DNA of 64,000 nt from Bacillota bacterium (lineage in GTDB: Bacteria > Bacillota > PH28-bin88), in the NCBI GenBank assembly GCA_040757295.1, contig JBFLXH010000009.1, positions 3,800 to 67,799 of the forward strand. The letters run 5' to 3'. Below, in pieces: positions 1-64,000 of this stretch; the first letter of the stretch is position 1; each line of letters starts with the position of its first letter. The translations under genes and the position numbers were made by a program. Below the pieces are notes generated by a model. That model was not told where the DNA came from and did not search any database. It was given only the letters and a program-made list of their open reading frames with translations.

Positions 1-126
1 GGGAAAAACGGAGTCTTGCTTGTCCGTTCCCATGGCATAGTGTGGCACCCCGTTGAAATCAAGGGCAAGGGTCGAAGGACAGGCAGCAGTGATTGGATTG
101 GCGGCAGAATCAAGAATAGTTGCTGA
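1..126 (+). CDS. 3' end of an upstream gene (partial; product not recognisable from 41 residues)
   Basis: Open frame runs from the window edge to TGA at 124-126. The ylm neighbourhood suggests ylmD/pgeF, but the fragment is too short to confirm. Confidence 0.25.
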   Translation, partial: GKNGVLLVRSHGIVWHPVEIKGKGRRTGSSDWIGGRIKNSC

Positions 127-254
127 CCCTGCCAGGTTTTTGCTGAACAAATAGCTTTTAAATGAATAATTTGTAAAAAAGCTTTTTCCGTTTTCGACAG
201 AAGGAAAAACAAGGTATGTCGTAGAAAAAAACAAAAACCAGGGGTGACGTCTAA

Positions 255-950
255 ATGACAAGGCATCTGTCAGCCAATCTTGCTGAGATCAGGGAACGGG
301 TAAAAGAGGCTGCCTGCCGAGTAGGAAAAAAGCCTGAAGACATTGAGATAGTGGCAGTTTCAAAAAATGTTGATGTTGGTATAATGCAACAAGCCCAGGC
401 TTTGGGGATTAATTCTTTTGGGGAAAACAGGGTACAGGAATTTGTGCAAAAATACCCCTCTTTTAATGATTCTATTTGCTGGCATTTTATCGGTCACCTC
501 CAAACCAATAAAGCTAAGCCGTTAATAGACAAGGTGGATTTGATTCACTCCCTGGACCGCCTTTCTTTAGCCAAGGAATTACAGCAAAGGGCTGCAGAAA
601 AAGGGCTTCTGGTCAAGGTTCTCTTGCAGGTGAACATTTCCCGCGAGAACACCAAGTTTGGCCTGGAAGAAAAAGAAGTGTTGCCATTTTTAGAAGCTTT
701 AATACCTATGAATAACTTGCAGGTGATGGGTTTGATGACCATGGCGCCTATTTCGGACCAGCCTGAAGAGGTGCGGCCTGTGTTTGCAGGCTTAAGAAAA
801 ATGGCAGAAAAGATTAGCCGTGAGGGCTTTCCCTTAGTTGAAATGAGATATCTTTCCATGGGAATGAGCCAGGACTATCAGGTGGCCATAGAAGAAGGCG
901 CCAACATAGTCAGAATCGGCAGCGGCATATTCGGTGCGCGAAAGGGATAA
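255..950 (+). CDS. yggS: YggS/YlmE family pyridoxal-phosphate homeostasis protein (alanine-racemase-fold)
   Basis: 231 aa. N-terminus 'IVAVSKNVDVGIMQQAQALGINSFGENRVQE' is typical of the YggS/PROSC family. Sits in the ylm cluster upstream of sepF. Confidence 0.9.
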   Translation: MTRHLSANLAEIRERVKEAACRVGKKPEDIEIVAVSKNVDVGIMQQAQALGINSFGENRVQEFVQKYPSFNDSICWHFIGHLQTNKAKPLIDKVDLIHSLDRLSLAKELQQRAAEKGLLVKVLLQVNISRENTKFGLEEKEVLPFLEALIPMNNLQVMGLMTMAPISDQPEEVRPVFAGLRKMAEKISREGFPLVEMRYLSMGMSQDYQVAIEEGANIVRIGSGIFGARKG

Positions 951-966
951 CAGAGGGGGGAGGAAA

Positions 967-1407
967 ATGGGCAAATTAATGGATAAGGTCTTGGGCTTTA
1001 TGGGGGTAGAGGTGAAAGAAGTAGAGGGGCCTGAAGAGGAGAACCAGTCGTGGAATGATGGATCTTCAGCAAAACCCAATCGCAGTAATGTTGTTAGTTT
1101 GCACAATTCCAGGCCAATAAAGCTGGTTGTGGTCAAACCGGTCGTTTTTGAACAGGTGCAGGTGATTTCCGATCACCTGAAGTCCCGCCGCCCGGTAATT
1201 ATTAACCTTGAGGATACTGAGAAGGACACCGCAAAACGGATCCTGGATTTTGTCAGCGGTACAGCTTATGCCTTAAACGGCAGTATGCAAAAGGTATCCC
1301 AATCAATCTTTTTATTTGTCCCCAGTAATGTGGAAGTAAGTGGGGAAATGGCTGAGGAGGCTCGCAGTCACGGAGTATTTCATTGGGAAAGCCTAACTCG
1401 CCCCTAA
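967..1407 (+). CDS. sepF: Cell division protein SepF (YlmF)
   Basis: SepF-like C-terminal domain 'VVVKPVVFEQVQVISDHLKSRRPVIINLEDT'. ATG at 967 follows RBS AGGGGGGGAGG; the ORF-track start at 934 is probably an N-terminal over-extension. Confidence 0.85.
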   Translation: MGKLMDKVLGFMGVEVKEVEGPEEENQSWNDGSSAKPNRSNVVSLHNSRPIKLVVVKPVVFEQVQVISDHLKSRRPVIINLEDTEKDTAKRILDFVSGTAYALNGSMQKVSQSIFLFVPSNVEVSGEMAEEARSHGVFHWESLTRP

Positions 1408-1430
1408 TCAGTTGAAAGGATCGGAACAAT

Positions 1431-2243
1431 ATGGATGCTAAAATCGGCTTTATCGGGGCTGGAGCAATGGCTGAGGCCCTAATCAGCGGTCTGCTTCAGG
1501 CAAGAACCGTTGAACCCTCAAATATTATCATTAGCGAAATAATGTCGTCGCGGCTGGACATAATGACAAAGCGCTATGGAATTTCTGCTGCAGATTCCAA
1601 TGCTGACCTGGTACGGAAGGCAGGGACCGTAGTTCTGTCGGTAAAGCCGCAGGATCTCCGAGGGGTTTTGCAGGCTTTAAACGGCTGTTTCTCTCCCTGC
1701 CAGTTAGTTATTTCTATTGTAACCGGAATTACAATTGCAGAAATGGAGAGAATGCTGCCAGAAGGAACTGGCGTTATTAGGGTGGTGCCGAATACCCCTT
1801 GCCTTGTGGGAGAAGGAGTTTCTGTGATATCTCTGGGCAGCAAAGCATTGCCGGAGCACCAGGAGATTGCGGAAAAGCTGCTTCGGTCTGTTGGCCCGGT
1901 TTTTTCCTTGCCTGAGAAAGACCTGGATGCAGTAACCGGTTTAAGTGGTAGTGGCCCTGCTTACATTTATCTGGTTATTGAAGCTTTAACCGATGCCGGG
2001 GTAAGGGTTGGGCTGAGTCGCCAGGCTGCCAGTATCTTGGCGTACCAAACTGTTTTTGGCGCTGCCAAGATGGTGCGGGATACCGGGAGGCACCCTGCGG
2101 AATTAAAGGATATGGTAACCTCTCCTGGCGGCACTACTATTACCGGACTGCATGTCCTTGAAGCCCGTGGAGTACGGGCAGCTTTTATGGACGCTGTGGT
2201 AGCCGCAACAGAAAAAGCACGGGAATTACGCCAAAAGACATGA
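1431..2243 (+). CDS. proC: Pyrroline-5-carboxylate reductase
   Basis: Rossmann N-terminus 'IGFIGAGAMAEALISGL' and ProC family conservation throughout 270 aa. Confidence 0.9.
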   Translation: MDAKIGFIGAGAMAEALISGLLQARTVEPSNIIISEIMSSRLDIMTKRYGISAADSNADLVRKAGTVVLSVKPQDLRGVLQALNGCFSPCQLVISIVTGITIAEMERMLPEGTGVIRVVPNTPCLVGEGVSVISLGSKALPEHQEIAEKLLRSVGPVFSLPEKDLDAVTGLSGSGPAYIYLVIEALTDAGVRVGLSRQAASILAYQTVFGAAKMVRDTGRHPAELKDMVTSPGGTTITGLHVLEARGVRAAFMDAVVAATEKARELRQKT

Positions 2244-2261
2244 AATGGAGTGTGAATCCAA

Positions 2262-2525
2262 TTGACTGATTTAATCAGACTTGTTATGGTAGCCTTCCAA
2301 GTACTATACTGGTTGATTATTGCACGGGTAATCCTTTCCTTTTTCCGTTCGCCCTATAATCCGATTACCCGTTTTATTTACGAGATTACGGAACCCGTTC
2401 TGGCTCCTTTTCGCCGCATCCTGCCAAAGGGGGGTATGATTGATTTTTCCCCTTTCCTGGCTATTTTGTCCCTAAACTTGTTGGAATGGCTTTTGCTGAA
2501 CCTCATTAGAAATATGTCGTATTAA
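2262..2525 (+). CDS. YggT family membrane protein (YlmG)
   Basis: 87-aa hydrophobic protein in the conserved position after proC in the ylm cluster; TTG start. Confidence 0.75.
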   Translation: MTDLIRLVMVAFQVLYWLIIARVILSFFRSPYNPITRFIYEITEPVLAPFRRILPKGGMIDFSPFLAILSLNLLEWLLLNLIRNMSY

Positions 2526-2531
2526 GGGAGA

Positions 2532-3323
2532 ATGCAATTGAATAATCGGGAAAAGCTCCTAAGCCATGTTCAGGATAACCAAACCAAACACCAGTTGGCC
2601 AGGGTAATCGACTTGGCAGAGGGAGTATTGGAAAGACAAGTTCCTGATGTAACTGATTTTTATGATCCTTACCTCATTATGCTGGCTGAAGGAATTCTAA
2701 AAAGAATGCCTGAGGTTGGTTTTTCTTTTGTTGGAGGGTATTCTGAGGCGGAAAGAAAGCGCATCCTAATTTTCCCCAGTAATCACGTGCCTTCGGAAAT
2801 TAACGCCAAAATTGCTCTCCTTGTTATTAATCCCTGTGGTCTTAATTCCTCTCTAAAGCATCGGGATTATCTAGGGGCCTTATTAGGCTTGGGTATCCGC
2901 CGGGAAAAAATCGGGGATTTGCTGGTAGAGGAGGCAGGATGCAAGGCAGTAGTTGACCAGGGAGTAGCAGTCTTTATCAAAGGTTATCTTAAGCAGGTGG
3001 GCCGTGAAATTGTATCAATAACTGAAGTGTCTTCCAATGCTGATTTCAGGTCGAAAGAAGGGATAATTAAAAAAGGAACAGTGGCTTCTCTTCGTTTGGA
3101 TGCCGTTGCCAGTCTTGGGTTTGGGATGTCCAGGAATAATGTCCAGCGCGAGATTCTGGCAGAAAGGTTTAAAGTCAACTGGCAGCTGGTCAAAAAACCT
3201 GATTTTCAGCTGAAAGAAGGGGATGTAATTTCCTGCCGGGGCAGGGGTCGGGTGATAATTATCCATTTATCCGGGCAAACAAAAAAGGGTCGAATTGGAC
3301 TCTTGCTCGAAAAGTACACCTGA
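2532..3323 (+). CDS. ylmH: YlmH-like S4-domain RNA-binding protein
   Basis: 263 aa with a C-terminal S4-like segment, in the conserved position before divIVA. An alternative TTG start at 2538 has better RBS spacing. Confidence 0.75.
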   Translation: MQLNNREKLLSHVQDNQTKHQLARVIDLAEGVLERQVPDVTDFYDPYLIMLAEGILKRMPEVGFSFVGGYSEAERKRILIFPSNHVPSEINAKIALLVINPCGLNSSLKHRDYLGALLGLGIRREKIGDLLVEEAGCKAVVDQGVAVFIKGYLKQVGREIVSITEVSSNADFRSKEGIIKKGTVASLRLDAVASLGFGMSRNNVQREILAERFKVNWQLVKKPDFQLKEGDVISCRGRGRVIIIHLSGQTKKGRIGLLLEKYT

Positions 3324-3380
3324 TTCCCTGGAGGAATCGGTAGAACAATGTCGAATTAGAAAATTATCCCTGGTAAGGAG

Positions 3381-3890
3381 GTGTTGCACTTGCCTTTAAC
3401 TCCTTTGGACCTGCAGAGTGTCCAGTTTAAAAAGTCTTGGCGGGGCTATAGCTGTGATCAGGTAGATAGTTTCCTGCACAAGGCTTTGAGGGATTATGAA
3501 ATGATTTATAAGGAAAACCTGGAGCTTAAGGAAAACCTGATAAATATCCAATCTCTCCTTGATACTTACCGCCAAATGGAGGATACCCTGAAAAACACCT
3601 TAGTTTTGGCTCAAAAATCTGCCGAAGAGATCAGGAGACTAGCGGACCAGGAGGCTGAGCTCCTCCTCAGGGAGGCTAAAGCCCAGGCTGAAAACATTAA
3701 AACCTGCGCTGCCGCGCAAGTTGAAGAAAGAATGCGCAGGTACGAAGAAATGGTTAATAGAGCCGAAGCGTTTCGGGCCAACATGCGGGGCTTCTTATTA
3801 GCCCAGTTGGAGCTTTGGGAACAGGGGAGGCAGTATTACCAGGAGGCTGCTGCAGGCCTGTCGTCAGGCGGCGCTGATTGCACTGGATAG
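3381..3890 (+). CDS. divIVA: DivIVA-domain cell division protein
   Basis: N-terminus 'LTPLDLQSVQFKKSWRGYSCDQVDSFL' is the DivIVA lipid-binding motif, followed by coiled coil. GTG start after AAGGAGG. Confidence 0.85.
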   Translation: MLHLPLTPLDLQSVQFKKSWRGYSCDQVDSFLHKALRDYEMIYKENLELKENLINIQSLLDTYRQMEDTLKNTLVLAQKSAEEIRRLADQEAELLLREAKAQAENIKTCAAAQVEERMRRYEEMVNRAEAFRANMRGFLLAQLELWEQGRQYYQEAAAGLSSGGADCTG

Positions 3891-4543
3891 GAAGGAGAAT
3901 TGATAATACCTTAATGGGCAACACAAAAAAAATTGGAGTTTTGTATGGACCTGTACCAAGCGGAGAGCTATTAAGGGATTACCTTTCCCAGAAACAAGAA
4001 ATAGACTCCTGCACAGGTATGTGGCGCGGTAGGATTCTTGGCGAAGAAACAGCCCTGGTTAGTTTGGCCCAATGTAGTATTGGATTGGATGAAGTCCTGA
4101 GGCTCTTGATTACCGAGGGAGTAGATAAGGTTATTTTCCTTGGTATGGCGCCGATTGAGGAAGCCTCAGGTCGCCCGGTAGAGTTTATGATCAGCAATGA
4201 GGTCGTTATTGCCGGTGTTCAGGGAGATCCGGTGGTGATACCAGTAGACAAAAAGCTGGTTGATTTGGGTTTGGCTGCGGCGGAAACAATAGCCCAGACG
4301 TGGGATATTCGCCTTCTGGCTGGCAAGTTGATTGCTCCAGGTACTCCAGTTACTGTTGCTGAAGGGCCCTTCTGCGCGGACCGGGAGGCCATTATGGTGA
4401 CTGAAGCATGCCAGCGCTTTAATCTACCGTTCATAACTATTATCATTAATCCCTTAAATTTTTCTGAAGAAAACCAAATCAGCGCTAAAGGGTTTTTGCT
4501 TATTAAGGGAATATTTGAAGGTATTCGTGACTTACAACGATAG
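3878..4543 (+). CDS. PNP/MTAN-fold (phosphorylase family 1)-like protein, probably non-catalytic
   Basis: 'KIGVLYGP..LLRDYL..ALVSLAQCSIGLDEV..VIFLGMAP' and 'MVTEACQRFNLPFITIIINP' align with MTA/SAH nucleosidase. The catalytic Glu (EEE) and Asp (ISD) positions are replaced (PS / INP). Start uncertain (TTG 3878 or ATG 3914). Confidence 0.5.
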   Translation: MHWIGRRIDNTLMGNTKKIGVLYGPVPSGELLRDYLSQKQEIDSCTGMWRGRILGEETALVSLAQCSIGLDEVLRLLITEGVDKVIFLGMAPIEEASGRPVEFMISNEVVIAGVQGDPVVIPVDKKLVDLGLAAAETIAQTWDIRLLAGKLIAPGTPVTVAEGPFCADREAIMVTEACQRFNLPFITIIINPLNFSEENQISAKGFLLIKGIFEGIRDLQR

Positions 4544-4545
4544 GT

Positions 4546-4574
4546 TTGACTATTCTCCCCCCGCTTAGTATAAT
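4546..4574 (+). promoter_or_regulatory. sigmaA-type promoter of the ileS T-box leader (TTGACT, 17-nt spacer, TATAAT)
   Basis: Consensus -35 TTGACT at 4546-4551 and -10 TATAAT at 4569-4574 with a 17-nt spacer. Confidence 0.7.
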
Positions 4575-4589
4575 ACCCAGTAATAGGTC

Positions 4590-4838
4590 ACTATTGAGAA
4601 AACGATGAGCGGGACTGAGGCAGGTTATTAAGTGGCAGCGAGCCTGGGATGGTGCAAGCCAGGTACCTGAAACCTTGTCGATCAATCACCCGTGAGTGGA
4701 GTGCTGAACGCGGATAGGTCAGTAAGGACTGCCGGTTGCCAACCGTTATCCTGGTATAAAGGGGTCTGTTGGGTTTTTAGACAGACTATTAAGGTGGTAC
4801 CGCGGGAATAGCCTCTCGTCCTTGGACGAAGGCTTTTT
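4590..4838 (+). ncRNA. T-box riboswitch leader (probably Ile-specific) ending in an intrinsic terminator
   Basis: Conserved T-box sequence 'AAGGUGGUACCGCGG' at 4788-4803, followed by hairpin 'cctctcgtccttggacgaagg' plus U7 (4808-4837). Sits directly upstream of ileS. A candidate AUC specifier lies in 'cgATCAatc'. Confidence 0.8.
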
Positions 4839-4871
4839 TTATGGATTATTGTTTTAAGGAGTGAGTAAAAA

Positions 4872-7658
4872 ATGGGGTATGATCAAACGCTAAACCTGCC
4901 AAAAACAGACTTTCCCATGCGGGGAAATCTGCCGCAAAAAGAGCCAGAGATTTTGCAGTTCTGGGAAGAAAAAAACATCTATCGCCATGTGCAGCAATCA
5001 ACCGCTGGCAAGCCTAAGTTTATCCTCCACGATGGTCCTCCCTACGCCAATGGGGATATTCACTTAGGTACCACCCTTAACAAAATATTGAAAGACATTA
5101 TTGTAAAATTCCATTCCCTGACGGGCTATGACGCTCCTTATGTACCGGGATGGGATACCCATGGTTTGCCAATTGAGCAGCAGGTGATCAAAAAACTCGG
5201 GATTGACCGTCACCGGGTGGATGTGCAGGAATTCCGCAAGCAATGCAAGGATTATGCCATGAAATATGTGGGTATTCAGCGGGAGCAGTTTAAACGGTTG
5301 GGAGTTAGAGGGGACTGGGAACAGCCCTACCTCACCTTGTCTCCTGAATTTGAGGCTATCCAAGTTGGCGTTTTCGGAACAATGGCCAAAAAAGGTTTTA
5401 TTTATAAAGGGTTAAAGCCTGTTTACTGGTGTACTGACTGTGAAACCGCCTTGGCTGAGGCGGAGGTTGATTACAGTGAAAGGCGCTCACCCTCCATTTA
5501 TGTCAAGTTCCCGGTAAAAACGGCTAATGGCTTGTTTTCCGAGGAGAATACCTTTGTGGTCATCTGGACAACCACCCCTTGGACTTTGCCTGCAAATGTC
5601 GCCATCGCAGTGCATCCTGAATATGATTATGTCCTGGTAGAAGCGGGAAATCAACGTCTGATTATGGCTAAACTCCTGCACCAAGAGGTGCTTAAACTTA
5701 CCGGACAGGAAGAGACTAAGATTTTGGCAGAGTGGAAGGGAACTAAACTGGAAGGAATCGTCTGTCAGAACCCCTTGATGGCAAGGGATTCTGTAGTGGT
5801 TTTGGGCGAACATGTTACCCTTGATCAGGGTACCGGTTGCGTTCACACTGCCCCAGGCCATGGACAGGAAGACTTTGAAATTGGGAAAAAATATAACTTG
5901 CCGGTGATTTCGCCTATCGATAATCGAGGCAGGTTTACCCATGAAGGAAAGCAGTTCCAGGGGCTGTTTGTAGAAGATGCCAACAAAGCAATAGGCAAAG
6001 AACTGCAGGAAAAGGGAATGCTGCTTCACCTCGGCTTTGTGCAGCATCAGTATCCCCATTGCTGGCGGTGTAAAAAGGCTGTTCTTTTTCGGGCTACTGA
6101 GCAGTGGTTTGCCTCGATTGACGGGTTCAGGCAAGAAGCCCTGGAAGCGATTAAAAAGGTCAGATGGATTCCCGCTTGGGGACAGGAGCGAATTCACAAT
6201 ATGGTTGCGGAGCGGGGAGACTGGTGTATTTCCAGGCAGAGGACCTGGGGCGTCCCGATCCCGATTTTCTACTGCGATGCTTGTAATCAGGTCATTATTA
6301 ACGATGATGCCATTAGCCACATCCAAAACCTATTCCGCCAGCATGGCTCAGACATCTGGTTCAGTTCCAGGGCCGATGATCTGGTGCCGCCCGGCCTAAA
6401 GTGCGGCAGTTGCAGCCACACCCGGTTCAGAAAAGAAACCGATATTATGGATGTCTGGTTTGATTCTGGTTCCAGCCATGCTGCTGTGCTGGAAACCCAC
6501 CCAGACCTGCAGTGGCCGGCAGACCTTTACCTGGAGGGAAGCGACCAGCATCGGGGTTGGTTTAATTCATCCCTGTCCACATCCGTAGCAACCAGGGGGT
6601 TGCCTCCGTACCATGCAGTCTTAACCCATGGATATGTTGTGGATGAACAGGGCCGCAAAATGTCCAAGTCTCTGGGTAACGGGATTGACCCCATGGATGT
6701 CATCAAAGAAATGGGTGCTGATATTTTGCGGTTATGGGTAGCATCTGCTGACTACAGGAGAGATGTGGCTGCTTCTCCCAACATCATGAAACAGATGGTG
6801 GAAGCCTATCGAAAAATACGTAATACCTGTCGCTTTCTTTTGGGCAACCTTTATGATTATGATCCTGTCCTGCACCAGGTTTCTTACCAGGAGATGGAAG
6901 AGCTTGACCGGTGGGCCCTGATGCGCCTGCACCAACTGATCCGCCGGGTTACCCAAGCCTACCGGGATTATGAATTCCATGTTGTTTATCATGCTGTCCA
7001 TAACTTTTGTGTCGTCGATATGAGCGCTATTTATCTGGATATTATCAAAGACAGGCTGTATACCCTGCCTCCCGGGAGCAAGCCCCGCCGGGCTGCCCAG
7101 TCAGTAATCCACGAAATAATCACTTCATTAGTCAGGATGCTGACTCCGATACTGGCTTTTACCAGCGAGGAGATCTGGCAGTACCTACCTAAAGAAGCAG
7201 GACAGCCGGAAAGTGTCCAACTGGCCGGTTGGCCGGAGATTAAGCAGGAGTATTTGTCAGTGGAATTGGAACAAAAATGGGGCCGCTTAATGGATGTCCG
7301 CAGCGAAGTTGCCCGTTATCTGGAAAGAGCCAGGAAGGAAAAACTTATCGGCAGTTCATTGCAGGCAGAGGTACACCTCTATGCCCTGGACGAGACAGTA
7401 TACGGTTTTCTGAAGTCGAATGAAGGCCTGCTCAACACCCTCTTTATTACCTCCCTTGTTCTGGTACACCGGCCGGGCGCTGAGGTGCCGGAAGCTGCGG
7501 GAAGCTGCGAGGAAATTAGCGGCTTAAAAGTATTAGTCCAAAAGGCACAAGGCGAGAAATGCGAGCGCTGCTGGATGTATAGCCCAACCGTTGGCGGGGA
7601 TGCAGAACATCCTGCCCTGTGCTCCAGGTGTGTCGAGGTAGTGCAATCCTTGGCTTAA
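4872..7658 (+). CDS. ileS: Isoleucyl-tRNA synthetase (type 1, with C-terminal Zn-finger)
   Basis: 928 aa with HIGH motif 'PYANGDIHLGT', KMSKS motif 'KMSKSLGN' and C-terminal CxxC...CxxC. Confidence 0.95.
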   Translation: MGYDQTLNLPKTDFPMRGNLPQKEPEILQFWEEKNIYRHVQQSTAGKPKFILHDGPPYANGDIHLGTTLNKILKDIIVKFHSLTGYDAPYVPGWDTHGLPIEQQVIKKLGIDRHRVDVQEFRKQCKDYAMKYVGIQREQFKRLGVRGDWEQPYLTLSPEFEAIQVGVFGTMAKKGFIYKGLKPVYWCTDCETALAEAEVDYSERRSPSIYVKFPVKTANGLFSEENTFVVIWTTTPWTLPANVAIAVHPEYDYVLVEAGNQRLIMAKLLHQEVLKLTGQEETKILAEWKGTKLEGIVCQNPLMARDSVVVLGEHVTLDQGTGCVHTAPGHGQEDFEIGKKYNLPVISPIDNRGRFTHEGKQFQGLFVEDANKAIGKELQEKGMLLHLGFVQHQYPHCWRCKKAVLFRATEQWFASIDGFRQEALEAIKKVRWIPAWGQERIHNMVAERGDWCISRQRTWGVPIPIFYCDACNQVIINDDAISHIQNLFRQHGSDIWFSSRADDLVPPGLKCGSCSHTRFRKETDIMDVWFDSGSSHAAVLETHPDLQWPADLYLEGSDQHRGWFNSSLSTSVATRGLPPYHAVLTHGYVVDEQGRKMSKSLGNGIDPMDVIKEMGADILRLWVASADYRRDVAASPNIMKQMVEAYRKIRNTCRFLLGNLYDYDPVLHQVSYQEMEELDRWALMRLHQLIRRVTQAYRDYEFHVVYHAVHNFCVVDMSAIYLDIIKDRLYTLPPGSKPRRAAQSVIHEIITSLVRMLTPILAFTSEEIWQYLPKEAGQPESVQLAGWPEIKQEYLSVELEQKWGRLMDVRSEVARYLERARKEKLIGSSLQAEVHLYALDETVYGFLKSNEGLLNTLFITSLVLVHRPGAEVPEAAGSCEEISGLKVLVQKAQGEKCERCWMYSPTVGGDAEHPALCSRCVEVVQSLA

Positions 7659-7676
7659 ATACTTGAAACCATTAAT

Positions 7677-7704
7677 TCTCCGGCTTTGCCGGAGTTTTTT
7701 TTTT
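7677..7704 (+). terminator. Intrinsic terminator after ileS
   Basis: Hairpin ctccggc-tttg-ccggag followed by T10. Confidence 0.7.
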
Positions 7705-8027
7705 GAAAGTCGCCGGGATATATCCCCAGGAAAGAAAGGAAAAAAGAGGCGAAGAAATGATTGCCATGGCCCAACTGACCACACCGGGAACCTGGTCCCC
7801 CTGACCTAGACAATATGGCTTCATTAAAACGTGAGCCTTTTGAAACCATTTTGCTAGATATTTATGGGTGGTTTAAAACCGACAGGGAAGAGGGGTTAGC
7901 TTACGCCTACGTGCTAACCCCTCTTTTTAAATGGAAAATAAAGGAGGATGTTCAAATAACTTAACTGAATTACTTCATTTTAGGCCGTGCATACTAATTC
8001 CAGCAGCTGGCGGAGGGAGAAATCAGC

Positions 8028-8657
8028 ATGCTTAACGGCAAAGACCAGAATTTTTATGAACGGCTCATCCTGTTGGATATTCCGGTTGGAATATCCAACA
8101 GGCATGTCCATTTGACCCAACAGGATCTGGATGAACTGTTCGGTCCCAACTATCAATTAGCTGTTTTTAAAGAGCTTTCTCAACCGGGAGAATTTGCCTC
8201 CCAAGAAGTGGTCACTCTTGTCGGCCCCCGGGGAGTGTTGGAGGGAGTCAGGATCCTTGGGCCTGCCCGTAACTACAGCCAGATTGAGATTTCCATGACC
8301 GATGCCTATCGAATTGGGTTGCGACCTCCGGTAAGGGATTCTGGGAAACTGGATGGTACTCCCGGCATTGCCATTGTCGGCCAAAAAGGCGCCCTTGCCT
8401 TGAAAAAAGGAGTAATATTGGCTGCCCGCCATATTCACATGAGTCCTGCCCACGCTAAAGAACTTGGAGTACAAAAGAGTGACAAAGTCCAGGTTTACGT
8501 TAACGGGGAGCGGGGCTGCATTTTAGAAAATGTACTGATTAGGGTCCACGAAAAATTTGTCCTGGAAATGCATATCGATACCGATGAAGCTAACTGCGCC
8601 CTGATCAAGAATGGTGATAAAGTACACATTGTCAGAAACGGCAGTGCCCTCTTGTGA
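8028..8657 (+). CDS. pduL: PduL-family phosphate acyltransferase (paralog 1)
   Basis: Two PduL repeats: 'GISNRHVHLTQQDLDELFG' and 'AARHIHMSPAHAKELGV'. 209 aa. Confidence 0.8.
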   Translation: MLNGKDQNFYERLILLDIPVGISNRHVHLTQQDLDELFGPNYQLAVFKELSQPGEFASQEVVTLVGPRGVLEGVRILGPARNYSQIEISMTDAYRIGLRPPVRDSGKLDGTPGIAIVGQKGALALKKGVILAARHIHMSPAHAKELGVQKSDKVQVYVNGERGCILENVLIRVHEKFVLEMHIDTDEANCALIKNGDKVHIVRNGSALL

Positions 8658-8669
8658 TGACGCAAATTA

Positions 8670-8954
8670 ATGGTTTATTGGAAGAAATCAAAAAAAAAAA
8701 TAGATGCGGTTATGATTGAACTCCAAAAAGCCGGAATAGCTGAATATGTGGAAATGATGCATAGACCTGGAAGGGTTATGGCTGTTAATTTTCTAGCAGG
8801 TATTGCCCGGGGAATTGGTACGGCGATAGGTTTTGCCCTCTTCGGGGCTTTAGTAATCCTGGTTTTAAGGAAGCTGGTTGTTTTGAACTTACCTGTAATC
8901 AGTGATTTTATTGCAGAATTAATCAAAATGATTCAGTACCAGATGGAACTATAA
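8670..8954 (+). CDS. Small hydrophobic protein of unknown function
   Basis: 94-aa ORF with one predicted TM segment. An A11 homopolymer (8690-8700) lies in its 5' end. Start uncertain (ATG 8670 or 8712). Confidence 0.35.
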   Translation: MVYWKKSKKKIDAVMIELQKAGIAEYVEMMHRPGRVMAVNFLAGIARGIGTAIGFALFGALVILVLRKLVVLNLPVISDFIAELIKMIQYQMEL

Positions 8955-8955
8955 A

Positions 8956-9753
8956 ATGGGGAGGCGGGGTGTTTTTATGAACCACCAGGAACGGTACCGG
9001 CAGCAACTTGTCAATGCAAAGGAAGAAGCCGGCAGAATTGTCGAGGGGATTGACCGGCAGGGACTTTCCCTTCCGTTGCGGGAAACTGTAGCAGAGCTTT
9101 CCAGCTACGATAACCACCCGGGAGATATAGGGAGCGAAACCTTTGAACGGAGCAAGGATTTGGCCTTAAGAGGCCTGGCCGTAAAAAGATTGGAAAAAAT
9201 CGAAAAAGCCCTGGATCGAATGGATGCCGGCACTTATGGCAAATGCTTGGCTTGCGGAAAAGAAATATCCCATGCCCGGCTGGAAGCTGAACCCGAGGCA
9301 GAGTTTTGTATTGATTGCTCTAACAGGATGGATTTGCCGGACCGCCACCCCAGGCCGATTGAGGAAGATGTCATTGCGCCTCCTTACGGCGGTCTCACCC
9401 ATGATCACTCTGCCGGGGAGCAACCCGATGCGGAAGACGAAATAATGTTTGACGGAGAGGACACCTGGCAAATTTTGGCCCGCTGGAATGAGCATGCAGA
9501 AACCGCCCAGTCCGGCTCTTACTATGGCGGAACGGATCTGGATGAAGACCGGGGTACGGTGGATGATGTAGAGGCTATTCCTTATTTTAAGGGTGCGGAT
9601 GGCATGTTTTACGAGGATCTGGTCGGTGATGATGATGAGGATGTGCCCGGTGAAAGAACAGTTGGTGATGAGGGATGGGATCGGGCCCGAAAGAAACCCG
9701 GGGCCGGGAAAAATAATATTAAAAAGGCTAAAATAAGATTGGGCAATTATTAA
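8956..9753 (+). CDS. TraR/DksA-family C4 zinc-finger protein (YteA-like) with acidic C-terminal tail
   Basis: 'CLACGKEISHARLEAEPEAEFCIDCSNRMD' is the DksA/TraR CxxC-x17-CxxC motif. Long D/E-rich tail. Likely start at ATG 8977. Confidence 0.7.
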   Translation: MGRRGVFMNHQERYRQQLVNAKEEAGRIVEGIDRQGLSLPLRETVAELSSYDNHPGDIGSETFERSKDLALRGLAVKRLEKIEKALDRMDAGTYGKCLACGKEISHARLEAEPEAEFCIDCSNRMDLPDRHPRPIEEDVIAPPYGGLTHDHSAGEQPDAEDEIMFDGEDTWQILARWNEHAETAQSGSYYGGTDLDEDRGTVDDVEAIPYFKGADGMFYEDLVGDDDEDVPGERTVGDEGWDRARKKPGAGKNNIKKAKIRLGNY

Positions 9754-10342
9754 AAAGGCAAAAAGAATAAGGGGGATGAAGTATAATAGATCTATTAGCA
9801 TTTTTGCCTACTCACAGCGGCTTTTGTTCACAGTACTTCTCCGAAAACCAGAGAACTCTTTATGTCGTTTCTGATTAAAGAGATGAAATTGTATGATAAA
9901 TTTATGGAATACGGAAAAATAAAAGGATATAAAATTATGCCGCCTATCTATAGAGCTTAGGCATATTATTGTCATTATGACCAATAGCCCATGGCCCCCT
10001 GAAGAACGCTTATGCCCGTGGCTTTAACATACCTCGTTTCCCTGCCTCTGCTCAAACCTAATCTCTGCCAAGTCAGCCCGAGAAAGAGAATACCTAATCT
10101 TTCTTTGCCCCCATTTACTGCCATTTTTAGTGTTAAATATTGCCCTGTTTTACCTAATCTTAAATTCACCTTGAAAAAGGCATAGTACGGAATTTTTGCT
10201 TAGCCAGGCAATTTAGCTTTATTTATGCAAGAATTAGCACTCCCGCGGCATGAACTCCGTAAGCCGCCCCTTTCATCCCACCCCACAAGGAGATGAGTTT
10301 TCAAGGCCGGGTTTCTATAAATCGGATAAATCGGCAGGTTTG

Positions 10343-10371
10343 TTGTTTATAGTTTTATGGTATGGTAAAAT
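10343..10371 (+). promoter_or_regulatory. Extended -10 sigmaA promoter upstream of lspA
   Basis: TTGTTT, 17-nt spacer, TGgTAAAAT, ending 35 nt before the lspA GTG. Confidence 0.4.
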
Positions 10372-10406
10372 TAACACACTGATTTTGGCATGGGGGAGAG
10401 ATAGAA

Positions 10407-10862
10407 GTGCCAGCTTTACTAATTACGGCAGCAGTATTATTTTTTGATCAGCTAAGCAAATGGATTATTCAAGAGACCATGGAGCTTGGCCAATCCATCC
10501 CTGTAATAACCAATATTTTTCACATTACCTACTGGCGCAATCCGGGAGCTGCCTTCGGCATTATGGCCTTTCGGACTAATTTCTTTATTATCGTTGGTTT
10601 CCTGGTAGTAGCTGCCATTATAATAGTTTTACTGAGACTGCCTCCGGAAAGAAAGCTGCTCAAGGTGGCCCTAGCCCTGCAGTTGGGAGGCGCTGTCGGC
10701 AATCTAATCGATAGGATTCGCACCGGGTATGTGGTAGATTTTTTCGATTTCCGGGTTTGGCCTGTTTTCAATATAGCCGACAGCGCCATAGTTATTGGTG
10801 TAATACTCCTGTCATGGTTTCTCTTGGTGACTCCGGAAACAAAACCAAAACCCAATGGCTGA
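10407..10862 (+). CDS. lspA: Lipoprotein signal peptidase (signal peptidase II)
   Basis: LspA motifs 'FDQLSKW', 'NPGAAFG' and 'FNIADSAI'. GTG start after GGGGGAGAG. Confidence 0.9.
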
Positions 10863-11799
10863 GGTGAAAAAACTAATGGATGATAGCGGTGTGTTTGCAT
10901 GCCAGGTATTGCCCCAGGAGGCTGGGGCGCGGTTAGATCTTTTCCTGGCGGAAAAATACCCTAAGCTGTCCAGGTCTCGCATCCAAGGGATTATCAACGA
11001 AAGATTACTCACGGTGAACCAGAAAGTAGAAAAGCCCAGTTATCGCATTCGTTCCGGTGACAGAATTGAATTTAAAGTGCCGGAACCTGCTCCTTTGGAG
11101 GTTGAACCTGAACAGATTCCTGTGGAAGTGCTGTATGAGGACCAGGACTTGGTTGTAGTCAACAAGCCCCAAGGAATGGTAGTCCATCCCGCCGATGGCA
11201 ACAATTCCGGCACCTTGGTCAATGCTTTGCTTTTTCACTGTCAGGATCTTTCCGGCATCAACGGGCGTTTAAGGCCAGGAATTGTGCACCGTATTGACAA
11301 GGACACATCCGGTGTCCTTGTAGTGGCCAAAACCGATTTTGCCCACCAGGGGTTAGCGGAACAAATAAAACAACACTCGGTAGCCAGGGTTTATACCGCC
11401 CTGGTTCGGGGTAATTTAGCCAATGAACGAGGGACTGTCGATGCCCCAATCGGCCGCCATCCCGTTGACAGGAAAAAAATGGCTGTGGTTCCCGGCGGAC
11501 GGAAAGCTGTCACTCATTACCGTGTCCTTAAGAGATTTCGTGGGTACGATCTGATCGAAGCCCGTTTAGAAACCGGCCGCACCCACCAAATCCGTGTTCA
11601 TATGGCCTATATCGGCCATCCCTTAGTAGGTGACCCCAGATACGGCTCTGCCAATAATGAACTAGGGTTAGAGGGGCAGGCCCTTCATGCAACTACCTTA
11701 GGATTTGTCCATCCTCGCACTGGCGGGTACTTGGAGTTTTCCGCTCCATTACCCCAGAGGATGGAACTGGCCATACGGCGGTTAGAGCAAACAACTTAA
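10855..11799 (+). CDS. rluD: RluA/RluD-family 23S rRNA pseudouridine synthase
   Basis: S4 N-terminus plus catalytic '[15 protein letters not shown]' motif. Conserved lspA-rluD pairing. Confidence 0.9.
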
Positions 11800-11817
11800 G
11801 AGAGTGAGGGGCGAATC

Positions 11818-12078
11818 ATGGAAATAGAATTAGAAGAATGGGAGCTGGTTCTTGAGGCTGCGAGCAGGCTCCAAGCAGAGTTTATCCGGGGTTTCCTGGA
11901 AGCGGCAGGATTTTTGGTGCGCCTGGAAGGGGAAGCCCTGGGAACCATTTATGGTTTGCAGACCGGCCCTCTGGCCGAGGTTAAGGTATTTGTGTCCAAG
12001 GGTCAGGTTGCAGAGGCTAAGGAGTTGCTCTTAAACCAAGTCCCGCTGGAGCAGGAGGATTTAGGCTTTGATGGATAA
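11818..12078 (+). CDS. DUF2007-like small protein
   Basis: 86 aa, resembles the 'putative signal transducing protein' fold. Good RBS GAGTGAGGGG. Confidence 0.45.
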   Translation: MEIELEEWELVLEAASRLQAEFIRGFLEAAGFLVRLEGEALGTIYGLQTGPLAEVKVFVSKGQVAEAKELLLNQVPLEQEDLGFDG

Positions 12079-12754
12079 ACCGAAGGTGATCGCCCGTCCC
12101 GTGGATATTAAAGGGAAGACAGGCTTAGATATTTTGGTTGCGGACCCCAACGCCTCTGTTGCTGACTATCTTTCCGCTGTTGATGGTTTTATCTCTAGAG
12201 CTCCTGTGGAGCGGTCTAGAAGCCAGGGGTCGCCTTGCTGTTTGGGATGTTACGCTTGCTGTCAGGAACGGATCCCCTTAACTTCGATTGATTATGATCG
12301 GCTTTTTACCCACCACCTGGCTAAGGCTGAAGAACAACCCTGGCGCCGCTTCTTGGACAAAATCAGCCTTATTTCTGTGAAGGGCAGGCAGGTTGATATC
12401 ACCATGAGACTTGACCAGGAAGGGCTATGTATTTATTTGGACCGAAATAAAGGGCTATGCAGCATTTACCCGATCCGGCCTTTGGTCTGCCGCACGTATA
12501 TTTGTGCTCCTTTATCAAAAAATGCCATGGATCTGCGGGAATTAGTGGTTAACCTAGGAGAGGACGAGCTGGTCAGGCTGTGGCTGGAGGATGCTGCTCA
12601 GGTGAAGGAAATACCTGCCTATCATGAGGGAGACCAACCTGATTTACGCATTGAAGACTGGGGAGAGAGTCCTTTCAGCGGAAAAAAGGACTACCGGGAT
12701 GTACTGCTGAAGGATCTTTGTACTCCCGGACTGTGGAACAGGTTATCTCTGTAA
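12068..12754 (+). CDS. YkgJ-family CxxCxxCC cysteine-cluster protein
   Basis: 'CCLGCYACC' motif plus downstream 'CRTYICAP', typical of the UPF0153/YkgJ Zn/Fe-binding family. Confidence 0.65.
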   Translation: MMDKPKVIARPVDIKGKTGLDILVADPNASVADYLSAVDGFISRAPVERSRSQGSPCCLGCYACCQERIPLTSIDYDRLFTHHLAKAEEQPWRRFLDKISLISVKGRQVDITMRLDQEGLCIYLDRNKGLCSIYPIRPLVCRTYICAPLSKNAMDLRELVVNLGEDELVRLWLEDAAQVKEIPAYHEGDQPDLRIEDWGESPFSGKKDYRDVLLKDLCTPGLWNRLSL

Positions 12755-12789
12755 AAAATCAGATATCATTTTTCGGAGGGGGGTTGCTG

Positions 12790-13509
12790 ATGCAAATTGG
12801 TGTAGGAGTGTCTGCCAGGCACGTCCATCTATCCAAACAAGATCTGGATTGTTTATTCGGTTCCGGTTACCAACTACAGCCGGAACGATCCTTGTCTATT
12901 GCGACCCAATTTATTGCTAAAGAACGGCTGATATTAAGGGGTCCCAAGGGTGAATTGCGGAATGTGGCTGTAATTGGCCCGCCAAGACCCGAGACCCAGG
13001 TGGAGATAGCGAAATCCGATGGTTACGCCTTGGGGGTTATTCCTCCAACCCGTTTATCCGGTAATTTGCAGGGTTCGCCAGGCCTAACTCTGATTGGTCC
13101 CCAACAGGAAATAATTATTCAGGAGGGGTTAATTGCCGCCATGCGGCATATCCATATGACGGAAGCTGATGCCGGTGACCTGGGGTTTCAGCATAAAGAC
13201 TATGCTATGGTGGTTGTAAAAGGAGCCCGTTCTTTAGTCTTTGACTTTGTTGTGGTCAGGGTGGATCCAGCCAATACCCATACAGAATTTCACATTGATA
13301 CAGATGAGGCCAATGCCTCTGATTTGAAAACCGGCGATTTGGTGGAATTACTGCATGTTAATGATAAGAAACTCCGGCTGGAACAACTGATTAATATGTT
13401 TGATGAAAGGCAACTCAAAATGCTGGAACAATCGATTTCAGTCATTGTCCAGGACGAACGGAGACGCCTCACCATGATGGAGGATATGTTAAAGCTGCTG
13501 CAGAGGTAA
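12790..13509 (+). CDS. PduL-family phosphate acyltransferase (paralog 2, with ~45-aa C-terminal helical extension)
   Basis: 'GVGVSARHVHLSKQDLDCLFG' and 'AAMRHIHMTEADAGDLGF'. ATG 12790 after GGAGGGGGG; the ORF-track 12718 start is an over-extension. Confidence 0.8.
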   Translation: MQIGVGVSARHVHLSKQDLDCLFGSGYQLQPERSLSIATQFIAKERLILRGPKGELRNVAVIGPPRPETQVEIAKSDGYALGVIPPTRLSGNLQGSPGLTLIGPQQEIIIQEGLIAAMRHIHMTEADAGDLGFQHKDYAMVVVKGARSLVFDFVVVRVDPANTHTEFHIDTDEANASDLKTGDLVELLHVNDKKLRLEQLINMFDERQLKMLEQSISVIVQDERRRLTMMEDMLKLLQR

Positions 13510-13515
13510 GGTCGG

Positions 13516-13881
13516 CTAGGCTTCTGGCTGCTTGGGATATTTCAAGCCGAGGAAGATGCCAATAAGAGTCAGTCCTAAAATCATGATAAAATCTGAGACA
13601 ATTTCCCTGGTTGAGGGTAATGGCCCATGGGCTCCAATCAGCAGTAGGTAAGTGACCAGGTTAAAGGAAATGGTAACAGACAAAACATTTAACGCAAGAT
13701 TAGGGAGGTGCCTTAGCCATCGCATCATAATCCAACTTGCAGGTATAAAGGTAAGTATGTTTGAGGCGAGCATGGCAGACTTTTCCGGCGAAAAACCGAT
13801 TAAGTACATGGAGGTAAACCAAAGAAAAAACATTAAAGCCTGGCAAGAAATAAAAGTAGTAAATCGCATATGGGCCTCCAA
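13516..13881 (-). CDS. Integral membrane protein of unknown function
   Basis: 121 aa with about four TM helices; no recognisable family. Confidence 0.4.
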   Translation of the reverse strand: MEAHMRFTTFISCQALMFFLWFTSMYLIGFSPEKSAMLASNILTFIPASWIMMRWLRHLPNLALNVLSVTISFNLVTYLLLIGAHGPLPSTREIVSDFIMILGLTLIGIFLGLKYPKQPEA

Positions 13882-13965
13882 GCTGAATCCAAACTAATCC
13901 TATTTTAGTTTATCAATTAGTGGTTGTCTAGTATTTTGCCTAATCCCTGAAAGGAGTCTAGTTCA

Positions 13966-14841
13966 ATGCAGGATTATCTGGTTCGCGGGACCGGAGCGGA
14001 TGGGATGGTGAGGATTAAAGCGGCTGTTACAGCTGGGTTAGTTGAGTACGCCAGGAGATGCCACAATACCTTCCCTGTTGCCACAGCTGCTTTAGGCCGC
14101 TGCCTGACTGCCGGGTGTATGATGGGTGTGGATCTAACCGGAAAAGAGACAATAACCCTGCGGGTTTTAGGTGATGGCCCGCTGGGAGCCTTGGTGGTAG
14201 TAGGGGAGGCAGGGGGAACAGTGAGAGGTTATGTGGAGAACCCCGAGGTCAATTTGCCCTCCCGGGATGACGGAAAAATTGATGTAGGCCGTGGTGTTGG
14301 CCAAGGAATCCTGGCTGTTACCAAGGACCTGCGGATGCGGGAGCCTTATATCAGCCAAATCCCGTTGATCTCCGGCGAAATTGCCGAAGATCTAACCCAA
14401 TATTTCTGGCTGTCTGAGCAAGCACCCACGGCAGTGGCCCTGGGAGTAATGATTGATAAAGACGGCTCAGTAATTTCTTCCGGTGGATACATGGTCCAGT
14501 TAATGCCTGGCGCTACTGACGAATTAGCGGCAATAATTGAGCAAAAGCTGCTCAGCCTTCCGCCGGTAACCGAACTTTTCAGCAACAAAAAAACCCCGGA
14601 AGCAGTCTTGGAACTGCTGTTAGAAGGATTCAGTCCGGTAATCTTCCAGCCTGAACCCCTTTCCTTTCAATGTAACTGTTCGCCGGAGCGTTTTCAACGG
14701 GCGCTGGCAGGGCTTGGGGAGGCTGAGCTGGCCAGCATGCGCGAAGAAGGGGGAGCCGAGCTAAGGTGTCACTTCTGCAATCGGCTTTACCGGTTTAGCG
14801 CTGAAGAATTAGGTCAATTGAGGGAGGAAACAACGGATTAA
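13966..14841 (+). CDS. hslO: Redox-regulated chaperone Hsp33
   Basis: Hsp33 N-terminus 'YLVRGTGADGMVRIKAAVT' and C-terminal zinc centre 'CNCSPERF...CHFCNRLY'. Confidence 0.9.
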   Translation: MQDYLVRGTGADGMVRIKAAVTAGLVEYARRCHNTFPVATAALGRCLTAGCMMGVDLTGKETITLRVLGDGPLGALVVVGEAGGTVRGYVENPEVNLPSRDDGKIDVGRGVGQGILAVTKDLRMREPYISQIPLISGEIAEDLTQYFWLSEQAPTAVALGVMIDKDGSVISSGGYMVQLMPGATDELAAIIEQKLLSLPPVTELFSNKKTPEAVLELLLEGFSPVIFQPEPLSFQCNCSPERFQRALAGLGEAELASMREEGGAELRCHFCNRLYRFSAEELGQLREETTD

Positions 14842-14924
14842 GCCGGTTCCAGATTATTGCAGAAGGGACCCTGAGATTAATCTAGAACTATGCTTATAGA
14901 TAATATCTTGGGAGGAGGAGGCCA

Positions 14925-15458
14925 ATGTCTTTTAATTTTACCTGTAAACTCCCTGAGCCAACTAACCAGAAGCTGAAGTATCTTGCCATCGAGTGGCTGC
15001 AAGAAAGGGGAGTAAACCTGGAAGATATTGCCGGTTTGGTTTATGAGATTCAAAAGCCCTATATCCCCAACCTTAGTATAGAAGACTGCTTTTGCAGCGT
15101 AGACAGGGTGATGGATAAGCGGGAAGTGCAAAACTCAATTTTTACCGGTCTTTCCCTGGATGAGCTGGCGGAAAAAGGGCTGATCCGGGAACCATTGCAA
15201 ACCATGATTAAAAAAGATGACGGGCTGTACGGGATTGACGAGATTCTAGCCTTGAGCATTGTTAATGTCTACGGTTCAATTGGTCTAACGAATTTTGGCT
15301 ATCTGGATAAAATAAAGCTTGGCATTATTAAAGAGCTGAATCAACACAGGAATAGGGTTATCAACACCTTTTTAGACGATATCGTGGCTGCAATCGCCGC
15401 CGCTGCTGCAGCAAGACTTGCCCATCAAACCAGGGATCAAGAGGAAAACCTGGCCTAA
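14925..15458 (+). CDS. PgpA-like / YutG-family protein (phosphatidylglycerophosphatase A homologue)
   Basis: 'GIDEILALSIVNVYGSIGLTNFGYLDK...FLDDIVAAIAAAAAARLAH' resembles the Bacillus YutG/PgpA family. Called from memory, not verified. Confidence 0.5.
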   Translation: MSFNFTCKLPEPTNQKLKYLAIEWLQERGVNLEDIAGLVYEIQKPYIPNLSIEDCFCSVDRVMDKREVQNSIFTGLSLDELAEKGLIREPLQTMIKKDDGLYGIDEILALSIVNVYGSIGLTNFGYLDKIKLGIIKELNQHRNRVINTFLDDIVAAIAAAAAARLAHQTRDQEENLA

Positions 15459-16338
15459 GCTATTTCAACAGGGGGCAGGCCTTGTGGGCAGAAAAAAGAA
15501 CAATCAATTAAATGATTTGAACGGGTCTCAGTGGCTTTATTGGACTGATAGCATTTACCTTACAAATTCCCCCCCTGATGTTACCCATTCCCTGCGGAAA
15601 AAGCATGGGGCAATGAAGCCGCCGGAAGTAATGGCTGATATTATCAGGTTTTTTACCAAAAAGGGGGAAACGGTGCTTGACCCTTTCGCCGGGGTAGGCG
15701 GGACTTTGCTAGGCGCTGCCTTGGCCGGGCGGCTTTCTCTTGGATTTGAACTTAACCCCCTTTGGGTAGATGTGTACAGGGAAATATGCCGCCGGTTTGT
15801 GGTACGGGGGGGAAAACTAGAGCCCAGGGAGTTACCTAATACAGGTCTAGGACCCCCTATAGATATTAACGGGGTCATGGAGCAGGGAGACTGCATGGCG
15901 CTCATGGCCCGATTACAGCCTCTTTCAATTGACGCAGTAATCACAGATCCTCCCTACGGTTGTCAGCATGGGGTTACGGGTTTCAAAGATGAAACAAACT
16001 TCAACATGTTCAACGGAGATGAACCCCTTGATTTTGCTAACGCAAAGAGCTTTGACGAGTACCTAGCCATGATGGCTTTGCTAGGAAAAGAAGTATGGCG
16101 GGTCTTAAAAGAAGGACGGTATTTTGTTCTGATTATCGGCGACCGTTACCAAAAAGGAGAATACATCCCCCTTGGCGCCATGGTTGGCCGGACAATGCAG
16201 GAGCAAGGGTTCAAGTTGAAAGGGATCAAGATTTGGTGCAACAAGGCAACCCAACGGCCATTAAAGCCATATGGCATAATGTCTGCTTTTGTTCCCAATA
16301 TTACTCATCAGAATATCGTAATCCTGCGCAAGCAATAA
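15418..16338 (+). CDS. PF01555-type DNA (N6-adenine/N4-cytosine) methyltransferase, orphan, permuted motif order
   Basis: 'SQWLYW..KKHGAMKPPEVMADIIRFFTKKGETVLDPFAGVGGTLLGAALAGRLSLGFELNP' is the HPTQKP-helix/motif I block. 'VITDPPYG' (motif IV) lies downstream. No adjacent restriction endonuclease. Confidence 0.8.
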   Translation: MPIKPGIKRKTWPKLFQQGAGLVGRKKNNQLNDLNGSQWLYWTDSIYLTNSPPDVTHSLRKKHGAMKPPEVMADIIRFFTKKGETVLDPFAGVGGTLLGAALAGRLSLGFELNPLWVDVYREICRRFVVRGGKLEPRELPNTGLGPPIDINGVMEQGDCMALMARLQPLSIDAVITDPPYGCQHGVTGFKDETNFNMFNGDEPLDFANAKSFDEYLAMMALLGKEVWRVLKEGRYFVLIIGDRYQKGEYIPLGAMVGRTMQEQGFKLKGIKIWCNKATQRPLKPYGIMSAFVPNITHQNIVILRKQ

Positions 16339-16353
16339 ATGGGGAGGGTCTAA

Positions 16354-17013
16354 ATGGATATCCATCAATTGGAAGGATTAATCAAAACCAGGCGGTCAAT
16401 TCGAAAATGGCAGCATCAGGCCATCCCTGATGCCTTGCTTGAGAAGGCATTAGAGCTGGCTACCTGGGCGCCTAACGGTGGAAATCATCAGCCGTGGCAT
16501 TTTTATGTGGTTAAAAGCAGGCCAGTCATCAATAGGATTGCTGATGCGGTCGAGGCCAAGACGGAACTAATGGCCGGGTGGCCCGAAGCCGATCCTCACC
16601 GTGAGACGGTGGATAAATGGAAAAAGACGGCAGCCTTTTTTCGTCAGGCCCCTGTGGTCATTGCGGTTACCGTCGGAGGATACCAGTCAATTACCGACAT
16701 TCTTGTTAACGCCAGAAAAGATTCTGATATTGCGGCCAGGGAGATTTTCGCCAATCGACAATTCTGCAGCACAAGAGTGCAGACTGCAGCCGCAGCTATT
16801 ACTCAAATGCTCTTAGCATTCCACCAGCTAGGACTGGGAGCCTGCTGGATGACTGGCCCGGTCCAGGCTAAACAGGAGATCGAAAAGATCCTGGGGGTTC
16901 CGCCGGACTGGGATTTTGTGGCATTAATCCCCGTTGGATTTCCCGGCGAACAGCCTGGGCCGCGAAACCGGAAACCTCTTTGCCAGATAATGACAATAAT
17001 TGATGGGAACTAA
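16354..17013 (+). CDS. Nitroreductase-family FMN oxidoreductase
   Basis: 'IKTRRSIRKWQHQAIPDALLEKALELATWAPNGGNHQPWHFYVV' is the classic nitroreductase N-terminus. Confidence 0.85.
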   Translation: MDIHQLEGLIKTRRSIRKWQHQAIPDALLEKALELATWAPNGGNHQPWHFYVVKSRPVINRIADAVEAKTELMAGWPEADPHRETVDKWKKTAAFFRQAPVVIAVTVGGYQSITDILVNARKDSDIAAREIFANRQFCSTRVQTAAAAITQMLLAFHQLGLGACWMTGPVQAKQEIEKILGVPPDWDFVALIPVGFPGEQPGPRNRKPLCQIMTIIDGN

Positions 17014-17047
17014 TACCTAGTAATCAATTTGGGAAAAAGCGGGGACT

Positions 17048-19099
17048 ATGTCGCAAGGTCTCCGCATTTTTTCCAAAAGCTTACAAAATTCCCGAAGGAA
17101 AACAGGAAGCTTTTGTCAAAAATATGCCCCAGCATTTGGGATAGACAAGAGATGTGGGGTGAAGGTTTTGAAGAAGCGAAAGGTGATTCGGGTACGGGTC
17201 AATGGTAGTCTGGACTCTTTAACTGACATGCTTAAATATTATTTGTACCAGCAGACTGGACAAACTGTGGATGACCTTGTTGCCAAGGTGCTTAGACGCA
17301 TGGTGACAAATCAAACTGTGTCTAAATTGGAAAAGCATGTCAGCCGGTGTTTGCATAAAAACCCCGCCTTTGATCAAGCTTCCAATAACCGGTGGCTATT
17401 AGACACCAGAGGGCAGAGGAGTAATGATCAACTGTACCAGTGGTTGCAAACAACAGGACAAGCCATGAATATTGCTGAGTTGAGGCTTAAGGCCCGGGAG
17501 AGGGGAATAGACCCCGAGCTTATCCAAGAAAAAGATCTGGTCACAGACAGCCGGTTTTTACGCTTAAAAACTGGAAAATGGGCTTTAATCCACTGGGAAA
17601 TCATCAGACAAGTCACCGGGAAGGAACTGGATAAGACGGCAGAGAAGCTGCGTATAACCAGGCAGCCTATGGCTGTAGAAGAGATCGCCCGCAATCTATT
17701 GGCTCACGGTGCGGAGGGGACCGATCTTTTAGCCTGCCTGCAGAAGGATCCCAGGTTCGCTTGGGTTGGTGGGCATCATTGGTATTTGAGGGAATTACTC
17801 CCAACCCCTGCTGACAGTGGTTCAGTAAGGGCCTTTGCCTTGGAACCCTTTCGCAAGGCTGAAACGGCTGCTTTAGGCGAAGCAGAGCTGATGTTAATTT
17901 TGAACGACACTGATCCCAACTGCCGCGAATATATCCTGTCCTCTATGGACTTGGAGCGAGGCTCCCTGAGGATTACTAAACGGATGGACAGGTTGTTTGC
18001 CGGTTTACCGCCAGTGGCTTGGATTTCTTTCGACACGCCGACTGGCCCTTTAGAGGCATGGTATCTCCGGATGGGCGGCTCTATCCTGGGTTTCAGCCAC
18101 TGGTTCCTACAAAACGGCCTTGAGCCCGGCAGTAAGCTCCGGATTAAACGGGTTATGGGAGAAGAGCGGATATTCAACATCGAAATTACTAGCGAGAGAG
18201 AGGCAGAGGTATTTACTGAGGGGTCCAGGGTGCGCAAACTGGAGGCTCTTTGGCGAAAGGACCAGACAGAAAATTATTCCTTAGATCAATTGCTTTTGGA
18301 GGTAATGGAACTGTTCCCTGCCGGATTGCCACAGGAGGAAGTAGCGCAAGTAATGACAGCTATTCGACCAGTTTCCCCGGACGAAATCGGGCGATTGTTG
18401 GAAAATACCCCATATTTTGAGCGGACAACTTCAGGTAATTGGCGCTTTAACCAGGCCATTTTCGAAGCTTATAATAAGCTGGCCCGAGAACTCTCCTTGG
18501 TTAGGGATGAAATATCCCGTTCCCAGCAGGAGATTGCTGCTGCCCTTCAGGAGAACCAGCAGCTAGTTATGGAAAAAGAGGGTCTGTACGGCGAATTAAT
18601 TTATCTAAAAAACCACCACCGGGATCAGGAGGCTCAACTGCAGGAAAAAATACGCCGTTTAAGGGACCAGTTGGAGGAATTGCAGCGGGAGCATGCCAGG
18701 ACCAGGGCCGAACTGGATAAACAGCTGAAACACCGGGATTGTCTCCAACAGGAAATGGAAAAGGCTAAACAACAGATTCAGACCCTCCGAGCGGAAAGAG
18801 ATAGTCTAAAGATAAAAGCAGAGCAGCTTGAATCAAGAACCTTACAGCTTCAGGGTAATTTAAGCCGATCGCGGGAAGAGATCGAGGAACAGCATTTGCG
18901 GGTGAACCAGCGGCTGAAGGAACTGGAGGCCAAGCTGCATAATTCGATCATTGCCAACGATGACCTTGAGCGAACAGTCGTTAAACTCCAGGAGGAACGA
19001 CGCTTGTTAAAACGCCGTATGAACCACTGGCTGGTACGCTGGGCTATTGCCATCACCTCCGGATGGCGCCGGAACGACAATAGCTTTTTGAAATCATAG
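17048..19099 (+). CDS. Large protein with four HARE-HTH-like winged-helix repeats and a ~200-aa C-terminal coiled coil
   Basis: Repeated 'x(D/N)xRFxxxxxGxWxL' units (NNRWLLDTRG; DSRFLRLKTGKWALIHW; DPRFAWVGGHHWYLREL; TPYFERTTSGNWRF) resemble the RNA polymerase delta N-terminal domain. Residues ~470-650 are heptad-rich (LQEKIRRLRDQLEELQREH...). Start codon uncertain (ATG 17048, GTG ~17158 or ATG ~17229). Confidence 0.55.
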   Translation: MSQGLRIFSKSLQNSRRKTGSFCQKYAPAFGIDKRCGVKVLKKRKVIRVRVNGSLDSLTDMLKYYLYQQTGQTVDDLVAKVLRRMVTNQTVSKLEKHVSRCLHKNPAFDQASNNRWLLDTRGQRSNDQLYQWLQTTGQAMNIAELRLKARERGIDPELIQEKDLVTDSRFLRLKTGKWALIHWEIIRQVTGKELDKTAEKLRITRQPMAVEEIARNLLAHGAEGTDLLACLQKDPRFAWVGGHHWYLRELLPTPADSGSVRAFALEPFRKAETAALGEAELMLILNDTDPNCREYILSSMDLERGSLRITKRMDRLFAGLPPVAWISFDTPTGPLEAWYLRMGGSILGFSHWFLQNGLEPGSKLRIKRVMGEERIFNIEITSEREAEVFTEGSRVRKLEALWRKDQTENYSLDQLLLEVMELFPAGLPQEEVAQVMTAIRPVSPDEIGRLLENTPYFERTTSGNWRFNQAIFEAYNKLARELSLVRDEISRSQQEIAAALQENQQLVMEKEGLYGELIYLKNHHRDQEAQLQEKIRRLRDQLEELQREHARTRAELDKQLKHRDCLQQEMEKAKQQIQTLRAERDSLKIKAEQLESRTLQLQGNLSRSREEIEEQHLRVNQRLKELEAKLHNSIIANDDLERTVVKLQEERRLLKRRMNHWLVRWAIAITSGWRRNDNSFLKS

Positions 19100-19107
19100 A
19101 AGGACGC

Positions 19108-19146
19108 AAAAACCATTCCTTTGAATTAAATTAAGGAAAGGTTTTT
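19108..19146. terminator. Bidirectional hairpin between convergent genes
   Basis: AAACCaTTCCTT-loop-AAGGAAaGGTTT, followed by a T-run. Confidence 0.45.
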
Positions 19147-19158
19147 GTATGACAACTA

Positions 19159-20958
19159 CTAGAGCTCTCCGGTAAGGATGATTCCCCCAAAACCTGGTAC
19201 CCGTGGCAGAGCCAGCTGATTGCCGGTAACCGGGTAGGAATAACCGGTGCTGCACTCTGAAAAAACAATGTCCGGCGGCACATGAGGCAGGGTGATCACT
19301 AGCCCGTGGTGCTCCTGGTGCCTGTTTAATACAACTAGGGCTATTTCCTGCTCGCTGCGCCTCAGATAACAGTAAAGTCCCCTGTTGTCATCAGCGAATA
19401 GCGTTTCAAAAGTGCCGGTTTTTAGGACTGGGTGCTTGTGCCTTGCAGCAATGAGGGTTTTATATAAGGAAAAGAGATCATGATCCTGGCGGTCCTTTTC
19501 CCAGACCATGGTGCCGCGGCAGCCTGGGTCCGGTCCCCCGGTCATTCCTACCTCATCGCCGTAATACACCATCGGTGCCCCAAGGTAAGTCATTTGAAAT
19601 ATAAGGGCGGGCCGCAAGCGGTCCTTTGCTGCCTGATATGCCTCTTCCTCTGTAAGCCCATGGGGCAGATGGTTGATGAACTCTGTGATAATCCTAGCTG
19701 TGTCGTGGCTTCCAAGGAGGTTGAGAAGGCAGCCATGAACCTGCTCCGGGTAGCGCAGGCGGATCAGGCCCAAAAGATAGTCAAAGGTCTGCAGACCAAT
19801 TCTGTTTTTTGCAAAACAGTCAATGACCAGGTCTCGGAAAAGATAATTCATAACCCCGTCGAACTGGTCACCCTGCAGCCAAGGCCTGCCATCCCGCCAT
19901 ATTTCGCCAACAATGTAGGTTTCAGGGTTAATCCCTTTTGCCACTTGGCGAAACTCCTGCCAAAACTCATGTTCCACTTCATTAGGCACATCAAGGCGCC
20001 AACCGTCTGCGCCTCTCTTAGTCCAGAAGGCGGCTGTCTCCAGTAAATATTTTCTCGTTTCTGGGTTTTTTACATTTAATTTGGGCAGGTCCGCAAAATC
20101 CCACCAACAGGCGTAGTTTGGCGGGTGTTTTGAAATCGGGTACCCGTAGATATAATACCAGTTTTTGTAGCGCGAGGCGTACCCATGCTGGACAATATCC
20201 TGAAAGGCCCAAAACTCATCACCGGTATGATTAAAAACACAATCCAGCACGAGTTTGATTTGGTGCTTCCGAAAGGTATCCACCAACTTATTAAAAGTGT
20301 CCATGTCTCCGAAATGGGGATCGATTTTCATGTAATCCATGGTATCATACTTGTGATTAGAGACCGAGGCAAAAATGGGATTCAGCCAAACAGCATTAAC
20401 CCCCAGTTCCACCAAATGATGAATTTTGGCTGCAATTCCCTGCAGGTCCCCACCAAAAAAATTGGTTCTGGTTGGTATTCCGCCCCAGGGTTCTGTTTTA
20501 GGTGGATCGTTACTGGGGTCCCCATTATAGAACCTTTCGGGAAAGATCTGGTAAAACACTGCCTCCTGAACCCAGTCCGGTACAACAAAAACCTGGTCAG
20601 GCTGCCAGGAGCCGCTAAAGGGCTGCAGGTTTTTCGGGAAGTCAGGCCCGGTTTCTACACCGCCAGAGCCGATCCAGTAACTGAAGCCGTCGGATACAAG
20701 TTGAAAAAGGTACTTAAGCTGAGGTTTGCTGGTAGTAACATAGGTTTGATAGTAAACAGACCTGGGGGTAGCAGCAAAGGGATACATAGTTTTGGGCTGC
20801 CAATCTCCATCCAAATACCAGACCTGGCAGGTTGCCTCGGTTTTCGGCCTGACCCGTAATTTAAGGGATACCGTATCGGGTTTAATCGGTTTAAAATATC
20901 GCTTAACTTGACGGTGATAAAACCGGTAGGGCAGTTTAAAGTCATCTTTTCTGTTCAA
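19159..20958 (-). CDS. GH13 alpha-amylase-family glycosidase (neopullulanase/cyclomaltodextrinase-like)
   Basis: GH13 catalytic regions 'DAVWLNPIF', 'GWRLDVPNEV', 'EIWRD' and 'FNHTGDEF'. 599 aa with an N-terminal E-set-like domain. Confidence 0.9.
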   Translation of the reverse strand: MNRKDDFKLPYRFYHRQVKRYFKPIKPDTVSLKLRVRPKTEATCQVWYLDGDWQPKTMYPFAATPRSVYYQTYVTTSKPQLKYLFQLVSDGFSYWIGSGGVETGPDFPKNLQPFSGSWQPDQVFVVPDWVQEAVFYQIFPERFYNGDPSNDPPKTEPWGGIPTRTNFFGGDLQGIAAKIHHLVELGVNAVWLNPIFASVSNHKYDTMDYMKIDPHFGDMDTFNKLVDTFRKHQIKLVLDCVFNHTGDEFWAFQDIVQHGYASRYKNWYYIYGYPISKHPPNYACWWDFADLPKLNVKNPETRKYLLETAAFWTKRGADGWRLDVPNEVEHEFWQEFRQVAKGINPETYIVGEIWRDGRPWLQGDQFDGVMNYLFRDLVIDCFAKNRIGLQTFDYLLGLIRLRYPEQVHGCLLNLLGSHDTARIITEFINHLPHGLTEEEAYQAAKDRLRPALIFQMTYLGAPMVYYGDEVGMTGGPDPGCRGTMVWEKDRQDHDLFSLYKTLIAARHKHPVLKTGTFETLFADDNRGLYCYLRRSEQEIALVVLNRHQEHHGLVITLPHVPPDIVFSECSTGYSYPVTGNQLALPRVPGFGGIILTGEL

Positions 20959-21105
20959 CCCTGATTCACTCCAATCACCTTCATATCAGGGGAGGGTTTT
21001 GCTCCAAGTTTAATCTATGGTATTATTTGAAAGACAGGGGAAAAATATGTTTCCTTTTTTGAGATAGATAAAGGTCCGGATAAAAGGTCCGCAGGGAGGA
21101 ACGTA

Positions 21106-22026
21106 ATGAACTGGGCTGTTGTTGCCGAAAAACTGTTTAAAAGATATCAAGCCCTGGAGGCTGTAAAAGGCATCAGTTTCCGGATTGGCAGCCATGAATG
21201 CTATGGATTCCTTGGGCCAAACGGAGCCGGTAAGACTACCACCTTAAAAATGATATACGGTTTTTCTCCTTTAACCGCTGGTAAACTGCTGGTACTGGGA
21301 ATGGATGTGACGGCTGAATTAAGAAGCATTAAGGCCCGGATCGGGGTGGTGCCCCAGGAAGACAACCTGGACCCGGAGTTGACGGTCTTGGAGAACTTGT
21401 TGATGTTTTCTTCCTATTTCGGAATTAGTAAGGAAGAGGCCTTGGGTCGAGCTCCCCGATTGCTGCAGTTTGTGGAGATTGAAGACCGGGCCAATACCCC
21501 GGTGGAGGAACTTTCCGGCGGCTTAAAACGTCGGTTAACCATTGCCAGGGCTCTTGTCAATCAGCCGGAAGTTCTGCTTTTGGATGAACCAACCACAGGG
21601 CTAGACCCACAAGCCCGGCGCTTGATCTGGGACCGGCTGCTGCACCTGAAGCAGGAAGGTGTTACCATCATCCTAACAACTCACTACATGGAGGAAGCCC
21701 ATCGCTTGTGTGACCGCATTGCCATGATGGATCTGGGGGAAATATTGGCCGAAGGGCCGCCGGACCAACTGGTCTCCTTGCATGCAGGCAGGGAAGTATT
21801 GGAGCTTGGCGGCGCTGCCAAGCAAAGGGAAGCTATTGAGAAGACCTTGGAAGGCCTGTACAGCCATTCCTTAGTAGTAGGGGAATCTCTTTTCCTCTAT
21901 TCCAATAACGGTAAAGAGTTGTGGTACAGGTTGCAACAGGCGAACGGCATGATCAGCCATCAGCTGCTCCGGCCCACTAACTTGGAAGACGTTTTTTTAA
22001 AGCTGACTGGCAGGGGGTTGGATTGA
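21106..22026 (+). CDS. ABC transporter ATP-binding protein (ABC-2/DrrA-like)
   Basis: Walker A 'GPNGAGKTT', signature 'LSGGLKRRL', Walker B 'LLLDEPTTGLD'. Confidence 0.9.
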   Translation: MNWAVVAEKLFKRYQALEAVKGISFRIGSHECYGFLGPNGAGKTTTLKMIYGFSPLTAGKLLVLGMDVTAELRSIKARIGVVPQEDNLDPELTVLENLLMFSSYFGISKEEALGRAPRLLQFVEIEDRANTPVEELSGGLKRRLTIARALVNQPEVLLLDEPTTGLDPQARRLIWDRLLHLKQEGVTIILTTHYMEEAHRLCDRIAMMDLGEILAEGPPDQLVSLHAGREVLELGGAAKQREAIEKTLEGLYSHSLVVGESLFLYSNNGKELWYRLQQANGMISHQLLRPTNLEDVFLKLTGRGLD

Positions 22027-22814
22027 TGGTTGGCCTAAAATGGTGGCAGATGCCGCTCATATCCTATCGCTCTTGGTTGGTGGTGCGGCGCAACCTGATG
22101 GTTTTTAAAAAGACCTGGCTTACCAATATCGGGTTTAACTTTATTGAGCCACTTTTGTACTTGACGGCCCTCGGGCTTGGCCTGGGAGCTTATGTGAAGG
22201 AGATTCAAGGTTTGCCGTATATCCAGTGGATCGCGCCTGGCCTAATTGCGTCTTCAGCCATGTGGGCAACAGCGATAGAAACTACCTATGACAGCTTTAT
22301 GCGAATGAAATATCAACGAATTTACCATGCCATTGCAGCAACCCCAATCAGCCTGGAGGAAGTAGTTGTTGGAGAAATGCTGTTCGGTACTTTCAAAAGC
22401 CTGCTTTATGGTTCAGTTTTCCTTTTGGTGATATTTATAGCCGGCCTGGTTCCTGCGGCAACAGCCTTGCTGGTACCTTTGGTTCTGGTCATTAGCGGGT
22501 TGATCTTTGCGGAATTGGGGATAACCTGGACGGGTCTGGTACCCAAGACGGATCATTTTAGTTATTTCTTTACCCTGATTATTACTCCCATGTTTCTGTT
22601 CGGGGGGATATTCTTTCCTTTAGAAGGGATGCCAGCCGTTGTGCAGGCAGTTGCCTGGCTTACCCCCCTTTATCATTCTGTTCAGCTCATTAGAAGCCTG
22701 GTATTAGGGCAATATTCTTGGCTCTTGTTCGGCCATGCCGCCTGGTTGGCTACTTTTGCCGTGATTTTCTTCCGGATCCCCCTTTTTCTGGTTAGGAAAA
22801 AATTGGTGCAATAG
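22023..22814 (+). CDS. ABC-2 type transporter permease
   Basis: Six-TM hydrophobic protein, translationally coupled to the ATPase (ATGA overlap). Confidence 0.8.
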   Translation: MMVGLKWWQMPLISYRSWLVVRRNLMVFKKTWLTNIGFNFIEPLLYLTALGLGLGAYVKEIQGLPYIQWIAPGLIASSAMWATAIETTYDSFMRMKYQRIYHAIAATPISLEEVVVGEMLFGTFKSLLYGSVFLLVIFIAGLVPAATALLVPLVLVISGLIFAELGITWTGLVPKTDHFSYFFTLIITPMFLFGGIFFPLEGMPAVVQAVAWLTPLYHSVQLIRSLVLGQYSWLLFGHAAWLATFAVIFFRIPLFLVRKKLVQ

Positions 22815-22888
22815 TTCCCCATCGGTTATTAATTGAGGGGTTACTCCATAAATTTAGGATATATTTTTGATCAGGAAAGTGATGTGCA

Positions 22889-23968
22889 ATGACTTGGTTG
22901 GTTAGAGTACGGGCTAGAATACTGAAAACAGGGATTGCCATAGCTTTGGCCCTGACTTTCGCTTCTTGGCTGGGGCTAAAGCCTGGCACTCTGGCAGCTG
23001 TTGCTGCTGTGGTTGCCATGCAGCCCTCCATCAACAAATCTTATAAAACCACTAAGATGCAACTGGTCGCCAATTTCTTTGGCGCCGTAATAGGCGTGGT
23101 TTTTGCCCTTTATATCGGGTATCATCCCGTGGTAGTAGGCATAGCTTCGATTATGGTGATGACAGTTGCGGTAAGGTTGGGGTTTGCTGATGCGGTAACC
23201 ATGGCAGCCATTACCGTTATTGCTATCATGGATAGCCCGGACGCTGACCTGTTGAAATTCGCTCTGAACCGGCTGGCCTTGGTTACTATGGGTTTAGCGA
23301 CAGCTTTCGCTGTTAATGTGGTTATTATGCCGCCGGACTACAGATCCCGGTTGCTGGAGGAAATTGATCATACCCGCAAAAAACTGGAGCGGCTCATGGA
23401 GGCTGTACATGCTGAGATTGCCAGCTCGGACCTTGGCGCCAAATCCCTCATTAAGCAAATGGCTGATGATATCAGATCTGAAATAAATAAGTGCCGGGAA
23501 TTGTACAGCCTGGCAACAGAAAACAGTCTTCCCCTGTTGCTTCCGGGCAAGCAGTTGGAAGATACCAACCGTTGGATTAATGCAATGTATTCCAACCTGG
23601 AGAGACTGTTAGAAGTCCACCATAGCGGGGTCCTGATAGCTGCCGAAGATCAAATGCCCGAACAAAAGCAGGACCTTGCGGAACTTGGCCGGCTTGCCCT
23701 GGAAGTACACCGCCAAGTATTTAACCACCTGATTTTTGGCCACGACTTGAATTCCAATCTCTTAAGCGAATACAACAAAAAACAACTCCAAATCAAAGCG
23801 ACCATTATGCAGGTCTACCGCACTAAGGACATGTTTGAATACCACAATATTTTAATGGAGTATAACCGGTTGGTGCGAAAGACCTGCAAATTAACCACAG
23901 TCCTAGCCCTCGAACTAGATAATAGCTCGGTTACAGGGTCATTACATCAGGAGCCGGCTTCCCATTAG
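22889..23968 (+). CDS. DUF939/UPF0421 'aromatic acid exporter' family membrane protein (YgaE-like)
   Basis: N-terminal 4-5 TM region followed by a long coiled C-terminal cytoplasmic domain; resembles Bacillus YgaE/YqjA. Confidence 0.6.
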   Translation: MTWLVRVRARILKTGIAIALALTFASWLGLKPGTLAAVAAVVAMQPSINKSYKTTKMQLVANFFGAVIGVVFALYIGYHPVVVGIASIMVMTVAVRLGFADAVTMAAITVIAIMDSPDADLLKFALNRLALVTMGLATAFAVNVVIMPPDYRSRLLEEIDHTRKKLERLMEAVHAEIASSDLGAKSLIKQMADDIRSEINKCRELYSLATENSLPLLLPGKQLEDTNRWINAMYSNLERLLEVHHSGVLIAAEDQMPEQKQDLAELGRLALEVHRQVFNHLIFGHDLNSNLLSEYNKKQLQIKATIMQVYRTKDMFEYHNILMEYNRLVRKTCKLTTVLALELDNSSVTGSLHQEPASH

Positions 23969-23994
23969 TGATATTAAACTGGAGGGATTGGGCA

Positions 23995-25155
23995 TTAGAA
24001 AATATTGGCTTCATGTTGTTTTCTGCCTGCATTACTGGAAAACCTGGCAGGCGACAGGGTGCTGATATCCATTGAACTGGTTTTTCCATCAACTAGCAGT
24101 TCAGCCAATAACAAGCCAATGGCCGGTGAATGCATAAACCCGTGGCCGGTGAAACCGTTGGCACAGTAAAAACCTTCCGCTTCCTGAGCCTCCCCTAGGA
24201 CAGGCTGGAAGTCGGGCGTAACAGACCGGATCCCGGCATAGGCCTTGGTGATCTTTGCTTCGTCCAGTATGGGTATCCGTTTCACCGCAGCTTGGGCGAC
24301 TGGTTCGAAACCGCTCCAATCAACGGTAGTGTCCATGCCTGCGGCTGCCGTTTTATCGGTTCCCCCCATCAAGAGTTGGCCGTTTTGTTCCTGATGCAGG
24401 TAAAACCCGGTGTCCATATCTACCGTTAGGGGTATGGTTCTTGGCAGACCATGGATAGGCTCAGCCACAAAAACCTGCCGGCGGTAGGGTGTTACCGGAA
24501 GGTTTACTCCTGCTAAACCAGCCACACTGGCGGCATAGGGGCCGCCGGCGTTAATTATCTTTGTTGTGGAAACAGCCTGCTTGGGGGTAATCACCTGCCG
24601 GACTTTCCCCTTTTCTACAATTATGCTAATAACAGGTTCCTCAAAAAATAATTTGACCCCAAGCCTTTTCCCGTGGTTCAGGTACCCTTTGACCATTTCG
24701 TAAGGATCCGCGGACCCATCAATAGGGCAAAAACTGCCGCCATGGAGGTCGGCGGTTTTCAGGTATGGAAACCTCCGACCGATCTCTTCCCGGTTCAATA
24801 ACTGGGAGGGTACCCCCAGTTCCTGCTGCTGGCGGATATCTTTGGCAAACAGCTCCATTTGCTCAAGGCGGGAGGTAACAAAAAGATAGCCGTTTTGCCG
24901 GTAGTTGATAGGATAGCCCATTTCTTCCGCAAAGGATTGAAAAAAGGGAACGCTGAGGAGAGATAGCTCTACGTTTTCTCTGGCAGAAAACTGGTGGCGG
25001 ATGCCGCCGGTGCAGGCTGCCGTGGAACCGGTTCCTTCAAACATCTCTTTTTCCAAGACTATGACCTTTAAGTTGGGGTCTTTTTTCTTTAAGTTATAGG
25101 CTACGCTTAAACCAATGATTCCGGCTCCTATCACAACTACATCGGCAGTATGCAT
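23995..25155 (-). CDS. FAD-dependent oxidoreductase (DAO family; sarcosine/glycine oxidase beta-like)
   Basis: 'VVVIGAGIIGLSVAY' Rossmann dinucleotide-binding motif and DAO-family architecture. 386 aa. Confidence 0.8.
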   Translation of the reverse strand: MHTADVVVIGAGIIGLSVAYNLKKKDPNLKVIVLEKEMFEGTGSTAACTGGIRHQFSARENVELSLLSVPFFQSFAEEMGYPINYRQNGYLFVTSRLEQMELFAKDIRQQQELGVPSQLLNREEIGRRFPYLKTADLHGGSFCPIDGSADPYEMVKGYLNHGKRLGVKLFFEEPVISIIVEKGKVRQVITPKQAVSTTKIINAGGPYAASVAGLAGVNLPVTPYRRQVFVAEPIHGLPRTIPLTVDMDTGFYLHQEQNGQLLMGGTDKTAAAGMDTTVDWSGFEPVAQAAVKRIPILDEAKITKAYAGIRSVTPDFQPVLGEAQEAEGFYCANGFTGHGFMHSPAIGLLLAELLVDGKTSSMDISTLSPARFSSNAGRKQHEANIF

Positions 25156-25281
25156 TGTTTACCACTCCTATCAACCTGATAACCTCATTTTAGCCTTTGC
25201 CTCGCCTCGCAGTCAACCGGAACGATGGTTTCGGATAGCTCCCCTTGACAAGGATATAATAAGGGTTGGAGGTGGATTAAA

Positions 25282-25500
25282 GTGACTGATAAAAAAGATG
25301 GAATTGAAGATAACCTGGAAAGGGAGGACAAGTGGAACCATCAAGCTCTGGCAGACCAATACAAGAACCATGACCAGCGGGAAAAGTTCCTCTTGGACAT
25401 CCTGCAGAGAAAGACTGGTATGACGGCGGACAGGGAGAAAATTCCTTCTGGTTTTAGGACCATGCACCCAAAAATTCTTCCACCGAATAAGGAAGAATAA
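25282..25500 (+). CDS. Small highly charged protein of unknown function
   Basis: 72-aa ORF with GTG start 6 nt after GGAGGTGG and an intrinsic terminator immediately downstream. Confidence 0.4.
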   Translation: MTDKKDGIEDNLEREDKWNHQALADQYKNHDQREKFLLDILQRKTGMTADREKIPSGFRTMHPKILPPNKEE

Positions 25501-25536
25501 TTACTCGAGAGTATCCTTGACCCGATGTTTATAAAC

Positions 25537-25560
25537 GCCCGGATTAATCCGGGCTTTGTT
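25537..25560 (+). terminator. Intrinsic terminator
   Basis: gcccgga-ttaa-tccgggc followed by TTTGTT, and a second T7 run 15 nt downstream. Confidence 0.5.
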
Positions 25561-25649
25561 CACGTAAGCGTTTTTTTAGAGGAGTTTAATTACCATATGT
25601 GGAAATATTTTTTGAACCTATGTAACCATTCGGAGGGGGCTGATCCCAG

Positions 25650-26705
25650 ATGCGGTTTGACAAACCAGTATTGGCCATAGACGTAGGCGGAGGGACGCAG
25701 GATATTTTTTTATTTCAACCCGGTCAGCCGGTGGAAAACTGTGTGCAGATGGTCCTTCCTTCCCAGACCCAGGTAATTGCACGGCAGATCAGTGAAATTA
25801 CCAGAAGAAGAAAAGACCTGTTCCTCACGGGCAGCTTAATGGGCGGGGGGGCTTCCAGTTCAGCCGTACGGAAACACCTTGCCGCCGGGTGCCGGGTTTA
25901 TGCTAATCCTAATGCAGCCAAAACCTTGAACGATGACCTGGATAAGGTGCGGGCCATGGGGGTTATTATTACTGAAAATCCACCCGAAAATTGTATTTCA
26001 GTCACTATGGGCGACATCAACCTGCCGGCCTTGACAGCGGCTCTTAAGCCTTTTGCAGTTGAGCTGCCGGAACATATTGCAGTTGCTGTGCAGGATCATG
26101 GTGAAAGCCTGGGCATAAGCAACCGGTTATTTCGTTTCCAACACTGGCAGCGCTTCATGGAGGAAGTTGGGGGGGATATCCGGGGGCTTTTATATAAGGA
26201 GATTCCCTCATACCTAACCAGAATGCTGGCCGTCAAAGCGGCAGTGCCCCACGCCTATCTGGCCGACACGGGTACCGCTGCTATTTGGGGAGCATTGGAA
26301 GACCCGCAGGTAGACGACAGACGGGCAGAAGGGGTAATCCTGCTCAATGTGGGGAATCAGCATACTGTGGGAGTACTGCTGAAAGGATGGCAGGTCTATG
26401 GGCTGTTTGAGCATCATACCGGTTTGTTGAACCCTGTAAAATTAATCGATTATGTCAACCGGCTCCGTTGCGGAGTCTTAACCCATGCCGAAGTATACCA
26501 GGATGGCGGCCATGGCTGTTATATTAGCCCTCACTATAGTCCGGCGCAAGGTTTTTCGCTGGTAGCCGTCACTGGGCCAAAGCGGGCCATGAGCCAGGAA
26601 GCCGGGTATTATTTGGCTGTGCCCCACGGCAACATGATGCTGGCCGGCGCCTTCGGGCTGGTGGCAGCTTTAGCTGCCCAACAAAGAAATCGCCAAGAGC
26701 AATAA
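25650..26705 (+). CDS. ASKHA-superfamily (acetate/sugar kinase/Hsp70/actin fold) ATPase-like protein, DUF1786/DUF1464-like
   Basis: Phosphate-1-like 'VLAIDVGGGTQDIFLF', 'ILLNVGNQHTVGVLL' and a C-terminal 'MLAGAFGL' adenosine-motif-like segment. No Fe-S cysteine motifs. Confidence 0.55.
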   Translation: MRFDKPVLAIDVGGGTQDIFLFQPGQPVENCVQMVLPSQTQVIARQISEITRRRKDLFLTGSLMGGGASSSAVRKHLAAGCRVYANPNAAKTLNDDLDKVRAMGVIITENPPENCISVTMGDINLPALTAALKPFAVELPEHIAVAVQDHGESLGISNRLFRFQHWQRFMEEVGGDIRGLLYKEIPSYLTRMLAVKAAVPHAYLADTGTAAIWGALEDPQVDDRRAEGVILLNVGNQHTVGVLLKGWQVYGLFEHHTGLLNPVKLIDYVNRLRCGVLTHAEVYQDGGHGCYISPHYSPAQGFSLVAVTGPKRAMSQEAGYYLAVPHGNMMLAGAFGLVAALAAQQRNRQEQ

Positions 26706-26794
26706 AGCAAACAAATCGCAAAATATTTTACTTGTCCGGGAAAAGACGACGATGATAAAATTGAATAAGAAAGGATAGCAAGGAGGTTTTAGCC

Positions 26795-27424
26795 ATGTCT
26801 GTGTTGGAAGATATCAAGCAAGCAGTGATTAACGGGAACCCTCCTAAAGTGAAAGAGTTTACCGAAAAAGCCCTGGCCGGTGGCCTTAACCCTAACGATG
26901 TGATCAACGAAGGCTTAATCGGCGGTATGAGCATTATTGGAGTTAAGTTTAAAAATAATGAAGTTTATGTTCCCGAGGTGCTGATTGCGGCCAGAGCAAT
27001 GCATGCGGGAATGGGTGTTATTAAACCCCTGTTGGCTGGCGGCGATATTCAGTCTAAGGGTACATTTGTAATCGGCACTGTCAAGGGCGATCTCCACGAT
27101 ATCGGAAAAAACCTTGTGATTATGATGCTAGAAGGCGCCGGTTTTAAGGTTATTGACCTGGGAATAGATGTTCCAACGGAAAAGTTTGTCCAGGCCATTA
27201 AAGAACACAAACCTCAGATCGTAGGACTTTCAGCGCTGTTAACAACTACCATGACCCAGATGAAATCCACCGTTGAAGAACTTAAACCTTACCGCAATTC
27301 AATTAAGGTGATGATTGGCGGAGCTCCTGTAACTGAAAGGTTTGCTGAGGAAATTGGAGCCGATGCTTATGCTCCCGATGCTGCCACGGCTGTTGAAATA
27401 GCGACGGAACTGCTAGCTTCATAG
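26795..27424 (+). CDS. Cobalamin-binding corrinoid protein (MtaC/MtbC type)
   Basis: B12-binding Rossmann domain with base-off/His-on motif 'GDLHDIGKN' and an N-terminal helical cap. 209 aa. Confidence 0.9.
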   Translation: MSVLEDIKQAVINGNPPKVKEFTEKALAGGLNPNDVINEGLIGGMSIIGVKFKNNEVYVPEVLIAARAMHAGMGVIKPLLAGGDIQSKGTFVIGTVKGDLHDIGKNLVIMMLEGAGFKVIDLGIDVPTEKFVQAIKEHKPQIVGLSALLTTTMTQMKSTVEELKPYRNSIKVMIGGAPVTERFAEEIGADAYAPDAATAVEIATELLAS

Positions 27425-27445
27425 GTGAAAGGAGGCCGGCTTTTA

Positions 27446-28243
27446 ATGCTGGTTGTAGGTGAGTTGATCAATTCTACCCGCAAAGCTATTGCCCAGGCTC
27501 TTGAGCAAAGAGATAAGGCCTACTTGCAGGATTTAGCCCGCTGCCAGGTAGAATCAGGCGCCCAAATTATCGATGTCAATGCGGCAGCCGGGGGTAATGA
27601 AGTAGATAACATGAAATGGCTGGTAGAAATCGTTCAGGAGGCTGTGGAAGTTCCTTTATGTGTTGACAGCCCCAACGCTCTTGCCATGGAGGCCGGTCTC
27701 AGCATGTGCCGGGAAAAAGCCATGCTGAATTCCATTACGGCAGAAAACCGGCGCTGGAATGAACTGCTGCCTGTTGTACAAAAATACAGGCCACGAGTAA
27801 TAGCCCTTTGCATGGGCGATGGGGCAATGCCGGAGACTACTCTGGACCGCTTGCGGGAAGCGGAAAAGCTGGTTCCCGGCCTGGTGGCCGCGGGTATCCC
27901 GCTAGAAGACATTTACCTGGATCCGTTAATCAAACCCCTCGGCGTAAATACTCAGTTCGCCATGGAAGCCATCGAAAGTACCCGTGCCCTGCGCCAGGAA
28001 TATCCCGGTGTTCATATCATTTGCGGTTTGTCCAATGTTTCCTATGGCTTGCCGGAGCGCCGCTTGTTAAACAGAGCTTTTATGGTAATGGCAATTTCTG
28101 CTGGTATGGATGCCTTCATTATGGATCCCTTGGACCAGCCGATGATGTCCTTGCTGGCTGCTGCTAAAGCCTTAGTTGGACAGGACGAATACTGTTTGGA
28201 GTATATTTCCGGTGTCAGGGCAGGAAAGTTCAAGGCAGGCTGA
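27446..28243 (+). CDS. Methyltetrahydrofolate:corrinoid methyltransferase (pterin-binding, AcsE/MtrH-like; MT-II component)
   Basis: 'IGELINSTRKAIAQALEQRD', 'IIDVNAAAGG', 'MKWLVEIVQEAVEVPLCVDSPN', 'MLNSITAEN' and 'GLSNVSYGLPERRLLNRAF' closely track AcsE. Start at ATG 27446 after GAAAGGAGG. Confidence 0.8.
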   Translation: MLVVGELINSTRKAIAQALEQRDKAYLQDLARCQVESGAQIIDVNAAAGGNEVDNMKWLVEIVQEAVEVPLCVDSPNALAMEAGLSMCREKAMLNSITAENRRWNELLPVVQKYRPRVIALCMGDGAMPETTLDRLREAEKLVPGLVAAGIPLEDIYLDPLIKPLGVNTQFAMEAIESTRALRQEYPGVHIICGLSNVSYGLPERRLLNRAFMVMAISAGMDAFIMDPLDQPMMSLLAAAKALVGQDEYCLEYISGVRAGKFKAG

Positions 28244-28314
28244 AGTATCTAGACCTTGACAAAACTTTAAGAATAAAGATAAAATAAACCCAATAAAACA
28301 TAAGCCTTTAAGTT

Positions 28315-28999
<685 letters not shown>

Positions 29000-29037
29000 A
29001 GAACAGTAAAGCAGAAAAAACTTGGTTCCTTTTAAAC

Positions 29038-29105
29038 CGGTCCCGCGAGGCTGGAAAGGGAGTCCCTGGATTTCAGGCCTCCCTCTGGCTGGCGGGAGGC
29101 CAAAT
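29038..29105 (+). promoter_or_regulatory. Second PyrR-binding attenuator (pyrR-pyrB intergenic)
   Basis: 'GGUCCCGCGAGGCUGGAAAGGGAG' is followed by hairpin ggcctccc...gggaggcc (29076-29101). The U-tract is weak. Confidence 0.5.
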
Positions 29106-29130
29106 TATTTATGTGAAGGAGGCAGTACCC

Positions 29131-30072
29131 ATGGTTTTTGGGCGGAAAGATTTACTAGGACTGCAAGAACTGTCGCGGGATGAAATTAATTTAATTTTGG
29201 AGACAGCCGTTCCCATGAAAGAGATTCTCCAGCGGGACATCAAAAAGGTACCTACCCTCCGGGGCCGCTCAATCCTAACCCTATTTTATGAGTCCAGTAC
29301 TCGCACCAGGACCTCATTCGAGGCAGCAGCAAAATACATGAGCGCTGATACCTTCAATATCGCTACCAGCTCCAGCAGTGTAACCAAAGGAGAAAGCCTG
29401 GTAGATACCGCCTGGACTTTGGAAGCCATGGGAGTGGATGTAGTCATTATCCGGCACTCCGCTTCCGGTTCACCACACTATCTGGCTAAAAGACTGAAAG
29501 CCTCGGTAATTAACGCCGGGGATGGCACCCACGAACACCCTACCCAGGCCCTCCTGGATATGTTTACAATCAAAGAAAAACTGGGCCGGTTAGAAGGTTT
29601 GGAAGTTGCTATCGTGGGGGATATTTTCCACAGCCGCGTCGCCCGGTCCAACATCCTGGGCCTGGTGAAAATGGGGGCCAAAGTCCGGGTGGTGGGCCCC
29701 AGCACGCTAATGCCCAAGCAAATCGGTGAACTGGGAGTTACCGTCCACTCCCGCATTGAGGAAGCCCTGGAAGGGGTGGATGTAATCAATGTGCTCAGGA
29801 TCCAAAGGGAGAGGCAGCAAAAAGGTCTGTTTCCATCCCTGAGAGAATATGCCAGGCTCTATTGCGTCACCCCTGAGCGGGTTCGCTATGCCAAGCCAGG
29901 GGCCTTGATCCTGCATCCAGGGCCAATGAACCGGGGAGTGGAAATCGCCCCCGAAGTTGCCGACGGCACCCAGTCATTAATTCTGGAACAAGTTACAAAC
30001 GGAGTTGCTGTGCGGATGGCCATACTTTACTTGATTATGGGAGGTGCAGGCTCACATGGAGTTACTGCTTAA
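29131..30072 (+). CDS. pyrB: Aspartate carbamoyltransferase catalytic subunit
   Basis: Carbamoyl-phosphate motif 'STRTRTSFE' and 'HPGP' motif. ATG 29131 lies 8 nt after GAAGGAGG. Confidence 0.9.
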
Positions 30073-31354
30073 AAACGGCAGGGTTATCGATCCGGCCAAT
30101 AAGCTGAACAAGCCATTTGATGTCAGGGTATCCCGGGGAGTGATCACCCAGATAGGTTCGAATTTGCCGGCAGAAAATGGGGAGCGAGTGTTGGATGTTG
30201 CAGGCTGCGTAGTAGTGCCGGGCCTGGTCGATATGCATGTTCACCTGCGGGAGCCTGGTTTTGAGGGTAAAGAGACCATTCATACCGGCACCAGGGCGGC
30301 CGCTATGGGTGGATTTACTGCTGTGGCAGCCATGCCCAATACCCAACCGGTGGTTGACAACCAGGCCATGGTCAGGTTTGTGCTGGAAAAGGGCCGGAGC
30401 GAAGGGTTGGTGCCTGTCTTGCCAATTGGGGCAATTACCAAGGGGATTAAAGGCGAGGAACTGGCTGAAATTGGGGAAATGGTGGAGGCCGGAGCGGTAG
30501 CCTTTTCTGATGATGGTAAGACTGTTGCATCCTCAGCCCTGATGCGCCGGGCTATGGATTACAGCAAAATGTGGGATAAACCCATCATTTGCCACTGTGA
30601 AGACCTGTCTTTGGCTGCGGAGGGAGTCATGCATGAAGGATATTATTCCATGCTCCTTGGCTTAAAAGGTATTCCTGCCGCTTCAGAGGATATTATGGTG
30701 GCCAGGGATATCATCTTGGCTGAAACCACAGGGGCTCAGATCCACATTGCCCATGTCAGCACAGCCGGCAGCGTTCGCCTGATCAGGGAAGCCAAGGCTC
30801 GGGGAGTGAAAGTAACCGCTGAGGCGGCCCCCCACCATTTCAGCCTCACAGACCGGGCAGTGGAGGGTTATGATACCAGTACCAAAGTGAACCCGCCCTT
30901 AAGGAGCGAGGAACATGTGGCTGAAGTACTACTGGGCTTAAAAGATGGTACCATCGATGCAATTGCAACGGATCATGCTCCCCATGCCCTTGAAGAAAAA
31001 GATGTAGAGTATGATTATGCGCCTTTTGGAATTATCGGTCTGGAAACGGCAGTTCCCCTGGCAGTCACTTATCTGATCGAACCGGGATATGCATCCTGGG
31101 CCCAGGTGGTTAACCTTCTTTCTTTAAATCCTGCCAGGATTTTGGGTCTCTCACGGAGCCTGGCTGTAGGGAGCATTGCAGATATCACCGTGGTTAACCC
31201 GCAGATGGAAAAGACAGTTGACCCCCAAACCTTTGTCAGCAAGGCCAGGAATACGCCTTTTGCAGGGAAGGTCTTACGGGGTTGGCCAGTGGCAACTATA
31301 GTTAGAGGCCGTTTGGTAATGGAAAACGGCAAACTGCTGGAAGGGGAGAATTGA
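30056..31354 (+). CDS. pyrC: Dihydroorotase
   Basis: Metal-binding '[10 protein letters not shown]', 'HIAHVSTA' and 'DHAPH' (class I DHOase). Confidence 0.9.
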
Positions 31355-31355
31355 T

Positions 31356-32435
31356 ATGAAGGCCTTCTTGGTACTGGAAGATGGAACCCTTTTTTCAGGT
31401 GAAGGGTTTGGCGCCGCAGGGAAGCATATCGGGGAAGTGGTTTTCAACACCAGCATGACCGGCTACCAGGAAGTAATCAGCGATCCGTCCTATTGCAGCC
31501 AAATTATTACTATGACTTATCCTTTGATTGGCAACTACGGCATTAATGATGCTGACATGGAATCAACCACCACCCACCTGGGTGGTTTGATTGTGCACCG
31601 GCTAGCTGAAATGCCCAACAACTGGCGGGCGAAAACAGGTTTAAGCGAATTCCTGGCTGACCGGGGTGTGATCGGTTTGCAGGGAATTGATACCAGGGCC
31701 CTGGCCAAGAAACTGCGCCAGCGGGGTACCATGATGGGAATAATTGCCGCTGGCAGCTATAAAGCCACAGATCTATTGGAGGAAGTCAGGACAGCAGATG
31801 CAAAGCCTCATCCCTCTCCAGTTTACCGGGTCACCACCCTCGCCCCCTATACTCTCCATGGTTCCGGTTATCATGTGGCAGTGGTTGACTTTGGTGTTAA
31901 GCAAAATATTATTAGGAGCCTGATGGCCCATGGCTGTAAGGTTACCGTTTTTCCTGCCGCTACTTCAGCTGCTGAAGTTTTAGGCTGCCAGCCGGACGGG
32001 GTGCTGTTGTCGAACGGTCCCGGTGATCCGAAAAAGGTCACCGGCGCTGTCACCACCATCCGGGAACTCTTGGGAAGGGTGCCTATTTTCGGGATCTGTT
32101 TAGGCCACCAGCTTTTAGGACTGGCCATGGGCGGCGATACTTATAAGCTGCCCTACGGCCATAGGGGCGCTAATCATCCGGTAAAAGACCTGCAGACCGG
32201 CCGGGTTTATATCACTTCCCAAAATCACGGATATGCCCTTGTCCCGGACAGCCTAAGGGGCAACGATGTGGAAATAACCCATGTAAACCTAAACGACGGG
32301 ACCGTTGAGGGAATTAAGAATCGTTTCGTGCCGGCTTTTTCCGTACAGTACCACCCGGAAGCCTGGCCCGGGCCGGAAGACTCCCGTTACCTGTTCGACA
32401 GCTTTATGGGGTTAATTCGCCAGAGCAAACACTAG
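31356..32435 (+). CDS. carA: Carbamoyl-phosphate synthase small (glutaminase) subunit
   Basis: Class-I glutamine amidotransferase triad region 'GICLGHQLL'. 359 aa. Confidence 0.9.
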
Positions 32436-32478
32436 AAATTGCGCCGGAGAATCCGGTATAGGGAAAAGGAGGAGCAAA

Positions 32479-35400
32479 GTGCCCATAAAAAAGGACTTGC
32501 GTAAAGTGTTGGTGATTGGCTCGGGGCCGATCATCATTGGCCAAGCGGCAGAGTTTGATTATGCTGGGACCCAGGCCTGCAAGGCTCTGCGAGAGGAGGG
32601 CCTGGAGGTTATACTTGTAAACAGCAACCCTGCCACCATCATGACCGATAAAGATACGGCAGACCGCACTTATATCGAACCGCTGACACCAGAGTTTTTG
32701 GCCAGAATTATTGCATTGGAGAAACCCGATGGGCTGGTTGCTACCTTGGGCGGTCAGGTGGGCCTTAATCTGGCCATGGAACTGGCAGCTTCCGGTGTTC
32801 TGGGCGAACATGGTGTAGAGCTTTTGGGCACGCCCCTCACTGCCATTAAGAAAGCAGAGGACCGGGATCTGTTTAAAAAAACCATGGAAGAACTTAATGA
32901 ACCAATCCCGGAGAGCTGTATAGTAGAAAAGCTGGAAGAAGCCATTAGTTTTGCGGAACAGTTAGGGTACCCCCTGATTGTCCGTCCGGCTTATACCCTG
33001 GGCGGCACAGGCGGCGGGGTGGTTTCCAACCGGCAGGAGCTGGTTGAAACAGTTGCCAGAGGCTTAAAACACAGCCTGATTAACCAGGTCTTGGTAGAAC
33101 GCTCAGTAGCGGGCTGGAAGGAGATTGAGTATGAAGTAATTCGCGATGTTGCTGACAACTGCATTACCGTCTGCAATATGGAAAATATTGACCCTGTGGG
33201 CATCCATACCGGAGACAGCATTGTCGTGGCTCCCTCCCAAACCCTGTCAGATAGGGAGCACCAAATGCTGCGCACCGCTTCCTTGAAGATAATCCGCGCT
33301 CTGGGTATCGAGGGCGGCTGCAACATTCAGTTTGCCCTTGATCCGGCTAGTTTCCAGTACTACGTTATTGAAGTAAACCCCCGAGTCAGCCGGTCAAGCG
33401 CTCTAGCCTCCAAGGCAACCGGTTACCCCATTGCCAAGGTCGCCGCTAAAATCGCTGTTGGTTACACCCTGGACGAAATAAAGAACTCAGTTACAGGGAA
33501 AACCTTCGCATGTTTTGAACCGGCTTTAGACTATGTTGTAGTGAAAATACCCCGGTTCCCCTTTGACAAATTCGCCTCTGCTGACCGTTCTTTAGGTACT
33601 CAAATGAAGGCTACCGGCGAAGTGATGGCGATCGGGCGGACTTTGGAGGCCGCCCTGTTAAAAGCTATCCGATCCCTGGAGATCGGTGTTGATAGCCTTT
33701 TCTATCCCGGCTTGGCCGATCTGCCGGCAGATCTGCTGGAAGCAAAATTGAAAACTAAGGACGACATGCGCCTATTTGTTATTGCTGAAGCCATGCGCCG
33801 GGGCCTAGCCATCGAAAGGGTGGCAGAGCTTACAGCCCTGGATAAATTCTTCCTGGGTAAAATCGCTAACATTATTAAAATGGAAGAAAAACTGCAAAGA
33901 GCCGGGCAGCATCTCTCTATTGAATTAATCCAGGAGGCTAAAACAATGGGATTTGCTGACAGCCGCATCGCTGCTATTACTGCCCTGCCGGAAGGCCATA
34001 TCAAGGAATTGCGCATAAGCCATGGGATTAAGCCGGTTTTCAAGATGGTTGACACCTGCGCTGCTGAGTTTGAGGCAGCTACCCCTTATTATTACTCAGC
34101 CTATGATCAAGAAGATGAAACAATGGTACCCTCTGGCCGGAAAATCATTGTGCTGGGATCAGGCCCGATCAGAATCGGGCAGGGCATCGAATTTGACTAT
34201 TGCTCCGTTCATTCGGTCCTGGCCCTTAGAGAAGCAGGGATCCAAGCTGTTATTGTCAACAATAACCCTGAAACCGTAAGCACTGATTTTGATACGGGAG
34301 ACAGGCTTTATTTTGAACCTTTGACTGCGGAAGATGTGATTCATGTGCTTGAAAAAGAAAACCCGGAAGGGGTTATCGTTCAGTTTGGCGGGCAGACAGC
34401 CATCAACCTGGCCAAGCCCCTGGCCGACGCCGGAGTACCCATTTTGGGTACCTCTGTAGAAAATATTGACCGGGCTGAAGACAGGGAGAAATTTGACCAG
34501 CTCTTGCAGGAGCTAGGTATCCCCAGACCCCCCGGTCAGACAGTGCTGACCATGGAAGAGGCTGTGGCGGCTGCCCAACGGATAGGTTACCCGGTGCTGG
34601 TACGGCCATCCTATGTCCTGGGGGGGCGGGCTATGGAGATCGTCTATAGCCAGGAGGAACTGGTATCTTATATGACTGCGGCAGCCAGAATTTCTCCTAA
34701 CCACCCCGTCCTAGTTGACAAATACTTCAAGGGAAAAGAGATTGAGGTTGACGCTATTTCCGACGGTGAGGAAATCCTCATCCCGGGAATAATGGAGCAT
34801 ATCGAACGGGCCGGGATTCACTCCGGGGACAGTACAGCCGTCTATCCGGCCCAATCCTTGTCTCCGGCCCTTGTTGCCCAAGTTGTGGAGTATACGGAAA
34901 AACTGGCAAAAGCCCTGCGGGTAAAAGGCCTCATCAATATCCAATTTGTAGTTTTCGAGGACCAGGTGTTTGTACTGGAGGTCAACCCCCGCTCCAGCCG
35001 GACGGTACCTTATATGAGCAAAATAACGGGTATCCCGGTGGTTAAGCTGGCCACCAGGGTCATCTTAGGCCAAAGGCTGCGGGAAGCGGGTTACGGAGTG
35101 GGGCTCAGCCCTGCCCCTCCGCTGGTTTCCGTAAAAGCGCCGGTATTTTCCTTCGGCAAGCTGGTCCAGGTGGATACTTCCCTCGGGCCCGAAATGAAAT
35201 CTACCGGAGAGGTGATGGGTGTGGGCACAACCCTGGCCAGCGCCCTTTATAAAGGCTTGGTAGCTGCTGGTTGCCGGGTACCCGCAAAAGGGAACATCCT
35301 GGCAACCATAGCCGATAAGGACAAAAAAGAGGCATTACCCCTTTTAAAAGGTTTTTACGATCTAGGTTTTCGCATCTTAGCCACCGCCGGAACAGCCGCA

Positions 35401-35691
35401 GCCTTGGCCCACGCTGGAATTCCCGCTGAAACTGTTAACAAGATTAGAGAAGGTTCTCCCCATATGGTGGATGTCATCCGGGCAGGCCGGGTGCACCTGG
35501 TTGTTAATACTATGACAAAAGGCCGGGCTCCTGAACGCGACGGGTTCCAAATCCGCCGAGCGGCAGTGGAACATGGAATTCCTTGCCTAACTTCTCTGGA
35601 TACCGTGGCAATGCTGATAGAGGTAATGACTTCCCTGCAAGAGGGGCATGACCTTGAAGTCTTCTCCGTTCAGCAGTACCTGCCACATTAA
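32479..35691 (+). CDS. carB: Carbamoyl-phosphate synthase large subunit
   Basis: 1070 aa with two ATP-grasp halves, each beginning '[20 protein letters not shown]' / '[20 protein letters not shown]'. C-terminal MGS-like domain. Confidence 0.95.
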
Positions 35692-35712
35692 TAAAAAAAG
35701 GAGGGAGTACCA

Positions 35713-36423
35713 ATAAAGTCCAAGCAAAGAATAATTATCGCCCTTGATGTAGATACAGTATACCAGGTGGAAAGACTAGTTAACCTCTTTGGGAATCAAG
35801 TTGGGATGTTCAAGATTGGGCTGCAGTTAATCCATAACTTGGGGCCATCGGTAATTGACCTTGTTCACCAGCGGGGCGGAAAGGTCTTTGCAGATTTTAA
35901 ATTTCACGACATTCCCAACACAGTTGCCCAGGCTTCCCGGGCTATCACCCGTAAGGGTGTAGCAATGTTCAACCTGCATGCCTCCGGTGGAAGGGAGATG
36001 CTCCAGGCCGGGGCGCAGGCTGCGGCAATGGAAGCAGCCAAACTGGGTATTCCTTCTCCCATGGTCCTTGCGGTGACGGTACTGACAAGCTGGAACCAGA
36101 CAGCCTTTTCCCAGGAGACAGGCATTGCCAAACCCATCTCCCAGGTTGTTAAAGACTGGAGCCAGTTAGCCCAGGAGGCCGGCCTGCATGGGGTAGTGGC
36201 CTCTCCTTGGGAAATCCGGGCAGTGCGGGAAAGCTGCGGGGAGGATTTTCTAGTGGTGACCCCCGGGGTGCGGCCGCTTGGCGCCAGCCAGGACGACCAG
36301 CAGCGGGTAATGACGCCAACCGAGGCAGTTCAGGCCGGGGCCAGCTACCTGGTCATTGGCCGCCCGGTGACCGCTGCGCCTGATCCTGCCGCCGCCCTGG
36401 AGTCCATCCTAGCCACCCTTTAA
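35713..36423 (+). CDS. pyrF: Orotidine-5'-phosphate decarboxylase (apparent non-canonical ATA start, or ORF-track GTG start at 35767 that would remove an essential motif)
   Basis: 'KSKQRIIIALDVDTV' contains the essential substrate-binding ALD motif and lies upstream of the first canonical start (GTG 35767). AGGAGGGAG lies 8 nt before ATA 35713. Confidence 0.7.
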   Translation: MKSKQRIIIALDVDTVYQVERLVNLFGNQVGMFKIGLQLIHNLGPSVIDLVHQRGGKVFADFKFHDIPNTVAQASRAITRKGVAMFNLHASGGREMLQAGAQAAAMEAAKLGIPSPMVLAVTVLTSWNQTAFSQETGIAKPISQVVKDWSQLAQEAGLHGVVASPWEIRAVRESCGEDFLVVTPGVRPLGASQDDQQRVMTPTEAVQAGASYLVIGRPVTAAPDPAAALESILATL

Positions 36424-36436
36424 ACAAAAACAGAGA

Positions 36437-36462
36437 AGCCGGGGGAGTTCCCCGGCTTTTTA
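36437..36462. terminator. Bidirectional intrinsic terminator between pyrF and convergent rqcH
   Basis: gccggggg-agtt-ccccggc followed by T5. Confidence 0.6.
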
Positions 36463-38253
36463 GTCTCTAATGCCCAGGCTTTTAATGATTTCCGCGTCTG
36501 GCGTTACATAAAGGGTTTTATGGTGATCGTAAATAACCATGCCCGGTTTGCCGCCTTTTAACTTGCGGACATGCTTGGCCAGGGTGTAATCAACCGGAAC
36601 ATTGGCTGAATTGCGGGCCTTGCTGAAATATGCAGCCAGCATGGCCGCGAGGTGCAAGGTATCAGGAGGCAGGTCAGCCTTTTCAGATCGCACCACCACA
36701 TGGGAGCCGGGAACATCCTTGGCATGAAACCAAAAATCCCTTTCCCTGGCCCACTTTAGAGAAAGGTACTCATTCTGCAGATTATTCCGGCCAACCATAA
36801 TGGCCAATCCGTCTCTTGACTCCACTTCCCATGGCCTGCTTATTTCCTCTTTTGGCGCCGTTTTCTGACCAGGTTTCTGGGCCTTGGCCTTTATTAGGCC
36901 GGCTTTTTCCATTTCCTGCTGGATTTCCGCCAGGTCGGCAGGTTCGGCGGCTTGGGAAACAGCGAATAGGAGGCTGTCAATATATTGAGCTTCCAGCCGG
37001 GATTTTGCCATTTGCTCCTCGGCCTGTACGGCAGCATTTTTGGCTTTAGCGTACTTTTTGTAATACCACTGGGCATTTTCCGCCGGGGTTAAATGGGGGT
37101 TTAAAACAATCTTGATTAAAGGACTCTCCGGCTGATAGTAATTATCCAGTTCCACTTCAGCCTTCCCTCTGGGGATTTGATGCATATAGGTTGTGAGCAG
37201 TTCTCCCTTCAGGCGAAATTCGTCAGCATTTCCAGCCTGGCGCAGATCTTCCTCCTGTAATTCCAGCTTCTTATCAACCCGCTTTGCTTCCTTTGTCAAA
37301 ACTGAGTTCAGGTGGTTTCGCGCCTGGTTTATTTTTTCGGCTGCCATTTTCCCGGCATAAAAAGCATCGATGGTATGGCTCATGGATGGAAAGTGTTTTT
37401 TCCTCAGCCCCTCATACTGGAGGAGATCAAAGGCTGCGTATGCCACTGGGTTTTTGGGGTCTCCCACTAGGGTAGGATAAAAATTGTTCTCTTCTGCAGC
37501 GACGGCAAACTTTTTGATCTTTTTCCACACAAGCCTTAGTTCCAGTTGACCGCATTGATCAACAGTCAGATCCTGGGGTAAGCCGGCGGAAACCACTGCT
37601 TCCCGGGCTAACAAGGGGCTAAATCCAGCCATGTGTTCAGCTAAAACCTTAACCAATTGGTCAGCAAGAGACCCTGTGAGAACATTATGAAAGAAATGTT
37701 CTTCATCAAGGATGGCCGGGTCCAGCTTTGTCTGGGCTGGCGGGTCTACATAGGGCCGCCCGGGTAGGACTTCCCTGTGACGGCTTACAGCATGGGAATA
37801 ACGCTTAATACCGTCAAGGATAATATTGGTGTCTTTATCAAGTAGAATGATGTTGCTGTGTCTGCCCATCACTTCACATACTAAAACCTTCTCTTGCCAC
37901 CTGCCCAACTCGTCATAGGCAAGAACCCTTAGGCGCAACAACCGTTCCCAGCGGGGCTGTTCGACCTCAACAATCCTGCCGCCCTCTAGGTGTTTGCGTA
38001 AAACCATACAAAACATCGGAGGGGTGGCAGGGTTTTCCGTCTCCTGCTCGGTCAGGTGCACTCTGGCATGAACCGCATGGCTGGACAACAGCAGTCTTTT
38101 GTTTGCTTTATTCTGTCGGATATAGAGTACCAGGGTATCTTCCGAGGGTTGGTAGACCCGGTTAATCTTGCCATCAATCAACTGGTGATTAAGTTCTGCA
38201 GCAATAGCAGCCATGACAAATCCATCAAATGCCATTGAAGTACATCCTTTCAA
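36460..38253 (-). CDS. rqcH: RqcH / NFACT-family ribosome quality control protein (FbpA-like)
   Basis: N-terminus 'MAFDGFVMAAIAAELNHQLIDGKINRVYQP' (NFACT-N) and 597 aa with NFACT-R/DUF814. Probable true start at ATG 38235. Confidence 0.85.
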   Translation of the reverse strand: MKGCTSMAFDGFVMAAIAAELNHQLIDGKINRVYQPSEDTLVLYIRQNKANKRLLLSSHAVHARVHLTEQETENPATPPMFCMVLRKHLEGGRIVEVEQPRWERLLRLRVLAYDELGRWQEKVLVCEVMGRHSNIILLDKDTNIILDGIKRYSHAVSRHREVLPGRPYVDPPAQTKLDPAILDEEHFFHNVLTGSLADQLVKVLAEHMAGFSPLLAREAVVSAGLPQDLTVDQCGQLELRLVWKKIKKFAVAAEENNFYPTLVGDPKNPVAYAAFDLLQYEGLRKKHFPSMSHTIDAFYAGKMAAEKINQARNHLNSVLTKEAKRVDKKLELQEEDLRQAGNADEFRLKGELLTTYMHQIPRGKAEVELDNYYQPESPLIKIVLNPHLTPAENAQWYYKKYAKAKNAAVQAEEQMAKSRLEAQYIDSLLFAVSQAAEPADLAEIQQEMEKAGLIKAKAQKPGQKTAPKEEISRPWEVESRDGLAIMVGRNNLQNEYLSLKWARERDFWFHAKDVPGSHVVVRSEKADLPPDTLHLAAMLAAYFSKARNSANVPVDYTLAKHVRKLKGGKPGMVIYDHHKTLYVTPDAEIIKSLGIRD

Positions 38254-38385
38254 AAAAACATGACAACATCCAGTATAGCATTCACTTCTTCTTGAAGCAA
38301 TTTACAGAAGGACTGCATTTTTTCCTGATGGTAGGCATACCCATTTTAAGGGAGCAACTACCATTGTAGGGAGGAGCGGGCAATA

Positions 38386-41139
38386 ATGCAAAAACAAGGA
38401 TGGCATTGCTTATTTCCAGGCAAAGCCTTGGAGATATTAGGCACCGACTCTGAACATGGCCTTTCCGCTGCTGTTGCTGAACAGAGACTACAGCGCTTCG
38501 GACCTAATCAATTGGAGCAGCGCAAGGGCATCTCCCCATGGCAGGTGCTGGTTAACCAATTTAAAGACTTTATGGTGGTTGTTTTGTTGGCGGCAACGGC
38601 GATATCCGGATTCATGGGTGAAGTAGCTGATGCTTTTACTATTATGGCCATTGTCATATTTAATGCTGTGTTAGGCTTTGTTCAGGAATATAAAGCGGAA
38701 AAATCAATGGAGGCCCTGCAGCGAATAACAGCTCCGGAAGCTGTGGTATTGCGGGATGGCCTGGAGCTTACTGTGCCTGCCAGCTCCCTGGTGCCTGGGG
38801 ATATAATTCTGTTGGACACAGGCAACCGGGTGCCGGCTGATGCCCGGCTCCTGCAAACAGCTTCCTTGGAAGTGGAAGAATCTATGCTAACCGGGGAATC
38901 CGTGCCGGTGCGGAAACAACATGACCTCCTGCTGGCGGAGAACGCAAACCTGGGCGACCGCAGGAATATGGTCTTTATGGGCACTGTAGTTACCAGGGGC
39001 CGAGCCAAAGCGCTGGTAGTGGCCACTGCCATGGCCACAGAAATGGGCCAGATTTTTGGTCTCCTACAACAGGCTGCTGCTGAGCCAACCCCTTTACAGC
39101 GCCGTCTTGATCACCTGGGCCGCTGGCTGGTTGGCCTCTGCCTGATTATCTGTGGAATAGTGGTTGTGACAGGAGTTTTCCGGGGTGAGCCTCCCTACCA
39201 GATGTTTTTGGCCGGGGTTAGCTTGGCAGTGGCGGCAATCCCCGAGGGACTGCCGGCTATCGTCACCGTTTCTCTTGCCATTGGGGTGCAAAAAATGATC
39301 CGGAGAAGGGCCATTATCCGGAAACTGCCAGCAGTGGAGACCTTAGGTTGTGCAACGGTAATTTGTTCGGATAAAACCGGTACGCTGACCCAGAATGAGA
39401 TGACCGTAACCCGTATATTAGTAGGGGACCGGCTCTTGGAGGTTTCCGGCAAAGGTTTTGAACCCAGAGGTGATTTCCTGGAACAGGATCGGTTAGTGCT
39501 CCCTAGAGAAGATAAGTGCCTTGCAACCCTCTTAACCATCTGCGCATTGTGCAATAATGCCCGCCTAAAAAGGTCCGGAATGGCTGTAACCGGCTTGTTC
39601 CGTTCAAAAAAAGAAGATTCCTGGCATTTAGCCGGAGATCCCACTGAAGGAGCCTTGCTGGTCGTGGCAGCCAAAGCAGGAATCTGGAGGGATAGTGTCG
39701 AAAAGGAGGTGCAGCGGCTTGCTGAACTGCCGTTTGACTCAGAACGCAAGCGGATGTCCGTAATCTATGGCAAACCGGGTCAGGCCGCCTGGCTTTATAC
39801 AAAAGGAGCACCGGATGTAATATTAAGCTTATGTGACCGGATTTACCTGAATAACAGGGAAAGGCCCCTTACGCCGGAATTGCGGCAAAAGGTCTTGCAG
39901 GTTAACGAGCAGCTGGCTGCCGGAGCTCTCCGCGTCCTTGGTATGGCATATAAGTCTTTGCCGGCGGGCAAAACGACCGGTGATGCTGAGCAGATGGAAA
40001 GAGATTTGGTCTTCGTAGGGCTTGCCGGCATGATCGACCCGCCCCGTCCGGCAGCGGTCAGGGCAGTACAGCACTGCCGCCAGGCCGGTATCAAGACGAT
40101 AATGATCACCGGCGACCACCCCTTGACAGCTCGGGCTATTGCCCGGGAATTAAACCTTCCGGCTGGCCCCGGCCAAGTGATGACAGGCCTGGAGCTGGAT
40201 CATCTGTCCGACGCCCAACTGACTGAAAGGGTTGAGGATGTCGCTGTCTTCGCCCGGGTATCACCAAAACATAAGCTGCGGATTGTGAAAGCCCTGAAAT
40301 CCTGCGGCCATGTAGTGGCCATGACCGGAGACGGCATCAACGATGCCCCGGCTGTCAAAGAGGCTGATATTGGTGTGGCCATGGGGAAGACTGGTACCGA
40401 TGTGACCAAAGAAGCCTCTGCCATGGTCTTGGCTGATGATAACTTTGCCACCATTGTTGCGGCTGTAGAAGAAGGCAGGGCTATCTATGATAATATTCGC
40501 AAGTTTATTCGCTATTTGCTGTCATGTAATATTGGGGAAGTATTGACAATGTTCCTGGTGACCCTGCTCGGTTACCCGATACCCCTTTTGCCCATTCAGA
40601 TCCTATGGGTAAACCTGGTGACAGACGGGTTCCCGGCCATGGCCCTTGGTGTCGACAAAGCGGACCCCGATATCATGCAGCGGCGTCCTCGACGGCCGCA
40701 GGAAAGTATCTTTGCCTACGGCTTGGGATGGAAAATACTATCAAGAGGAGTCTATATCGGAGCAGGCACCTCCTTGGTGTTTTTGTCAGCCCTTTTCCTG
40801 GGTAATGGGGACTTGGCCGTTGCCCGCACCATGGCTTTTTGCACCTTGGTTTTTTCCCAGCTCTTTCATGTTTTTGACTGCAAGTCGGAAAAGTATTCTG
40901 TTTTCCAATTAGGCTTTTTATCAAACCCGTACCTGGTAGCGGCAGCGGCCTGCTCTGTGGCTATGCAGCTTATTGTGGTTTACTGGCCTGTTTTCCAGTC
41001 CATCTTTAAAACCGTTCCGCTGAATGCTTTCCAATGGGGTATGATCTTGCTGGTGGCTGGCGGAAGTACCTTCTGCAAAGGGCTAGCTTACTATATACTG
41101 ATGCCGGTCAGGCGGCGCCTTGTGTACTTGCGGGCTTAG
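38386..41139 (+). CDS. P-type Ca2+-transporting ATPase (P2A, YloB-like)
   Basis: Phosphorylation motif 'DKTGTLT', 'TGES', hinge 'GDGINDAPA', and 10 TM segments. 917 aa. Confidence 0.9.
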   Translation: MQKQGWHCLFPGKALEILGTDSEHGLSAAVAEQRLQRFGPNQLEQRKGISPWQVLVNQFKDFMVVVLLAATAISGFMGEVADAFTIMAIVIFNAVLGFVQEYKAEKSMEALQRITAPEAVVLRDGLELTVPASSLVPGDIILLDTGNRVPADARLLQTASLEVEESMLTGESVPVRKQHDLLLAENANLGDRRNMVFMGTVVTRGRAKALVVATAMATEMGQIFGLLQQAAAEPTPLQRRLDHLGRWLVGLCLIICGIVVVTGVFRGEPPYQMFLAGVSLAVAAIPEGLPAIVTVSLAIGVQKMIRRRAIIRKLPAVETLGCATVICSDKTGTLTQNEMTVTRILVGDRLLEVSGKGFEPRGDFLEQDRLVLPREDKCLATLLTICALCNNARLKRSGMAVTGLFRSKKEDSWHLAGDPTEGALLVVAAKAGIWRDSVEKEVQRLAELPFDSERKRMSVIYGKPGQAAWLYTKGAPDVILSLCDRIYLNNRERPLTPELRQKVLQVNEQLAAGALRVLGMAYKSLPAGKTTGDAEQMERDLVFVGLAGMIDPPRPAAVRAVQHCRQAGIKTIMITGDHPLTARAIARELNLPAGPGQVMTGLELDHLSDAQLTERVEDVAVFARVSPKHKLRIVKALKSCGHVVAMTGDGINDAPAVKEADIGVAMGKTGTDVTKEASAMVLADDNFATIVAAVEEGRAIYDNIRKFIRYLLSCNIGEVLTMFLVTLLGYPIPLLPIQILWVNLVTDGFPAMALGVDKADPDIMQRRPRRPQESIFAYGLGWKILSRGVYIGAGTSLVFLSALFLGNGDLAVARTMAFCTLVFSQLFHVFDCKSEKYSVFQLGFLSNPYLVAAAACSVAMQLIVVYWPVFQSIFKTVPLNAFQWGMILLVAGGSTFCKGLAYYILMPVRRRLVYLRA

Positions 41140-41240
41140 GAATAATACTAGTGGGTGGAGCAGGAAATACTTTAATTAACTGCTTCCTGGAGATTCGCGA
41201 GCCTAAAAGATCAACAAACCACCTAAGGAGGTAGAAATAT

Positions 41241-42080
41241 TTGAAGTTCAGTAAAATGCATGGCCTGGGTAATGATTTCGTCATTGTTAACGGCCTGGTG
41301 GAAAAAAACCTGGGTAATTTGGAAGAGCTGGCCAGGCGGGTGTGCCACCGGAATTTTGGTGTCGGAGCCGACGGTTTGATCTTTGTTCTGCCCTCCGAAG
41401 AGGCAGATATCCGGATGCGGATTTTTAATTCCGATGGCAGCGAACCCGAAATGTGCGGGAATGGGATCCGTTGCTTTGCCAAATATGTTTATCAGGAAGG
41501 CATTGTCCCCAAAGAAATAATCCGTGTTGAGACCCTTGCCGGGATTATCGTGCCCAGACTGATCATCGAAGGCGCTACAATTTCCGGAATTCAGGTGGAT
41601 ATGGGGCCACCGGTCCTGGAACCGGATAAGATCCCCATGCGAGGTTTCGCTTCCGGTCCTGTAGTGGACGAGCCCCTGGAAATTGACGGGCAAACCTTGT
41701 CTATTACAGCAGTTTCCATGGGCAACCCTCACTGCGTTGTTTTTGTCCCTGATGTGGGCGCCGTTGCTTTTGACACCCTAGGGCCCAAACTGGAGACCCA
41801 TCCTGCCTTCCCACGGAAGACCAACGTGGAGTTTGTCCAGGTGAGCAACCAAGAACAGGTGAAAGTCCGGGTGTGGGAAAGGGGCGCCGGCCCAACCTTA
41901 GCCTGTGGGACCGGAGCATGTGCTGTGGCAGTTGCCGGGGCGCTTTCAGGCAGAACCGGTCGCCAGGTTACAGTCGGGCTGCCGGGAGGTGACCTGCAGA
42001 TTCTCTGGGATCAACAGGATAACAGGGTATACATGACGGGCCCAGCAGTAGAGGTCTTTCGGGGGGAATTCATTCTTTAG
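41241..42080 (+). CDS. dapF: Diaminopimelate epimerase
   Basis: 'KFSKMHGLGNDFVIV' and catalytic Cys contexts 'GNGIRCF' / 'GTGACA'. Confidence 0.9.
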   Translation: MKFSKMHGLGNDFVIVNGLVEKNLGNLEELARRVCHRNFGVGADGLIFVLPSEEADIRMRIFNSDGSEPEMCGNGIRCFAKYVYQEGIVPKEIIRVETLAGIIVPRLIIEGATISGIQVDMGPPVLEPDKIPMRGFASGPVVDEPLEIDGQTLSITAVSMGNPHCVVFVPDVGAVAFDTLGPKLETHPAFPRKTNVEFVQVSNQEQVKVRVWERGAGPTLACGTGACAVAVAGALSGRTGRQVTVGLPGGDLQILWDQQDNRVYMTGPAVEVFRGEFIL

Positions 42081-42209
42081 GCAGATTAACCGACAGATTC
42101 CGGCCGAGGTGATTGAACCCACCTCGGCCAAAAATTTGGAATTATTTTTGTCAAAACAATGAAATTATGGTATGTATATATAAAGCGCTTAATCCGAGGG
42201 GGAAACCAG

Positions 42210-43094
42210 ATGATTTGCAGTATGACCGGATATGGCCGGGGGGAGGCTTCCAGCGAAAACCAAAGCGTGAGAGTGGAAATAAAGTCTGTTAACCATCGTT
42301 TCATTGATATATCCGTCCGCATGCCTAAAAAATATGGGGCCCTGGAGGAACGGATAAAAAAATTCCTTAAATCCTCTGTCTCCCGGGGTTATCTGGAAGT
42401 GTACTGCAATATTGAAGACGGGGCAGCAAAAAAGCGCAGTATTAAGGTTGACAAAGATCTTGCCGTAGCGTATCATCAATCTTTGAGGGAATTGGCTCAG
42501 ATTTTGGATCTGCCGGCTGATTTTGGACTGCTGGAAATTGCTCAGTTTCCCGGGGTCATCACAAGTGAGGACCCGGAAACCGATTTGGAAGACCTCTGGA
42601 TGTCGCTGGAGCAGGCATTAACCATGGCAGTGGCCGAAATGGTCCAGATGCGGTTGACTGAGGGCGCTAGCCTTGCCGCAGATTTGGTTTCCCGGGCCAA
42701 TTCCATCCGCAAAATGCTCATGGTAATCAGTGAACGTAGCCCTTTGGTGGTGGAAGAATATCGGGAGAGATTGACCCAGCGAACAAAAGAATGGCGCCAG
42801 GACTCGGGCATTGAGGTTGATCCTGCAAGGTTGGCGGCCGAAGTGGCTCTTTTTGCTGATAAAAGCAGTATCTCCGAAGAACTGGTGCGGCTGGAAAGCC
42901 ATTTGGTTCAATTGGAAAGAAGCCTTCAATTATCCGATCCGGTTGGACGCAAGTTGGATTTTTTGGTACAGGAAATGAATCGGGAAATAAATACCATTGG
43001 TTCCAAGGCAAGCGACCTGGTGATCAGCCAAGAGGTGGTTGCGGTCAAAAGTGAAATCGAAAAACTGCGGGAACAGGTGCAGAATATTGAATAA
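42210..43094 (+). CDS. YicC/YloC-family stress-induced protein
   Basis: N-terminus 'MICSMTGYGRGE' and C-terminal 'DISEELVRLESH' (DUF1732). ATG 42210 after GAGGGGGA. Confidence 0.85.
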   Translation: MICSMTGYGRGEASSENQSVRVEIKSVNHRFIDISVRMPKKYGALEERIKKFLKSSVSRGYLEVYCNIEDGAAKKRSIKVDKDLAVAYHQSLRELAQILDLPADFGLLEIAQFPGVITSEDPETDLEDLWMSLEQALTMAVAEMVQMRLTEGASLAADLVSRANSIRKMLMVISERSPLVVEEYRERLTQRTKEWRQDSGIEVDPARLAAEVALFADKSSISEELVRLESHLVQLERSLQLSDPVGRKLDFLVQEMNREINTIGSKASDLVISQEVVAVKSEIEKLREQVQNIE

Positions 43095-43138
43095 CAGCTG
43101 TTCCTAGGAATGCAGAATAATTAGCAGAGGTGAAATAA

Positions 43139-43414
43139 ATGGATATTAAACTTATTAACATTGGATTTGGCAACATTGTTTCAGCAAACCGGATTATTGC
43201 CATTGTGAGTCCCGAATCGGCTCCCATTAAGCGAATCATTCAGGAAGCCCGAGATCAAGGTGTCTTGATCGATGCAACCTATGGCCGCCGGACCAGGGCC
43301 GTAATCATAACTGACAGTGGTCATGTGGTCCTGTCTGCTGTGCAGCCCGAGACTGTTGCCCATCGCTTGAATGTTAAAGAAACCCACGCTTCCGGCCATG
43401 AAGCTGCCGACTAA
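43139..43414 (+). CDS. remA: RemA/YlzA (DUF370) biofilm-matrix regulatory protein
   Basis: '[41 protein letters not shown]' is near-identical to Bacillus RemA. Confidence 0.85.
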
Positions 43415-43427
43415 AGCTGAGCCGCTG

Positions 43428-44012
43428 ATGCCAGGTTTGCTGGTGGTTGTCTCCGGTCCTTCAGGAGCTGGGAAGGGAACCTTGTGTAACGCCTTGCGGA
43501 GCGAATGGCCTCATTTAGGCTATTCGGTATCGGCAACTACCCGGCAACCCCGACCTGGTGAATCAAATGGAGTAAATTATTTTTTTTATACCCCGGCCCA
43601 GTTTACCACAATGATCGAGCAAAACCATTTTCTGGAATGGGCTTTTGTGTACGGCAACTATTACGGTACTCCGCGGGCATTTGTTGAGGAGAAACTATCT
43701 GCCGGGGAGGATGTGCTGCTGGAAATTGATATCCAGGGCGCTTTGCAGGTTAAAAAGCAGTACGACAAAGGGGTGTTTATTTTTGTTGCGCCGCCTTCAA
43801 TGGAAGAATTGCGTAGAAGGATAACCTTGCGCGGCACAGAACCACCCGATATTATCCGCCAGCGTTTGGAAGCTACTGCAACAGAAGTTGCCTACGCACC
43901 CCAGTATGATTATGTTGTAATCAATCAGGATTTGCGGGTAGCCGTTGAAGAGATAAAAGCCATTATCATTGCTGAAAAATGCCGTCCGTTTCGGCGCCCG
44001 ATTAGGCTGTAA
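43428..44012 (+). CDS. gmk: Guanylate kinase
   Basis: P-loop 'GPSGAGKGT' and 'YFFYTPAQF...NYYGTP' (GMP-binding). Confidence 0.9.
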   Translation: MPGLLVVVSGPSGAGKGTLCNALRSEWPHLGYSVSATTRQPRPGESNGVNYFFYTPAQFTTMIEQNHFLEWAFVYGNYYGTPRAFVEEKLSAGEDVLLEIDIQGALQVKKQYDKGVFIFVAPPSMEELRRRITLRGTEPPDIIRQRLEATATEVAYAPQYDYVVINQDLRVAVEEIKAIIIAEKCRPFRRPIRL

Positions 44013-44038
44013 CTTATTGCTAAAGGAGGCTCGAAGCT

Positions 44039-44242
44039 GTGAATCAACCAGCCCTAGATGAATTAATGAATAAAGTTGACAGCAAATATACCCTGGTGGT
44101 TGTTGCTGCAAAAAGAGCCAGGGTTTTGACCGAAAAAGGCAATTATGCAGCAGAAAAATCCACCAAAGCTGTGACCGTTGCTCTAAACGAAATTTCTCAG
44201 CGGAAGGTAAGTTTTGAGCGGACCAAAACCGGGATTAAGTAA
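44039..44242 (+). CDS. rpoZ: DNA-directed RNA polymerase subunit omega
   Basis: 'SKYTLVVVAAKRARVL' omega signature. 67 aa, GTG start. Confidence 0.85.
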   Translation: MNQPALDELMNKVDSKYTLVVVAAKRARVLTEKGNYAAEKSTKAVTVALNEISQRKVSFERTKTGIK

Positions 44243-44284
44243 TTGGCTAAAAAGCAAAAGTAGTATAGTTGGAGGTTTCCGGTA

Positions 44285-45523
44285 TTGTTGGGCAAAAGGA
44301 TATTAGTCGGCATCACAGGCGGAATTGCGGCATATAAAGCTGCAGATATTGTTAGCCGTTTAGTCAAAGAAGGCTCCATTGTTCAGCCTGTGATGACTGA
44401 ATCGGCTAAACATTTTATTGCCCCGCTAACGTTATCCACCCTCGCCGGCAGGCCTGTTTTGAGTGATATGTTTGCTGAAAGAATTCCCGGGGTCCAGCAT
44501 ATTGACCTCGCCCAAAACACAGACCTCTGCCTGATCGCCCCAGCTACTGCCAACATTATCGCAAAGATGGCTTTGGGTATCGCCGATGACCTCTTGAGTA
44601 CAGTTCTGCTGGCTGTGTCCTCCCCTGTGGTGGTTGCGCCAGCAATGAATGTAAACATGTACCAGCATCCGGCAGTGCAAGAGAACCTTGGGGTCCTGAT
44701 TAAGCGGGGTGTAAAGGTAGTTGAACCTGATTCAGGTAGACTGGCCTGCGGTATTGAAGGAAAAGGCCGCTTGGCTGACACTGAACGAATTATCCGGGAA
44801 GTAAAGTCCCTTTTGTTCCCTGTTATGGATTTGCAGGAAAAGACAGTCTTGGTTACTGCCGGGGGAACCAGAGAAGCTATCGACCCTGTGCGTTATATCG
44901 GTAATCGAAGTTCCGGCAAAATGGGACATGCCATTGCCATTGCTGCCATGAACAGAGGCGCCCGGGTGATCTTGGTTAACGGTTGTACCAGTCAACCTCC
45001 TCCAAACGGAGTAGAAGTTATCCAGGTGGAAAGTGCCCAGGACATGTATGAAGCCGTTCTCAAGGTTTTCGATGAAGCTGACATAGTTATTAAAGCTGCT
45101 GCCGTCGCTGATTACCGCATCAGTAATCCTGCTGACCATAAAATAAAGAAATCTGGGGATAACCTGGTTTTGGAACTGGAACCCACCATTGATATCCTTG
45201 GATCCATAGGGAAGCTGAAGAAGCCCCATCAAATAATAATTGGTTTTGCTGCGGAAACTGATGACCTTTTACATAACGCACTGCATAAGCTGCGGAAGAA
45301 GAACCTTGATTTGATTGTCGCGAATGATGTTACCCAGCTTGGGGCAGGATTCGAAACAGATACCAACATCGCAATCCTCTTAACTAAAGACGGAGCGAAA
45401 ATCTCATTGCCGATGATGACAAAACTCCAGTTAGCTCATAAAATTCTAGATCAGGTTCTGGATTATGATGCTGGAGCAACAAATCCTATTGATAGAATTA
45501 GGGAAGAGGAGGAGACGCAATGA
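44285..45523 (+). CDS. coaBC: Bifunctional phosphopantothenoylcysteine decarboxylase / phosphopantothenate-cysteine ligase
   Basis: Flavoprotein N-domain '[16 protein letters not shown]' and CoaB C-domain. 412 aa. Confidence 0.9.
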
Positions 45524-46710
45524 CCAGAAGGCTGTTTACATCTGAGTCAGTTACTGAAGGGCATCCGGATAAGATAGCAGACCAGATATCTGATGGAGTG
45601 CTGGATGCCATATTAGCCAAGGATCCGATGGCTCGGGTGGCTTGCGAAACGTCGGTTACAACAGGTTTAGTGTTGGTAGCCGGGGAGATTACGACTGACT
45701 GTTATGTGGATATTCCCAAAGTGGTTCGGGAAACCATTAGGAATATTGGCTATACCAGGGCGAAGTTTGGTTTTGATGCTGATACTTGTGCAGTGCTTAC
45801 CTCCATTGATGAACAGTCTCCTGACATCGCTATGGGGGTTAATTTGGCCCTAGAGGCCAGAATGGGAGAAATGACTGATGCCCAAATTGAGGCTATCGGC
45901 GCTGGTGACCAGGGGATGATGTTCGGCTTTGCCACCAACGAAACAAAGGAGTACATGCCATTACCCATTTCCCTTGCCCACGCCTTGACCCGCAGGCTGG
46001 CGGAATGCCGGAGGACTCGCTTGCTGCCTTACTTGCGCCCCGATGGTAAATCCCAGGTCACAGTTGAATATGAAAATGACCGCCCCATTCGGGTGGATAC
46101 GGTTGTAATTGCTACCCAACACCGGCCGGATGTGGATATGGATACACTAAAGAATGATATTCTGGAGAAAGTTGTCAAACCTGTTATTCCAGCTGAACTA
46201 CTTGATGACAAGACCCGGTATTTTATTAACCCCACCGGACGGTTTGTAATCGGCGGACCGCAGGGAGATGCCGGTCTGACAGGGCGTAAAATAATCGTTG
46301 ATACCTATGGAGGTATGGCCAGGCATGGTGGTGGGGCTTTTTCCGGAAAAGATCCTACTAAGGTAGACCGCTCCGGAGCCTATGCCGCTCGCTATGTGGC
46401 CAAAAACCTGGTGGCAGCAGGGTTGGCTGACCGCTGTGAGGTTCAACTGGCTTATGCCATCGGAGTTGCCCGCCCGGTATCCATAATGGTCGAGACCTTT
46501 AGTACCGGCAAGGTAAGCGAAACGGAATTAATCAAACTAATTCAGTCCCATTTCGATTTGCGGCCAGCTGGGATTATTAAGGAACTCAACCTTAGGCGGC
46601 CAATTTACCAGCAGATAGCTGCTTATGGCCATTTCGGCCGCCCGGACCTTGACCTGCCCTGGGAAAAAACGGACAAAGCCTCTGTCCTGCGCCAGCAGGC
46701 CGGAATATAA
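45520..46710 (+). CDS. metK: S-adenosylmethionine synthetase
   Basis: '[21 protein letters not shown]', '[12 protein letters not shown]' and '[16 protein letters not shown]'. Confidence 0.95.
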
Positions 46711-46762
46711 TGCAACAAAAAGAAGCAAACACACAGTGGGTGGGATGAAGTGGCTGCCTCTT

Positions 46763-46788
46763 GCTGCAGGTTCGCCTGCAGTTTTTTT
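46763..46788 (+). terminator. Intrinsic terminator after metK
   Basis: ctgcagg-ttcg-cctgcag followed by T8. Confidence 0.7.
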
Positions 46789-46916
46789 TACCCTGCGGTG
46801 TGCGCGTGCCAGAGAAAAATGTACGCGCGGGATGAACATATTGCAGGAAGATGGCTTTTGCTGCCGAATAGATGATTTTAATTCTTTAACTACCTAAAGC
46901 GGAGAGGGGAACTATA

Positions 46917-48098
46917 TTGAAAACAGCTCAAAGACTTAATTTGCTGCAAACCGAAAATGCTTTCGAAGTACTGGCTGAAGTAAGAAAACTCGCGGCTGCC
47001 GGACGGGACATTGTTAGTTTTGCTATCGGAGAGCCGGATTTCGATACGCCAGAAAACATCAAGCAAGCGGGAATCAAGGCTATTGAAGAAAATCAGACCC
47101 ATTACAGCCCTGCAGGGGGATTGTCTGAGTTGAGGGAAGCCATAGCTGCCTATTACAGCCGGACCCGGGGAATAAATGTATCTCCAGGTCATGTTGTGGT
47201 TACCCCCGGCGCGAAGCCCATTATTCTATATTCCTTGCTGGCCTGTGTAGACCCAGGGGATGAAGTAATTTACCCCAATCCGGGGTTTCCCATTTATCAG
47301 TCCCTGATCGGGTTCCTGGGAGCCAAGGCTGTTCCAGTGCCTGTCAGAGAGATTGCCGGGCAGTTTACCATTGATCCGGAAGAACTGAAATCTTTAGTAA
47401 CCGACAAGACCAAAATGATTATCATTAATTCACCCCATAACCCTACCGGAGGGGTGCTGCAGCTTGAAGTGCTTGCGGCTGTTGCAAAAATTGCTATGGA
47501 AAAAAACCTGTGGGTCCTGTCAGATGAGATTTACTCAAGGATTATCTACCAGAACAGATTTCACAGCATTGCCAGTTTGCCCGGCATGCAGGAAAGAACC
47601 ATTATTCTGGACGGTTTTTCCAAAACCTATGCCATGACCGGGTGGCGGATCGGCTTTGGCGTAATGAACGACGAGTTGGCCCACTGGGTGACCCGCATCC
47701 AGATCAATAACGAGTCCTGTGTAGCTACCTTTACTCAGTATGCCGCCAGGGAAGCGATTACCGGACCCCAGGTCGGAAGTGAAGAGATCATCCGCGAGTT
47801 TGCTGTTCGGAAGGATTTGATTGTAAGGGAGCTGTCCCAAATTCCCGGCTTGAAATGCCCTATTCCCCAGGGAGCGTTTTATGTCTATCCCAATGTAACT
47901 GAGGTGTGTCAGCGCATGGGACTGAAAGACTCCAAGGAACTGCAGCAGACCCTCTTAAACGACGGAAATGTGGCGGTTCTGCCTGGTAGTGCCTTCGGGC
48001 CCAAAAATGATGACCAAGAATATATCCGTCTTTCCTTCGCTACTTCCCAAGACAATATTATGGAGGGAATTCGCCGCATGAAACAGATAATGTGTTAA
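46917..48098 (+). CDS. Class I/II (aspartate-family) PLP aminotransferase
   Basis: 393 aa with AAT-like fold and lysine context 'SKTYAMTGWRIG'. Confidence 0.85.
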   Translation: MKTAQRLNLLQTENAFEVLAEVRKLAAAGRDIVSFAIGEPDFDTPENIKQAGIKAIEENQTHYSPAGGLSELREAIAAYYSRTRGINVSPGHVVVTPGAKPIILYSLLACVDPGDEVIYPNPGFPIYQSLIGFLGAKAVPVPVREIAGQFTIDPEELKSLVTDKTKMIIINSPHNPTGGVLQLEVLAAVAKIAMEKNLWVLSDEIYSRIIYQNRFHSIASLPGMQERTIILDGFSKTYAMTGWRIGFGVMNDELAHWVTRIQINNESCVATFTQYAAREAITGPQVGSEEIIREFAVRKDLIVRELSQIPGLKCPIPQGAFYVYPNVTEVCQRMGLKDSKELQQTLLNDGNVAVLPGSAFGPKNDDQEYIRLSFATSQDNIMEGIRRMKQIMC

Positions 48099-48174
48099 CA
48101 GTTGGGGGTTTTCTGCCACATTAACATAACAGGAATCATTTGTTCATGCAGTTTTTTCTCCTGCACTAACTCAC

Positions 48175-48207
48175 CCAAGGATTACCTCCTTGGGTTTATT
48201 TTTTTAT
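48175..48207 (+). terminator. Intrinsic terminator (first of two in tandem)
   Basis: cccaagga-ttacc-tccttggg followed by a T-rich run. Confidence 0.65.
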
Positions 48208-48245
48208 CCCCTTATCAAGTATCATTAGAAAAAACTAAGTCCATA

Positions 48246-48272
48246 TCCAAGGAATAACCCCTTGGATTTTTC
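48246..48272 (+). terminator. Second tandem intrinsic terminator
   Basis: tccaagg-aataacc-ccttgga followed by T5. Confidence 0.55.
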
Positions 48273-48516
48273 TTGCCAACAAATTGAAAATAAAGAGCAG
48301 GATATTTTAAATCTGTGTGGAATATTACTCGTGCAGGAAATGCTGCGTTCCTTTGTTGTTTTGGCAGAAAAAATGTCGCAATCGTCCTAATCCTGTTCTA
48401 ACAAGCTATAAAGAATATTAAAGAATTCATTAAGGAGGTGAGGAAGTAGCAGGAGCCGTTTGATTTTCAGCTGCATGCATCGTAAGAAGGGATTATTTTA
48501 TCGGGAGGTTGAAAAG

Positions 48517-49524
48517 ATGAGAAGAAGACATTTGGTTTGGATGGTAATTGGGCTTTTAATTTTAAGCGTGGCTCTCGCTGGCTGCGGCGGCAGCAAGCAG
48601 CAGGCATCCGATCAAAAACCCGCTCCCGTCAAAAAACTGGAGCTCTTAATGGCCACCGGCGGGACTGCCGGAACCTACTATCCCCTGGGAGGCGCAATTG
48701 CCCAGGTTTGGAACTCCAGCTACGACAAGGTTAATGTGACTGTCCAGTCCAGCGGAGCTTCCGCGGAAAACGTTCGCCTTTTGGACAGCAAAAATGCCGA
48801 CTTGGCTCTGGCTATGAATAACATTGCCGAAGATGCTTATAAAGGTGTTGGTTCCTTTAAGGAAGGCGCCAAGAGAAACTTCCTGGCCATTGGCGTGATT
48901 TACCCCGAGGTCATGCAGGGATTTGTCAATGCTGACAGCAACATCCAAACCATTGCCGATTTGAAAGGCAAGAAAGTTGCTGTTGGCCCGACCGGTAGCG
49001 GTACCGCCATCACTACCCAAGCAATTGTAAATGCCTATGGCCTGGATTTTGTCGACAGAAAAGACTTTGAACCGGTTTATGCCACCTTTGCTGATGCCGT
49101 CAACATGTTCAAGGATAACCAGATTGACGCCGCCTGGAATGCCCTGGCTGCTCCGGCTTCCGCCATTGTTGACGTAACTACCACCAAGAACATCCGCTTC
49201 CTGGAAATCACTGGCGAACAACTGGCAAAACTGCAAAAGCAGTTCCCGCTGGTAGCTCCTTATGTTATTCCCGCCGGTACCTATAAGGGAGTAGATAAGG
49301 ATGTTCACACCGTTGCCCTGCAGGCTGCCTTGTATGTCCGCGCAGACATGGACGAAGAAACCGTCTACAACCTGACCAAGATCCTGTACGAAAAAGGTGA
49401 CGATATTACCAAAGGCCATGCCATGGGTAAACACATCCAACTAAAAACTGCTCTTGACGGGATCACCACTCCCTTGCACCCGGGAGCTGCCAAGTACTTT
49501 AAAGAAAAGGGTCTCCTAAAGTAA
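48517..49524 (+). CDS. TAXI-family TRAP transporter solute-binding lipoprotein (system 1)
   Basis: Lipobox 'LAGCGG' and 'MATGGTAGTYYPLGGAIA' TAXI signature. ATG 48517 after GGGAGGT; the ORF-track 48460 start is an extension. Confidence 0.85.
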   Translation: MRRRHLVWMVIGLLILSVALAGCGGSKQQASDQKPAPVKKLELLMATGGTAGTYYPLGGAIAQVWNSSYDKVNVTVQSSGASAENVRLLDSKNADLALAMNNIAEDAYKGVGSFKEGAKRNFLAIGVIYPEVMQGFVNADSNIQTIADLKGKKVAVGPTGSGTAITTQAIVNAYGLDFVDRKDFEPVYATFADAVNMFKDNQIDAAWNALAAPASAIVDVTTTKNIRFLEITGEQLAKLQKQFPLVAPYVIPAGTYKGVDKDVHTVALQAALYVRADMDEETVYNLTKILYEKGDDITKGHAMGKHIQLKTALDGITTPLHPGAAKYFKEKGLLK

Positions 49525-49571
49525 AAAGGGGGATTAAGGCCGGGTCTTAATAACCCGGCCTTATTCAAATT

Positions 49572-50087
49572 ATGAAAACAACACGGTGGCTAGCCGTATT
49601 GATAGCGCTTTTCATGGCAGGCTCTTTCCCCTTGACTGTGCTGGAGGTGGCTAGAGGGCGCACCGGGGAAGTGCTGTACCGTTACCCTGTGCGTAGGGGA
49701 GAGGAATTCAAGCTTATTTTCACCCATTCCGTCACCCTGAGGCAGATTGAAGAAATCTACCGGGTTACCGCTGACAGGCAGATCGCCATCAAAGAAATGG
49801 TTTTTGACGAACCCGGCCCCAATCTGCCCGCATCCCCTGAAGGAAATACCAAGTGGATTTTTGAAAAAGACCACTGGCGGGTAGTGGACTATGATACGGT
49901 TTTACCGGAGATCCCCCTGTTGGTAGCCCAGCAGGTCGCTGATCACCGGCTGAAAATCGGTGGCAAAATTGTCTCTCTGGTCCAGTTGGCCGGTCCGGGC
50001 CAGGATATAAAAATAAGGGCAGCCCGTGTGTCAATCGCGGAGTTTGCATGGAAAGGGGGTTTCGCATGGCTAAACCCGAAGAAGTAA
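49572..50087 (+). CDS. DUF1850-domain protein (TAXI-TRAP accessory)
   Basis: 171 aa with N-terminal TM; occupies the position typical of DUF1850 between TAXI SBP and permease. Confidence 0.6.
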   Translation: MKTTRWLAVLIALFMAGSFPLTVLEVARGRTGEVLYRYPVRRGEEFKLIFTHSVTLRQIEEIYRVTADRQIAIKEMVFDEPGPNLPASPEGNTKWIFEKDHWRVVDYDTVLPEIPLLVAQQVADHRLKIGGKIVSLVQLAGPGQDIKIRAARVSIAEFAWKGGFAWLNPKK

Positions 50088-52024
50088 TGGATGTTAAAAA
50101 ACAGGAAGAATTAATGGCTAAATATGACCGCGAGTATTCTTACCGGCGGCTGCAAGGCATCATGGCGCGGGTAGTTGCTGTGATTGCGATAGTCTGGGCC
50201 TTATTCCAGCTTCGCACAGCCGCTTTGGGGGTTTTTCCTCCTACCCTGCAGCGGGCGCCCCACTTGGGATTTGCTCTGGTTTTAGTCTTTTTGCTATATC
50301 CTTTTAAGCGCGGCGACCGGCGGAACACTATTCCCTGGTACGATTATTTGTTGGCCACCCTATCCGCAGTCGCTACGGGGTACCATGTAGTCTTTTATGA
50401 AGAATTAATCCATCGGGCAGGGGCTTACACTCTGCAGGATACTATTATTTCTGCAATAGGGATTCTCCTGGTGCTGGAGGCTACCCGGCGGGTAGCCGGG
50501 CCGGTCTTGGTCTCAGTGGCCAGCTTGGCCCTGCTGTACGGCTATTTTGGGCCATATATGCCCGGCTTCCTGGCTCACCGGGGTTATACCATCACCAGGA
50601 TTGTAACCCACAGCTTTATCTCCACCGAGGGCATTTTCGGAGTGCCTATTGCGGTTTCCTCAACCTTTATCTTCCTGTTCTTGGTTTTTGCCACCTTTTT
50701 GCGTAAAACCGGAATAGGGGAATGGCTGACTAACCTGGCTGTGTCCTTGACAGGCCACACTTCCGGCGGGCCGGCTAAAGCAGCTGTTGTGGCCAGCGCC
50801 TGTCAGGGTACGGTGTCCGGCAGTTCAGTGGCTAATGTGGTGGGAACCGGATCCGTCACCATCCCTTTGATGAAGAGTATCGGCTACAGGAAAGAGTTTG
50901 CCGGCGCAGTGGAGGCGGCTGCCTCTACCGGAGGACAGTTAATGCCGCCGATTATGGGCGCCGCAGCCTTTATCATGACAGAGTTTACCGGTTTGCCTTA
51001 CATCAAAATCGCTGCGGCTGCAGCTATTCCGGCCATCCTTTATTTTACCGGCGTCTTTGTGATGGTGCACTTGGAGGCCAAGCGCACCGGCCTTAAGGGC
51101 ATGCCTAAAGAACAATTGCCCAATGCTGGGTTATTATTAAAGACAAAATGGTATTTGCTGCTGCCGATTGTTGGGATAGTGGTCTTCCTGATAAAAGGCT
51201 TTACCCCCATGAAGGCAGCCTATTATGGTATTCTCCTTACCATAGGCGTCAGTTTGATCAGCAAAGATACCCGGTTGAATTTCCGCCAGCTGTTGCAGGC
51301 CCTGGAGGAAGGCGCCCGTGGCGCGGTCCCTGTGGCGGCAGCCTGTGCCACGGCGGGTGTGCTGGTTGGAATTATTACCTTGACCGGCTTGGGGTTGAAA
51401 ATGGCCAATGGGATTATTGATCTTTCCCAGGGCAGTGTCTATCTTACGATGATGTTTACCATGGTCGCTTCCATCATCCTGGGAATGGGAGTGCCGACAA
51501 CCGCCAACTATATCATCCAGGCCACCATTGCTGCACCGGCCCTGATGGCTGTTGGGGTGCCCTTGATTGCCGCTCACTTGTTTGTGTTTTATTTCGGTAT
51601 TATTGCCGACATTACCCCGCCGGTAGCCCTGGCAGCCTTTGCTGCTTCCGGGATTTCCGGTTCGGAACCTATGAAAACAGGCTTTAATGCCTTTAAGCTG
51701 GCTTTTGCAGCGTACCTGGTCCCTTTTATTTTTGCTACTTCACCTGTTCTGGTGCTGGTTGATGCAACTGCCCCTGCCGTTATTAAGGCCATGATCACCG
51801 CCCTAATCGGCATGATCGGCATCGGTGGCGGGTTAACCGGTTACCTTTTAACAAATGCCAAAATATGGGAGCGACTCTTCCTAATCGTCGGAGGAGTGCT
51901 TTTAGTCAGCCCTGAAACAGTGACAGACCTGGTTGGTGTGGTTCTGGTTGGTCTGGGGTATGCCCTGCAGTTTATGCGATCAAGCCGTAAACTTGGCAGC
52001 CAGTCGCCTGATTTAGCTCAGTAA
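50066..52024 (+). CDS. TRAP transporter fused permease (TAXI type, DctQ-DctM fusion; system 1)
   Basis: ~650 aa polytopic. Paralogous to the 57539 permease (shared 'FQL..T..GVF' and 'ASTGGQ' blocks). Confidence 0.85.
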   Translation: MAKPEEVMDVKKQEELMAKYDREYSYRRLQGIMARVVAVIAIVWALFQLRTAALGVFPPTLQRAPHLGFALVLVFLLYPFKRGDRRNTIPWYDYLLATLSAVATGYHVVFYEELIHRAGAYTLQDTIISAIGILLVLEATRRVAGPVLVSVASLALLYGYFGPYMPGFLAHRGYTITRIVTHSFISTEGIFGVPIAVSSTFIFLFLVFATFLRKTGIGEWLTNLAVSLTGHTSGGPAKAAVVASACQGTVSGSSVANVVGTGSVTIPLMKSIGYRKEFAGAVEAAASTGGQLMPPIMGAAAFIMTEFTGLPYIKIAAAAAIPAILYFTGVFVMVHLEAKRTGLKGMPKEQLPNAGLLLKTKWYLLLPIVGIVVFLIKGFTPMKAAYYGILLTIGVSLISKDTRLNFRQLLQALEEGARGAVPVAAACATAGVLVGIITLTGLGLKMANGIIDLSQGSVYLTMMFTMVASIILGMGVPTTANYIIQATIAAPALMAVGVPLIAAHLFVFYFGIIADITPPVALAAFAASGISGSEPMKTGFNAFKLAFAAYLVPFIFATSPVLVLVDATAPAVIKAMITALIGMIGIGGGLTGYLLTNAKIWERLFLIVGGVLLVSPETVTDLVGVVLVGLGYALQFMRSSRKLGSQSPDLAQ

Positions 52025-52032
52025 CCAGTTAA

Positions 52033-52058
52033 AGGCCGCGGCAACGCGGTCTTTTCCT
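52033..52058 (+). terminator. Probable intrinsic terminator after TRAP permease 1
   Basis: ggccgcg-gcaa-cgcggtc (one G-U pair) followed by TTTTCCTTT. Confidence 0.45.
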
Positions 52059-52402
52059 TTGAATTTTTATCGATAATTCTAATTACCTGAGCCTTTTCTT
52101 AAGGGTTCTTGTCTCGGGGATTTTTTTCAACCAAAAAGGGGTAGTCATATGAGTGATTATCTGTAGTGAACCCCGTTGTCAAGACATTTTCGCGAAAAGT
52201 TATTTCGTTCCAGCCCCTGTAAGCCCTGATATGTCTGCGTTTTAAAAGTCGTGCGTCAGCTCTGGTAAAAAAATTAAAAAAAATTCTTCACGGCGGCAGG
52301 AAATTTTCCAGGGACTGCCGAATATGGGCAACTAGCGAAGGAATTCATGCATAAAATGCACTGGGTAGACGAAAATCCTTCATGCTAAGGGAGTGAAAAG
52401 CA

Positions 52403-53752
52403 GTGCCTGATAATGTTTTTTACCGAAGCGTGCGCAAAGAGCATCCGGTAGTTGACCGGGGCGAGGGGATTTACCTTTATGACAAAAACGGCAAGCGCTA
52501 TATTGATGCGTGCGCCGGGTCGGCAGTCGCAAATATCGGCCATGGGAATACCAAGGTGATTAACGCGATGTTGGCCCAGGCCCAGAAAGTTGCTTTTACC
52601 CATCTTTCCCGCTGGACCTCTGAGCCGGCCAGGAAACTGGCGGATATGGTAGCTGCCCTGGCTCCGGGGAGTCTTAACAAGCTCTACCTGGTATCCGGCG
52701 GGTCCGAGGCTACCGAATCAGCCTTGAAAATGGCCCGGCAGTATTTTCTCGAAAGGGATGGGGTTAGCGGCAAGTACAAAATCATCTCCCGCTGGAAGAG
52801 TTTTCACGGGAATACCATTGGCTCCCTTTCCATGACCGGGGACAACCGCCGCAAGAAGTATACGCCCTTGCTGCTGGACTTCCCCAAAATCAATCCCCCC
52901 TATTGCTTCCGCTGTGACTACGGGAAAGACCCTGCTCACTGCGGTTTGGACTGCGCCTATGAGCTGGAAAAGGTTCTAATGAAGGTTGGGGCGGACAGCG
53001 TGGCTGCCTTTATCGCCGAACCGGTTATCGGGGCTGCTTCCGGCGCAGTAGTGCCGCCTGACGGCTATTTTAAGGCCATCCGGGAAATCTGCGATAAGCA
53101 TGACATCCTGTTCATTGCCGATGAGGTGATGACTGGTTTTGGCCGCACCGGTTCCATGTTTGCCATGGAGCAGTTTGGAGTAATACCGGATCTGATTACC
53201 GTAGCCAAAGGGATGAGTGCCGGGTACATACCCCTGGGCGGTGTTGTGGTTAAAGACGAGATTTATGAGACCTTCAAGAAAGGCTCAGGTGTTTTTGTCC
53301 ACGGCCATACCTATGGCGGAAATCCTCTGGCCGCAGCAGTGGCAGTAGCTGTGCTGGAAGTCCTTCAGGAAGAAAACCTGGTGGAAAATTCCCGGGTTGT
53401 GGGGCAGTATTTATTGGAACAGCTGCAGGAAAAATTGGCTCATTCTCCTATCGTTGGCGATGTCCGCGGCCGGGGCCTGATGCAGGGCGTGGAAATAGTA
53501 AAAGAAAAGGGGAGCAAGACGCCCTTTGGGGCTAAACTGGGCATGGCGGAAAAGGCCACCCTGAAGCTGATGCATCACGGCGTCATCGTTTATCCTGGTA
53601 ACGGAGCAGCCGACGGGATTGCCGGGGACCATTTCCTCCTGGCGCCGCCCCTGATTATTACGAGAGAACAGGCCGATGAACTGGTTCAAGGCATAGTTAA
53701 CGGGTTTGCTGACCTGGAACAAGAGTTGCACGCAAGCTGTGAATTAAACTAA
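52403..53752 (+). CDS. Class-III (omega/beta-amino acid) PLP aminotransferase
   Basis: 'YLVSGGSEATESALKMAR', 'FIADEVMTGFGRTG' and 'TVAKGMSAGYIPLG' (Schiff-base Lys). 449 aa, GTG start. Confidence 0.85.
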   Translation: MPDNVFYRSVRKEHPVVDRGEGIYLYDKNGKRYIDACAGSAVANIGHGNTKVINAMLAQAQKVAFTHLSRWTSEPARKLADMVAALAPGSLNKLYLVSGGSEATESALKMARQYFLERDGVSGKYKIISRWKSFHGNTIGSLSMTGDNRRKKYTPLLLDFPKINPPYCFRCDYGKDPAHCGLDCAYELEKVLMKVGADSVAAFIAEPVIGAASGAVVPPDGYFKAIREICDKHDILFIADEVMTGFGRTGSMFAMEQFGVIPDLITVAKGMSAGYIPLGGVVVKDEIYETFKKGSGVFVHGHTYGGNPLAAAVAVAVLEVLQEENLVENSRVVGQYLLEQLQEKLAHSPIVGDVRGRGLMQGVEIVKEKGSKTPFGAKLGMAEKATLKLMHHGVIVYPGNGAADGIAGDHFLLAPPLIITREQADELVQGIVNGFADLEQELHASCELN

Positions 53753-53764
53753 AGGAGAAAAGCT

Positions 53765-54586
53765 ATGGATAAACTGATTATTACCATTGCCCCTACCGGT
53801 AATGTGCCTACTCGGGAAATGACTCCTCACGTGCCGGTGACGCCGGAAGAAATTGTGCGGGATATTTATGACTGCTATAATGCTGGAGCCGCCGTAGCCC
53901 ATATCCATGCCAGGGATGAGGAGTACCGCCCAACCCCCCGGGTGGATGTCTTTGCTGCCATTTTACAGGGTTTGAAGGCTACCGGTATTCCGATTATCCG
54001 GCAGTTATCCACCGGAGGCCGCCATGGCAAAACTTTAGAGGAGCGTTCCCAAAACCTGACCTTAAACCCGGAAATGGCCAGTCTGAGTACCGGGTCTACC
54101 AACTTTCCCAACATGGCCTATGTCAATGCGCCGGATCTGATTGAACACCTGGCTCAAATGATGAAAGATCGAAACATTAAACCGGAGATCGAAGTCTTTG
54201 ACACCGCAATGATTAATAATGCCGTTTTATTGGCCCAAAGAGGGTTGATCCGAGAACCCTTGCAGTTCAACTTTGTGATGGGTATCAAGGGGGCTTTGCC
54301 GGCTACTCCCAAAAACCTGATGCACCTGGTGGAAAGCATCCCGGCAGGATGTCCGTGGACCGTCTCCATTATTGGCCCCCAGCATGTGGCCTTATCAACG
54401 ATGGCTTTGGCTATGGGTGGCCACGTCCGGGTCGGGATTGAAGACAATATTTATTTTGCAAAAGGAGAACTGGCTACCAATGTGCGTCTGGTGGAAAGGA
54501 TAGTAGCTATTGCTAAAGCGGTGGGCAGGGAGATTGCCACCCCGGATGAAGCGAGGGCAATCCTTGGCCTGAAGCCGAGAGGCTAG
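53765..54586 (+). CDS. Beta-keto acid cleavage enzyme (BKACE/DUF849; 3-keto-5-aminohexanoate cleavage enzyme-like)
   Basis: 'LIITIAPTGNVPTREMTPHVPVTPEEI...AGAAVAHIHARDEE' is the Kce N-terminal signature. 273 aa. Confidence 0.85.
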   Translation: MDKLIITIAPTGNVPTREMTPHVPVTPEEIVRDIYDCYNAGAAVAHIHARDEEYRPTPRVDVFAAILQGLKATGIPIIRQLSTGGRHGKTLEERSQNLTLNPEMASLSTGSTNFPNMAYVNAPDLIEHLAQMMKDRNIKPEIEVFDTAMINNAVLLAQRGLIREPLQFNFVMGIKGALPATPKNLMHLVESIPAGCPWTVSIIGPQHVALSTMALAMGGHVRVGIEDNIYFAKGELATNVRLVERIVAIAKAVGREIATPDEARAILGLKPRG

Positions 54587-54613
54587 ATTATTACCTGGGA
54601 GTTGAGGAATTGC

Positions 54614-55282
54614 ATGAATAAGGCCGTGACAATCAAAAAGGCCCTGGCTTACCTGCGGGATGGAATGACCGTCATGATTGGCGGGTTTATGGCCGCCGGA
54701 ACCCCGCATGCCTTAATTCAGGCGATGGTTGAAAAAGGACTGAAAGACCTAACCATTATTGTAAATGATACAGCCTTTCCCGGAGTGGGCATCGGCAAAC
54801 TGATCGATGCTAGGGCGGTGAAAAAGGTAATCGCTTCCCATATTGGCACAAACCCTGTCACAGGCAAGTTGATGACCGGGGGGGAAATAGAAGTTGACCT
54901 GGTGCCTCAGGGTACCTTGGTGGAAAGGATTCGCTGCGGGGGGGCCGGCCTGGGAGGGGTGCTAACGCCCACCGGCACCGGGACCGTAGTGGAGCAAGGC
55001 AAACAAAAGCTTTTTGTGAACGGCCGGGAGTACCTTTTAGAATTGCCCCTTAGGGCTGATGTAGCCCTGATTAAAGCTCACCGGGCTGATAAAGCCGGCA
55101 ACCTGACCTTCCGCCGAGCAGCGCGCAACTTTAACCCGGTTATGGCTACCGCCGCTGACCTGGTGATTGCCGAGACCGAACACCTTTTGGAGATCGGCGG
55201 TCTTGATCCTGATGAGATAATGGCACCTGGGATCTTCGTGCATATGGTCATACAACCGGAAGGGGGCAAGGAACTTGGATAA
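54614..55282 (+). CDS. 3-oxoacid CoA-transferase subunit A
   Basis: '[18 protein letters not shown]' (AtoD/ScoA family). Confidence 0.85.
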
Positions 55283-55928
55283 GCGGGCTATGATCGCCAA
55301 GCGGATCGCTCAGGAATTTAAAGACGGCCAGGTAGTAAACCTGGGTATCGGTTTGCCGACGCTTGTTGCCAATTACCTGCCGCCAGATGTTCAATTGATC
55401 CTCCATTCCGAAAACGGCTTTTTAGGTATCGGACCGGTACCTGACGAGGCTAACTGGGACAAAGATATAGTCAATGCCGGCGGCCAGCCCAGTTCCATAT
55501 TGCCAGGGGGCTCTTGTTTCGACAGCGCTACTTCCTTTGCGATTATCCGGGGTGGCCACTTGGATGCCACTGTCCTTGGCGCTTTGGAAGTTGATGCTGA
55601 AGGTAATTTGGCCAATTGGATGATCCCGGGCAAAATGGTTCCCGGTATGGGCGGAGCTATGGATCTGGTAGTTGGAGCAAAACGGGTAATAGTGGCTATG
55701 GAACATACCGCCAAGGACGGCAGCCCAAAAATATTAAAAAGGTGCCGCCTGCCCTTAACAGCCGTTAATGAAGTAGATTTGATTGTTACTGACCTAGGAG
55801 TAATCCAGGTCACTTCGAATGGATTGGTCTTGACTGAAGTAGCTCCTGGCGTAAAGCCCGAAGAGGTCCTAATGGCTACTGAGGCGCCCCTATCCGTTCA
55901 CCCCGATTTAAAAGTAATGCCGGTATAA
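55275..55928 (+). CDS. 3-oxoacid CoA-transferase subunit B
   Basis: '[11 protein letters not shown]' and 'ENG' glutamate motif (AtoA/ScoB family). Confidence 0.85.
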
Positions 55929-55996
55929 CGTAGAAAACAAATAAAAGAGACATGAACCCGTCAAAAGGTCATGTCTCTCAATATTTCGCTTGGAAA

Positions 55997-56857
55997 TTAC
56001 TCATCTGTATAATAGATGTTAAAGGTTTGCCAGATTTCTTCCAGCTGGCGGAGGGCTTCTTCCGTCCGGCCGCTTTCTTTGGTTCCCACAGCAATAATCA
56101 GGGCATTGATCACGCTCAGAGGAGCAACGAAAGAGTCAATGAATGAGGCCATGTCACTGTGAGCCACCAGGGTAACCTTGGCATGTTTGGCAAGAGGGGA
56201 CATCACACTGTCAGAAATAGCAAGAGTAGTAGCCCCCTTTTCTTTGGCATATTTTAGCCCCTCAACAGTTTGGCGGCTGTAGCGGGGAAAAGAAATCCCG
56301 ATAACCAGATCCCCAGTGCCTACGGCTGTAAGCTGTTCGAAGACGGTTCCTGCGCCGCTGATAATCCGGCAGTTCTTAAGCAACAGGTGGAGGTAGAAGT
56401 TGAGGAAATGGCCCAAAGCCGTGGCGCTCCGCAAGCTGATGATATATATATTCCTGGCTGACAGGATCATGGAGACAGCTTCGTTAAAATCCTCCCGGGA
56501 TATTTCCTCCAAAGTCAGCTGGATGTTGTTAATATCGTTCTTCAACACCTGGTCAACCACATGGTCATTGGTATCTCGGACAGTCATCTGCAGCCGGTCT
56601 ACTGTGGTCAACCGGTTCTTTAGAATATCCTGCAAAGCCCTTTGCATCTGAGGATAGCCGTCATACCCAAGGGCATAAGCAAACCGTACCACTGTTGATT
56701 CGCTTACTCCGATGACTGCGCCCAACCTGGCGGCAGTCATAAAGGCTGCTTTATCATAATTCGATAACAGGTATTCGGCAATCATTTTCTGCCCGGCGCT
56801 GAAATTAGGCGAGATTTCTTGTACTCGTGCGAAAAACTGCGGCGTTTTCAGGAGCAT
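55997..56857 (-). CDS. RpiR/MurR-family transcriptional regulator (HTH + SIS domain)
   Basis: N-terminal HTH 'MTAARLGAVIGVSESTVVRFAYALGYDGY' and C-terminal SIS domain. Divergent to TRAP system 2. Confidence 0.85.
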   Translation of the reverse strand: MLLKTPQFFARVQEISPNFSAGQKMIAEYLLSNYDKAAFMTAARLGAVIGVSESTVVRFAYALGYDGYPQMQRALQDILKNRLTTVDRLQMTVRDTNDHVVDQVLKNDINNIQLTLEEISREDFNEAVSMILSARNIYIISLRSATALGHFLNFYLHLLLKNCRIISGAGTVFEQLTAVGTGDLVIGISFPRYSRQTVEGLKYAKEKGATTLAISDSVMSPLAKHAKVTLVAHSDMASFIDSFVAPLSVINALIIAVGTKESGRTEEALRQLEEIWQTFNIYYTDE

Positions 56858-56992
56858 CTCCTCCTTGTTGGTCCATAAACTAATTTTCTACAATAGTCGG
56901 TAAATTCCTTCAAGGCAAGGGAAATGCAGTTTCAATGCCGAAGTATTGCCTAAGGCATAAAAAAACTGGAGGTTTTAACTCCAGTAGCTAAA

Positions 56993-57115
56993 ATCTATTC
57001 ATTAAAACCCCAAAATGGTGGGAAGAAGCCGCCGCCAAAAAACAGGAAGAACAGGATCAGAAAAATTATGCCGGGAAAGAAAAAGATTTGTGTTTCAAAC
57101 CTTTCGTTGGGCATG
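56993..57115 (-). CDS. Unannotated 40-aa Phe/Gly-rich hydrophobic peptide (YjcZ-like?)
   Basis: MPNERFETQIFFFPGIIFLILFFLFFGGGFFPPFWGFNE. ATG preceded by AAAGGAG at 8-nt spacing. Below the ORF-track length cutoff. Confidence 0.4.
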
Positions 57116-57372
57116 GTGATCACTCCTTTCAGTAGTAGCCTATGTGTTCAGATAACTGACGGTGTTTGTCCCTGGATAAAAATGCTAAATAACCTTTTCT
57201 GTCCTTTCAGACTGGATCGCTAAACAATCTTTTTTTTGATAAATGCCTCTTGATTTTTTCTGAGGAATAGATATAAACTACATCTAAACAGGCTATTGAT
57301 ATGCAGGATGGGTTCCCAGGACAATGAAACTGGCGGCAGGATGGGAAGAACGGTAGGAGGTGTCATTTTGAG

Positions 57373-57403
57373 CACACACTCCCGTGTGTGTTTTTGTTTT
57401 TTT
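57373..57403 (+). terminator. Intrinsic terminator in the leader of TRAP system 2
   Basis: cacacac-tccc-gtgtgtg followed by T5GT7. Confidence 0.6.
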
Positions 57404-57413
57404 CGACAGAGGA

Positions 57414-57483
57414 CGCAGACAAGGGGACGGTTCTCTTGTCGCGGGGTGCGCAGACAAGGGGACGGTTCTCTTGTCGCGGGGTG
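57414..57483 (+). repeat. Perfect 2 x 35-bp tandem direct repeat, each unit containing inverted repeat GACAAG-n11-CTTGTC
   Basis: cgcagacaaggggacggttctcttgtcgcggggtg occurs twice in tandem at 57414-57448 and 57449-57483. Confidence 0.9.
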
Positions 57484-57538
57484 GAAAACAAAAGTTTTTT
57501 AGCTTTCGATGACCGCGCTAACAACAAGGAGGGCTAAG

Positions 57539-59506
57539 ATGACCAATACCGCTGTAGGAGCTGAGAAAGAAAAAGAACTTCAAGGCCTGCTGGAAGAAAA
57601 AGATAGTGAGCAAAGGATAAGAAGTTACATAGGACTAGCCGGGAAATTTGTAACAATATTTGCCGTTATTTGGTCGCTTTTTCAATTATATGCAACCAGC
57701 TTTGGCGTTTTCGATGCAATCAGGCTCAGGACCTGGCATATCCTTTTCCTATTAACCATGGCTTTCCTTTTATATCCTGCTTCTAAAGGAGAAAAAAAGG
57801 TCCGTTCCAGCCCTGCCTTTTTGGATATAGCGTGTATTTTACTGAGCATTGGAGCTTTTGCTTATTTATTACTTAATTACAAGACCATTGCCTTACGTGG
57901 AGGTTATCTATTACCTGTTGATTATGTGGCAGCTTCCATCGGGGTCATTATGGTCTTTGAGGCTGCCCGCAGGACTGTAGGGAATCTGGCCTATCTGGCT
58001 GGCATCTTCTTCCTTTATAATTTTGCGGGTGCATTTATTCCAGGCGCTTTTGGCCACAGCGGTTTTGCCTGGAAGAGGGTAGTAGAACACATGTTTTGGG
58101 GCAGCCAGGGCCTCTTAGGTATTGGAATTGGGGTTTCAGCTACTTATATATTTCTATTTATGCTTTTTGGGGCCTTTTTACGGATCAGCGGGTTTAGCAG
58201 TTTTATTAACGACCTGGCCTTGACTGTAGCAGGCAGGACTGCCGGTGGACCGGCCAAAGTGGCTGTCCTGGCCAGTGCTCTGATGGGAATGATTAATGGC
58301 AGTGCAGTGGCTAATGTAGCCACTACTGGGACTATCACCATTCCCCTGATGAAAAAGAACGGCTATAATGCCAACTTTGCTGCTGCGGTGGAGGCCGTGG
58401 CTTCTACTGGTGGCCAGTTTTGCCCGCCGATTATGGGGGCAGTTGGCTTTATCATGGCAGAGTTTCTTGGGGTGCCTTACACCAAAGTAATGTTAGCGGC
58501 AATAATTCCGGCTTTTCTCTATTACTTGACACTAATCATGGCAGTCCACTTCGAGGCAAAAAAGACCGGCTTAAGGGGACTTTCAAAAGAAAACATTCCG
58601 AAGGCCTTGGAAGTGATTAAAAAGAGAGGCCATCTGATAATACCACTGATTACTCTCCTGGTCATACTTTTTCTTGGTTATACGCCCCTTTATGCCGCCG
58701 TCTTTTCCATCCTAGCTACAATTGCGGCCAGCTGGCTATCCCGGGAGACCCGCATGAGTTTGGGTTCCATTATCCAGGCCCTGGAAGAAGGCGCCAAAAG
58801 CGCTGTGGGTGTGGGGGTTGCCTGTATTATCATTGGGGTCATCATTGGAACCGTTTCCTTAACAGGTTTGGGGTTGACTTTTGGCTATCAAATCCTCCGG
58901 TTTGTGGGTGATGGGCAATTATTCCTGGGCGGTTTCCTGGTCATGTTAATGAGCATTATTCTGGGCATGGGTGTTCCCGGTATTGCGGCTTATGTTATTG
59001 TGGCGGCAGTGGCAGCCCCCGTCCTGATCCATGTAGGGGCAACCCCTATGGCGGCTCATATGTTTGTTTTGATTTATGCCTGCTTGTCCAATATTACGCC
59101 GCCGGTAGCCATGTCCTCTTATGTTGCTGCCGGGATAGCCCATTCCGACCAGAATAAAACTTCTTGCATAGCGGTAAAACTTGGCCTAATAGGATTTTTA
59201 TTGCCTTTCTTTTTTCTCTACCATCCGGCCCTGCTCTTTGAAGGAGCCAGTAAGTGGCAGAGTTTGCATGCTTCCTTAACAGCTACCCTGGGAGTAATAT
59301 CTCTGGCCTCAGCCCTGCAGGGGTGGCTGTTAACAAAGCATAACTGGATAACTCGGGTCTTGCTCTTTTTAACTGCCTTCTTAACCCTTGAACCTTCAAC
59401 AGTATTTGACTTATTAGGTTTTGGGCTTTTCATGGGTGTAGTTTTATGGCAAAAATTATCTCTGGCTAAAACTAGGGTGGAAGGGACAGAAGCTAAGCCC
59501 ATTTAA
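57539..59506 (+). CDS. TRAP transporter fused permease (TAXI type; system 2)
   Basis: Paralog of the 50066 permease. ATG 57539 lies 7 nt after AAGGAGG; the ORF-track 57509 start is an extension. Confidence 0.85.
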   Translation: MTNTAVGAEKEKELQGLLEEKDSEQRIRSYIGLAGKFVTIFAVIWSLFQLYATSFGVFDAIRLRTWHILFLLTMAFLLYPASKGEKKVRSSPAFLDIACILLSIGAFAYLLLNYKTIALRGGYLLPVDYVAASIGVIMVFEAARRTVGNLAYLAGIFFLYNFAGAFIPGAFGHSGFAWKRVVEHMFWGSQGLLGIGIGVSATYIFLFMLFGAFLRISGFSSFINDLALTVAGRTAGGPAKVAVLASALMGMINGSAVANVATTGTITIPLMKKNGYNANFAAAVEAVASTGGQFCPPIMGAVGFIMAEFLGVPYTKVMLAAIIPAFLYYLTLIMAVHFEAKKTGLRGLSKENIPKALEVIKKRGHLIIPLITLLVILFLGYTPLYAAVFSILATIAASWLSRETRMSLGSIIQALEEGAKSAVGVGVACIIIGVIIGTVSLTGLGLTFGYQILRFVGDGQLFLGGFLVMLMSIILGMGVPGIAAYVIVAAVAAPVLIHVGATPMAAHMFVLIYACLSNITPPVAMSSYVAAGIAHSDQNKTSCIAVKLGLIGFLLPFFFLYHPALLFEGASKWQSLHASLTATLGVISLASALQGWLLTKHNWITRVLLFLTAFLTLEPSTVFDLLGFGLFMGVVLWQKLSLAKTRVEGTEAKPI

Positions 59507-59623
59507 AGCTGTTCTGGCTTCATAGCAATTGCCCCATTTAGGCGGAGGTGATGTATTACCACAAGGTTTTGCATAGAGCGCGCAGGAGGCAAAAGAAAAA
59601 AATAACAGGAGGGCTATTAAGAA

Positions 59624-60628
59624 ATGAAACACAAATCAATCGTCTATTTGCTGGTTATTATGTTGATTATAGGTTTGTCCTTAGGATGTTCAGGCAAAGA
59701 GGCTCCTAAAGAAGCGCCAAAAGAGGCACCCAAAGACAAGATAGTAACCCTAAACTTTCCGACAGCTACCACCACGGGGACAATTTATCCCTTGGGAGCG
59801 GCCATGGCCAATATGTGGAATACGATGCTTCCCAATGTTAAAGTCACTGCTCAGGCCTCTAACGGTGGAGTGCATAACCTTAACCTGATGCGGGAAGGAA
59901 ACGCGCAAATATCCTTTATTACCACAGGGATTGGCTGGGAGGCCCTAAATGGTACGGCAACATTTAAAGACAGGCCTTATAAAGATTTGCGGATTATTGC
60001 CGGCCTGTATTATAACCCTAACCAACTGGTTGTAAGAGAAGCGGCCAACATCAAGACAATAGCTGACCTTAAAGGTAAAAACTTCGCCCCGGGCGCCTCC
60101 GGCAGCACTCCGGAAGTGGAAACCAGGCTGCTTTTAACCGAAGCCGGTTTTAAGTACCCTGATGATATTAAGCCCCATTTTGTTGGGTTTACAGAAGCCA
60201 TTGACCTGATGCGGAATAAACAGATTGACGGGGCCATGATTATGGCCGGCATTCCTACTGCAGCGGTTACCGAAATGACTGCTACTGCAGGGGGGAGACT
60301 CCTAAGTATTGATGAGAACCTGCGCCAAGCCCTAAAGGCTAAGTACCCCTGGTATGCAGACTTTGTTATCCCAGCTGGTACCTATGAGAACCAGAAAGAG
60401 GATGTGAATACCCTGGCAATAAAGATGGTTCTTATTGCCGATGCCAAGGTTTCTGAGGATATAATTTACAACTTGACTAAACTCTTTTGGGAAAACCTGG
60501 ATGTAATCAGGCCTGCCCATAAAATAGTTAATCAGATGAAGCTGGAGGCGGCAGTAACAGATTTATCAGGCATTCCTCTCCACCCGGGGGCTGAAAAGTA
60601 CTACAAAGAAAAAGGGTTGCTAAAATAA
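59624..60628 (+). CDS. TAXI-family TRAP transporter solute-binding lipoprotein (system 2)
   Basis: Lipobox 'LSLGCSG', (EAPK)3 linker and 'TATTTGTIYPLGAAMA' TAXI signature. Confidence 0.85.
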   Translation: MKHKSIVYLLVIMLIIGLSLGCSGKEAPKEAPKEAPKDKIVTLNFPTATTTGTIYPLGAAMANMWNTMLPNVKVTAQASNGGVHNLNLMREGNAQISFITTGIGWEALNGTATFKDRPYKDLRIIAGLYYNPNQLVVREAANIKTIADLKGKNFAPGASGSTPEVETRLLLTEAGFKYPDDIKPHFVGFTEAIDLMRNKQIDGAMIMAGIPTAAVTEMTATAGGRLLSIDENLRQALKAKYPWYADFVIPAGTYENQKEDVNTLAIKMVLIADAKVSEDIIYNLTKLFWENLDVIRPAHKIVNQMKLEAAVTDLSGIPLHPGAEKYYKEKGLLK

Positions 60629-60666
60629 GGAATAATTATTTAGGCGCTCCCCTTCAGGAGGTTAAT

Positions 60667-61830
60667 ATGAACGAGGCTAAAGTTGCAGTACAACATGGCC
60701 CAAATCCGGCTACCCTAGCCTATAATGCAATTAAAGGCGTTTTTGACGACGATGTTCAAGGCAAAAAGGTCCTGCTCAAACCCAACACAGGAAGGAAGGG
60801 TCCGGCTAAAAGCGGTCTCTGCACCCATCCTGAAGTAATTCGAGGGTTAATTAGTTTTTTTCAGGAAAAGGGCGCCGCGGAAATCTATGTTGGAGATGGA
60901 CCCCTGTTCGGTGTTGATGAATGGGAGGCCCTTGCAGCTGCGGGCATCATGGAAGTTTGCCAAGAGACAGGAGCCAAATGTGTTGACCTTGATGAGTACC
61001 AGCCTATGGACATACCTATCAAGGATGCAGTAATAGCCGATAGTATAAAAGTCTCTTCGTTTATCAGGCAGGTTGACTTGGTAGTGTCTGTGCCGGTAAT
61101 CAAAACTCATATGTATACCGGTGTCACTCTCAGCATTAAAAACATGAAGGGCTGTCTCTATAAAAAGGAAAAAACCAAACTGCACCGGATTGATAAGGCC
61201 CCGCCTGATCGGAGAAAGGGCTTAACTCTGGACTACGGCATTGCTGATATGGCTTCCATATTAATGCCTCATTATGCAGTAATCGATGGCATAGTCTGTA
61301 TGGAAGGCTTCGGGCCAAGCGTAGGCAGCGAGATAACCCTTGATGTGGTTGTGGCCAGCAAGAATGCCGTTGCTGCCGACCTGGTGGCTATCCGTTTAAT
61401 GGGCATGGGGTGGGAGGACATCCCCCACCTAAATCTTGTCCGGGAAAAACTGGGCCCACGGCTGGAGGATATAGTTGTTGAACCGTTGGACTTTATGAAG
61501 TTCAGTAAGAAATTTGAACCGGCCTCCCAACTAAAACTTAAAGTCGTCTATCCCAATATAAGCATTGTGGAAAAGGGTGCCTGCAGCGCCTGCAGCGCAA
61601 CCATCATGGCTTTTCTAAAGACCCATGGCAATAAATTCCCCGACGACCTAAAATTTACCTTAGCTGCAGGAAAGGACTTGGCGGAGGGAGATGTAGCAGG
61701 GACTGCAACTTACCTTATAGGAAACTGTACTGCTGCAACAGCAAAAAAAAGCGGCTTCTCGTTCTGTAAAGGTTGTCCGCCCGTAGGTTCAAGCCTGCTG
61801 TCTTTTATCACCGGCAAGGAAGCATGGTAA
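60667..61830 (+). CDS. DUF362-domain protein with C-terminal cysteine cluster
   Basis: 'KVLLKPNTG' DUF362 N-terminal motif and C-terminal 'CSACSAT...GNCTAAT...CKGCPP' cysteine cluster. Confidence 0.6.
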   Translation: MNEAKVAVQHGPNPATLAYNAIKGVFDDDVQGKKVLLKPNTGRKGPAKSGLCTHPEVIRGLISFFQEKGAAEIYVGDGPLFGVDEWEALAAAGIMEVCQETGAKCVDLDEYQPMDIPIKDAVIADSIKVSSFIRQVDLVVSVPVIKTHMYTGVTLSIKNMKGCLYKKEKTKLHRIDKAPPDRRKGLTLDYGIADMASILMPHYAVIDGIVCMEGFGPSVGSEITLDVVVASKNAVAADLVAIRLMGMGWEDIPHLNLVREKLGPRLEDIVVEPLDFMKFSKKFEPASQLKLKVVYPNISIVEKGACSACSATIMAFLKTHGNKFPDDLKFTLAAGKDLAEGDVAGTATYLIGNCTAATAKKSGFSFCKGCPPVGSSLLSFITGKEAW

Positions 61831-61850
61831 TAAAAAACTTTAAGAAATCC

Positions 61851-61895
61851 TAACAAAGCGCCCGTCTGGATATCCAGGCGGGCGCTTTGTTAGGG
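61851..61895. terminator. Strong bidirectional intrinsic terminator
   Basis: Perfect 15-bp stem ctaacaaagcgcccg / cgggcgctttgttag around a palindromic loop. Confidence 0.75.
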
Positions 61896-61979
61896 AAGAG
61901 TATTCCCCTGCCTAAAAATTTAATACTAGGGGGCACAATGTAAGACCATGCCAACGAAATCTGTCCACAACTTCTTTAA

Positions 61980-62618
61980 TCAATTTATCCATAGCAATAA
62001 TCTCACGGGAAGGTTTTTTACCCGTTTCTCCAGGGCTACCAGCGGATTGGACAAATACCTTGCCAGCCCAAGAGAAGTTAACCAACTAAGCAGAAAGACC
62101 AAAATCATAATAAAAACTAATCTTCTAAACAGGGTTTGCACCAGATCCTCACGATAGGAGTCCCACATATACGAGACTAGAAAAACGTCGTGCCCCCATG
62201 CTGTACCCTTTGTTATCACATAAAATATTTTTCTGTCATCAACTTGACCACTATAGCGCTGGGTATCTAATGTTTGCTCCTTAACCTCACTGGCGACCTT
62301 CCGCAAGAACTCTAGGGGCAGGCGAGGGGACATGATAGCCTGGTCTTCACCCGATACTAAAAAATGATTAACGGAGCGAATGTTTTGCATCTGCTGCCTC
62401 CGGTCTTGGGAAAAACCGGCTTCCCAGGCCTCTCTGGAAAGCTCGTTGTGGAAACGATTAAACATAATACTTTGGGCGTTCTCGATGGTTGCATAAATTT
62501 CTCTGGTAAAGAAGTCCCGCAAAGTCCAAGGGAACAAAACGGTTAATAAAATAGAAATGCAAAGGATAATAGCAGCAAAAACCAACCAGATCTGCAAAGA
62601 TAATGGAAGGTTTTTCAT
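61980..62618 (-). pseudogene. Truncated sensor histidine kinase (N-terminal sensor/TM portion only)
   Basis: Two TM helices flank a ~150-aa extracytoplasmic domain. ORF ends ~20 aa after TM2, with no HAMP/HisKA/HATPase region and only a terminator downstream. Confidence 0.55.
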
Positions 62619-63299
62619 GACTTCAGCATCCGGTAACCATATCCGTAAATCGTTTCAATTCGCAGTTCGAGCATTTTTTTGCGTAACCGTCTGACCAAAT
62701 CATCAACAACCCGATCTGTTCCGAAATAATCGTCGCCCCAGATATGATTGAGAATTTGCTCCCGGGATAAGGCTTGTCCCTGGTTTTTTACAAAGTAGAG
62801 TAAGTAGTCAAATTCTTTGGAAGTCAGTTCAATAAATTCGTCCCCAAACCTAACCGTTCTGCTTGCTTCATTGATGTAATACGGGGGAATTGTTATGGTT
62901 GACGTCTTGCCATGTTTGCAGGATCTGTATATACCCGCTCCAGCAGTTTGCGGGCTCGGATAACCAACTCGCGAGGCAAAAATGGCTTGGGCAAATAATC
63001 ATCACTACCCATTTCCAGGCCAACAACCCGGTCAATATCAGCATCCCGGGCAGAAAAAAAGATTATCGGGATATGATTTGATTCAGCTCTAATTTCCCTT
63101 ATTAGCTGAAAACCGTCAATATCAGCATAATGTCCAGTATCCATAAGTCAGGGGGGTTCCAAAATGCCTGTCTTGCTCCTTCTCCAGTGAAAAAAGAACA
63201 AACCTGCCACCCCTCTTTTTCTAAATAAGAAGTTAAGACCGAATTCAAATTATCATCATCTTCAACCAAATAAATACGAAAAGACATACTGTTTACCAC
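62615..63299 (-). pseudogene. OmpR-family response regulator disrupted by two frameshifts
   Basis: Receiver N-part 63299..63102, receiver C-part 63144..62893, and wHTH 'ELTSKEFDYLLYFVKNQGQALSREQILNHIWG...GYGYRM' in a third frame at ~62890..62615. A 4-nt deletion relative to the expected 'IMLPDIDG' is inferred at the first junction. Confidence 0.55.
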
Positions 63300-63392
63300 C
63301 TCTATTAGAAATTATAAATTATAGCAAAAAGGACGTGTTTTTTGATCACGTCCTTATTACTTCCTTAATTGTCCAGGGAGGTGGTAATCTTA

Positions 63393-63998
63393 TTATCGGG
63401 TTTTCCTGTTTGGCAATCTTTCCTGTTTTAATTTCATCATTTCTTCCCGAAACTGTTCCGGGGTGATATCGCCATTTTCCAATTTATTCTTGAGGTTATC
63501 TAATACTGCTTTTAATTCTTCAGGAAGTACCCCTTTTTTGACCTGCCATTTGACCCCTTCTTTGAACTGAAGCTTTTCTGGCTTTAATTTCATCATTTCT
63601 TCGCGAAACGCTTCAGGGGTGATATCGCCGCTCTCAAGCTTAGTCTTTAGGCTCTCAAATTCTGCTTTTAATTCTTTGGGAATTGCTCCCTTAGGGTGTC
63701 CTTTAACCCCTCTTTTGAGGTGAAATTTCTCCGGCATTAATTGCATCATTTCTTCCCGAAACTGTTCATTGGTAATTTCGCCGCTTTCAAGCTTACTCTT
63801 AAGATCATCAATTTTTATTTTCAGTTCTGGAGACAATGCGCGGCCTTTGTTTTGCCATTGTTTTGCTGCCAGCCCGCCTTCGAAACCCATTTTCTCTCCG
63901 GATTTCATGCGCTCCGCCGTGGCTCCCCGTGGCTTGCCGAATTTAACCCCATTTTCATTTGTGTTTATACTGCTAGTTGCAAATGCTGCTGTAGGCAC
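63393..63998 (-). CDS. Protein with three ~50-aa tandem repeats (LPEELKA..L..LKNKLENGDITPEQFREEMMKLK); function unknown
   Basis: Three internal repeats at protein level and ~150-bp repeats at DNA level. ORF may extend past the window edge. Confidence 0.5.
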   Translation of the reverse strand: MPTAAFATSSINTNENGVKFGKPRGATAERMKSGEKMGFEGGLAAKQWQNKGRALSPELKIKIDDLKSKLESGEITNEQFREEMMQLMPEKFHLKRGVKGHPKGAIPKELKAEFESLKTKLESGDITPEAFREEMMKLKPEKLQFKEGVKWQVKKGVLPEELKAVLDNLKNKLENGDITPEQFREEMMKLKQERLPNRKTR

Positions 63999-64000
63999 CA

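Follow-up and report, generated by a model that had tools for sequence, protein, structure and literature searches.

The closest described system is that of Moorella thermoacetica, in which Moth_0871/MothHH_00927 is a Type II m6A DNA methyltransferase with CATC as its site (Jensen et al. 2019, PMC6700114). When MothHH_00927 was expressed alone in E. coli, the adenine of CATC was methylated (m6A, QV 88.75), and 99.9% of the SATC sites are methylated in the Moorella genome (PMC6700114). A role in reading DNA modifications has been proposed for HARE-HTH domains, and 6mA that lies within 6mApT is sensed by winged helices of prokaryotes; the role of HARE-HTH domains is putative and more likely tied to cytosine modification (PMC11037411). 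The window analysed here, a stretch of 64,000 nucleotides that is identical to MAG contig JBMOOT010000053.1, carries an orthologue of the Moorella methyltransferase and a large protein with HARE-HTH-like winged helices. An earlier note had grouped these two genes with the intervening nitroreductase gene into a candidate module that senses DNA modification. Based on the results given below, we consider it probable that the locus is an ordinary segment of the core chromosome of an uncultured Moorella-related Bacillota MAG, with four functionally independent genes.

Gene content and organisation of the locus

The four genes, encoding a PgpA-family phosphatase, a DNA methyltransferase (methylase), a nitroreductase and the large protein, lie on the same strand, as co-directional ORFs at 14925-19099 (+) in the ORF listing (Table 1). 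The tight packing described for them holds for the first three genes, which are separated by 25 and 15 nt (the second gap had been given as 16 nt), but two details resulted from over-long ORFs. The overlap of the methylase start with the upstream gene is seen only in the longest ORF (TTG 15418). The start is the GTG at 15484, 25 nt past pgpA, on which the N-termini of the homologues, the deposited annotation and an AGGGGG ribosome-binding site 9 nt upstream agree. Likewise, the 35-nt gap before the large gene and the length of 683 aa were counted from the ATG at 17048, whereas the homologues start at the TTG at 17168, giving a gap of 154 nt and a protein of 643 aa. As the gaps between pgpA, the methylase gene and the nitroreductase gene are this short and no terminator is predicted, these three genes are probably co-transcribed.

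Table 1. Features of the locus (positions in the window).
Feature	Position	Strand	Evidence
PgpA-family phosphatase gene, 177 aa	14925..15458	+	PF04608, 78.1 bits (cut-off 28)
Solitary Type II N6-adenine DNA methyltransferase, 284 aa, GTG start	15484..16338	+	Pfam, PDB alignments, orthology to Moth_0871
HGAMKPPE motif, equivalent of beta-class HPTQKP, N-terminal to motif I	15604..15627	+	Invariant in 13 family members
FAGVGG, AdoMet-binding motif I, residues 68-73	15685..15702	+	Invariant in 13 homologues
DPPYG, catalytic motif IV, residues 155-159, 3' of motif I	15946..15960	+	Invariant in 13 homologues
Nitroreductase-family flavoenzyme, 219 aa	16354..17013	+	PF00881, 125.6 bits (cut-off 23.5)
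Promoter-like/operator-like element: TTTCCCGAAGGAAAA, 12-nt spacer, GTCAAAAAT	17086..17123	+	11/11 loci
Large DNA-binding coiled-coil protein, 643 aa, TTG start	17168..19099	+	Starts of homologues
Three tandem HARE-HTH-like winged helices, residues 18-78, 84-140, 151-207	17219..17788	+	AF2 model, hhalign
B3-like DNA-binding pseudobarrel, residues 252-344	17921..18199	+	Fold match to solved B3 domains
Fourth HARE-HTH-like winged helix, residues 372-427	18281..18448	+	AF2 model; hhalign 84%; weak AbiEi_3 Pfam match, E 0.007
Single helix of ~190 residues, predicted coiled coil	18452..19018	+	AF2 model
C-terminal tail: short hydrophobic helix WLVRWAIAITSGW, then basic residues	19019..19096	+	12 homologues

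The 154-nt gap between the nitroreductase gene and the large gene contains a bipartite element that is found at a constant distance from the start codon, with an invariant spacer, in all the loci examined. The composite pattern occurs once in the 64 kb, against 0.06 occurrences expected, and the element matched no Rfam family. We take it to resemble SigH promoters, in its -35 and its spacing, and Spo0A boxes. Because of this conserved promoter-like element of its own, the large gene appears to be a separate transcription unit, whose expression may fall in the transition phase or at the onset of sporulation.

With regard to the two enzymes flanking the methylase, the PgpA-family protein scores far under the cut-offs of the CobZ and CbiS NCBIfam models. 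The assignment of the third gene product to the nitroreductase family stands on its PF00881 match; among solved structures, a BluB-like flavoprotein (3eo8) comes closest to it, and its score against the BluB equivalog model is 77.8 for a cut-off of 150. The methylase has Hsp33, PgpA, the nitroreductase, the large protein and an amylase as neighbours. The wider gene order, ileS-PTAC-DUF5665-dksA-lspA-rluD-DUF2007, then the methylase, the large protein, ABC-ABC2 and pyr, is common to M. thermoacetica; it is also found in locus L089 and, minus the methylase, in locus L101. The GC content of the locus (0.475-0.497) is similar to that of its flanks.

The methyltransferase and its probable target

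The methylase is identical (100%) to a deposited protein of 284 aa and matches PF01555 with 86.2 bits, for a gathering cut-off of 26.7. The permuted organisation attributed to it was confirmed: the C-terminal half of the profile is matched first and the part containing DPPY second. Beta-class enzymes exhibit motif IV, the target-recognition region and motif I in this order, which is reversed in the methylase: in the alignment to 2zie, residues 54-127 correspond to 207-280 and residues 156-266 to 26-129. As the HGAMKPPE, FAGVGG and DPPYG motifs follow one another in this order, the methylase is indeed circularly permuted with respect to beta-class enzymes. The resulting layout comprises HxxMKP, motif I, a variable loop, motif IV and a conserved C-terminal block, and the PADLOC Type II methylase models are colinear over the whole length of the protein (PDLC03391, residues 6-283). 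The family is large, with more than 5,800 homologues; members from Moorella and Calderihabitans show about 60% identity and share many invariant residues, and the identity drops with taxonomic distance in Chloroflexota, Planctomycetota, Halobacteria and others.

The methylase shares HxxxKP, FxGxG, DPPY and the AdoMet fold with the beta-class enzymes of PF01555 (TTHA0409, CcrM, M.RsrI, M.MboIIA), of which TTHA0409, CcrM and M.RsrI are among its strongest PDB sequence matches. In contrast to these enzymes, its two halves are swapped, with motif I before motif IV, and it is small; the conserved N- and C-terminal blocks probably replace a discrete target-recognition domain. In Foldseek, Trm11 (E 6e-10) and an archaeal UPF0020-family rRNA m4,2C synthase came out on top, which raises the question of whether the enzyme is a housekeeping tRNA/rRNA methyltransferase of the Trm11/UPF0020 type, any activity on DNA in E. 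coli being a side activity. Its DPPYG motif, placed after motif I in the colinear topology of the m2G RNA methyltransferases, a borderline PF01170 match (23.7 bits, cut-off 22.3), the proximity of rluD with a distribution that looks vertically conserved, and the name 'TRM11 family' given to some NCBI records of the family all point in this direction. However, Trm11 ranks first because Foldseek needs a colinear alignment, so that beta-class enzymes align over only half of their length. The strongest sequence matches are DNA methylases, the HxxxKP block is typical of these enzymes, the protein has no THUMP or other RNA-binding domain, and its TIGR01177 score is 29.7 for a cut-off of 316.6. Furthermore, the Moorella orthologue acts on DNA, and its clean CATC signal accounts for the motif that is 99.9% methylated in the native genome. 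An RNA methyltransferase is thus highly improbable. Nevertheless, an additional RNA substrate may exist, since the tRNA m2G methylase Trm11 is the best colinear structural neighbour and some records bear its name.

The methylase is 62% identical to Moth_0871 over 92% of its length, and the two genes are syntenic. The Moorella gene was identified as the one encoding the CATC enzyme because the MothHH_00927 cloning primers map to it, the reverse primer matching positions 10825-10846 of the Moorella locus (L091) exactly and the forward primer matching positions 10001-10018 except for the change of GTG to ATG. The two enzymes have different loops between motifs I and IV. The AdoMet-dependent methylase of the window most likely targets the adenine of CATC, or of a very similar short site, in chromosomal DNA.

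No cognate endonuclease is encoded next to the methylase and no nuclease domain is present among the neighbouring genes, and PADLOC gave only MTase_II matches near the locus and no defence-system match, in agreement with the solitary status proposed earlier. Since a cognate nuclease is missing, the methylase would be the writer of a housekeeping epigenetic mark and not half of a restriction system. The Moorella methylase likewise has the permuted motif order and no nuclease partner, and its gene follows rluD and precedes a large-protein homologue and an ABC transporter; the immediate neighbours differ, Moorella having a DUF2007-like gene and Mem_trans where the window has pgpA and the nitroreductase gene.

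The large DNA-binding protein

The most interesting feature of the locus is the large protein, which represents an uncharacterised family. The proposed four HARE-HTH-like winged helices and long coiled coil are present in the AF2 model, in which the pLDDT is about 90 over residues 10-450. When compared with a bona fide HARE-HTH profile, each of the four winged helices gave an hhalign probability of 84-96%, against 1.9% for the control, so that the resemblance to bona fide HARE-HTH domains extends to both fold and profile-profile similarity. The protein scores under the gathering cut-off of PF05066 (15.6 bits, 25.9 required); within its family, nine of 12 members match this profile at E<=1, the lowest E being 3e-4.

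The B3-like barrel at residues 252-344 and the short hydrophobic C-terminal helix were absent from the earlier reading. The coiled coil gave only coiled-coil-type matches (SMC, Rad50, LmuB and JetC models). In the tail, the pattern W-x-V-[RK]-hydrophobic(10)-[RK][RK] is kept in 12 homologues, and residues 621-630 are modelled by AF2 as a helix with low confidence. It is possible that this hydrophobic tail is a membrane-targeting sequence. The Moorella homologue aligns over two segments only, with 39% and 38% identity, and exhibits neither the third winged helix, nor the B3-like barrel, nor the fourth winged helix. The protein of the window could act as a dimeric, multivalent DNA-binding scaffold or tether.

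Relationships between the genes and comparison with known systems

The slot between the methylase and the large gene is variable. A nitroreductase gene occupies it only in the window (L001/L002) and in an 86% relative (L095); it contains Fer4 and AFOR genes in L088, nothing in L089 and Mem_trans (a permease) in Moorella, and the nitroreductase is absent from L101. The nitroreductase gene is therefore lineage-specific cargo. In L095, L088 and L089, pgpA immediately precedes the methylase gene; in L101, where the synteny matches but the methylase is missing, it immediately precedes the large gene. Among the 12 testable lineages, a methylase lies near the large gene in five and is missing from its vicinity in seven (L085, L086, L087, L097, L098, L101 and L102). 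Conversely, 80 methylase loci drawn from other phyla and from elsewhere in the Bacillota contained no nitroreductase gene or pgpA nearby and no gene for the large protein within 10 kb. The three genes are thus not co-conserved, and the proposed three-gene module is not supported, given the variable slot, the large gene's own upstream element, the seven lineages without methylase and the absence of partners in the 80 loci.

These neighbourhood data also contradict the existence of a new restriction-like defence system in which the methylase would mark self DNA, the large protein would be the sensor and the nitroreductase the effector. The closely packed, co-directional genes, the inclusion of a DNA methylase and the presence in the large protein of DNA-reading domains of kinds that also occur in restriction enzymes could suggest such a system. 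However, nuclease, ATPase and toxin domains are all absent from the three proteins, the nitroreductase is not co-conserved with its two neighbours, and the location in the core genome, the conserved synteny and the unremarkable composition all argue against it, as does CATC not being avoided in the window (observed/expected 1.03). The defence-like character suggested earlier found no echo in PADLOC either, which matched no system and gave nothing past a generic 'Type II MTase'; in PADLOC-DB v2, PgpA and the nitroreductase had no match and the large protein had only coiled-coil-type LmuB/JetC matches, with E 4e-6 or weaker. We regard this explanation as barely credible.

A looser link, in which the nitroreductase is irrelevant and the large protein reads the C-m6A-TC mark, its absence or its hemimethylation through its HARE-HTH-like or B3-like domains, in the manner of Dam and SeqA, is also unlikely. 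The methylase and the large gene are adjacent or nearly so in five lineages including Moorella, C-m6A-TC contains 6mApT, HARE-HTH domains are proposed modification readers and winged helices sense 6mA (PMC11037411), and B3-like domains are the sequence readers of the restriction enzymes LlaJI.R1 and BfiI. On the other hand, the large protein does without a nearby methylase in most of the lineages, L101 included, the methylase family is far broader than that of the large protein, as the 80 loci illustrate, the slot between the two genes varies, and the large gene is under its own conserved element. In addition, the Moorella protein is devoid of three of the candidate reading domains, and HARE-HTH domains are more likely linked to cytosine modification (PMC11037411). 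The proximity of the two genes in five lineages, down to Moorella, could nevertheless reflect more than an inherited gene order.

Compared with the HARE-HTH domain of PF05066, as found in the N-terminal domain of the RNA polymerase delta subunit RpoE, the large protein remains under the Pfam gathering score, has four copies per chain, has no acidic tail, and is fused to a B3-like barrel and a coiled coil. Its barrel shares the fold of the B3, EcoRII-N, BfiI-C and LlaJI.R1-N domains without detectable sequence similarity and without a nuclease domain. The comparison with Dam and CcrM is a functional analogy only: the methylase is likewise a solitary enzyme of the core genome, with no homology to Dam. 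SeqA is homologous to neither the methylase nor the large protein. The chromosome-anchoring protein RacA combines a DNA-binding head with a coiled coil as the large protein does, which is again a functional analogy without homology. It would be a long shot to propose that the large protein founds a family of multivalent DNA readers with a membrane-seeking tail and a SigH/Spo0A-like promoter, which would tether or organise the chromosome as stationary phase or sporulation sets in and, where a methylase is adjacent, distinguish methylated, hemimethylated and unmethylated CATC. If this were true, the large protein would be the Firmicute counterpart, by analogy, of Dam/SeqA or of RacA.

Gene starts and identity of the methylase

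Genes were found by ORF listing and subsequent protein-family scans, and are collected in the table. The window sequence is identical to contig JBMOOT010000053.1 of the Bacillota MAG GCA_049323775.1, and the GC content of the region (0.475-0.497) is the same as that of its flanks. The gene spacing described in the earlier note has to be revised, as two of its details reflected the longest ORFs. The methylase starts at GTG 15484, a start with an equivalent in 13/13 homologues and with a ribosome-binding site (AGGGGG) 9 nt upstream; the deposited protein has 284 aa. Instead of overlapping pgpA, the gene thus begins 25 nt after its end. According to the N-termini of its homologues, the large protein starts at TTG 17168, which gives 643 aa rather than 683 aa and a gap of 154 nt rather than 35 nt after the nitroreductase gene. 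The gap between the methylase and nitroreductase genes measures 15 nt, not 16 nt.

Features of the region (window positions, except where residues of the large protein are given)
Feature	Position	Strand	Source
PgpA-family gene	14925-15458	+	ORF listing, family scan
PF01555 methyltransferase, longest ORF	15418-16338	+	ORF listing, family scan
Methylase motif HGAMKPPE	15604-15627	+	alignment
Methylase motif FAGVGG	15685-15702	+	alignment
Methylase motif DPPYG	15946-15960	+	alignment
Nitroreductase	16354-17013	+	ORF listing, family scan
Large ORF, longest form	17048-19099	+	ORF listing
Alpha-amylase/neopullulanase-family gene, convergent with the large gene	19159-20958	-	ORF listing, family scan
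wH1, wH2, wH3 (tandem helix-helix-helix-strand-strand units)	residues 18-78, 84-140, 151-207		AF2 model
Beta domain (B3-like)	residues 252-344		AF2 model
wH4 (unit of the same kind)	residues 372-427		AF2 model
Single helix of about 190 residues	residues 429-617		AF2 model
Short hydrophobic helix	C-terminal		AF2 model

The methylase matches PF01555 with 86.2 bits. Positions 133-214 of the profile, its C-terminal part, align to residues 36-115 of the methylase with the DPPY part downstream, and alignments to the solved beta-class enzymes TTHA0409 and CcrM show the same swapped halves. The circular permutation, which had been read from the motif order, is thus real. The order is HGAMKPPE, FAGVGG, a variable loop, DPPYG and a conserved C-terminal block, and the REBASE-derived Type II PADLOC model PDLC03391 is colinear with the whole protein (residues 6-283). 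Trm11/UPF0020 RNA methylases have the same topology; as Foldseek needs a colinear alignment, this explains why it ranks Trm11 first, and it also explains the 'TRM11 family' name on some records. The RNA-methylase label is probably misleading, an artefact of the shared topology. Records of this one family are variously named 'DNA methyltransferase', 'TRM11 family SAM-dependent methyltransferase', 'hypothetical protein' and 'DNA methylase N-4/N-6', and the characterised member Moth_0871 is annotated as 'conserved hypothetical protein'.

The activity of the family is known from Moorella thermoacetica, whose orthologue shares 62% identity with the window methylase and occupies the corresponding segment of the chromosome, at about 896 kb in CP012370. 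Jensen et al. (2019) cloned every predicted methylase of this organism, and MothHH_00927 (Moth_0871) alone gave CA(m6A)TC, with a mean QV of 88.75; SATC is 99.9% methylated in the genome, and this enzyme accounts for half of that motif (PMC6700114). We checked that this gene is the orthologue by mapping the published cloning primers (PMC6700114) onto L091, the M. thermoacetica locus: the gene-specific part of the reverse primer matches exactly at 10825-10846, and the forward primer matches 10001-10018 except for an engineered GTG-to-ATG change. This family therefore consists of true DNA methyltransferases that act on the N6 position of adenine. The earlier note had allowed for a housekeeping RNA methylase, a reading to which the Foldseek rank and the record names lend themselves; since the Moorella orthologue methylates DNA, it is poorly supported and very improbable. 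The orphan status of the methylase holds, with no nuclease gene nearby in the window or in Moorella.

From this orthology, we infer that the window methylase recognises CATC. The window and Moorella proteins differ in the loop that joins motifs I and IV, and the observed/expected ratio of CATC in the window (1.03) is uninformative as to avoidance or enrichment. A literature search for CATC orphan methylases gave nothing relevant beyond the Moorella paper. Residues 162-174 and 258-274 (GF..ETNF.M after DPPYG, and RPLKPYA...FVPN) are among the most conserved stretches and are also the least confident in the AF2 model, with pLDDT below 50; these stretches may be loops that become ordered on DNA and set the CATC specificity.

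More than 5,800 matches in the search make this a large family, and it is conserved to an unusual degree. Members from Moorella and Calderihabitans share about 60% identity and many residues are invariant; identity drops as taxonomic distance grows. The family extends to Chloroflexota, Planctomycetota, Dormibacterota, Spirochaetes, Halobacteria and one Asgard MAG.

Gene order around the methylase and the large gene

The earlier note had proposed that the methylase, the nitroreductase and the large protein form one module. We gathered neighbourhood loci for both the methylase and large-protein families (L085-L102 being relatives' loci). Twelve lineages were testable from the large protein, a small count given that the metagenome scan for large-protein loci gave 6 loci. 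The order pgpA-methylase-nitroreductase-large is found in the window and in L095 (86% identity), pgpA-methylase-Fer4-AFOR-large in L088, pgpA-methylase-large in L089, and methylase-Mem_trans-short form of the large protein in Moorella. The large gene has no methylase within about 5-10 kb in L085, L086, L087, L097, L098 and L102, and L101 exhibits ileS-...-rluD-DUF2007-pgpA-large-...-pyrR, with neither methylase nor nitroreductase. The methylase is thus near the large gene in five of the 12 lineages, and no methylase is nearby in the other seven. Starting from the methylase, BLASTP and an HMM of the N-terminal 470 alignment columns of the large protein were used on 80 GTDB loci and L090; the large protein, nitroreductase and pgpA were within 10 kb of the methylase in 0/80 of these loci, nor were they in L090. 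De novo clustering of neighbours over the 80 loci, a search for a universal partner gene, returned only clade-local synteny in Chloroflexota.

Based on this comparison of both families, the nitroreductase fills a variable slot as lineage-specific cargo, and proximity of the methylase and large genes is limited to one clade and Moorella, where both lie within the conserved rluD-to-pyr segment. Such a pattern is what inherited gene order predicts, not an obligate module, and the proposed three-gene module is not supported. The slot contains the nitroreductase in the window (16339-17167), Fer4 and an aldehyde:ferredoxin oxidoreductase in L088 (1560-4509), nothing in L089 (7847-8095) and an AEC-family permease in L091 (10847-11881); it looks like a local hotspot of gene gain and loss within conserved synteny.

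Other neighbours recur as well. In four lineages (window, L085, L086 and L095) the large gene is followed by the convergent amylase-family gene, and two of these (L085 and L086) are without the methylase; the conservation of this adjacency comes close to that of the methylase (five lineages), which illustrates that proximity here is synteny. Two distant lineages have the large gene outside the rluD-pyr segment, adjoining a DUF881 gene pair and the c-di-AMP synthase operon cdaA-ybbR-glmM (L087 8252-9686, L102 10999-12439). The conserved segment also carries two paralogues of the PduL-type phosphotransacylase (PF06130), the first following ileS and the second rluD (window 8028-8657 and 12790-13509). 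L089 shares the duplication (1109-1726 and 4324-5043), and the 20-kb Moorella locus has only the ileS-proximal copy.

A defence-like role for the three genes had also been suggested; a PADLOC scan returned generic methylase models and nothing else, and such a three-gene defence system is poorly supported and hardly credible. A cobamide link (PgpA with CobZ, nitroreductase with BluB) was likewise rejected, the matches being far below equivalog cut-offs and the genes not co-conserved. The chief alternative is a looser relation of writer and reader, in which the large protein would read the mark set by the methylase. HARE-HTH and prokaryotic winged helices have been proposed as DNA-modification readers (PMC11037411), C-m6A-TC has a 6mApT context, and the two genes are adjacent in five lineages. 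However, seven lineages, L101 above all, have no methylase near the large gene, and we consider this relation unlikely.

The large protein and its control region

The large protein reaches the cut-off of no Pfam family, and a PDB sequence search gave coiled-coil noise alone. The AlphaFold2 model, for which 12 homologues were used, has high confidence (pLDDT about 90) from residue 10 to residue 450. HARE-HTH is the commonest sub-threshold Pfam match in the family (9/12 members), and the NCBIfam RNA-polymerase-delta model matches unit 2 with an E of 2e-6. In profile-profile comparisons with the HARE-HTH region of relatives of about 615 aa (two checked, both passing the Pfam cut-off), units 1-4 gave probabilities of 85, 95, 96 and 84%, and the beta domain, used as a control, 1.9%. 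The four HARE-HTH-like winged helices and the coiled coil claimed earlier are therefore borne out. The large protein is probably a dimeric, multivalent DNA-binding coiled-coil protein, and the conserved hydrophobic-then-basic tail suggests membrane association.

An exhaustive profile search placed the full architecture in about a dozen 50%-identity clusters. In a wider set, the B3+wH4 module (window 17921-18448) is embedded in proteins that carry no annotation and measure about 615 aa or 1,100-1,460 aa. Those numbered P0147-P0283 are all from metagenomes; some of the shorter ones have a Pfam-significant HARE-HTH domain, and the longer ones have no Pfam match at all.

About 75-80 nt upstream of the large-gene start codon lies a conserved element, TTTCCCGAAGGAww, a 12-nt spacer and R(T/G)C(T/A)AAy. 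It is present in 11/11 loci examined (window, L095, L088, L089, L085, L086, L087, L091, L096, L097 and L098), down to 32% protein identity, and the spacer is invariant in length and non-conserved in sequence. In the window the element lies at 17086-17123, within the spurious 5' extension of the 683-aa ORF, and the composite pattern occurs once in 64 kb versus 0.06 expected. A (TTA)GACAAAAG box is often found about 10 nt further upstream, and TTTCC-N4-GGAAA, in the centre of the element, forms an imperfect inverted repeat. With its two conserved boxes a fixed distance apart, the element resembles a promoter. The SigH consensus of B. subtilis is RnAGGAwWW-N11-12-RnnGAATww; in our reading the -35 box and spacing fit it and the -10 box fits partly, and the boxes presumably also resemble Spo0A boxes. 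An RNA element was considered, and no Rfam family matched. The locus comparison shows that the large gene has its own conserved control region.

Four probable functions and their relation to known systems

We think it likely that the region is core chromosome with four independent functions. The first would be a phosphatase of the PgpA family and the second a solitary m6A DNA methylase of the CATC type, whose gene probably shares a transcript with pgpA and the nitroreductase gene, given the short gaps and the lack of a predicted terminator. The nitroreductase would be an accessory flavoenzyme, and the large protein a separately controlled DNA-binding protein whose tail suggests membrane association. 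In practice this corrects the earlier proposal, since what looked like a new type of system comes down to conserved gene order.

For the methylase, orthology to an enzyme whose site is established (CATC, m6A) provides an annotation. An adenine methylase of this kind, solitary, vertically inherited, part of the core genome and spread over Bacillota, Chloroflexota, Planctomycetota and haloarchaea, may plausibly have a housekeeping epigenetic function, a role on which the searched literature yielded no study. The large protein and its wider superfamily are completely uncharacterised and a worthwhile target by themselves.

The large protein family has an unusual domain combination, which makes the region less than wholly ordinary, although the present data do not demonstrate a new mechanism; its B3+HARE-HTH architecture joins two types of domain that are otherwise associated with restriction enzymes and chromatin readers. 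The methylase adds a member to a family in which an orthologue has been characterised by experiment, and its permuted topology has precedents.
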